Of a stretch of 37,629 nt of DNA, positions 1 to 37,629 are shown piece after piece. Origin of the DNA: an uncultured bacterium (GTDB lineage Bacteria > Hinthialibacterota > Hinthialibacteria > Hinthialibacterales > Hinthialibacteraceae). How positions within the stretch are numbered: the first letter of the stretch is position 1; each line of letters opens with the position of its first letter. The notes beneath the pieces are model-generated. The model did no database searches, was not told where the DNA came from, and saw nothing but the letters and a program-made list of their open reading frames with translations. The DNA lies in NCBI GenBank assembly GCA_964449065.1, contig CAYVAZ010000007.1, positions 1-37,629 on the forward strand. The letters are read 5' to 3'. A program made the position numbers and the translations under genes.

Positions 1-10
1 CCCTACCGTT

Positions 11-262
11 CTACCTTGCGGCAGCATTCTCCGTTGTTTCGTTGATGATGGTAATAGAAGGGGATGAAGAAGGAACCGGAACGGGTATTCCTTCTTCTTG
101 CAAGATTTGCATATGCTCTTCCATGCCCCATTTTGCCTTATAGATACAGTCTTCGATGGAGTGCCCTACTCCAGAAAAGCCTTCCAATTCGGTTGAGTAG
201 AACCCGAAGAAGTTGGGGTCTTCCGTTGCTTCAATTGTGAGGGAGTATTTGATGTTGATCAT
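11..262 (-). CDS. hicB: HicB-family antitoxin (short form, no C-terminal DNA-binding domain)
   Basis: Pattern 'Y.LTIE...FFGFYSTELEGFSGVGHSIEDCIYKAKWGMEEH...GIPVPVPS' matches the HicB RNase-H-like fold; overlaps the hicA stop (ATGA-type coupling at 259-262). Confidence 0.85.
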   Translation of the reverse strand: MINIKYSLTIEATEDPNFFGFYSTELEGFSGVGHSIEDCIYKAKWGMEEHMQILQEEGIPVPVPSSSPSITIINETTENAAAR

Positions 263-450
263 TTGATTTTAATTCCAGCGGATTTTAGAATTGCGTGGCA
301 TGTCCCTTTGGGAACCTCTTTTGCACCGTGATAATCGATACGAACCAATCTGTTGAGCTCTTCATTTTTATAATAACGAACAGATCCTTTTTCTTTAACA
401 AGAACAAAACCATTCTTCGTTAATAATCGAATCAGTTCGTTGAATGTCAC
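259..450 (-). CDS. hicA: HicA-family mRNA interferase toxin
   Basis: 'TFNELIRLLTKNGFVLVKEKGS...VRIDYHGAKEVPKGTCHAILKSAGI' is a typical HicA sequence. The likely start is GTG at 450 (GAGG 5 nt upstream), not the TTG at 468. Confidence 0.85.
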   Translation of the reverse strand: MTFNELIRLLTKNGFVLVKEKGSVRYYKNEELNRLVRIDYHGAKEVPKGTCHAILKSAGIKIK

Positions 451-459
451 GACATCCTC

Positions 460-488
460 ATTATACAAGAGAATTTCAGAATCAGCAA
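460..488 (-). promoter_or_regulatory. sigma70-type promoter for hicAB
   Basis: Minus strand reads TTGCTG (488-483), a 17-nt spacer, then TATAAT (465-460). Confidence 0.65.
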
Positions 489-498
489 CAAACTTCCC

Positions 499-1929
499 TT
501 ACACCACCCGTAGATTATTAGCAGCAGAAAAGCGTTTAATCTTGCTGAAGGTTTTCGGGGTGCAGGGGCCTTCTCCGGTGGCGCCGGCGATGGTGTAGGC
601 GGTCCAGCCTTCGCCTCCGTAGCCTAGGACCGCCCCGCACGAACCGTTGGAGACAAACAGGTTCACTTTGATCTTTGTGGCGAAATAGGTGATGCGGTCC
701 ATGCGCTGGCTGTGGATGATGGCGGTGTGGCCGAACCCGTGTTCGGCTTCGACGGCGTAATCGACGGCCTGCTCGAAGGTATCGCAGCGCACGCAGCCCA
801 AAATCGGCATCAATAATTCATTGACCACAAAGGGATGGTTGCGGTCCACTTCCGCCAGCAGCAGTTCGCAGTTGGAAGGCACTTGCAGGTTGATGCTTTG
901 GGCGATCTTGGCGGCATCCTGCCCCACCCAATCGCGGTTGACGTGGTTGTCTTCGGTCAGCACCACTTTCATCACGGCTTCGACTTGGCTTTGGTTGAGC
1001 AGATAGGCCCCGCGGTTTTGCATCGCGGTTAAGAATTGGTCATACACGCTGGAAAGAATGAAGGCTTCTTTTTCGCAGATACAGGGCATATTGTTGTCGA
1101 AGGTGGCTCCTTCATAAATGCGGCTGGCCGCGGTGGGCATATCGCAGGTTTCATCGACGATGACCGGCGGGTTGCCCGGTCCGGCGACGATGGCTCGTTT
1201 GGGGCTTTCCATGGCGGCGCGAACGACGGCAGGGCCTCCAGTGGCGACCAGCAGTTTGATATCGGGATGCGTCATCAATTCTTTGGCGGTGCGCAGGGTT
1301 GGTTTGGATACGGATGTTAATAAGTTTGCCGGGGCGCCGGCAGCGACCAACGCGCGGTTGATGTCTTGCATACATTTCAAGGTACATTCAACGGCGCTGG
1401 GATGCGGCCCGAAGACTACCGAGTTCCCGGCGGATAGCATGGCGATGGAGTGGTTAATGACGGTCGCGGTTGGGTTGGTTGAAGGGGTAATTGTGCCAAT
1501 CACGCCGAAGGGCGCGTACTCTTGAATCATCAAGCCTTTGTCGCCGGTGACGCAGGTGGTGGTGAGTTCTTCCACGCCGGGGGTGAGTTCATACGCCAAG
1601 GTGTTTTTGACAACTTTGTGATCGGCGCGTCCCATGCCGGTATCGGAGACGGCCAGTTCCGCCCAATCGCGCGCGTGCTGTTTGGATGTATCGCGAATCA
1701 CTTTGATGAAGCGTTTTCTGTCGTTCAGCGGCATGTCTTCCAATTGGCGCTGGGCATAAGCGGCGGCTTTAATGGCATCATTGACGTCCTCAAACACCCC
1801 GTCGCGGCCTCCGCTGACGGCGCCGCCCGCGCAGGCGATGGCGGGTTGAGGGCCAGTGGTGCTGCCGTTTTGTTTTTGCAGTTCCTGCACAACTTTTGTG
1901 ACGATTTCGGCTATGTTTTGTTCGTTCAT
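499..1929 (-). CDS. CoA-acylating aldehyde dehydrogenase (EutE/PduP family), BMC-encapsulated
   Basis: Motifs PFGVIGTITPSTNP, LLVATGGPAVV, GPGNPPVIVDET, catalytic DNNMPCICEKE and ELLMPIL; N-terminal amphipathic peptide MNEQNIAEIVTKVVQEL. Confidence 0.92.
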   Translation of the reverse strand: MNEQNIAEIVTKVVQELQKQNGSTTGPQPAIACAGGAVSGGRDGVFEDVNDAIKAAAYAQRQLEDMPLNDRKRFIKVIRDTSKQHARDWAELAVSDTGMGRADHKVVKNTLAYELTPGVEELTTTCVTGDKGLMIQEYAPFGVIGTITPSTNPTATVINHSIAMLSAGNSVVFGPHPSAVECTLKCMQDINRALVAAGAPANLLTSVSKPTLRTAKELMTHPDIKLLVATGGPAVVRAAMESPKRAIVAGPGNPPVIVDETCDMPTAASRIYEGATFDNNMPCICEKEAFILSSVYDQFLTAMQNRGAYLLNQSQVEAVMKVVLTEDNHVNRDWVGQDAAKIAQSINLQVPSNCELLLAEVDRNHPFVVNELLMPILGCVRCDTFEQAVDYAVEAEHGFGHTAIIHSQRMDRITYFATKIKVNLFVSNGSCGAVLGYGGEGWTAYTIAGATGEGPCTPKTFSKIKRFSAANNLRVV

Positions 1930-1984
1930 TTTTTTATCCCTAATATGTGTTTCTTAGTTTTGTTCTATTTTTCGCATACTGAAC

Positions 1985-2016
1985 TTCTGGCTCGGCGGGA
2001 GCCTCGCCCTCCCAAT
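1985..2016. repeat. REP-like palindromic repeat (GGCTCGGCGGGAGCCTCGCCCTCC family)
   Basis: A near-identical copy lies at 31554-31587. Confidence 0.7.
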
Positions 2017-2030
2017 GGCTCGCTTGCGCG

Positions 2031-2068
2031 AGTGGTGGGCTACGCTTCGCTTTGAGCCCACCCTACAA
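2031..2068. repeat. GTAG-family REP palindrome, 38 bp, copy 1
   Basis: AGTGGTGGGCTACGCTTCGCTTTGAGCCCACCCTACAA is identical at 3076-3113; stem GGTGGGCT/AGCCCACC with a CTAC (GTAG) tail. Confidence 0.85.
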
Positions 2069-2072
2069 AAAA

Positions 2073-2100
2073 ATCTCTAAACTCTAATATCTAATCTCTA
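2073..2100. repeat. 4x heptamer tandem repeat (A(T/A)(C/A)TCTA)
   Basis: Reads ATCTCTA AACTCTA ATATCTA ATCTCTA, abutting the stop codon of the flavoprotein-like gene. Confidence 0.55.
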
Positions 2101-2994
2101 ACTTTGTTTCGGTACGATTACGACTTCGATTCCTCTGCGTTGGAGGACGTCCAATGCGAGAGGGGTGATTAACCCGCCGCGTGAGACTTTCACGACCGGA
2201 CCGGGCAGCGTTTCGGCATCTTCTTCAGTAATGAGAGTGGAGATCAGGTCTGCTCCGCTCTCGGTGATATTTAAAACGATTCTGGTGATTTTCTGAACGG
2301 TTTCTTCAGCGGATTCAATGCGCATTCCCATGGTGCCCAAGTGGTTGCGGTAGTTTTGCAAGACATCTTGAATGCCGGGCACGTTATTCCCGCACACGAT
2401 GCATGCGGTGGGAAGCAGGCCCTCTTCGGTTGCATAAACCGGAACCTGCTGTGCCAATGCCGCGATGGTGACGTTGAGATATAGGTTATCGGTGATCCCC
2501 AATGCGAGTTTGGCGGCGCTGTTGCGGCTCATCGATGGCAGAAAGACGGCGCTGTAGCGTTTGAGATCATACATCAAGTTCCAGATTTCTTTAGGATTTT
2601 CAATCGGATTGATCCCCAGGCGTTGGATTTCTTCATTGCCGATAATTTCACGGCCATTGGATGAGAAGATGCCGTCGAGGTGGATTCCTTTTTGGCGCCA
2701 ATCTAAAAACGCGCTGCTGATGACATCCCACTTTTCTTTGGCCCCGCTAAGAAGCGATAGGATTGCGGGGCCGTTTGGTTTGGAAATCGTTGCTTGGGGT
2801 TGAGGTGTTGATTGTGATGCGATTGACGGCTGCGTAGATGGATTGAAAAAACCGCAGACCGGGCCCTTGCACGCGTTGGGGTAAACGGTTTCGGTGGGTG
2901 AGGGCGGCAGCATCATGCTTTGTTCGAGTTCGCGCTGCGCCATCACTTGCTGTACGGCATCTTGAACGATTCTGTCTAGGTATTTTAAATCCAT
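2098..2994 (-). CDS. BMC-associated flavoprotein-like protein (HFCD-type fold) with encapsulation peptide
   Basis: 'VFLPSMSRNSAAKLALGITDNL...AALAQQVPV' is the flavoprotein motif; the C-terminal 'LITEEDA...GGLITPLALDVLQRRGIEV' domain is of the type seen in BMC loci; N-terminal LDRIVQDAVQQVM helix followed by a P/S/Q-rich linker. Confidence 0.7.
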   Translation of the reverse strand: MDLKYLDRIVQDAVQQVMAQRELEQSMMLPPSPTETVYPNACKGPVCGFFNPSTQPSIASQSTPQPQATISKPNGPAILSLLSGAKEKWDVISSAFLDWRQKGIHLDGIFSSNGREIIGNEEIQRLGINPIENPKEIWNLMYDLKRYSAVFLPSMSRNSAAKLALGITDNLYLNVTIAALAQQVPVYATEEGLLPTACIVCGNNVPGIQDVLQNYRNHLGTMGMRIESAEETVQKITRIVLNITESGADLISTLITEEDAETLPGPVVKVSRGGLITPLALDVLQRRGIEVVIVPKQS

Positions 2995-3075
2995 TCAACT
3001 GAAATCACTTCTCCGTATTTGGTTGTTCATGGTGGGTCATAGAGACGCGACCGACCTAACAAATTTGCAGATACA

Positions 3076-3113
3076 AGTGGTGGGCTACGCTTCGCTTTGA
3101 GCCCACCCTACAA
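3076..3113. repeat. GTAG-family REP palindrome, 38 bp, copy 2 (degenerate relatives at 3031-3060 and 3114-3127)
   Basis: Identical to 2031-2068. Confidence 0.85.
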
Positions 3114-3155
3114 GAGCCCATCCTATAAATTGAGCCTTACATAAATGAATCCTAT

Positions 3156-3866
3156 TTATACGATAATTTCCACCATCTCGCCGCCGCGCAGTCCGCAGGC
3201 GTTGCCGTCATCGGTATCGAGATGCATTTCATCCAAGTGTGCTTTGTGTACGCGAACCTGGCAGTCTTCCAGCAAGGTCGTTTTATGGGTTTTCACCCGG
3301 ACTTTTACGGATTGATTATCCGTCAAGCCCCATTTTTCCGCCGAATTAGTTGATACATGGACGTGGCGGTTGGCGAGGATGACACCTTTCTCAAGGTGAA
3401 CGACACCGACCGGGCCGACCAAGATCAAGCCGACACTGCCTTCATGGTTTCCTGATGGATTCACAGGGGGATCAATCCCCAAATAAATCGCATCGGTTCG
3501 TGAGACTTCAACTTGCGTTGCCGGGCGCAATGGCCCAAGCACGCGAACCTCACCCATGCAGCGCATCCGTGGGCCGACCAGCGTTAACGCTTGCTTGGCG
3601 GCGTATTGTCCCGGCTGATAGAGATCGCGCATCGGTTCAAGTTCGGAGCCGGAGCCGAACAGGATATCGAGATGCTCACGGCAAAGGTGAATGTGGCGAA
3701 CCGAAATGTTGCAGGGAACCAACTTCTTACCGGCGTTTGCCGGAACATGAACCGGGGACGATGGCGCATGCGCGGTTGGCGATGGAGCGGATACGCTGGA
3801 GCGGTACCGCTCCAGTACCTGGCGCGTCACTTGTTCGATTAGTTGCGAATCGATTTTAGTACTCAT
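3156..3866 (-). CDS. pduL: Phosphate propanoyl/acyltransferase PduL with encapsulation peptide
   Basis: Motifs SVRHIHL, LYQPGQYAA, VRVLGPLR..TQVEVSRTDA, RHVH and EMHLDTDDGNA; N-terminal IEQVTRQVLER helix plus Pro/Ser linker. Confidence 0.93.
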   Translation of the reverse strand: MSTKIDSQLIEQVTRQVLERYRSSVSAPSPTAHAPSSPVHVPANAGKKLVPCNISVRHIHLCREHLDILFGSGSELEPMRDLYQPGQYAAKQALTLVGPRMRCMGEVRVLGPLRPATQVEVSRTDAIYLGIDPPVNPSGNHEGSVGLILVGPVGVVHLEKGVILANRHVHVSTNSAEKWGLTDNQSVKVRVKTHKTTLLEDCQVRVHKAHLDEMHLDTDDGNACGLRGGEMVEIIV

Positions 3867-3982
3867 AATCCCCCATCAGTTATTCATCGTTACCATTCAA
3901 AACACATTCCAGTACATGCGAAAGTTCTGGAACAAAAATCTGAAGCGCCCGTGTTTGCAGGCGCTATGTGTTTGGATACGAC

Positions 3983-4258
3983 TTATTTAGAGGGCAAAAT
4001 ACCTTCGATATCTGAATGAGGACGTGGAATGACATGAACAGAAACCACTTCACCAACTTTGCGGGCAGCCGCGGCGCCGGAATCGGTGGCCGCTTTCACT
4101 GCGCCAACATCTCCGCGAACCATTACGGTGACAAAACCGCCTCCGATTTTTTCTTTACCAATGAGCGTTACATTTGCGGCTTTGACCATGGCATCCGCCG
4201 CTTCGATAGATCCAACCAACCCACGTGTTTCCACTAAACCTAATGCTTTACCTTCCAC
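3983..4258 (-). CDS. BMC-H hexameric shell protein (EutM/PduA/CcmK family)
   Basis: [26 protein letters not shown]...[10 protein letters not shown]...[11 protein letters not shown] start preceded by a GGAGG RBS. Confidence 0.96.
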
Positions 4259-4411
4259 GGGAATATCCTCCAGTTATTTTTCCAATGTTTTACAGAGATT
4301 ATTTGAGTTTATAAAAAACAATTGAATTCAATCACAAGGGCTTTCGCCGCTGCAAACCCAAGAGTTCTGTAAGATATTGGTTTTTTTCTTTGTTAAATAT
4401 CTATTGCCAAA

Positions 4412-4440
4412 ACATTACGTCCGGTTCGCATAGATGTCAA
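4412..4440 (-). promoter_or_regulatory. sigma70-type promoter of the BMC operon
   Basis: Minus strand reads TTGACA (4440-4435), a 17-nt spacer, then TAATGT (4417-4412), about 150 nt upstream of the BMC-H start. Confidence 0.55.
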
Positions 4441-4508
4441 GCCAGAGCGTTCAATATCGCACATCTTTGCTGAAAAATAATAGAATTTCCAGTAGATTGT
4501 CAAGTAAA

Positions 4509-5294
4509 TTATCTTGACAAAAAGAGCATCTCTCCCGGTTTGAATTCATCAAACGTTGCCTTTTGATAATCGCTGTACACCGATTGGATTTCGAAGCCGC
4601 AGCGGGCGAGGAGATGTTCGATTTCGTAGCGAAAGAAGTAGCGCATAGGGTAGGAGGTAGTGAAGGTATTTGATGAGCCGTCCGTCTCTGTGATGTGGTA
4701 AGTGTGTTCGGCATGGACGACTTGAAGGTTGGGATTGGGGGAAGTGTTTTTTTGTGTCCGTTGAATTGTTCTGCCATCGGGGATTTTTACTTTCGGCTCA
4801 TTGTGGATAGCGTGGGCTTCTTTTTCGTCAAGAATGCGTTGGAGAATGGGATTGAAGAGGTCGAGGATTAATAGGCCGTTTGGTTTAAGGTGCTTGGATA
4901 CGCATTGCAGGCAGGCGAGTTGATCTTCGATTGAAATGAGATGATGGAAGCCGCGAAAAGGTATGGTGATGAGGGAAAATTGCTCTCCAAGATCAAAGTC
5001 GGTCATGTTGGCTTGATGGAGTTGGATGTTGTATTGGATTTCAGATGAAAGAGATTCCAACTTTTGGCGGCAGCGATTGAGCATTGGCGTGGATAAATCA
5101 AGCCCAATGATGGATATGCCTGCTTGGGCAGTGGGGATGAGAACCCGTCCGGTGCCGCAGCCAAGTTCGAGGACATTCCCGCCTGCTTGTTTTGCTTGGT
5201 TGACAAAGAAGGCAATATCATCGCGCTGGTTGAGTGGCTCAGCGTAGTCGTAATAGTCGGCGACGATTTCGGATTCATAGCCTGTAAGGGTCAT
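4509..5294 (-). CDS. Class I SAM-dependent methyltransferase
   Basis: VLELGCGTGR motif I, GLDLS..ML, and LKPNGLLILD. Confidence 0.9.
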   Translation of the reverse strand: MTLTGYESEIVADYYDYAEPLNQRDDIAFFVNQAKQAGGNVLELGCGTGRVLIPTAQAGISIIGLDLSTPMLNRCRQKLESLSSEIQYNIQLHQANMTDFDLGEQFSLITIPFRGFHHLISIEDQLACLQCVSKHLKPNGLLILDLFNPILQRILDEKEAHAIHNEPKVKIPDGRTIQRTQKNTSPNPNLQVVHAEHTYHITETDGSSNTFTTSYPMRYFFRYEIEHLLARCGFEIQSVYSDYQKATFDEFKPGEMLFLSR

Positions 5295-5346
5295 CGGTCA
5301 TCCTGATCGGTTTCGCAAACAAACTCAACCGACTAATCTCATCCCT

Positions 5347-5374
5347 GATATCCCAACAAAGATATCCCAACAAA
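5347..5374. repeat. Perfect 14-bp tandem duplication GATATCCCAACAAA x2
   Basis: Read directly at 5347-5360 and 5361-5374. Confidence 0.8.
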
Positions 5375-5646
5375 AAGGAAAATGGACAATAACATGATGG
5401 CGTATATTTTGGAGCGGGAATCTTACCTGTAGAGCATATGTTTGCAAGTTGGAAGCGTGCATATTTTTGACTTTTTGCCGCTTCGTCATCACTCATAACC
5501 TGTCACTGTTTTCAAATTCTGGACTCCCTATCATGAAATACTGACAAAATCTAAACCGAATAATGGAACCCAAACGTTGTAATTCGCCGATAATTTTCTA
5601 AAATAATCGTGATCGTATTAATCATTCACTCAAGAGGAGAATTTTC

Positions 5647-6228
5647 ATGTACAAACTGATCTTCGGATTCGCAGCAGTCGCAATGCTTATTGTTATCACC
5701 GTGCAGTTAAACGCAGTCGGCAGTGCCCTCAAAGAAGGAGAGAAGTCCATTTACGATTTCAAAGTCAAAAACATCGACGGCAAAGAAGTATATTTTAATG
5801 AGTATAAAGGCAAAGTCATGGTCATCATCAATGTGGCTTCCAAATGCGGCTTTACCCCGCAATATGAAGACATGCAGGCATTGTACAAAGAATACCAAGA
5901 CAAAGGCGTGGTCGTCATGGGCTTCCCGGCCAACAACTACGGCAAACAAGAACCGGGCACCGAAGCCGAAATTAAAGAATTCTGCACCGCCAACTTCAAT
6001 ATCACCTTCCCGATGTTCTCCAAAGTGTCCACCAAAGGTGACGATCAGCACCCCTTATTCAAATATTTGACCTCGTTAGAAAACCCCGATTTCAAAGGGG
6101 AAATCAAATGGAACTTCGAAAAGTTCATCATCGGCAAAGATGGGAAACTGCTCCGCCGTTTCCGCAGCAAAACCAACCCCTCCTCCGATGAATTCAAACA
6201 AGCCGTCGAAGACGCTTTAAAAGGCTAA
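5647..6228 (+). CDS. Glutathione peroxidase family protein (Cys-type, BtuE-like) with signal peptide
   Basis: NVASKCGFTPQY, GFPANNYGKQEPG and IKWNFEKF; hydrophobic N-terminus; GAGGAG RBS. Confidence 0.93.
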   Translation: MYKLIFGFAAVAMLIVITVQLNAVGSALKEGEKSIYDFKVKNIDGKEVYFNEYKGKVMVIINVASKCGFTPQYEDMQALYKEYQDKGVVVMGFPANNYGKQEPGTEAEIKEFCTANFNITFPMFSKVSTKGDDQHPLFKYLTSLENPDFKGEIKWNFEKFIIGKDGKLLRRFRSKTNPSSDEFKQAVEDALKG

Positions 6229-6249
6229 ATATATTTTTTGGTCCCTAAG

Positions 6250-6277
6250 AAAAGAGCCGGCATTTGCCGGCTCTTTT
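6250..6277 (+). terminator. Rho-independent terminator (possibly bidirectional)
   Basis: AAAAGAGCCGGCA-TT-TGCCGGCTCTTTT directly after the peroxidase stop codon. Confidence 0.85.
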
Positions 6278-6469
6278 GGTTGAAGTTCTTTTCATCGTCT
6301 GAAGCCATCAGCAAACAGTAAAATGATGTAGAACCCGCTGTTGTTTTGCTGTGCAGGGATCATGCCAGTACTGTAGGTTGAAGCAGGCGGGCAAACCCCT
6401 ATGCCATTTCGCTTCCCCCTCCCTTTTTACGGAGAGAAATGACATACTCCCCCCAACAGTAATAGTGGA

Positions 6470-7810
6470 TTGATCCACTTCATTTTCATGGTACATTACA
6501 AAAATACGAAACCACTTGAAACCAATCTTATTATGGATGCATCGTTACGGCTCAAAGAAGAAATGTCTTATTATCCATACGTATTGGATGATATGGTAAC
6601 GGTCTTGGAAGAATGTGCCCTGGAACCGTTTCGGCTTCGAAAAAATGACCAAAGCTTGTTCGCCGAAACCATGAAAATACTCACCCAAAAAATCGTTCAT
6701 TTGCCACCCATTTTGCAGGATGAATTGATGCTATCAAATAAAGGCAGGGTGAATATAGCCCTCGGTTATCTTTACCAACTTTATTTCATCGACGCGGTCA
6801 ATGCCAGAAAACGGCATGAGAACTTGAAATACACCATCACAATGAACGGCGAAGAATGGTTGAACCTACCTCCCAAACAAAGACTTAAATGGATTCTGGA
6901 TTACTTCAAATCCCAAATCTATCCAAACGAAGATCAAATGGATGATGGATTTCATGTACAAAATTTAAATTTCGTACCCAATATAAACTATTTGACGATA
7001 TTTGTTAACCGTGTGGAGTTCACGCGGAAGCTAGTGGACGCATTTGCTTCCATTGCCGATGAAGGCCTAATTACTTATGAAGAATTCTTCAACCGCCAAG
7101 AGAAAAGCGATAACCCGCTTATAAAGGTTGTCCGGCAAAAATCGTTTCCCAGTTATTTCACGCTCGATCAATCATCGGCGATAAAGAGGTGGATAGAAAC
7201 GTTAGAAATGTTTCTGTTTGAGCGTTTGGTGCCGTTGGGTTGTGTGAAACTTGGGTACTGTAACAATGGGGGAATCGCACTCTCCATAACAGAAATCGGC
7301 CATTATTTGTTGAATGATACAGATGACTTTGATTATCAATTTGAGGAATCGGATACGGTTTTGATCCAACCCAATTTTGAAGTATTTTTCCCCCACAATT
7401 CTCCACGCGCGGAAAGTATCCTCGCGAAATTCGCCGAACGAGTCGGCCAGCATGTTGGAATCCTATTTCGGTTGACCCCGGCCTCCGTTCAGCGCGCCGC
7501 ATTCAGCGGAATCACGGCCGAAGAAATTCTCGATTCCCTTACGCGCCTAAGCAAAAAAGACATTCCCGCGAATGTAACAATCGATATCCAGGAATGGCAC
7601 CGGCAAGTTCGGTATGTTGAATCCCAAAACGTGCTTGTGTTTCAATGTCCTGATATGGAAACCGCGTCAAAAATCAAAAAAGCAGGTGGAAAAAAGGTCG
7701 AACTGCTGACGGATACTACGCTCATGTTTTTAGAGCCGAACAAACAACAATCCTTGATTCGAAAATTAAATAAAGTGGGGATATTCGTGAAAGAAAAATC
7801 GAAAGCATGA
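6470..7810 (+). CDS. XPB/Ssl2-type helicase-associated (Helicase_C_3-like) domain protein; start uncertain
   Basis: C-terminal 'LIQPNFEV...LAKFAE...FRLTPASVQRA...GITAEEILDSL..LSKKDIPANV..DIQEW' matches the domain. No Walker motifs. The start could be 6470 (TTG), 6488 or 6533. Confidence 0.72.
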   Translation: MIHFIFMVHYKNTKPLETNLIMDASLRLKEEMSYYPYVLDDMVTVLEECALEPFRLRKNDQSLFAETMKILTQKIVHLPPILQDELMLSNKGRVNIALGYLYQLYFIDAVNARKRHENLKYTITMNGEEWLNLPPKQRLKWILDYFKSQIYPNEDQMDDGFHVQNLNFVPNINYLTIFVNRVEFTRKLVDAFASIADEGLITYEEFFNRQEKSDNPLIKVVRQKSFPSYFTLDQSSAIKRWIETLEMFLFERLVPLGCVKLGYCNNGGIALSITEIGHYLLNDTDDFDYQFEESDTVLIQPNFEVFFPHNSPRAESILAKFAERVGQHVGILFRLTPASVQRAAFSGITAEEILDSLTRLSKKDIPANVTIDIQEWHRQVRYVESQNVLVFQCPDMETASKIKKAGGKKVELLTDTTLMFLEPNKQQSLIRKLNKVGIFVKEKSKA

Positions 7811-7896
7811 TCGATGCGGTTTCGCTTTTTGTTGGTGTCCCGTCTTTTTTCGGCCCATTCAAGTTTGAGATTAAGGATCTCAATTCAACGTTTCAC

Positions 7897-8118
7897 TTAC
7901 TCCACCTTCACCATTTCCACCGCAACCCCCGCCACAAAGTTCACTTCAACAACATCGCCCGGTTGAATTCCTTCATCAAATGTTTCTGCGGCAAACTGTG
8001 CTTGGAGTACCTGTCCCGGCTGCGAATCCAAGACAAACTGCACACGGAAATTCTTTTGCCCGTGTGTCGCAATCGGCGTAATCCGCTGCACTGTCGCGTT
8101 CTGTTTTCCCATTAACAT
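7897..8118 (-). CDS. Small hypothetical beta-rich protein (possible OB fold)
   Basis: 73-aa ORF with protein-like composition ('IQPGDVVEVNF'); AAAGGG upstream of the ATG; convergent with the neighbouring gene. Confidence 0.6.
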   Translation of the reverse strand: MLMGKQNATVQRITPIATHGQKNFRVQFVLDSQPGQVLQAQFAAETFDEGIQPGDVVEVNFVAGVAVEMVKVE

Positions 8119-8329
8119 GTTTATTGCCCTTTCAAGCGGAAATCAAACTCGGCAGGTCACGCCGTCTTCGGATTATAAACCATGCAATTCCTTTGAATAT
8201 GGGATATTGGATCGTTGTCAAACGCGCGTTCGTTTCGTCCCGATTACTCTACCATCCGAAACAGAAAAATAGAAACGGTATACCAGCCGTTTTTACCCTC
8301 TTAATACGGGCGAGGGTAGGGGGGAATCA

Positions 8330-9037
8330 TCACCGTTTTACCAAATACCGCCCTACAACACATGCGATTTCCCACGAATCGGTCAACGGCCGCCAAGCCG
8401 AGCGCATAGACGCTTCTTCCAAGTAGATGGATGAAACATCCGCCTCCGCGTATGACAATCCCAACCCGTGCGCGGTTAAGAGCATTTCGGTTTCAATGGA
8501 ATACGCGTTCGAAAGCAGCCGCGGCATCAGTTGTTCCAACGCGTTTCGGGTAAACAGCCGGAACCCGCATTGCAAATCCCGCGTCTTGCATCCCGTCAGC
8601 AGTGCGATCAGTTTCGAACTGAGAACATTCGCCCAATAGCGCACCGTTGGCATCCCGCTGCGTTCAAAGCGCCGTGTGCCCAACACAATATCCGCCTCTG
8701 TTTTGAGATACACGTCCAGAAGATGCTGAATTTCTTTCGGCTCGTGCTGTCCATCGCTGTCCAACGTGATGAGGATCTCCCATCCACCGCGCCGCAGCCA
8801 CCATTTCATCCCTTCCCGCAAGGCATAGCCTTTGCCCTGATTTCGCTCCCACGCAATCGTCTCACAACCGCAGGCGGCGATTGATTTTTTTGTTTCCGAA
8901 CCGCTCCCGTCGTTTACCAGAAGAATTTGATTGGAGAAAGACTTGCAGGCATTCACAACCGGGATTACCGCATTGCCGCAATTGTAGCATGGGATGATAA
9001 TGGCAAGATTCTCATACAGCTTGGATTCGATAGACAT
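8330..9037 (-). CDS. Glycosyltransferase family 2 (DPM1-like)
   Basis: IIIPCYN, LVNDGS, NQGKGYALREG, TLDSDGQH and DLQCGFRLF. Confidence 0.92.
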   Translation of the reverse strand: MSIESKLYENLAIIIPCYNCGNAVIPVVNACKSFSNQILLVNDGSGSETKKSIAACGCETIAWERNQGKGYALREGMKWWLRRGGWEILITLDSDGQHEPKEIQHLLDVYLKTEADIVLGTRRFERSGMPTVRYWANVLSSKLIALLTGCKTRDLQCGFRLFTRNALEQLMPRLLSNAYSIETEMLLTAHGLGLSYAEADVSSIYLEEASMRSAWRPLTDSWEIACVVGRYLVKR

Positions 9038-9070
9038 GCAATCACTGCTTATTGAAAGATATTTGATCGC

Positions 9071-9670
9071 TTACTGAAAGAGTTTCCCTTGCGTGGCAAT
9101 AATATCGCCCTCAGACACAACTCCGTTAGAAGGATTGTAAAACAGACCGCCATCCTGGTTGGCACCGGCTTGATGCGGCGCATCAAAACTCAACATGCCA
9201 TATTCCGGAGTGGGCCAGGGATAATCCGGCTTGCGGTCAGGCCCCCATCCATACAGAAAGAACGAGACATTCGCGCGCGCGAACAGATCAAATCGCGCCT
9301 GATCGTCAAACCGCCCCACGTGCAATGGAGCGCCGTACCCGACAAACCGTCCCACATCTTCTTCTGTACCGGTGAAATACAGATCTGTAAACGCGTCCCG
9401 CGACGACAAATACGCTACCGGTGTGGTCAGGGCGATGTATGTTTCTCCTGTTTCCGCGTCCGGCCCTTTATCGATCGGCGCCCAATTGTAATCCACCATA
9501 TAGGCCAAAATACCCGTTTGCGCTGCCCTTAAATTGGCATAGCTTTTTGCTATCTTTGCCCGTGCCTGCGCGCTCAAAAAATTCGGTACCGCGATTGCCG
9601 CGAGAATCCCGATAATTGCAACCACAATCAGCAATTCAATTAATGTAAAAGCAGATTTACCCGGTTTCAT
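9071..9670 (-). CDS. Prepilin-type N-terminal cleavage/methylation domain protein
   Basis: MKPGKSA|FTLIELLIVVAIIGILAAIAVPNF class III signal; C-terminal YNPSNGVVSEGDI; ATG at 9670 with GGGGGA upstream. Confidence 0.88.
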   Translation of the reverse strand: MKPGKSAFTLIELLIVVAIIGILAAIAVPNFLSAQARAKIAKSYANLRAAQTGILAYMVDYNWAPIDKGPDAETGETYIALTTPVAYLSSRDAFTDLYFTGTEEDVGRFVGYGAPLHVGRFDDQARFDLFARANVSFFLYGWGPDRKPDYPWPTPEYGMLSFDAPHQAGANQDGGLFYNPSNGVVSEGDIIATQGKLFQ

Positions 9671-9790
9671 ATTTGTCCCCCCAAGATTTTCTAGTATAGT
9701 ATAGATATTTCCAACAGTCAGCCTTTCCGCCTCAAGCACAGGGTTGTTTCTGCAACCCTCTACAATTCGCAATCGGCACCGGCATTCTTT

Positions 9791-9820
9791 TTCCCCTTAT
9801 TCAAGGGGGCTAGGGGAGAT
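9791..9820. repeat. REP-like palindrome (CCCCTAGCCCCCTT..AAGGGG family)
   Basis: The reverse complement ATCTCCCCTAGCCCCCTTGAATAAGGGGAA resembles 12500-12530 (ATCCCCCCTAGCCCCCCTTACCAAGTGGGGA). Confidence 0.6.
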
Positions 9821-9862
9821 AAAGTACCCTAAAATAAATACCACAAACACAAACGACACTTT

Positions 9863-10990
9863 ATGAAGATCATAACCCGGTCCGTATTCTTTCAACTTAT
9901 GTCGGCTATTGCAGAAGGCATTGTTCCGTTTACCTTTGTGTTTATGCTTAAACGCATCTTCAAATTTACGGAACTGTTGGTCGCTGACGGCGCCTCAACC
10001 TCAACCGTAATCACCATGCTTTTTTCCATTCTCCCTTCCGTTATGATGATGTCGTTTCCCATCGCCATTCTTTTGGGATCCATGATGGTCTACGGCCGCA
10101 TGGCCATGGATCGTGAACTTATCGCGCTTTACTCCTGCGGCTATTCCATCAAGCAGTTATTAACCCCGGCCTTGGTCATCGGCTTAATCACCACCGCCCT
10201 GCTCTTATGGTGGGGGCACCGCATCGCCCCCAAAGGCAACCGCATCTTTCAAGCCACCGCCATTGATGTGGTGCAAAAAACCGCCACCGCCGGCATCCGC
10301 CCCGGCGAGTTTACATCCTTGGGCGGCATGGTCTTTTCTCCCTCATCTGTTGAATCGGGCAACATGCATGACTTAAAGTTATTCGAGCAGCAGGATAAAT
10401 CCATCGCCGGTGTCATCACCGCGCCCACCGCCAATCTTGTCTTTCATCCCGATGAAAATATCCTAACCATGAACATGAAAGACGGCGTGCTCCACCAAAC
10501 GCCAAACCCTGAACGCGATATCGTCATCCAATTCGCCACCTTTTCGGTCTCCATTATCATTCCCAACATCGTCAGCAAATACGCCTCACCGGGGCGCGAT
10601 GTACGCTACTTCAGCAATGACCGTTTGAAACAGGAATTGGAAGAGCACCAACTCGCCATCTCAAAAGCCCGCGACGAAACCATACGCAAGTGGTACTACA
10701 AAGAAATGATGAAACGCGAACTTGAACTGGCCTCGCGCACTGCCCTACCCATGTCCTGCATCATCATGGTGTTTCTCGGCGCCATCTTAGGGATGCGCTC
10801 GCGTTCGGCCAAACGATCCGCATGTTATAGTCTAACGGTGGCCGCGGTGTTTCTCTACTATACGCTCTTGAGTTTCGGCAGCCGCTATGCCGAAGACGGC
10901 TCGCTGCCCGTTTGGCTTGGAGTGTGGCTGCCCAATATCGTCAGCCTGGCTGTCGTGGCAGCGCTGTATCAAACCATGAAGGACCGGTAA
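9863..10990 (+). CDS. lptF: LPS export ABC transporter permease LptF
   Basis: Three TM helices, a periplasmic domain and three more TM helices; 'GRMAMDRELIALYSCGYS' and 'WLPNIV'; paired with an LptG-like gene. Confidence 0.85.
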   Translation: MKIITRSVFFQLMSAIAEGIVPFTFVFMLKRIFKFTELLVADGASTSTVITMLFSILPSVMMMSFPIAILLGSMMVYGRMAMDRELIALYSCGYSIKQLLTPALVIGLITTALLLWWGHRIAPKGNRIFQATAIDVVQKTATAGIRPGEFTSLGGMVFSPSSVESGNMHDLKLFEQQDKSIAGVITAPTANLVFHPDENILTMNMKDGVLHQTPNPERDIVIQFATFSVSIIIPNIVSKYASPGRDVRYFSNDRLKQELEEHQLAISKARDETIRKWYYKEMMKRELELASRTALPMSCIIMVFLGAILGMRSRSAKRSACYSLTVAAVFLYYTLLSFGSRYAEDGSLPVWLGVWLPNIVSLAVVAALYQTMKDR

Positions 10991-10992
10991 CG

Positions 10993-12087
10993 ATGGATAG
11001 CCTTTTTAAAACGGTTGATCTCTTACTTCTGAAGCGATTCGCGCAGGTCCTGTTTTTTCTCTTCCTGCTTTTTTTAAGCATTTCGTTTGTGCTTGTGATG
11101 TTTGACAGCATGCGCGACTTGATGGAAGCCGAAGCCCCGCTGCATTTGTCTACGTTTTACATTTTATTGCGCGTTCCGCATGAGATTCTAAAAGCCACCC
11201 CGTTGGTGGTGGTGATCGGTATATCGCTCTTGGTCAGCGACCTGATGCGGAACAACGAGCTGATTATGCTGTTGATCGCGGGATACTCTCCCCTGCGCTT
11301 GCTTGCCCCCATCGCCGGAATGCTCGTTTCGCTCGTGCTGGTGCTCTTTCTGCTGTACGAAAATGTGGCAGGGCCTGCATCGCTCATGGCACACAACATG
11401 ATGGAAACCCAAATTAAAGGCGGCGGCACCGGTCTCAGCCTCTCCCGCGGCATCTGGATGCACGGCGAAAACAACCGCATCTATTATGTGGATACCTATC
11501 TGCCGCACGAAATGAAACTCAGCGGATTCACCATGTTTGAGTTCCGCGGCCCTAACCAAACCATCTCGCAGCGCTTTGATGCCGAATCGGCTGTCTGGCA
11601 GCCCACCACCGGTTTTTGGACGCTGCAAAACGTGACGGTGCGCAACATCCATCCCGACGGAAGTATCGACCGCGATATCAAAGCCGAAGACGACTACGAC
11701 CTGGAACGCACTCCCAAAGACTTTGAGCGTGTCACCATGGATGAAGAACTCATGTCGCACAGCGAGTTGCGCCGGATGGTGGAAATGTCTGGAGAAAACA
11801 ATTCCTACTACAAGGCCAGTTTGCGCATAAAAGAGGCGTTTCCTTTCGCGGTTTTCTTTTTGGGCATGTTAGCCTTTGTGATGACACTCTACGCTGGAAG
11901 TGGAGGCCGCGCGTCCGGTGTGGGTGGAGGGCTGCTTCTGGTCATCGGCTATTACCTCGCTCTTTCGCTGGGCAAAAGTTTCAGCAACGCGGGCGTGTTG
12001 GCCCCGTGGCTGGGGGCTTGGTATCCCAATTTCCTCACGCTGGCAGCGGCGGTTTATTTCTATTGGCAATTGAGGAAAACAACGTAA
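10993..12087 (+). CDS. lptG: LPS export ABC transporter permease LptG
   Basis: 'LMRNNELIMLLIAGYSPLRL', 'RFDAESAVW' and 'LAPWLGAWYPN'; ATG at 10993 just after the lptF stop. Confidence 0.85.
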   Translation: MDSLFKTVDLLLLKRFAQVLFFLFLLFLSISFVLVMFDSMRDLMEAEAPLHLSTFYILLRVPHEILKATPLVVVIGISLLVSDLMRNNELIMLLIAGYSPLRLLAPIAGMLVSLVLVLFLLYENVAGPASLMAHNMMETQIKGGGTGLSLSRGIWMHGENNRIYYVDTYLPHEMKLSGFTMFEFRGPNQTISQRFDAESAVWQPTTGFWTLQNVTVRNIHPDGSIDRDIKAEDDYDLERTPKDFERVTMDEELMSHSELRRMVEMSGENNSYYKASLRIKEAFPFAVFFLGMLAFVMTLYAGSGGRASGVGGGLLLVIGYYLALSLGKSFSNAGVLAPWLGAWYPNFLTLAAAVYFYWQLRKTT

Positions 12088-12176
12088 ATGCAACTGTATA
12101 TAAAACCATATAAATTAAATAACTCATGTTACGCATACGTTATGATATGCTCGTTATTTTAATCGTTCGCTGTGTT

Positions 12177-12335
12177 TATCGCCCTCTCCCACCGGGAGAG
12201 GGGGGGGAGGGCTTATGGAGACAATACCCTCTAAGTACGTTATTGCGTCACCGGGAGCATTGCTCTCTTCGCCCTCATCTCTTATCTTCTCCCAAAGGGA
12301 GAAGACGATAGATATTCCGTTTGATTCAGATAAAA
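12177..12335. repeat. Repeat module A (about 160 bp, two hairpins), copy 1
   Basis: Aligns by eye with 14350-14510 (shared CCTCTAA..TGCGTCA..GGGAGCA..CTCATCT..TTATC..GGGAGAAGACGATAGA..CGTTTGA). Confidence 0.75.
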
Positions 12336-12429
12336 CGGCTATTCAATCGAATCCTTTTTTTATCCAGTATTGATCCTTTTCCGCGTAAGGTGAGTTAAAT
12401 AATGGATGGTAAGCACAGCGAAAGGGATG

Positions 12430-12499
12430 CATCTCTCTCTCAGTCAAAAAAGATTGTTCCTGAGAAGCAATGAGTTTGAAGTGTGCTGACAGCCTATCG
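12430..12499. repeat. Repeat module B (about 70 bp), copy 1
   Basis: Aligns with 14287-14354 (CATCTCTC..CAGT..AGATTGTT.CTGAGAAGCAA.GAG.TTGAAGTG..TGACAGCCTATCG). Confidence 0.8.
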
Positions 12500-12819
12500 A
12501 TCCCCCCTAGCCCCCCTTACCAAGTGGGGAACCAGCCTCATCACAAGCAAAAGCGCCGTTCCAACCCCCACTTGCTTAAGGGAGTAGAGCCGTAGGCTCC
12601 GTGGGATTTGCGCCGTTGGGTTACGCTTCGATCTCTACTACTTCGCGAACCCAATCGGAAATTGGTTAGGCCGCATAACCAGCGAGAGAAGTGACCTGCA
12701 CCCCAGCAAAAGAAAGACGCAGCGGTTTTCTTGCTGAACAATCCTAGCTAAATTTGCTCTGACGTCCTCCAACGCATGGGGGAGGAAAAGGAGCTCAATC
12801 ACGATTCATTTTAAGCCCA

Positions 12820-14187
12820 TTACTTTGAAACTTCTGCATACCACTTTTCATGCAATGACTTTAACTCGTTCACTTTATCCGGATGCTTTTTTGCTATGTT
12901 GGTCATTTCGGAGATATCTTCATTTAGGTTGACCAGAAAGAGTTGATCGTCTTTGGTGATTTCGGCTTGGTTGGAGGTATCGCGGGGATTGCCGATCAGT
13001 TTCCAATCACCTTGACGCACTGCCCATTGGTTTCTGCCGGTCTGCCAGTGAAAGATGTCGTGGGGTGACTCTTCATCCGACTGAATGACGGAGGCAATAC
13101 TTTTTCCATCGATTTTGTGTTTAGGTTCTTCGATTCCGCATAACTCCAGGATGGTTGGATACCAGTCGCAGCCGGTGACCAGTTGATCGCGCACGGCATT
13201 CGCCGGGACGACTCCGGGATAGCGGATGATAGCCGGAACGCGGATGCCGCCTTCAAACAGGCTGAACTTGGCTCCGCGGTAGGGGCCGGCATTGCCGCCG
13301 CCTCCGCCGGTGCGTTCTTCGGTGGAATGGCCGTGATCGGCTTGGAAGATAATGATGGTATCCTCGGTGAGGCCCTGTTCATCAAGATGATCAAGAACCC
13401 TTCCGATCATGTCATCCATGGTGGATACAAACGCGGCGTAATCGCTGCGGGGGTATTGTAAATTATCGTATTCTTCCCGCCAACGGTCTGTGCCTTGCAA
13501 GGGGTAATGGGGAAAGTTGATGGCCCAATAAAGGAAGAACGGTTCATCCCTGTGGGCGCTGATGAACTGGTTGCATTCATCCACCATAAGGTCGCCGAAG
13601 AACTCGCCGTCATACCAGACCTCTTCGCCATTGCGCCAAAGGTCGTGGCGGTTGGGGCCGTTCCAATAAAAGAAGTGCGAATAGTTATCGATGCAGCCGC
13701 CCATGTGACCGAAGGAATACTCGAACCCCTGCGCGTTGGGCATGGTTTGGGGCGTGTAACCTATATGCCATTTGCCGATATGCCCGGTGGCGTATCCGGC
13801 GGCTTTCATCATCTCGGCGATGGTGACCTGTTCGCCCGGCATACCGTCTATGCCTTTTTGAGACGACGCGTTGTTGGATAATCCCGCGCGCTGCGGGTAG
13901 CGTCCGGTTAAGAGCGCGGCACGGGAAGGGGAACAGACCGGAGAGGCGGCATAGAATTGCGTGAAGCGGGTGCCTTCTTGGGCTAATTTATCCAAATGCG
14001 GAGTGATTAGATCTTTGGCGCCGTAGGTGTTGAGATCGATGGAGCCTTGGTCATCGGTGAAAATGAGGATGACATTCGGTTTGCGCTTGGCTTGCGCTTC
14101 ATGGGTATGGGTTCCGGATAACGCAAGGGCGGCGCTGCCCAGGCCCAAGTTTTTCATAAAGGTGCGGCGGTTGTTGGAAATTTGCAC
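12820..14187 (-). CDS. Formylglycine-dependent (S1) sulfatase, Tat-exported
   Basis: Tat motif NRRTFMK; PNVILIFTDD; CSPSRAALLTGR; GKWHIG; ADHG; EGGIRVP; AGGAG RBS before the GTG. Confidence 0.95.
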   Translation of the reverse strand: MQISNNRRTFMKNLGLGSAALALSGTHTHEAQAKRKPNVILIFTDDQGSIDLNTYGAKDLITPHLDKLAQEGTRFTQFYAASPVCSPSRAALLTGRYPQRAGLSNNASSQKGIDGMPGEQVTIAEMMKAAGYATGHIGKWHIGYTPQTMPNAQGFEYSFGHMGGCIDNYSHFFYWNGPNRHDLWRNGEEVWYDGEFFGDLMVDECNQFISAHRDEPFFLYWAINFPHYPLQGTDRWREEYDNLQYPRSDYAAFVSTMDDMIGRVLDHLDEQGLTEDTIIIFQADHGHSTEERTGGGGGNAGPYRGAKFSLFEGGIRVPAIIRYPGVVPANAVRDQLVTGCDWYPTILELCGIEEPKHKIDGKSIASVIQSDEESPHDIFHWQTGRNQWAVRQGDWKLIGNPRDTSNQAEITKDDQLFLVNLNEDISEMTNIAKKHPDKVNELKSLHEKWYAEVSK

Positions 14188-14215
14188 GATGCTCTCCTAA
14201 GATGAACGTTTGGTC

Positions 14216-14273
14216 ATTTTCTCATTGGGATGGGGTTGTTGTCAAGTTTCTATGTTTTAGTGTTCTATGTTTT
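14216..14273 (-). promoter_or_regulatory. Putative sulfatase promoter with upstream direct repeat
   Basis: Minus strand reads TTGACA (14245-14240), an 18-nt spacer, then (TGa)GAAAAT; TTCTATGTTTT is repeated at 14248-14258 and 14263-14273. Confidence 0.4.
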
Positions 14274-14286
14274 TGATAGTGTATGT

Positions 14287-14510
14287 CATCTCTCACAGTA
14301 AAAGGAGATTGTTTCTGAGAAGCAAAGAGATTGAAGTGCATTGACAGCCTATCGCCCTCGCCGACCGGGAGAAGTCCGGGGTGAGGGTTCGGGATGAATA
14401 CACCTCTAATGACGCTGCTGCGTCATGGGGAGCAAGCACTCTCATCGCTCTCATCTTTTATCGTCTTCCAACGGGAGAAGACGATAGACACTGCGTTTGA
14501 CTTAAAAGAG
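14287..14510. repeat. Repeat modules B+A joined (about 220 bp), copy 2
   Basis: Same-orientation diverged copies of 12430-12499 and 12177-12335. Confidence 0.75.
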
Positions 14511-14593
14511 TTGGCTCACAACAAAAACCATTTTGCAAGCAATCGTCAATTATGGATTGCGTAACATCCGTTATTACGTCAATGGCATTGCGT

Positions 14594-14623
14594 GCAGGGC
14601 AGCCACGGGGGGCTGCCCCTACA
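14594..14623. repeat. GTAG-family REP palindrome
   Basis: GCAGGGCAGCCACGGGGGGCTGCCCCTACA; stem GGGCAGCC/GGCTGCCC with a CTAC tail. Confidence 0.65.
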
Positions 14624-14718
14624 TGTTCATGAAATTTCTTACGGTAATTGCATTGCCTCCTACTCCCTTATTAAGGGTGCAACAGCGACAGGGTCCAGCT
14701 ATTCAACTCTGAGACGCT

Positions 14719-16233
14719 CTAAAACATCATACCCGGGCCGTGGCATTCGTGGCAGTTTTGGCCTTCCCACATATCGCCAAAATCACGGGGATGAACGAAT
14801 TCTTGCTCTTTATACTCTAACTGTTTATATTCATCCCATCCTTCTCCTTGCCGGGTAATGGTATGGCAAAGGTTGCAATCGTTGGAGACGATCTTGCCGG
14901 ACGCGGTTTTATGCTGATCATCGTGGCAGCGATAACAACCGGGGAATTCATAGTGCCCGATATGGGTGGGGTAGTTCGTCCAATCCGCACCTTGCTCCGG
15001 GAAAAAGTTGGTTTGATAAATTTGTTTAGCCGCTTCAATCGCTTGATTGACCGGTTGTTCCAATGCCGCATCTTCAACCACCATTTCGTCATAGATGGAA
15101 TGCATTTCCGAATCGATGGATTGCAATGCTTCTTCGGTGGTTTCATACTCCATCCCAAGCAACTCAACCAAGACCACTTTTATTTCCGGTACAGAAGGGT
15201 CTATTTCGCCTTCTAACAAGGCTTTATTCACGGCGGTGTAGGGTGAGTCAAACTTATGCGAAGGGCGGTTGTGGCAGTCAATACAATCCATCGTACGGAT
15301 TTCTTCCTCTGGTATCTCTTTCGGATCAATCGGGTTTTCCTCGTCGATAAACTCGTCTATCGTTCCGTCATCATAGGTGATCCGTATCCACGGGATATCC
15401 AGCCGGTCTTCATCCCGGGCGTAATACTCTAGCGTATGATCCAGTCCGATATGCCAGTGAATGCTTTGGTGGTCATATTGATCCAGCGGATCTTTTCCAA
15501 CATGCAGCTTTAAATCCACCCGGTACGGGGTGTTTTCTTCATCCGAACCGAAATACACCAATTCTTTTTCAACCGAATCGTAGAACTTTTCCGGCCAATG
15601 GCACTGCTCGCAAGTATCACGAGCTGGGCGCAAATTGCTGATCGGTGTTTCAATGGGCAAATGATAGGAACCGGTCGCTACCGCATACAACTGCCACGCG
15701 CCGGATAGTTTGCTGCGGACAAACCAATCCGCACCGGGACCGATATGGCACTTGACACAATCCACATTCGCGTGGGGAGAATTCTGATAAGCCGTATATT
15801 CCGGGATCATCACTTGATGGCACATCAAACCGCAAAATTGATTCGATTCCGTGATATGATAGGCTTTGTAAGAACCCACGCTTGTGAGAACAAGAAAAAC
15901 AGCGGTGAACACGCTGAAAACCGCAATGTATTTTTGATCATGGCTTCGGTTTAGATCGATGACCGGCAGTTTTCGTTTTACTATATTTTTCACGATTCTC
16001 CGGTATTCCAGCCACATGCCGAACGGAACCAACAACAAGCCGAACACCAATATCGATGGGCCTATTACATAGATCAAAATTCCCACATAGGCATTGGTAG
16101 AGTGCTGCATCATATCAATTGCGATGATGACAATTTCTCCCACCAAAAAGACCAATGCCAAAATAAAACCAAACAACGAAATAAAATTATTAAATAATTC
16201 TTGTGTGGTTACAGGTTCCCACTTTTTGTTCAT
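14719..16233 (-). CDS. ImcH-like inner-membrane heptaheme cytochrome c (NapC/NirT family quinol dehydrogenase)
   Basis: Three N-terminal TM helices; NapC/NirT core 'TESNQFCGLMCHQVM.PEY..Y.NSPH..V.CVKCHIG...K.SG..QL'; heme motifs CGLMCH, CVKCH, CEQCH, CIDCH, CYRCH, CNLCH and CHECH; 504 aa; AAGGAG RBS. Confidence 0.85.
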   Translation of the reverse strand: MNKKWEPVTTQELFNNFISLFGFILALVFLVGEIVIIAIDMMQHSTNAYVGILIYVIGPSILVFGLLLVPFGMWLEYRRIVKNIVKRKLPVIDLNRSHDQKYIAVFSVFTAVFLVLTSVGSYKAYHITESNQFCGLMCHQVMIPEYTAYQNSPHANVDCVKCHIGPGADWFVRSKLSGAWQLYAVATGSYHLPIETPISNLRPARDTCEQCHWPEKFYDSVEKELVYFGSDEENTPYRVDLKLHVGKDPLDQYDHQSIHWHIGLDHTLEYYARDEDRLDIPWIRITYDDGTIDEFIDEENPIDPKEIPEEEIRTMDCIDCHNRPSHKFDSPYTAVNKALLEGEIDPSVPEIKVVLVELLGMEYETTEEALQSIDSEMHSIYDEMVVEDAALEQPVNQAIEAAKQIYQTNFFPEQGADWTNYPTHIGHYEFPGCYRCHDDQHKTASGKIVSNDCNLCHTITRQGEGWDEYKQLEYKEQEFVHPRDFGDMWEGQNCHECHGPGMMF

Positions 16234-16300
16234 ACCGACACACTCCTTTAGAATTTTTCATGAAAAAATGGCAATATTTATCCGAAACCGATTTCAGCTC

Positions 16301-16335
16301 TTGATCATTGTACACTAATAAGATAAAATTGTAAG
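16301..16335. promoter_or_regulatory. Overlapping divergent sigma70-like promoters of the cytochrome cluster
   Basis: Plus strand: TTGATC(16301)-17-TAAAAT(16324-16329). Minus strand: CTTACA(16335-16330)-17-TACAAT(16312-16307). Confidence 0.45.
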
Positions 16336-16413
16336 TATATCAAATAATTGGTTTCGAGGTTCGGTTGTTCGATTCCAGCAACCAATTCGATTCACTTTTG
16401 CAGGAGGCCGTTC

Positions 16414-16959
16414 ATGAAAAAATTATTCGCTCTGATTATCGCTATCGCCAGTCTTGTGGTTTTGCTTCAACCGCAGCAGGTTTCCATCGGGCAGGAAGAC
16501 GAGCCGGAATTTGTTGGTGTAACCAAATGCAAGCTTTGCCACAATAGACGATCCACCGGAAAATTTTTGGACAATTGGGAAGAAAGCGTCCACGCCAAAG
16601 CGTTTGATTTATTAAATGACGAGGAAAAGAAGAACCCCGAATGCTTAAAATGCCATACCACAGGCTACGGCAAACCCGGCGGGTTTGTCAGTTTGGAAGA
16701 AACCCCGAAAATGACCAGCGTGCAATGCGAAATGTGCCACGGCCCGGCGGAAAAACATGTGAAGTCCAAAAAAGATGATGTCATTCCATCACCATGGAAA
16801 CCGGAAGCCAAACGCTGTGAAACCTGCCATCAAGAAGAAGGCAATCCAAACTGGGATCCGGAAAAATACACCAAACCGGATGGAACCAAAACCGGGTTCT
16901 ACTATGAAGAAGCCGTCAAGAAAGTTAACCACAGCGCCATTTTAGAAGACAAAAAATAA
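16414..16959 (+). CDS. Periplasmic tetraheme cytochrome c (c554-like domain)
   Basis: Signal peptide MKKLFALIIAIASLVVLL; 'FVGVTKCKLCH..W..S.HAKA..L...CLKCHTTGYG.PGGF...VQCEMCHGP..H...CETCH'; AGGAGG RBS. Confidence 0.9.
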   Translation: MKKLFALIIAIASLVVLLQPQQVSIGQEDEPEFVGVTKCKLCHNRRSTGKFLDNWEESVHAKAFDLLNDEEKKNPECLKCHTTGYGKPGGFVSLEETPKMTSVQCEMCHGPAEKHVKSKKDDVIPSPWKPEAKRCETCHQEEGNPNWDPEKYTKPDGTKTGFYYEEAVKKVNHSAILEDKK

Positions 16960-16987
16960 GTTGAAAAGAAACCGATTGGATTGCTGA

Positions 16988-18406
16988 GTGAACATGCATA
17001 ACAACACTACAACATCGACGATAAAGCATCATGATCAGCGTTCGCTGATCATGATGCTTTTGATTGTTTTCACGGTTCAAATGGGCTGGAGCCAGGAACA
17101 GGAAGGAAGCGGGAAAGTTGATTCCGCTACACCATCTTGGTTCAGCCAAATGGATATCTCGGGAACCTATCACTTCACCTATCAGTTTCGCAATACCGGC
17201 AGCGTTGATGACAACGATCTGTTTCAATATCTATCCCTGAATGTCAAAAACGTATGGAAAGACCGCATTGATATGCACTTTTCCATGCTGTGGCACGAAG
17301 ACTTGGATGACGATTCCGATTTACGAAGTTTTGACAATTTCGACCCGTTTTTGGATATTGATCAAGCCAACAACAATGCGGTTCGGGTCTTCACCGGTTA
17401 TGCCAACGTGAAAGACTTGGTTTTCGATGACAGCGAACTTCGTTTGGGGCGGCAATACTTCGAAGAGATTGATCACGTACACTTTGACGGCGCCGCGTAT
17501 ACCTTCGAACCCATTGACCGTTTGGAGGTGGCACTCTTCGGCGGGGAACCGGTGGCGTTTTATTCCTCCACGGCGGGAGACGCGGTTTACGGCACCAACC
17601 TTGCTTACCGCTTCACCCCTCAAACCAAAGCGGCCTTGCGCTATTACCGCTATGACGCCGACCCGTTTACGGATGATCTGGCCGCCGCGGAAATCTGGCA
17701 CTTGTTGAATCAATCCATCCAAGCCCATGCCGAATTTTCGTTACTGGACGGGAAGCCGTACATTCTCCAGGGAGACCTGCTCACCCGGTTCGATGCCATC
17801 GATTTGGACACCACCTTCCAAATCGTGCATCTGTTTGAGTCGATAGCCGATCAAACCTTAAATTTCAATCCGGTATTCCCGTTGTTGAACTCACACGAAC
17901 CATTCACACGGGTGTCTGTAAATACCATAAAAGGGATGGGGGATTATTGGAGTTTGACCGCGGGAATTGATGTGCTGGAAGCCGAACAAGCGGATGCGGT
18001 TACCAACTTCACCAACCGTGACTTTCAACGGTATTCGGCCGGCGTGGAAGTATACCCCATCGAAACCGTGACCGTTAGTGTATCCGGTGAATATTGGGAT
18101 GTGGATCCGAACGATGAATTCACCGGCATCACCGGTGAAGTGGAATACGAACCCACGCCGAAGTGGACTCTCTCCGCCGGGGTGGATTACGGAGAGTATG
18201 TGCAGGAATTCCGCGACGAGTTTTTGTTCAATTTTGGGGACAACTCCATCTTTCGTGTCTCACCGGATGTGATTACATATTTCAGCCGCGTGCGGTGGAA
18301 ACCGAGAGAAAACGTATTTTCAAACCTTTGGTTTGAAGTGGAAGATAACGACGTAGACCAAGACGAATTTTACAGCGTTCGTGTTGAATTAGGGATTCAT
18401 TTCTAA
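16988..18406 (+). CDS. Outer-membrane beta-barrel, putative porin of a porin-cytochrome conduit
   Basis: Signal-like segment 'SLIMMLLIVFTVQMGWS'; alternating aromatic/hydrophobic strands (LRLGRQY, HFDGAAYTF, WTLSAGVDY); C-terminal beta signal YSVRVELGIHF; lies between two cytochrome genes. Exact start uncertain. Confidence 0.8.
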   Translation: MNMHNNTTTSTIKHHDQRSLIMMLLIVFTVQMGWSQEQEGSGKVDSATPSWFSQMDISGTYHFTYQFRNTGSVDDNDLFQYLSLNVKNVWKDRIDMHFSMLWHEDLDDDSDLRSFDNFDPFLDIDQANNNAVRVFTGYANVKDLVFDDSELRLGRQYFEEIDHVHFDGAAYTFEPIDRLEVALFGGEPVAFYSSTAGDAVYGTNLAYRFTPQTKAALRYYRYDADPFTDDLAAAEIWHLLNQSIQAHAEFSLLDGKPYILQGDLLTRFDAIDLDTTFQIVHLFESIADQTLNFNPVFPLLNSHEPFTRVSVNTIKGMGDYWSLTAGIDVLEAEQADAVTNFTNRDFQRYSAGVEVYPIETVTVSVSGEYWDVDPNDEFTGITGEVEYEPTPKWTLSAGVDYGEYVQEFRDEFLFNFGDNSIFRVSPDVITYFSRVRWKPRENVFSNLWFEVEDNDVDQDEFYSVRVELGIHF

Positions 18407-19347
18407 TGAGAAAAGAAACGATTACACTCAACCTGTTTTTGCTTGTCGGTATCATGATGTTCGTGGCTTCGTGCGACGAAGAGATGGTGAAGTACACCTT
18501 CCCGCACCAACCGCACCATGAGCAGGAAATGACGTGCGACATGTGCCACGAATTGGACGACAACGGTAGTATGGCCATGCCCGTCTTCGATACGTGTCTC
18601 ACCTGCCACGAAGGCGAGGCGGAGTATTTTGAAAGTTGCAACGCCTGCCACACCGACCCGCCCGCGCAGGAACTGGACGGCGATCTTCTCGTTTCCCATC
18701 AAAACCTGTTTCAAGAATACATGCCCGCTGGATGGAACGATGTGCAAATGGATCACGAAGCCTATATTGACATGGATGAAGGGAACTGTTTGGCTTGTCA
18801 TGAAGAAATTCAAAACAGCGCGCACTCTTCGTTAGCCAATCTGCCCAACATGGAACACACCATGGATTTTCATGACGAACACGGTTTATCCAACGAGTGC
18901 AGCGCCTGCCATTTGGAACTCAATAAGCTGACACCGCCGGCAAGCCATGATCAATCCTGGGACCGGCAGCACGGCTTTGCCCGCGAATTTCAAGACATGG
19001 ACAGCTGCCTGTTGTGCCACGAACAGGAGACCTGCACAACCTGTCATCAAACACAAAAACCCAGAAATCACAACAACCTTTGGCGCAAACAAACCCACGG
19101 CATACAGGCCGCGTTTGAACGCGACAGCTGCTTGGTCTGCCACCGCAACGATGAGTGCACCACATGCCACGTGGCGGCATCGCCACCCATACCCGGGGCA
19201 TCCTTCCACAATCCCAGCGCGGATTGCATGGCATGCCACGCACCGGCAGGCGCCCCACGGCCCGCAAACCGGTTTCTTAAACCCATGCCCCACCGCATGA
19301 TGATGGGCATGACGGCACAAAAATGCCTGGCCTGCCACATGTTCTAA
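18406..19347 (+). CDS. 11-heme cytochrome c lipoprotein (two c7-like modules, two diheme repeats, two C-terminal hemes)
   Basis: Lipobox FVAS-C; CxxCH motifs CDMCH, CLTCH, CNACH, CLACH, CSACH, CLLCH, CTTCH, CLVCH, CTTCH, CMACH and CLACH; TAATG overlap with the porin stop. Confidence 0.9.
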   Translation: MRKETITLNLFLLVGIMMFVASCDEEMVKYTFPHQPHHEQEMTCDMCHELDDNGSMAMPVFDTCLTCHEGEAEYFESCNACHTDPPAQELDGDLLVSHQNLFQEYMPAGWNDVQMDHEAYIDMDEGNCLACHEEIQNSAHSSLANLPNMEHTMDFHDEHGLSNECSACHLELNKLTPPASHDQSWDRQHGFAREFQDMDSCLLCHEQETCTTCHQTQKPRNHNNLWRKQTHGIQAAFERDSCLVCHRNDECTTCHVAASPPIPGASFHNPSADCMACHAPAGAPRPANRFLKPMPHRMMMGMTAQKCLACHMF

Positions 19348-19368
19348 CCGATCAATAATTGAACCGCG

Positions 19369-19399
19369 AAAGTGCCTCCTAAAATACAGGAAGCGCTTT
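19369..19399 (+). terminator. Hairpin after the cytochrome operon
   Basis: AAAGTGCCTCCT-aaaatac-AGGAAGCGCTTT, with one mismatch and one G-U pair. Confidence 0.45.
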
Positions 19400-19637
19400 A
19401 ACCCAGGTAATGCAGTTGAGGAGGGCAAAGAAGTAGAACGAGTGCGGTAAATATATGATTCTATTGATGGATTGGGGCAGAACCCGCTACAACCCTTGAT
19501 TCTATTGCCCCTTTACAGTCTCCCTTTGTCTACTGCACAATCGGGGATTATCGGCGCCAAGCCAGTTGTTGAATCTGTATTAAACAAAGGAATCGGTATA
19601 GGACTCCTGAAGAACGGCGAAATTAATAGAAGCATTT

Positions 19638-21092
19638 TTACCGGCGTTTCCAGCGCACGCCGTCCTTGGTGTCTTCCAAAATAATCCCTTTGGCGGCAAG
19701 TTCATCACGGATTTGGTCGGCGCGGGCAAAGTTTTTATCCTTGCGGGCCTGCTGTCGTTCTTCAATCAAGCGTTCAATCTCTTCATCCAGCATTTTTTCT
19801 TCTTCCTGCATCACACCTAACACAGTATCGATGGTACCCAGCACATCAAGCACTTCCTGTGCTTGTGAAGAGGGAACGCAGCCGCCATCCAGCAGTTTGT
19901 TGGCATCGCGAATAAAATCAAACAAGGCCGCCAACGCCTGTGGTGAATCCAAATCATTATCCATGTGCGAGATAAACTTCGATCGCATTTCCGCAACGGC
20001 TTGCTCCAGAGCATCCACCCGCGCACTGTCCTGTCCGGCAGAAACCAGTTCCTGCAAGCGGGTACGGAAATCCATAATCCGGCTCCATGCCGCGTGAGCC
20101 GCTTGCAGCGATTCTTCCATCATATTCAGCGGACTGCGGTAATGGCCGGAGATCAGAAAATAGCGAATCGCCATCGGATGATGGCCTTTGTCCATTAGAT
20201 CGCGAAGGGTGTAAAAGTTTCCCTTTGATTTTGACATCTTTTCGCCATCCACCATCAAATGGCGGCAGTGCAGCCAATAGTTCACGAAGTTTTTGCAGGT
20301 ACATGCTTCACTCTGCGCGATCTCATTTTCATGATGCGGAAAAATCAGGTCTTCCCCCCCGCAATGGATATCAAACTGTTCGCCCAAATACTTCACCGCC
20401 ATCACCGAGCACTCGATATGCCAACCGGGGCGGCCATCGCCCAGTTCGGTATCCCAGGAATGTTCTCCTTCTTTTTTGGCCTTCCACAACACAAAATCGC
20501 GCGCGTCTTCTTTTTCGTATTCATCCGAGTCAATCCGCGCGCCCGACATCACCGAGTCCGGCTGAATTCCAGAAAGTTTCCCATATTTATCGAACGTGGA
20601 TATTTTGAAGTATGTCGACCCATCCCGCTCGTAGGTATGTCCTTTTTCGCGCAGGATTTTCACCATCCCAACGATGTCCTCGATATGCTCAGTCGCTTTG
20701 GGATAGTGATCCGCGTGCTCGATGTTTAAGGCGTCAAAGTCTTCAAAAAACGCTTGAATGTAGGGTTGAGTATACTCAAAAATGGATTGCCCCTTTTCTT
20801 GCGCGGCGGCGATGATTTTATCTTCCACATCCGTCAGGTTCATCACATGACGCACTTCATACCCGCGAAACGTCATATAACGCTTCAGCAAATCTTCAAA
20901 CACGAAGGTGCGAAAATTTCCAATATGCGCGTAGTTGTATACGGTTGGGCCACAGGTATACAAACCAACCTTTCGTTCTTGGAGCGGTTTAAATTCTTCT
21001 TTGCGGTTGTTTAAGGTATTGTGAAATACAATACGTGTAGTATCGATCTTGGTCGCGGGGTCTTGCACATCGTTTAAACTTTCGGTACTCAT
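19638..21092 (-). CDS. cysS: Cysteine--tRNA ligase
   Basis: YTCGPTVYNYAHIGN, DFVLWK, GRPGWHIECS, FPHHENEIAQ and KMSKSKGN. Confidence 0.98.
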   Translation of the reverse strand: MSTESLNDVQDPATKIDTTRIVFHNTLNNRKEEFKPLQERKVGLYTCGPTVYNYAHIGNFRTFVFEDLLKRYMTFRGYEVRHVMNLTDVEDKIIAAAQEKGQSIFEYTQPYIQAFFEDFDALNIEHADHYPKATEHIEDIVGMVKILREKGHTYERDGSTYFKISTFDKYGKLSGIQPDSVMSGARIDSDEYEKEDARDFVLWKAKKEGEHSWDTELGDGRPGWHIECSVMAVKYLGEQFDIHCGGEDLIFPHHENEIAQSEACTCKNFVNYWLHCRHLMVDGEKMSKSKGNFYTLRDLMDKGHHPMAIRYFLISGHYRSPLNMMEESLQAAHAAWSRIMDFRTRLQELVSAGQDSARVDALEQAVAEMRSKFISHMDNDLDSPQALAALFDFIRDANKLLDGGCVPSSQAQEVLDVLGTIDTVLGVMQEEEKMLDEEIERLIEERQQARKDKNFARADQIRDELAAKGIILEDTKDGVRWKRR

Positions 21093-21130
21093 TCAATCTA
21101 ACTCCAAACGTTGGTCTTCTCTCGATCGGT

Positions 21131-21787
21131 TTATAATTCCCGAATTCGCACGTTGCGGTATTCAACCCAACTGCCTTCGCCGGCGTGCGAATCTTGCAAT
21201 CCGATGTAACCGCTTGCAGGTTTACCGCGCAGTGCTTCCACTTCAGCGGTATCAATATCGACGGTGTTGATTCCATCCACAAACACCATAATGCGCGACT
21301 TTTTACACAAGATTTCATACGAATGCCAGACTTCCGGGCTTTCATCCGGGCGCGGGTTTGCTGGAACATACCCATAAAGGCTTCCCGTGCAATGCAGGGC
21401 ATCGCGCGGGGGCTGCTCGTTCGATATTTGTGCTTCGTATCCCGTTTCCCATGGGTTGCCTTCTTCCGGGCAACGGAAGAACACGCCGCTATTGCCGCCG
21501 GGCGAGACGCGGTACTCCAACCGCAGCACAAAATCGCCGTACTGCTCCTTCGTACGGATCCAGTCGCCGCCTTTTCCGCCTTCGCTGCGCAGGACGTCTC
21601 CCATTTCCGTAAACCCTTCAGGATTGCCTATAATCACCCAGTTATCCAAGTCATCATCTTCATACAGCCACTGGATATCGGTTTCAACATCTTCCCACTT
21701 GGGCAGACTGGAATTCCCAATCAGCGGAAGGTTTTCCCAGCATCCCATCAAACAAATGGGTATAATAAAAATCAATAAACGGCGCAT
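21131..21787 (-). CDS. DUF1080 (3-keto-disaccharide hydrolase-like) lipoprotein
   Basis: Lipobox LMG-C after MRRLL; 'YGDFVLRLEY...GGNSGVFFR', 'GYEAQI', 'TGSLYG', 'GYIGLQ.H...VEYRNVRIREL'. Confidence 0.88.
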   Translation of the reverse strand: MRRLLIFIIPICLMGCWENLPLIGNSSLPKWEDVETDIQWLYEDDDLDNWVIIGNPEGFTEMGDVLRSEGGKGGDWIRTKEQYGDFVLRLEYRVSPGGNSGVFFRCPEEGNPWETGYEAQISNEQPPRDALHCTGSLYGYVPANPRPDESPEVWHSYEILCKKSRIMVFVDGINTVDIDTAEVEALRGKPASGYIGLQDSHAGEGSWVEYRNVRIREL

Positions 21788-21825
21788 GGCTTCCTCCATG
21801 ATGTCTTTTGATTCAATCAACGTGT

Positions 21826-24192
21826 TTATGTTGCGATGGTCAGTCCAACTTCACCCCGCCAGGCTTGACGAAGTTTTTCCAATTCAATATGGATGATTTG
21901 ATTCCCATCGCTGGCAGTAACTTGCAGAGAGGGCGTATTTGTCGTCTTCCCAATCAAAACAGAATCAATCCCATACCCCTTGTATACATCGCAAACCGCC
22001 TCGACTTGCGCGGAATCTATTTCTAAAAGCATACCGCTGGATTCGGAAAATAAAATCTTCTCTACCGGAAATTCAGATTGGATGGAACGGAAATCCAGTA
22101 TCATTCCGGTTTGTTGATACGGCGATGCAGTCAAAAGCATTTCTGCCGCGGAGGTCAATAAACCACCGCTGGATATATCATGCGCGGATAGCACCAAACC
22201 TTTGTTGATTGCAGCAATTGTTCCATAAATAATGCCGCGTTCTTCTTCATAACGAACTTTCGGAACATTCGCTCCTATTCCGGCCCCCGTGGCCCGGTAA
22301 AATTCCGACCCGCCCAGTTCATCATAGCGCTTTCCTATCAGCATAATGGTATTGCCCGGAGATTTTACTTCCATCGTAACCGCACGGGCTGCATCTTCAA
22401 TCACGCCAACACATGCAACAATGGGTGAGGGAGGGATCGATTTCCCGGTGGATGAATGATTGTAGAGTGAGACATTTCCCGAAACAAACGCGATGGGATT
22501 TCGGTCCAAATCATTGGGATCGTATAAATGGCTAGCCGCATCCGCCAATCCCTGCACCCCCTGTTCCAACTGCCAAAAGTGTTCGGGCACTTCCGGATTT
22601 CCGAAATTGAGGCAATCGGTAAGGGCACGAGGTTGGGCGCCGACTGCGGCTACGTTCCGCATGACTTCCGCAACCGCATTCGCGGCACCGTCAAACGGTG
22701 AGATTTCACCATAAAATGGGTTGCCTGCTACCGCCAATGCCATACCAGCCCGGCAGCCATCAATGGGAGTAATAACACTGGCATCGGCCTCGCCCCGGCG
22801 AATCATGGAAAGCCCCAAAACTTCTGTATCATAATGACGGTAAATCCACTCTTTACTGGTGCGGTTGGGGGATGACATCATTTTCAAAAAGACATCATTG
22901 AAATTGTCTACCGATAGTGAATCCGGTTCAGAAAATGCGCTTTGCGGCGCTTTGGATTCTCTTTCATACCGTATCCCGCTGACCACAAAATCGATCGGCA
23001 GATCTACTATCATGTTGCCTTGATGCCGTACCCGCATGGTTTGCTCTTTGATCACTTTTCCGATCACACGCGCGCCGGCACCGGAACAAATGGAAGGCAA
23101 ATCCCAATCTTGGTTGTATACCCTCAAAACCTCTTCGGAAAATTCCGGCGGTACCGCCCAAATAAACCGCTCTTGGGTTTCAGCGCATAGAATCACTTCC
23201 GGCGGCAGATACTCTTCTTCCACATGCACATCATCCAGGTTGATTTCTAAACCGAACCCGCCGCTGGCCGCGATTTCGGATGCACAGCAGGCAATCCCGC
23301 CCGCGCCCAGATCTTTCATACCAATAGTGTGCCCCAATTCTCTCGCGCGGGTGCGAACCTGTTGGTTGGCTTTGTAGTGCAGCAGCACATTCTTCAAAAA
23401 GGGGTCGGGAATCTGCACGGCCCCTTTGTTGTCTTCTTCCGCGTCCTGGTCGAGTGTCGCCGATGAAAACGATGCCCCGCCAAAGCCGGACCGGTCGGTT
23501 GGTTTGCCTGCTAAAATGATGTCATATCCTTCCCCATTTGAAGGAACACGGCTGTGGATAATTTCGCTTTCTTTTAAGATGCCCACCGCGACAACGTTAA
23601 CCAAACAGTTGTCATCATAGCCTTCATGAAACACCACGTCTCCGCCCAAGTTGGGAATGCCCAAGGCATTGCCGTAATGCCAAATGCCTTCTACCACACC
23701 CTCGCAGATGGATTTGGTACGGTCGGCATATCTCCCATTGGGATCGCCAAAGCGCAGGGGGTCAGCAATACCGATCAGCGATGCCCCCATGCAATCCACA
23801 TCACGCACAATGCCGCCAATGCCGGTGGCAGCCCCTTCAAACGGAAGCACTTGCGAAGGATGGTTATGGCTTTCATGCGCGAACACAATGCCGTAGCGCT
23901 CTCCATCCACTGTGGTGAAATAAACGATACCCGCATCTTCTTCTGGTCCTTGAATGACAAAGCGGCTATCGGTTGGGAGATAGTTTTTTAACAGATGCTT
24001 GCTGCTTTTGTATGAACAGTGCTCGCTCCATTCGATATCGAAAACAAACAGTTCCGCCAATGTCGGAACACGGCCGATCTTTTCTTTGATCGATGCCGCT
24101 TCTTCCGGCTTTAACTTCAAACCAAATGATTGCAGGGCATTTTGTAACGTATCAATATCAGAAAACGCTTTGTCAGGAAATACAGTGCTCAT
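21826..24192 (-). CDS. purL: Phosphoribosylformylglycinamidine synthase subunit PurL (small form)
   Basis: WSEHCSYKSS, ESHNHPS, GAATGIGGIVRD, DLGAGG, ETQER, TDCLNFGNP and SGNVSLYN. Confidence 0.97.
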   Translation of the reverse strand: MSTVFPDKAFSDIDTLQNALQSFGLKLKPEEAASIKEKIGRVPTLAELFVFDIEWSEHCSYKSSKHLLKNYLPTDSRFVIQGPEEDAGIVYFTTVDGERYGIVFAHESHNHPSQVLPFEGAATGIGGIVRDVDCMGASLIGIADPLRFGDPNGRYADRTKSICEGVVEGIWHYGNALGIPNLGGDVVFHEGYDDNCLVNVVAVGILKESEIIHSRVPSNGEGYDIILAGKPTDRSGFGGASFSSATLDQDAEEDNKGAVQIPDPFLKNVLLHYKANQQVRTRARELGHTIGMKDLGAGGIACCASEIAASGGFGLEINLDDVHVEEEYLPPEVILCAETQERFIWAVPPEFSEEVLRVYNQDWDLPSICSGAGARVIGKVIKEQTMRVRHQGNMIVDLPIDFVVSGIRYERESKAPQSAFSEPDSLSVDNFNDVFLKMMSSPNRTSKEWIYRHYDTEVLGLSMIRRGEADASVITPIDGCRAGMALAVAGNPFYGEISPFDGAANAVAEVMRNVAAVGAQPRALTDCLNFGNPEVPEHFWQLEQGVQGLADAASHLYDPNDLDRNPIAFVSGNVSLYNHSSTGKSIPPSPIVACVGVIEDAARAVTMEVKSPGNTIMLIGKRYDELGGSEFYRATGAGIGANVPKVRYEEERGIIYGTIAAINKGLVLSAHDISSGGLLTSAAEMLLTASPYQQTGMILDFRSIQSEFPVEKILFSESSGMLLEIDSAQVEAVCDVYKGYGIDSVLIGKTTNTPSLQVTASDGNQIIHIELEKLRQAWRGEVGLTIAT

Positions 24193-24251
24193 GAAATATC
24201 CTTAAACTTTTCAATAACCGATTATCCATTATCCATTATAAACCGTTTTTG

Positions 24252-25586
24252 TTAGAACTCGCTTGAGTAGGTTGTGGGAATCGCCATTTGCGATTCGGCA
24301 CGAAACGAGGATTCTTTGGCAAGTTCGCCAACAGAGCGCATGCGAATGTTAATTAAAAATCCCACCGCCATCATGTTGGTAAGCATGAACGTACCACCGT
24401 AGGAAATAAACGTTAACGGTAGACCGGTCACCGGCAGCAAACCGGTCACCATCCCCACATTGATGAAAATGTGAGAGAAAAACATCGCCACAATTCCCAC
24501 CGCAAGCAACGAACCTTGCAGCGCTTTGGTTTCAATGGCGGTATCGATCCCCCGCATGAGCAGCAGCAAAAATAAAACCAATAGAATCATTGTACCGATA
24601 AACCCGAACTGCTCACCAATAGTCGGGAAAATAAAGTCATGCTCATATTCCGGCAAAAACCCATGCGTGCTTTGAGTGCCTTTGCCGAACCCTTTGCCGT
24701 GCATGCCGCCCGAACCCAACGCGATTTTGGATTGATTGATATTCCAATTCGAACTTTTCAAGTTTATGTCCGGATTCAAATACACTTCAACGCGTTCTTT
24801 TTGATGATCCGGCAGTTTTTCCCAAATGGATTGGCCATAATGAAACACGCCAATATACGCAACGACAGATACGGCCAAACATGTTGACCATACTGTCCAG
24901 GGGACTCGGTTAAGAATAGACAGAAGCAAAAGCGTACAAATACTGATAAACCAAATTAAAATGAAAAAGAGATTATGGCTGATAGCCAACAAGCACAAAA
25001 GGGGAGAAAAGAGCAATAAGATAAAGGGTACCGGCAACCCGGCGGCTATCATCATAACCAAGGTGACCGGCCCAAAGATAATGGCGGTTCCCAAATCGGG
25101 TTGTTTTAAGATTAATAAAGAGGGAAGCAGTCCGATTGCCAAGGGTTTTAATACATCCAAAAGGCCGTTCCAATATTCCCTGCGCGAAGCCAATACCTGC
25201 GAGAGAAATAAAATAACAGCCAATTTTGCCAATTCTGATGGTTGAATGGATAATCCGCCGAGACGAATCCAAGAGTAGGCTCCTTTTTTGTATTGCCCCA
25301 ATCCGGTGAAACACAATATCAAAAGAATGACAGCAAGTATATAAAACACAAATGAATAACGGACAAAGAATTGGTAATCGATAAAGATGATAATCCCCAT
25401 GATCACCAAACCGAGCAGCACTTTTGTCAATTGGCTAAACCACAATGTCTGCATCCATTTTCCTTCATCGAGTGAAGCAGACGCACCGGCAATGGCGATC
25501 AATCCGTAAACGATTAACGCGGCACAAATGCCGAAAAGCAGATAATCAAAGCGGAATATGTCTTTTAATGAAAGCATGTTCGTCAC
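24252..25586 (-). CDS. rodA: Rod shape-determining SEDS glycosyltransferase RodA
   Basis: IQPSELAK, KQPDLGTA, QSKIALGSGG..GKG, FLPE..HDFIF and LPVTGLPLTFISYGG; located downstream of PBP2. Confidence 0.95.
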   Translation of the reverse strand: MTNMLSLKDIFRFDYLLFGICAALIVYGLIAIAGASASLDEGKWMQTLWFSQLTKVLLGLVIMGIIIFIDYQFFVRYSFVFYILAVILLILCFTGLGQYKKGAYSWIRLGGLSIQPSELAKLAVILFLSQVLASRREYWNGLLDVLKPLAIGLLPSLLILKQPDLGTAIIFGPVTLVMMIAAGLPVPFILLLFSPLLCLLAISHNLFFILIWFISICTLLLLSILNRVPWTVWSTCLAVSVVAYIGVFHYGQSIWEKLPDHQKERVEVYLNPDINLKSSNWNINQSKIALGSGGMHGKGFGKGTQSTHGFLPEYEHDFIFPTIGEQFGFIGTMILLVLFLLLLMRGIDTAIETKALQGSLLAVGIVAMFFSHIFINVGMVTGLLPVTGLPLTFISYGGTFMLTNMMAVGFLINIRMRSVGELAKESSFRAESQMAIPTTYSSEF

Positions 25587-27451
25587 CGGCTGGCGATGGC
25601 CGGACTCTCTAAATATTCATTGATAATGGGCGCGACCAATGGAGACGCGACATCCCCACCGTGGCCGCTGTGTTCCACCAAAACGGTAATCGCAATCGTG
25701 GGATCTTCAAACGGGCCGTAACAGACAAACCACGCATGAGTATCCGGTCCGGAATTTTGCGCGGTTCCCGTTTTTCCAGCGGCCACAAAATCCTCCCGTT
25801 CGATCAACGGCAAAATCCGCCGTCCAGTGCCTAGGTTATTCACCACTTCCCACATGGCATGCTGCACATTTTCCCATGTTTCCGGAGAGGCTTCGATGGT
25901 TTTAGGCTCTCTACTTTCGTTCAGCGGGACTAGCGATTTCGCATCCGGATCAATCACATCCGGCGGTAAAATTTTCTTGGCCAGTCGGGGTGGATACAAT
26001 TTCCCACCATTGGCAATCGCGCAAACCGCGGTATGAATTTGGAGTGGGCTTACTACCAAGGATCCCTGTCCAATCCCCAGCATGATGAGTTCGGATAGGC
26101 GTTGCGATGAATGGAGATTTTGCATGGTTGGATATTTTCCAACATTTTCATACGGCAAATCAATTCCGGTTTTGTTTGAAAACCCAAATTCCGTCATCCA
26201 ATAATACAAACGCTCAAATCCTAAATCCTGCACGGTTTTATAAAAAAAGATATTGCAAGAACGCCGCACAGCATCCGTCAAATTGACGCTGCCGTGACCT
26301 GCACGTTTGTGGCAATGAATTTTTCCACTCGTCCCTCCATAGAGATACAATCCTCCACAACTTTCCGTATGAGTGGGCGGCATATTCAGTTCTTCCATCA
26401 AGGCCACAACTTCGAATATCTTCATGACCGATCCCGGTTCGTAAGTCCCCAAAACAGCACGATGGTACAATGGATCTCGCGGATCGCTTTCATAGCGGGA
26501 AAGATTTTGCGAATAGTTGTTGGGATTATAGCGGGGATTGGAAGCCATCGCCAAAATCGAATTGTCCCGTGGATCGGAAACAATAATCACCCCGCGCGAA
26601 GCCCCCAATGCTTCCTCGGCCACGAATTGCAAATCATAATCGATGTTCAACATGATGTTTGAGCCGGGTTCGGCCTTTTCCAGTATTGTGGCTTCGCCGC
26701 GTTGAATTTCAAACTTATCCACAAAAACTTGTTTAATGCCCTCTTTCCCGCGCAAATACGTTTCATACTGCTTTTCAATTCCTTCTTTTCCGATCAAATC
26801 GCCGGGTCTATAGTCAGAATATTCAGAAGATTGCAATTGATACGCGCTCACTTCCCCCGTGAAACCCAGCACATGCGCAGCCAAATCCTGTTTAGGATAA
26901 TTCCTCTTTTGCACTCGTTCAACAAACACGGGGGCTTCTGGCGGGAACTCTATATTTTGCCGCGCATAAATGGGAAACACTTTGGAATGATGAACCTCTT
27001 TTTCCAACCGCACTCTGGCATGTTTATAATAGGTATCCCGGGGCCGGTTCAGGTAGCGGTCAACCAACTTGGCTTTGTATTCTTCTACGGTCTGGGAATC
27101 CAGCTTCAGGTAGGTGGCTAAGATACTTAATGTTTGATCCATTTCCGGCGTAACGGCACGTTCTTTTTTTACGATTAAAATCGGAACCCAAATATCGTAA
27201 AATAATTCATCTTTGGCAAGTGTGATTCCATTGCGGTCTAATATTCTGCCCCGCATACTGGGGATGGGGATTTGCCGGACATAATTGATGGATGCCAATT
27301 TTTTGTAATCGCCGTGTGACAAAACCTGTATCGTCCAAAGCCGGAAGGAAAGCACGGCAAAGGCAAGCAGGGTTAAAAACAGCATCACCTGCATACGGCG
27401 GGAAGCCCGAGAGGTTTTGGGGATTAAAGATTTTTTTAGGCGCTGATTCAT
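25583..27451 (-). CDS. mrdA: Penicillin-binding protein 2
   Basis: RGRILDRNG; SxxK (GSVMK), SxN (SCN) and KTGTAQ; part of the mre operon. Confidence 0.95.
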   Translation of the reverse strand: MNQRLKKSLIPKTSRASRRMQVMLFLTLLAFAVLSFRLWTIQVLSHGDYKKLASINYVRQIPIPSMRGRILDRNGITLAKDELFYDIWVPILIVKKERAVTPEMDQTLSILATYLKLDSQTVEEYKAKLVDRYLNRPRDTYYKHARVRLEKEVHHSKVFPIYARQNIEFPPEAPVFVERVQKRNYPKQDLAAHVLGFTGEVSAYQLQSSEYSDYRPGDLIGKEGIEKQYETYLRGKEGIKQVFVDKFEIQRGEATILEKAEPGSNIMLNIDYDLQFVAEEALGASRGVIIVSDPRDNSILAMASNPRYNPNNYSQNLSRYESDPRDPLYHRAVLGTYEPGSVMKIFEVVALMEELNMPPTHTESCGGLYLYGGTSGKIHCHKRAGHGSVNLTDAVRRSCNIFFYKTVQDLGFERLYYWMTEFGFSNKTGIDLPYENVGKYPTMQNLHSSQRLSELIMLGIGQGSLVVSPLQIHTAVCAIANGGKLYPPRLAKKILPPDVIDPDAKSLVPLNESREPKTIEASPETWENVQHAMWEVVNNLGTGRRILPLIEREDFVAAGKTGTAQNSGPDTHAWFVCYGPFEDPTIAITVLVEHSGHGGDVASPLVAPIINEYLESPAIASR

Positions 27452-27960
27452 ATCGCTACGTCTCTGCCAAATACCGGAACATCACTACCCGTTCGCTGTG
27501 GAGCCGTTCGCGCCACCCAAGGAATCAACATAAACACGATACCGGTTACCACCGCTCCCGCCGCGATATATTGTTGCGAAATCGCCGCGGGCATTCCAAA
27601 ATCAAAAGCGGATAACCAGAAAATCACTTCCAAAAAGCGGACCGCGCCGGAAAAAAGCACTCCCAATATTAAACGGGATATCGCGTATTGCCCCCAAATT
27701 AATGCACGCAACTTTGCCGCGCACATCGAGGCTATAAGATAGAGTATAGCATGCATTCCCAGCAAATCTAAAAATAAAATATCCCAAATCAACCCGCTTA
27801 TAAACGCCATAAAATAGGCTTCGCCAACCGGGCGGGTCATGGTAATATAGACAATGGTGATGAGCAGCAAATCCGGGGCCCATTCACCGGGCATAAGAAA
27901 AACACGTATACTAATATCGATAAAAAAGGCAAGTATAAGGCGAACCCAAGCATTCATCAC
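27448..27960 (-). CDS. mreD: Rod shape-determining protein MreD
   Basis: Membrane protein with 'PDLLLI..VY' and 'GLIWDIL..LGMHA', between mreC and mrdA. Confidence 0.88.
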   Translation of the reverse strand: MMNAWVRLILAFFIDISIRVFLMPGEWAPDLLLITIVYITMTRPVGEAYFMAFISGLIWDILFLDLLGMHAILYLIASMCAAKLRALIWGQYAISRLILGVLFSGAVRFLEVIFWLSAFDFGMPAAISQQYIAAGAVVTGIVFMLIPWVARTAPQRTGSDVPVFGRDVAI

Positions 27961-27994
27961 CGGTTCCTATTGCGGACAACATTCACGTTTGGAT

Positions 27995-28879
27995 TTATTC
28001 TGCATCCACCAACAACGAAAGCATTTCGTCATGCAACGCATTGGTCTTTAAAACGATAACCGAGTTCACGGATTGGATATCCGCGGCCGGCCGGCAAACC
28101 ATTCCCTCTTCACCGGTCACGCTTGTGATAATTCCCGCTTTCAACTCGCGGGGGAAAACCTTTCCGTTGCCGGAGGTAAACAACACATCGCCGGGTTTTG
28201 GAAGAATGGTTTCATCGCCGGTGCCGAAAAAATGCTGATCGGTTAAGAGCATTCTACGATCGTCACTGGTGCCACGTAAAATGTATTCGTAGTTCGTTCC
28301 CTTAACGTAGACGGGAACCGCACTGCCCGGCGCGTTTATAGGCTGTACTTTGGCAAAATGTTTCGAGATATCAAATATACGCCCGACTAGCCCATCCGGG
28401 CAGTAAACCGGACGGTTTTTGGTAAGACCATCGTCAGTACCACGGTTGATAATCAACGATTCGGTTAATCGTGAATCCCGTAATTTAACGATCGCAATGA
28501 TCCCGGGAAATTCAGGATTGTGAGGAAACCGCATGGCATCCAAATACGAATTATGCTCTTTTAATTGCTGCGTTAATTTAATATTTTCTAATTTCGTCTC
28601 TTCTAATTCTTTATGCAATTCATTGATCAGTTCACGGTTTGTAAAATACGAGGTGAAATGAGCAATGGTGTCAACAATTGATGTACGGGTTTGCTGCATG
28701 AATGACACCGGCTGGACAATGATCTTCGAAAAGACAGAAGTAGACGAACTTTGCCGGTAGGCGTGATCCAGCATAATCACAAGCGAAAGAAGCAATAAAA
28801 CAGTTCCAACCGTACGTGGATGGATGAAATTATTTCTTGGTTTTCTCGTGTTTAAGTGTTTTTTTGTAGTTACTTTCAT
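27995..28879 (-). CDS. mreC: Rod shape-determining protein MreC
   Basis: TM helix and coiled coil, then 'IINRGTDDG...PV..PDGLVGRI' and 'GDVLFTSG.G.VFP'. Confidence 0.92.
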   Translation of the reverse strand: MKVTTKKHLNTRKPRNNFIHPRTVGTVLLLLSLVIMLDHAYRQSSSTSVFSKIIVQPVSFMQQTRTSIVDTIAHFTSYFTNRELINELHKELEETKLENIKLTQQLKEHNSYLDAMRFPHNPEFPGIIAIVKLRDSRLTESLIINRGTDDGLTKNRPVYCPDGLVGRIFDISKHFAKVQPINAPGSAVPVYVKGTNYEYILRGTSDDRRMLLTDQHFFGTGDETILPKPGDVLFTSGNGKVFPRELKAGIITSVTGEEGMVCRPAADIQSVNSVIVLKTNALHDEMLSLLVDAE

Positions 28880-29021
28880 ATGTGCTTTTAACTTCTTCTA
28901 TGATTTCCCTGAAGTCAACCCCTTCATTAAAGCACATTACAATGAAAAAACAAACCATCTTCTAACTTATGGAACCATAGACGGTATTTTGCAATAAATC
29001 AAGACGAAAAGTAAAATAATT

Positions 29022-30161
<1,140 letters not shown>

Positions 30162-30401
30162 CTATACTTGACGCGCATGCTGTTACAGCCGACTACATAT
30201 AATAACGATCTTCGGCTGCCGGCAGCAACGGATAGCGGCATCATGAGTGAACAAATTTCCACTGATGAATAGATGATATCTGGATTTTCAAAAGCGCATA
30301 GCCAGAAAGTAAACTAGAAAGTAAAAGTGTTGTTTAAAATTTGACGCGCCTAAATGAGATAAACTTTTTTTGGCTTTGAACCAGTACGGCCACAGTAACC
30401 T

Positions 30402-31379
30402 CTATTTAATACTTATTATATTCAATGCCTCAATATTCGCGGAATCGTGCAGGCGCTTGATCTCTACATCGCTTAAAGCGCGGTTGAAGACGGCTAGTCC
30501 GCCGAAACGCCCTTTGGCGGCTTCGCGGAACATCGATCCCACCGCATACCTGGCCGCGACGGTAAAGTCCGATCCGCCCATCGGTTTGCTCTCAGCGTGT
30601 TTTTCTTTGTCATAGCAAAAAATACCCTTGCCATGGTAGTAGGGGTTCATCCCACGGCTGCCGCCGCCGGGGCCTTCTTGGGTGAAGTAAGGATCATTGC
30701 GTTTATCTTTCTCCGGCTCAAGTTCGCGCGGTTCATAAGTCCCGTTGATGTAAGCGGTGATAAACTCGCCGTCATAGGTAAACGCCAGCGTGCACCATTC
30801 TTCTTCCGGTACTTCACGTTTGGTGGCGGCATAATCGCAGTTCCACGGAAACTTTGTCCCGTCCGCGCGCATCGTCACTCCGCCCCGCGCGGATATATGC
30901 GGCGTTAGTTGCCGCGTGCCGCCGTATGTGGGCATGTGCATCAGCATGGCGTATTGCCGGGTGCCGGTATCGTCATGCTTTCCCTTGCCTTCGCTCCACA
31001 TGCCCGCAATGGTGCGGCTATGATTGAGATCAATTATCCTCACCACGGCAAACATACTCACCTGCGCTTCCGGCCCGCAAATATTTAAGTCTCCCGTTTC
31101 TTTGTATGGAATCTTGAAATATTGTTTGCCATTAAATTCCGCGGAATAGCCGGAATACGGCCCGCCCTGCACACGCTGAATCGGCCCTTCGACTTCGGTC
31201 AATGCGTGCTTTTGTGCGGTGCCTTTGGATAGACGCTTCTCTCCCGCGTTCTCAGCGAAATCCCAAAACGCTACCAGCCCTGGTGTTTCCATTACGACAG
31301 AGGGATCGCCGGTGGGTTGTTCTGCATAGGTAAATTTGATGCAAAATGTGAATAGAATGAGATATTGATGTAACTTCAT
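30402..31379 (-). CDS. Secreted LamG/concanavalin-A-like jellyroll protein
   Basis: Signal peptide; 'GLVAFWDF', '[16 protein letters not shown]' and '[17 protein letters not shown]'. Confidence 0.8.
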
Positions 31380-31553
31380 AACTCTCCCCTATTATCCCAT
31401 TTGGTTTAGACATGTAACGATTGTCAAAAAAAACGTTCTGATTACAAATCATTTAATCACGCGCCAGCTGGAAGCTGAAGTTCCCCAAAACGCACATACT
31501 TTTGATCACTATTCTAATAGTCTGACAAGCGAAACGTGTCGGGTAAGTGAGAA

Positions 31554-31587
31554 TTCTGCGGCTCGGCGGGAGCCTCGCCCTTCCAAT
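31554..31587. repeat. REP-like palindromic repeat (GGCTCGGCGGGAGCCTCGCCCT family)
   Basis: Near-identical to 1985-2016. Confidence 0.7.
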
Positions 31588-31711
31588 CTAACCCGGCATT
31601 ACGACCCGGTCAAACTATTCGATGATACAAAAAAGAGGTGAATAATGAAACCATTAGTAACCACTTTTGATTCAAGTTAAATAGGCCATCATGGAGCCTA
31701 TCCAGCATGGG

Positions 31712-33127
31712 TTAACTTTTCTTCGAGCCGAACGCGTAAATTTTGCCGACATCCGTGCTGGCGAATAGGCGTCCATGCGCGCTGCTGAAGCCGTAGACTT
31801 TGCCTTCAACCGTGAATTTATCCAGGGTGTTTCCCGTCTGGATATCCAAGACCGCCACTTCGCCATCCCCGCCGGACACCAGTTTATCTCCCGCGGCAAT
31901 CAATGCGTGCGAGTGATCCGAATCCACCCGCCACAAGATGCTGTCCAACTGCTTGCCGGCAACGGCTTGCAGTTTGTCTTTCAAGTCTTCTAAATCCTTG
32001 ATGGCTTGTGCTTTTTCTTCACTCACGTTGGTATCGCCCATTTTTTTGATGGCGTCTTGAATCGCGTCGCGCTGCTTTTCGAGCTGTATGCGCTCGGCTT
32101 CAACTTCGTTAAACTTGTTGCGGTCAAAGGCGTGAATCTGCTGGCCGGTATGAATGTACGCGATTTCATCCTTTACCACCATGCTGGTCGCGTTGGGGAA
32201 ATATGCCAGCCGGTCGCGGGTTTCCGCGTTGTAACTATGCAGTGCATAACCACCTTTTTTCTTTTGCCCGCCGCCAAAGACCAATGATGAATCCGGCGTT
32301 AACAGCGCAAACACGCCGCCCTGCCCGCTGTCGCCAAAGCCGCCTGCCACTTCACCGGTGCCGCGTTCCATCACTACCGGATGCTGACGCCCCTGCGGGA
32401 AATACATCTTGGTGGGAGATGCGAGGATAGCACCTTGAAACGTCATTCGCTGATACGTGTGTTGAAATGTTCCCTCCAAACCGATTTTCCCGGTCTTGGC
32501 ATCCACCGCGCAAAGGTAGGATGGGTCCCAGGGAAGCAGAGAGGCCGCGAAATAGGCGATTCCGTCCTGCACCATCACACCGGTGCGGCAGGGTGAGGGT
32601 GAGATCAGTTTGCCGTTGCTGGGGATCACGCGGTTGCTGGGGGATGGCTTGTGCTTCCAAATCAGTTTCTGTGTTTTGGCATCGATACAATAGGCATAGC
32701 CATCATCCGAACCGAAGTAAAGTTTGCCGTCATCATACGTCGGGGGCATGCGCACCGGGCTGTTGGTGAAGTAGTTCCATTCATGCTTGCCGGTTTGCGC
32801 GTTGACGCAATGCACCGAGTCATCGACGTTGGAGCCCCAATACACATAATCGCCTACCGCGATGGTGTAAAAGACCGGATCGAAGTTGCGCATGGATTTG
32901 AGGTCTTGGATATTGGCATACGAATCCCACTTGGCAGTATCCGTCCAGGCCGCTTGCGGGGGAGCCGGGGATTGATATACCCAAAGCGGCTCTAACGGGG
33001 TGTTGAGTTGTGCCGTAGTCGTGCCGCTGCGGCGGTTGTCGTGCTGATAGGTCACCCATTCATCCTGCGCGAAAGTGAATGAAGCGAGAAAGCATAGAGA
33101 TAGTGTGATGGAAAGCGTACGAATCAT
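31712..33127 (-). CDS. Secreted PQQ-like beta-propeller protein with coiled-coil insertion
   Basis: Signal peptide; 'WVTYQHDNRRSG'; repeats 'VHCVNAQTGK..W', 'YFGSDDGYAYCIDA' and 'CAVDAKTG'. Confidence 0.85.
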   Translation of the reverse strand: MIRTLSITLSLCFLASFTFAQDEWVTYQHDNRRSGTTTAQLNTPLEPLWVYQSPAPPQAAWTDTAKWDSYANIQDLKSMRNFDPVFYTIAVGDYVYWGSNVDDSVHCVNAQTGKHEWNYFTNSPVRMPPTYDDGKLYFGSDDGYAYCIDAKTQKLIWKHKPSPSNRVIPSNGKLISPSPCRTGVMVQDGIAYFAASLLPWDPSYLCAVDAKTGKIGLEGTFQHTYQRMTFQGAILASPTKMYFPQGRQHPVVMERGTGEVAGGFGDSGQGGVFALLTPDSSLVFGGGQKKKGGYALHSYNAETRDRLAYFPNATSMVVKDEIAYIHTGQQIHAFDRNKFNEVEAERIQLEKQRDAIQDAIKKMGDTNVSEEKAQAIKDLEDLKDKLQAVAGKQLDSILWRVDSDHSHALIAAGDKLVSGGDGEVAVLDIQTGNTLDKFTVEGKVYGFSSAHGRLFASTDVGKIYAFGSKKS

Positions 33128-33161
33128 GGTATCATGTCCTTATTGTCGTTGGTAATCCCGT

Positions 33162-35330
33162 TTAGTTCGCAATCGGCATAAAGCCCAGTGATGTTTCAAT
33201 CCAGTTGCCGCAACTGCATCCCCCGCCGCCTTCCGGGGCAAGGACCATCCCGCCCGCCGGAACAACGCTCAGCCAACAGCTGGGGCGCAGATTCACCCAA
33301 TTGCTGACCTCTTCGGTGTTGCGGTCCCACATAGAGATGTTTCTTCCCTGTCCGCGGTAAATCAGCGCGTTAGCCACCGCGGCATACGTGGCACAGCCTT
33401 CCCGAAGCCCCACGTTTTCGGTAATGCGTTCCCCCGTATTGATGTCATACCCGCACGGCTCTACATACATCGCCCCGCTGACTATTAACGGGTGCTGCAT
33501 GTGACCGCTGTGGTCCCCGTCCGTCCATTTGTGCGTGTTTTCCCAAATCCGATTACCGGATTGCGGATCAAACGCGTAGAAATGATACGAGCCATCGGCA
33601 GACGAAGAAACCAGTAGTTTGCCTTCGCCATGAATCATAAAAAATACCGCCTTGCCATCAACCGTGTCGATGGGCTGTTCCCACACTTTCTTCCCGGTTT
33701 TGGCATCGAGTTTTACAAGGTACTGATCGGTCCACAGCAAATCATCGCCAATCCGCATCACGGATTGTTTTCGGATTTCCGGATTGCGTGATTCCACAAA
33801 ATACACATGGCCATCGGCAATCGTGATGGTGCTGTGGATAACGGCTCCGCCTTCATACTGCCATACGGTTTCGCCATTGTTGTGATCCAACGCAAATAAA
33901 TACTCGCCGCAGACTTTTTCGGCACCGCTGCCTTGCTGCTGGTCATACCAAGTTTCATGGCCGAAGAATTCGGTATAGATCGTACCTTTTTTTACACCGC
34001 TGCCATACAGCAATTCATCCACGTTGGCGATGAACCCCCAATCAAATTCGTCTTTCGGGATAAAATCAGGCAGTTCAAACAATGTCTGGACCGTGCCGTC
34101 TTCGGCAGCGATTTTCCACGCTTGCTCTTTAATCGCGGTAAAGATGTACTCATCATTCGCGCACCAATTGCTGCAATCATGCGGCAGGTTCACCCGGCGC
34201 AGGTGCGGGATTTCCAGCGACCACAAGATTTGACCGTTGTAAAAATCAAGAGCCACCATCCGGTTCATGCCTTGGTGAAAGATACGCCCATTAACCGCCA
34301 GCGGGGCCGGCATACGCGGGTTGCGGTCGATGCCAAAGTTGGCGCCGGGTTTGCCCACCCACTGTACGGAAAGATCGGTGGTTTTGGATGCTCCAGAAAG
34401 CTGCTCCCCCCCATTGGCGTTGTTTGCCGGGTTGGCGTATTGATGAGTCCATTCACCTGAACCGGGAAGTTTCTTTTTTACGACACGGGTAAACTCCTGC
34501 CCGCTTAGTTCCACCGGTTCCGTATCATACAAATTGGTGGAATCGATATATGTTTGCAGTTCGTTCGAGATGGGCTGAAAATACGCGGTCCCACCGGATG
34601 GGCGAAGAATATCCAACACGGCTTTCAATTCATCCAAATTCAATTCATCCGGGGCAAGTATGAGGTTGGCGAAATTGGGGGTCACAGGCAATTGGGTTAA
34701 ATCATCCACCAAACGGACATTGACGCGGGTGCCGTACGCGCCGGCCTCTTGCAGCATTTCGCGCGCTTTTTGCACGGGTTTCATTTCCGTGTCAATCATA
34801 ATGACGGAGAGGTCGCTTTGTTTGGCAAGATCATACGCGAAGGGATAATATTGGCTGCCGATAATCGCCGCGTACCCTTTAAAGATATCCGCGTCAAATA
34901 AGATGTCTTCGGCAGGTGAGGTATCAGATTCTTCAATCCCCACGCCGGGAAGTTCACCGGGGATATCCGGCAGGGAGTAATTCATCTTTTGTTCGAGTAC
35001 AAATTCTTCCGTGGTTAAGCTGTCTTCGCCGTCGTTTATCTCTATCTGATAGGTATAGACCTCATACGGTTTCAGATTTTTCAACACCACTTGATGCCAT
35101 GTTTTGGAAGGCGATTGCAATACCGTGGTTTGCATTCCGTCATCGCTTTTTAATGTGACTGTTCCGGCACATGACTCTTCGGTTTGCCATACCAATACAG
35201 CGCTCTTCTGCGATAAAAACTGAACATACGGCCCCATTTTGATTTCCGCCGCTTGAACCAAATGGGCAAAAAACAGTATAACGAATGTTAGCATTGATGC
35301 AGGTTTGAATTTCCTAGGATTAAATTTCAT
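33162..35330 (-). CDS. Secreted multidomain protein: FN3/purple-acid-phosphatase N-terminal-like domain, methyltransferase-like domain, PQQ-like beta-propeller
   Basis: 'GPYVQ...VWQT...HQVVLKNLKP...YTYQI'; 'KGYAAIIG...DLAKQSDL...P.NFANLI...LRPSGG'; 'GEWTHQYANPAN'; propeller repeats; C-terminal GCAT..RPSCW..GGGCSC. Confidence 0.78.
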   Translation of the reverse strand: MKFNPRKFKPASMLTFVILFFAHLVQAAEIKMGPYVQFLSQKSAVLVWQTEESCAGTVTLKSDDGMQTTVLQSPSKTWHQVVLKNLKPYEVYTYQIEINDGEDSLTTEEFVLEQKMNYSLPDIPGELPGVGIEESDTSPAEDILFDADIFKGYAAIIGSQYYPFAYDLAKQSDLSVIMIDTEMKPVQKAREMLQEAGAYGTRVNVRLVDDLTQLPVTPNFANLILAPDELNLDELKAVLDILRPSGGTAYFQPISNELQTYIDSTNLYDTEPVELSGQEFTRVVKKKLPGSGEWTHQYANPANNANGGEQLSGASKTTDLSVQWVGKPGANFGIDRNPRMPAPLAVNGRIFHQGMNRMVALDFYNGQILWSLEIPHLRRVNLPHDCSNWCANDEYIFTAIKEQAWKIAAEDGTVQTLFELPDFIPKDEFDWGFIANVDELLYGSGVKKGTIYTEFFGHETWYDQQQGSGAEKVCGEYLFALDHNNGETVWQYEGGAVIHSTITIADGHVYFVESRNPEIRKQSVMRIGDDLLWTDQYLVKLDAKTGKKVWEQPIDTVDGKAVFFMIHGEGKLLVSSSADGSYHFYAFDPQSGNRIWENTHKWTDGDHSGHMQHPLIVSGAMYVEPCGYDINTGERITENVGLREGCATYAAVANALIYRGQGRNISMWDRNTEEVSNWVNLRPSCWLSVVPAGGMVLAPEGGGGCSCGNWIETSLGFMPIAN

Positions 35331-35628
35331 ATCGCCCTCAATTCTAATTCCTCTATTATGAGATTTCAGGATATTATAGGTAAAATTCAGGTAGAAGAGG
35401 AAGGAGAAACCTCTGTTATTTTGTTAGAAGTTTGTTTGAACGGTTGTACGCATGCCAATATTGTATCTTGGAAGTTGAGATATAATCTTTTTGCATTGCT
35501 AAGCGCGTTCAATACAATGAAGATCAATACAGAAAATAAAGTGATCATGCTTTCAATAAAATCCTGCGGATAAAAATCCTTGAAATCGGATAATTAGCCG
35601 TATATCACACCTGGAACTATAAAAAACC

Positions 35629-37473
35629 ATGAATGACAGATTCTCCCGAATAAACGCATCTGTACGTAACATTCTCATTCTTATTCTATTTCCATCTGTC
35701 TTGCCTGCGTGGAGCGGAGGCCCTTTGATTATTCAAAACGATGGAACCCCAACTTTATGGGATGTGGAGGGAGGCAATAACCTGCCAATACGCTTCTCCC
35801 TTGATGAAGGCCGGTTGGGAACATTTTCCAATTCCACCGCCAAACGGTTGGTTCGTGACGCGTTTGAAATTTGGGAGGATGTGAACGATGCAATCCTGAT
35901 CTTCGAAGAAGACCCTTCGCAGATCAATGAAGATATTACCGCGGATAATTTCAATGAAATCACCAACCGCATTACCACCACGACCGATAACATCGTCGTG
36001 GTGTTTGACGATACCGGGGAAATTATCGACGACCTGTTCGGCAGCGGATCGCGCAACAATGTGTTGGGGCTGTCTTCTCCATTGGTGTTTTTTGTAGGCG
36101 GCAATGAAGTTATCGCTGCCGCGATCTTTATACTCAATGGACATTTTATTGAGGAGAACAACTTTCAGTCCCGCGAATTCTTTCCAACCGTTGTTCATGA
36201 ATTGGGACATGCATTGGGACTGGATCACGCGCAAATTTTAAACCACTTATCCAACAACGGTGTGGGGAATGACGATATGTATTTACCGATCATGCATCCG
36301 TTGTCTTCTGATGATGAAAGCCAACGTGACCAGCTCACATTTGATGATGCTGTTTCGCTGGCCAACTTGTATCCAACAACCTCTCATCGGGTGAATACCG
36401 GCCAAATCGCCGGGACCGTATTTCGCGGCAATACCGATGTTCCCGGTGTCAATGTCATCGTGCGTGACCCGGAAGATCCGCTGGAAAGAATTACGTCTAC
36501 AGTATCGGGATTGTTCGCTCCCTTTACCGGTGAGTACATTGTAAACGGTCTTCCGCGCGGAGACTATGAAGTCAAGATTGAACCCATTGATCCCAACTTC
36601 ACCGGCGGCTCCAGTGTCGGTCCTTTTAGCGAAGACCTGAACGGCGCTTCTTTTATTCGGCCGGTTCGCAGTGAATACTACAACGAAAACGATGCCATCG
36701 ATGAAGGCCGCAGCAAACGAAGTCTGGTCGAAGTTGACCGCGGAAATACGACGGGAGGAATCGACATTCATGTGGAACCGGACCGGGTTACTCTTGATGA
36801 ACGAAACTCTATTTTTTTGCCGATCGGCTCAACGGAAGTTGGAGGAACAGTATTTGAAGAAACCCTGTTGCTGCATCCCAATGGGGATGAAGGACGTGTT
36901 GAAGTCGCGATTGACTTTCAACGCTCTTCAAACAACCGCGTCCTCGTCCATCGTGGTGCTATTAACGCTCCGGTTTTGCATGAAGAAACCAACAACAATG
37001 ATAAAACGATCGTGTTTTCTCCAAGTGGTGATGTACCTTTGGAACGTGACGAATACTTTATCCAAATCATCAATTTATCCTCATCTGAATTGGAATTTAC
37101 CGTCGAAACCACCATTGAAGACGAACCCACCCCCACACCAACCCACACGTTCACCAATACGCCAACTCCAACCCGAACATTTACCCCAACGGATACGCCC
37201 ACAAACACCGCTACGCCGACGCGTACAAATACGCCGTCCGATACCCCCAGTCCGACAGAAACCTTTACTCCAATGCCAACCCCAACATTTACACCCACCC
37301 CTACTTTTACAGCAACGCCGACATTCATCCCTTTGGATTTGTTTGAGGACGATGCCCTATCTTCTAAAGATGTATTGCGTTTCGCCGTACTTTGGGAAGA
37401 AACCGCGAACGCAGCCAATGTAGAAACCGTAAGGCTTCAACTGTTGCGGTGGGTGGGAAGTTTTTCTCAATAA
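35629..37473 (+). CDS. Secreted matrixin-like (metzincin) zinc metalloprotease with carboxypeptidase-regulatory-like domain and Pro/Thr linker
   Basis: Signal peptide; [11 protein letters not shown] zinc motif; Met-turn IMHP; '[19 protein letters not shown]'; (PT)n linker; short C-terminal module. Confidence 0.85.
37125..37330 (+). repeat. Low-complexity Pro/Thr coding linker
   Basis: [22 protein letters not shown]...; codons vary, so the repeat is at protein level. Confidence 0.85.
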
Positions 37474-37575
37474 GCCAAACCCTGTCAACAAGATACAGCA
37501 GGAAATTGATCCGATAGATATTGCCCCCATTCAGTTTCAATTGCATTTGTGTAATATAATCTTAACAAACAACGA

Positions 37576-37629
37576 TTTACAAAGACAAAGTTTCATTTAC
37601 AATACCTGCTTTGATCTACAGAAGGAGTG
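37576..37629 (+). promoter_or_regulatory. Possible promoter and RBS of the next gene beyond the window
   Basis: TTTACA-16-TACAAT (37576-37603) and AAGGAG at 37622-37627. Confidence 0.35.

Follow-up and report, generated by a model that had tools for sequence, protein, structure and literature searches.

Can the genes of a single locus carry electrons from the quinone pool of a bacterium to the outside of its cell? The question is raised by a 37,629-nt stretch of DNA (the window) from an uncultured bacterium of the Hinthialibacterota, in which a first-pass annotation had read four neighboring genes as a compact, co-regulated pathway for extracellular electron transfer. We analyzed the four genes (Table 1) and their counterparts across 35 members of the class, which is probably Hinthialibacterota/OLB16. 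With a probability of roughly 0.68, an ImcH-family cytochrome, a c554-like tetraheme cytochrome, a barrel of 22 predicted strands and an 11-heme lipoprotein together form an outward electron path. Full-length orthologs of all four genes were found in most of the 35 related genomes, so the four-gene observation is not a chance one.

Table 1 Features of the proposed electron transfer locus (positions in the window).
Feature	Position	Strand	Description
ImcH-family inner-membrane quinol oxidase	14719..16233	-	504 aa, 3 TM; CX3CH + 6 CXXCH; PF03264 match
Divergent spacer	16234..16413	.	180 bp; probable back-to-back promoters
Secreted c554-like tetraheme cytochrome	16414..16959	+	181 aa; 4 CXXCH; ATG behind AGGAGG
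Outer-membrane beta-barrel	16994..18406	+	470 aa from ATG (472 from GTG 16988); predicted 22 strands
11-heme lipoprotein cytochrome	18406..19347	+	313 aa; lipobox VAS/C; 11 CXXCH

The four genes and their products

The 504-aa protein had been described as an ImcH-like NapC/NirT-type protein with three transmembrane helices and seven hemes, and its motif spacing, quinol-site residues and PF03264 match all agree with this. Published ImcH proteins have ~495–519 aa, three N-terminal transmembrane helices, and one CX3CH adjoining the membrane plus six CXXCH at the spacing of Geobacter sulfurreducens ImcH (GSU3259). The protein has hydrophobic stretches at residues 12–45, 46–75 and 101–122, a CX3CH at C134, and CXXCH motifs at 159, 208, 317, 433, 453 and 494, the same number and spacing as in GSU3259 (Zhong & Shi Table S3). 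Residues E129, H139, K175, Q181 and Y190 correspond at a constant offset of +2 to E127, H137, K173, Q179 and Y188 of GSU3259, a comparison made by published motif spacing and residue positions. They include the heme-1 Gln ligand (Q181) and the quinol-site Glu, Lys and Tyr (E129, K175, Y190), and are conserved in 111–120 of 120 homologs. A PDB sequence search found no homolog. By all published sequence criteria, the protein belongs to ImcH, which has been implicated in quinol oxidation only. The host genome has mqnC of the futalosine menaquinone route and ResB/ResC matches for heme maturation.

The tetraheme protein matched PF13435 (E = 5e-18), and its profile matched cytochrome c554 (1bvb) along its length (E = 3e-22), making it a full-length c554 homolog with four hemes, for which there are three conserved distal His residues. 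It scored below the cut-off of NF043010 and is not the Nitrosomonas c554 equivalog. In Nitrosomonas, c554 pairs with the NapC/NirT-type cM552; the likeness here is a c554-fold homolog beside a NapC/NirT-family membrane cytochrome, whereas the hydroxylamine oxidoreductase context of the Nitrosomonas system is absent around the tetraheme gene. The locus names a candidate partner for ImcH other than PpcA.

The third product had been called a beta-barrel, and its AlphaFold2 model (pLDDT 80.9, pTM 0.71) is indeed an open outer-membrane barrel of 22 strands with no plug domain. The best fold matches were barrels of 22–24 strands (Z 19.2, rmsd 5.2, 359 aligned), and MtrB was matched at Z 16.3 (rmsd 6.2, 345 aligned). 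The protein ends in ...VELGIHF, is acidic (pI 4.2), and belongs to a family of 772 clusters at 50% identity, with no family in Pfam or NCBIfam and no hit in a PDB sequence search. The ESM Atlas label 'TIGR03016 PEP-CTERM' was not accepted, since the NCBIfam search did not return that family; other ESM Atlas output consisted of unnamed clusters only.

The lipoprotein is translationally coupled to the barrel, as had been proposed, its ATG sharing one base with the barrel stop TAA (TAATG); with its lipobox and 11 CXXCH, the earlier total of 22 hemes (7 + 4 + 11) also stands. Ten distal His residues were conserved in 18 of 18 rows of the family and no CXXCK was present, and by sequence the hemes look bis-His. 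The N-terminus is a c7-like module. In the structural model (pLDDT 73.7, pTM 0.55), residues 3–148 resembled ActA best, below the trust level (Z 5.6, rmsd 4.1, 126 aligned); the C-terminal half had no fold match, and Foldseek gave no match at E ≤ 0.001. Heme number grows to 12–26 in relatives through repeat gain. The lipid cysteine is followed by Asp, which in E. coli signals retention in the inner membrane, and the anchor membrane could therefore be the inner or the outer one.

The 180-bp back-to-back spacing holds exactly with the tetraheme gene begun at its ATG, upstream of which lies the TTG (16348) given by the ORF finder. Sigma-70-like matches occur on both strands of the spacer at 16301–16357, and overall their number is at chance level (12 found vs. 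8.1 ± 3.2 expected); promoter and terminator scans gave nothing beyond chance. Scans of the spacer for FNR, CRP, Rex and Fur consensus motifs gave no good match. In relatives, the palindrome TAGCTA-NN-TAGCTA lies upstream of the corresponding genes; the spacer does not contain it even with up to three mismatches allowed, and the suggested co-regulation is therefore without sequence support in the window.

Conservation of the locus

The conserved unit is the barrel together with the lipoprotein cytochrome, and the tetraheme cytochrome is not a conserved partner of the barrel. The lipoprotein gene directly follows the barrel gene in every one of the 28 class members that could be read (G001 and G023, whose barrel locus is cut by contig ends, are left out) and, outside the phylum, at all 31 barrel genes (9 + 9 + 13 anammox loci read of 26 fetched). 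In one relative (L107), a paralog of the lipoprotein stands without a barrel gene next to it. The tetraheme gene lies directly 5' of the barrel in 17 genomes and 3' of the lipoprotein in two, is absent from 9 of the 28 barrel loci, and adjoins ImcH instead in four (G004, G020, G033, G034); no c554-like match was found in the 13 anammox loci. Given this mobile position and its place beside ImcH in the four genomes, the tetraheme is probably a periplasmic shuttle.

Of the 22 genomes that could be resolved, 11 encode ImcH at the barrel locus and 11 apart from it, so that the compact single locus seen here is not a rule. The back-to-back layout of all four genes was rejected as a conserved unit: it was seen only in the host (G000), G010, G001, where the last gene is cut off, and G009, where ImcH is a deleted remnant.

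Across the class, the barrel is present in 30 of 35 genomes and an OmcA/MtrC decaheme in 23, all of which have the barrel; the five barrel-negative genomes had no ImcH, lipoprotein or OmcA matches. These counts rest on related and incomplete genomes, and three of the five negatives belong to one genus. Neighboring genes for electron transfer in relatives encode CbcL-like, HmcBC-like and OmcA/MtrC proteins, the last above the curated cut-off. The order ImcH–tetraheme–9-heme–barrel–lipoprotein is repeated in Kiritimatiellia (L062, L063, L100, L106). ImcH and the barrel occur together, with linkage, in two phyla. No ImcH was found near the three-gene operon of a Thioalkalivibrio genome (L098, 18 kb), near the 13 anammox loci, or in the genome holding locus L057.

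Comparison with known conduits

Barrel–cytochrome pairs of this kind also occur in Brocadia, Jettenia and Kuenenia; P0443/CAJ74787 we take to be the kuste4024/4025 pair, judging by size, heme number, the pairing of the genes and the offset between accessions. A Pcc cluster comprises a porin-like protein of 18–22 strands and an adjoining cytochrome of 5–14 hemes (Shi et al. 2014, PMC4245776). Here the barrel has 22 strands in its model, the translationally coupled partner has 11 hemes, and the Kuenenia porin is 28% identical to the barrel (429 aa, E = 1e-41). The cytochrome of the two-gene anammox cluster has 14 hemes and 338–344 aa (Shi et al. 2014, PMC4245776); a homologous cytochrome of 13–14 hemes and ~340 aa follows the barrel in 13 of 13 loci (E ~1e-58). 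Because it is homologous to this pair, which fits the description of Shi et al. 2014, the barrel–lipoprotein core is by sequence an already known kind and not new. Like the locus here, the cluster of Ca. Kuenenia (kuste4024–kuste4025; PMC4245776; PMC7188810) has no MtrC-like gene in the pair, but its cytochrome has 13–14 hemes instead of 11, and the locus here adds ImcH and a c554-like tetraheme in a heterotrophic host. The anammox cytochrome has been described as periplasmic, yet carries a lipobox. The pair was reported to be expressed in electrode-grown Brocadia, and some organisms with Pcc clusters are not reducers of Fe/Mn oxides (Shi et al. 2014, PMC4245776). A barrel family with no Pfam or NCBIfam model is thereby tied to the anammox pair, for which the conduit role is a proposal.

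The Geobacter conduits OmbB-OmaB-OmcB, ExtABCD and ExtEFG share with the locus a barrel of the 18–22-strand class (porins compared by description) and a multiheme partner. In Geobacter the periplasmic carrier is PpcA, whereas here there is a c554-like tetraheme, ImcH stands beside the barrel, and the locus has no separate surface lipoprotein. The gene content matches the three-part conduit of a periplasmic multiheme cytochrome, a barrel and a redox lipoprotein (Otero 2018), though synteny suggests other roles for the two cytochromes. In conduits the conserved partner is the cytochrome on the periplasmic side (Otero 2018).

With Shewanella MtrCAB/OmcA and CymA the locus shares the principle of a barrel with an inserted multiheme cytochrome, and relatives carry TIGR03507 decahemes, with no obvious lipobox in those examined. 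The parts nevertheless depart from the MtrA/MtrC pattern, as had been noted. The barrel (470 aa, 22 predicted strands) is not of MtrB size and did not match TIGR03509; in place of an MtrA-type decaheme (TIGR03508) with MtrC in the operon, the partner is a lipoprotein, which scored 18.5 bits against TIGR03508 (E = 0.001; cut-off 192). The MtrB model had no match in the 35 genomes, in a search run without a positive control.

The host was expected to be a polysaccharide/sulfate-ester heterotroph, and 47 sulfatase matches at E ≤ 1e-20 bear this out. No 8–9-heme or OmcA/MtrC (TIGR03507) surface cytochrome, as carried by relatives, was found in its genome (86.7% complete). Of the proposed conduit to the surface, the ImcH identity and a conduit-type gene pair are supported; reaching the surface would depend on the 11-heme protein or on genes missing from the assembly. 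The host locus is a reduced form of the relatives' kit, which in most includes CbcL-type quinol oxidases and secreted 8–10-heme cytochromes.

Proposed electron path and alternatives

From the genes, motifs, family relations, pairing and co-occurrence observed and the predicted barrel fold, we infer the binding and topology of the parts, the role of the shuttle, and the direction and acceptor of the electrons as follows. ImcH would oxidize menaquinol, and the tetraheme would ferry the electrons across the periplasm. The lipoprotein, which probably has its lipid anchor on the periplasmic side and its C-terminal heme repeats inside the barrel, is likely the wire through the barrel and would lead electrons through the outer membrane to an acceptor outside the cell; Fe/Mn oxide, humic matter and partner cells are candidates.

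The same conduit could have another topology, with the tetraheme in the barrel and the lipoprotein as surface terminal, as in OmaB-OmbB-OmcB. The tetraheme gene does stand directly before the barrel in 17 genomes (after the lipoprotein in two), the surface part of Geobacter conduits is a lipoprotein cytochrome, and the window has no further surface cytochrome. However, the tetraheme is a globular c554 homolog, is missing from 9 of 28 barrel loci, moves to ImcH in four and has no match in the 13 anammox loci, and we consider this arrangement quite improbable. A wire that is direction-neutral or inward, taking up electrons from minerals, sulfur or partners for ACIII and an oxidase, with ImcH only loosely tied to it, is also unlikely. 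It would suit the operon with no nearby ImcH in Thioalkalivibrio, the ActA-like and COX1 genes on one host contig, and the two-gene conduits without a surface cytochrome typical of Fe(II) oxidizers; the quinol-oxidizing role of ImcH, the sulfatase-rich heterotrophic host, and the co-occurrence and linkage of ImcH and barrel in two phyla argue against it.

Little weight is also given to a barrel that lets in a soluble acceptor (such as quinone-like organics, polysulfide or oxyanions) for reduction by the lipoprotein in the periplasm, with no transfer to the outside. In Geobacter, clusters of the ExtI type have been linked to selenite/tellurite, and the acidic barrel and the Asp after the lipid cysteine would be in keeping with this, but no catalytic subunit is a constant neighbor, the hemes look bis-His, the lengthening of the lipoprotein by repeat gain is wire-like, and OmcA/MtrC decahemes co-occur although the search for MtrB gave no match.

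If the outward path is correct, respiration with minerals, humic matter or partner cells would be added to the fermentation and the oxygen/nitrate use described for the phylum, and sulfated polysaccharide breakdown would be linked to extracellular electron sinks. The putative conduit is common in this uncultured phylum, regarded as one of sugar degraders. A wider and rather doubtful reading is that the Hinthialibacterota and the Kiritimatiellia degrade polysaccharides as electrogenic bacteria that have been overlooked, with a conduit architecture of a third type. In it, a 22-strand barrel would be plugged by one lipid-anchored cytochrome of adjustable length (11 to 26 hemes), which both ImcH and CbcL feed and from which OmcA/MtrC-type and 9-heme cytochromes receive the electrons; a C-terminal tag particular to the phylum, in place of a lipid anchor or MtrAB, would address these to the surface. 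The three-gene operon in the Thioalkalivibrio genome would allow tests in culture, and its barrel family is that of the proposed anammox conduit.

The four-gene locus and its flanks

All four open reading frames described in the first-pass annotation were recovered by ORF and motif reading of the window, with heme motifs summing to the 22 claimed. The divergent spacer was exactly 180 bp, given the tetraheme start codon ATG at 16414 with AGGAGG just ahead of it, and the proposed translational coupling was borne out by a barrel stop and a lipoprotein start that share a base (TAATG). Domain searches identified a Tat sulfatase gene and cysS at the flanks, where neighbours vary among relatives' loci. 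The locus is real and conserved, and is probably an extracellular electron-transfer module. Elsewhere in the window are genes for an aldehyde dehydrogenase, a flavoprotein-like protein and PTAC (PduL), a set that we take to be typical of a bacterial microcompartment locus, and for a secreted M10 peptidase whose linker is a long Pro-Thr repeat.

Coordinates of the genes and motifs discussed (G000, genome containing the window; G009, a relative; C, contig; L, fetched loci of relatives and other carriers)
Sequence	Position	Strand	Feature
Window	499-3866		Microcompartment-like gene set
Window	14719-16233	-	ImcH-type 504-aa protein
Window	16234-16413		Spacer
Window	16414-16959	+	c554-like tetraheme cytochrome
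Window	16994-18406	+	Barrel
Window	18406-19347	+	11-heme lipoprotein cytochrome
Window	35629-37473		M10 peptidase
G000:C361 (L072)	265-3540		HmcBC-like cluster
G000:C232 (L070)	5545-8096		Second barrel and cytochrome genes
G009:C2	357860-358568		ImcH fragments
L052	12450-13046		Small ImcH-like gene
L055	5436-5981		Small ImcH-like gene
L028	3190-5100		V-x-x-W-tailed cytochrome
L023	8530-10590		V-x-x-W-tailed cytochrome
L080	10551-12599		V-x-x-W-tailed cytochrome
L022	3858		Palindrome
L028	1093, 9257		Palindromes
L030	3656		Palindrome
L078	5710		Palindrome
L063	5163		Palindrome
L098	1-5384		Operon and CRISPR-Cas-like genes

Conservation within the class

Among the 35 genomes of the class (probably Hinthialibacterota/OLB16), the barrel was detected in 30, the lipoprotein in 29, ImcH in 26 plus one remnant, CbcL-like proteins in 26 (two cytochrome-b-only matches left out) and OmcA/MtrC in 23; none of 26 distant genomes had the barrel. 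The five barrel-negative genomes had no ImcH, lipoprotein or OmcA matches, a co-absence that is weak as statistics because three of them belong to one genus. The barrel gene was followed by the lipoprotein gene at all 28 readable class loci, and the tetraheme gene lay inside the barrel locus in 19 of the 28 readable genomes; in four class genomes it lay beside ImcH instead.

The idea that the pathway occupies a single locus held for some genomes only: of the 30 with a barrel, ImcH was within 10 kb in 11 (including G000 and the G009 remnant) and clearly apart in 11, with the distance hidden by contig ends in five and ImcH not found in three. In G009, all that is left of ImcH is three fragments within ~700 bp, and the tetraheme, barrel and lipoprotein genes are intact. 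Relatives' barrel loci also held an 8-9-heme cytochrome, CbcL-like 11-19-heme proteins, HmcBC-like genes and OmcA. G000, which is 86.7% complete and has the window as its contig C7, gave no 9-heme or OmcA match, and its only CbcL candidate was a possible N-terminal fragment at a contig end.

Co-regulation, also claimed at first, was unsupported at the window locus, because the palindrome of relatives' loci, TAGCTA-NN-TAGCTA, is absent from the 180-bp spacer. In the relatives it stood upstream of 26/137 multiheme ORFs versus 2/517 other ORFs, for a motif chosen by eye from partly the same sequences and with sites shared by divergent genes. In AT-rich upstream regions only, the counts were 19/31 and 0/20; a shuffle control gave a mean of 0.6 and a maximum of 3. 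The palindrome preceded multiheme genes in ~12 genomes of the family and in one Pontiellaceae record.

Protein features

The ImcH-like assignment agreed with the criteria in the available text of Zhong & Shi 2018 (length 495-519 aa, three TM segments, and heme motifs of one CX3CH and six CX2CH), the comparison being made by published motif positions: 134, 159, 208, 317, 433, 453 and 494 in the 504-aa protein, and 132, 156, 205, 311, 428, 448 and 486 in Geobacter sulfurreducens ImcH, GSU3259 (Zhong & Shi 2018 supplement). The key residues E127, H137, K173, Q179 and Y188, as given in the accessible part of the ImcH bioRxiv study, have the counterparts E129, H139, K175, Q181 and Y190, which were kept in 111-120 of the 120 homologues listed. 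Of 8000 candidates scored, 7607 belong to this very large family, and the accessible literature describes ImcH as widespread (Levar 2014) and imcH as often beside cytochrome genes, not beside mtrAB/mtoAB (Zhong & Shi 2018). At two loci a small gene between the lipoprotein and OmcA genes resembles only the N-terminal membrane part of ImcH, with one heme motif.

Domain searches placed the barrel in no Pfam or NCBIfam family, and weak barrel matches were obtained for only some of 42 family members. Its AlphaFold2 model (pLDDT 80.9) has 22 barrel strands without a plug, and fold searches with the model returned generic large barrels, MtrB among them (Z 16.3), a likeness of predicted shape only. 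A profile search recovered 772 clusters at 50% identity. One homologue, the 1123-aa protein P0272, consists of a long membrane-protein region, presumably ResB-like, followed by a domain of this barrel family.

The lipoprotein combines an N-terminal c7-like module with C-terminal two-heme repeats. Its family has ten distal His in 18 of 18 family-level rows, the protein lacks a CXXCK motif, and its homologues range from 11 to 26 hemes. Its structure model was of moderate quality and gave no confident match in fold searches.

Predicted electron path

The most likely reading, to which we assign a probability of roughly two-thirds, is that electrons would pass from menaquinol to ImcH, from ImcH to the tetraheme cytochrome, on to the lipoprotein placed in the barrel, and from there to an acceptor outside the cell. 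The outward direction is suggested by ImcH. The lipoprotein is the putative barrel insert because its pairing with the barrel is invariant, a conduit pattern reported in the available text of Otero et al. 2018, and because the anammox pair lacks a tetraheme cytochrome.

Occurrence beyond the phylum

In the class of the Pontiellaceae record, the barrel occurred in 16 of 201 genomes sampled, and all eight loci read had the order 9-heme cytochrome, barrel, 12-26-heme lipoprotein. A divergent ImcH gene, together with the tetraheme gene, was present at L062, L063, L100 and L106. In the family to which the Thioalkalivibrio record (L098) belongs, two of the 55 genomes had the barrel. L098 itself encodes the tetraheme cytochrome, the barrel and the 11-heme lipoprotein, with identities of 43-45%; its barrel equals P0032 (T. 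paradoxus) at both ends. The Thioalkalivibrio operon adjoins CRISPR-Cas-like genes that we take to be type I-F, consistent with a mobile region.

Porins of Brocadia, Jettenia and Kuenenia are homologues of the barrel and were followed by a 13-14-heme lipoprotein homologue at all 13 loci read, of 26 fetched. These anammox pairs resemble the window barrel and lipoprotein but, unlike the window, gave no tetraheme match at the loci read. Parts of two papers describe a two-gene porin-cytochrome (Pcc) cluster of exactly the porin plus multiheme-cytochrome type in Kuenenia (Shi et al. 2014, PMC4245776) and expression of its ortholog in electrode-grown Brocadia (Shaw et al. 2020, PMC7188810). The barrel-lipoprotein core is a member of a Pcc subtype already described; new are the linkage to ImcH and c554, the kit spread through the class, and a lipoprotein that can be extended. 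Our search of mainly open-access literature found no description of such a locus in Hinthialibacterota or Kiritimatiellia; in the accessible text, OLB16 is mentioned in general terms as carrying metal-reduction or iron-cycling genes, and divergent porin-multiheme clusters are reported from many uncultured phyla.

Host genome

Close homologues of the barrel carry the database label Ca. Omnitrophota; the one at L050, recorded as SURF_12, has 53% identity, and SURF_12 is placed in OLB16/Hinthialibacterota in the available text of Williams et al. 2022, which makes this the probable phylum of the host. G000 has 47 sulfatase matches, mqnC and COX1, ResB/ResC matches, and ActA-like, NrfHA-like and Hmc-like cytochromes. 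Its HmcBC-like Fe-S and NrfD genes occur with a 13-heme c3-type cytochrome, a trio that adjoins ImcH in four relatives (G006, G027, G029 and G031). A second, distantly related barrel gene precedes a lipoprotein-like cytochrome gene that runs off the contig and encodes 10 hemes or more; this barrel has close orthologues in 3/34 relatives and weak matches in four more.

Many of the relatives' 8-9-heme and OmcA-type cytochromes, the three tabulated among them, have a short C-terminal V-x-x-W tail. In G000, 48 of the 2754 long ORFs finish with this tail, versus 0-1 at control positions, and 41 of the 48 have a signal-peptide-like start.
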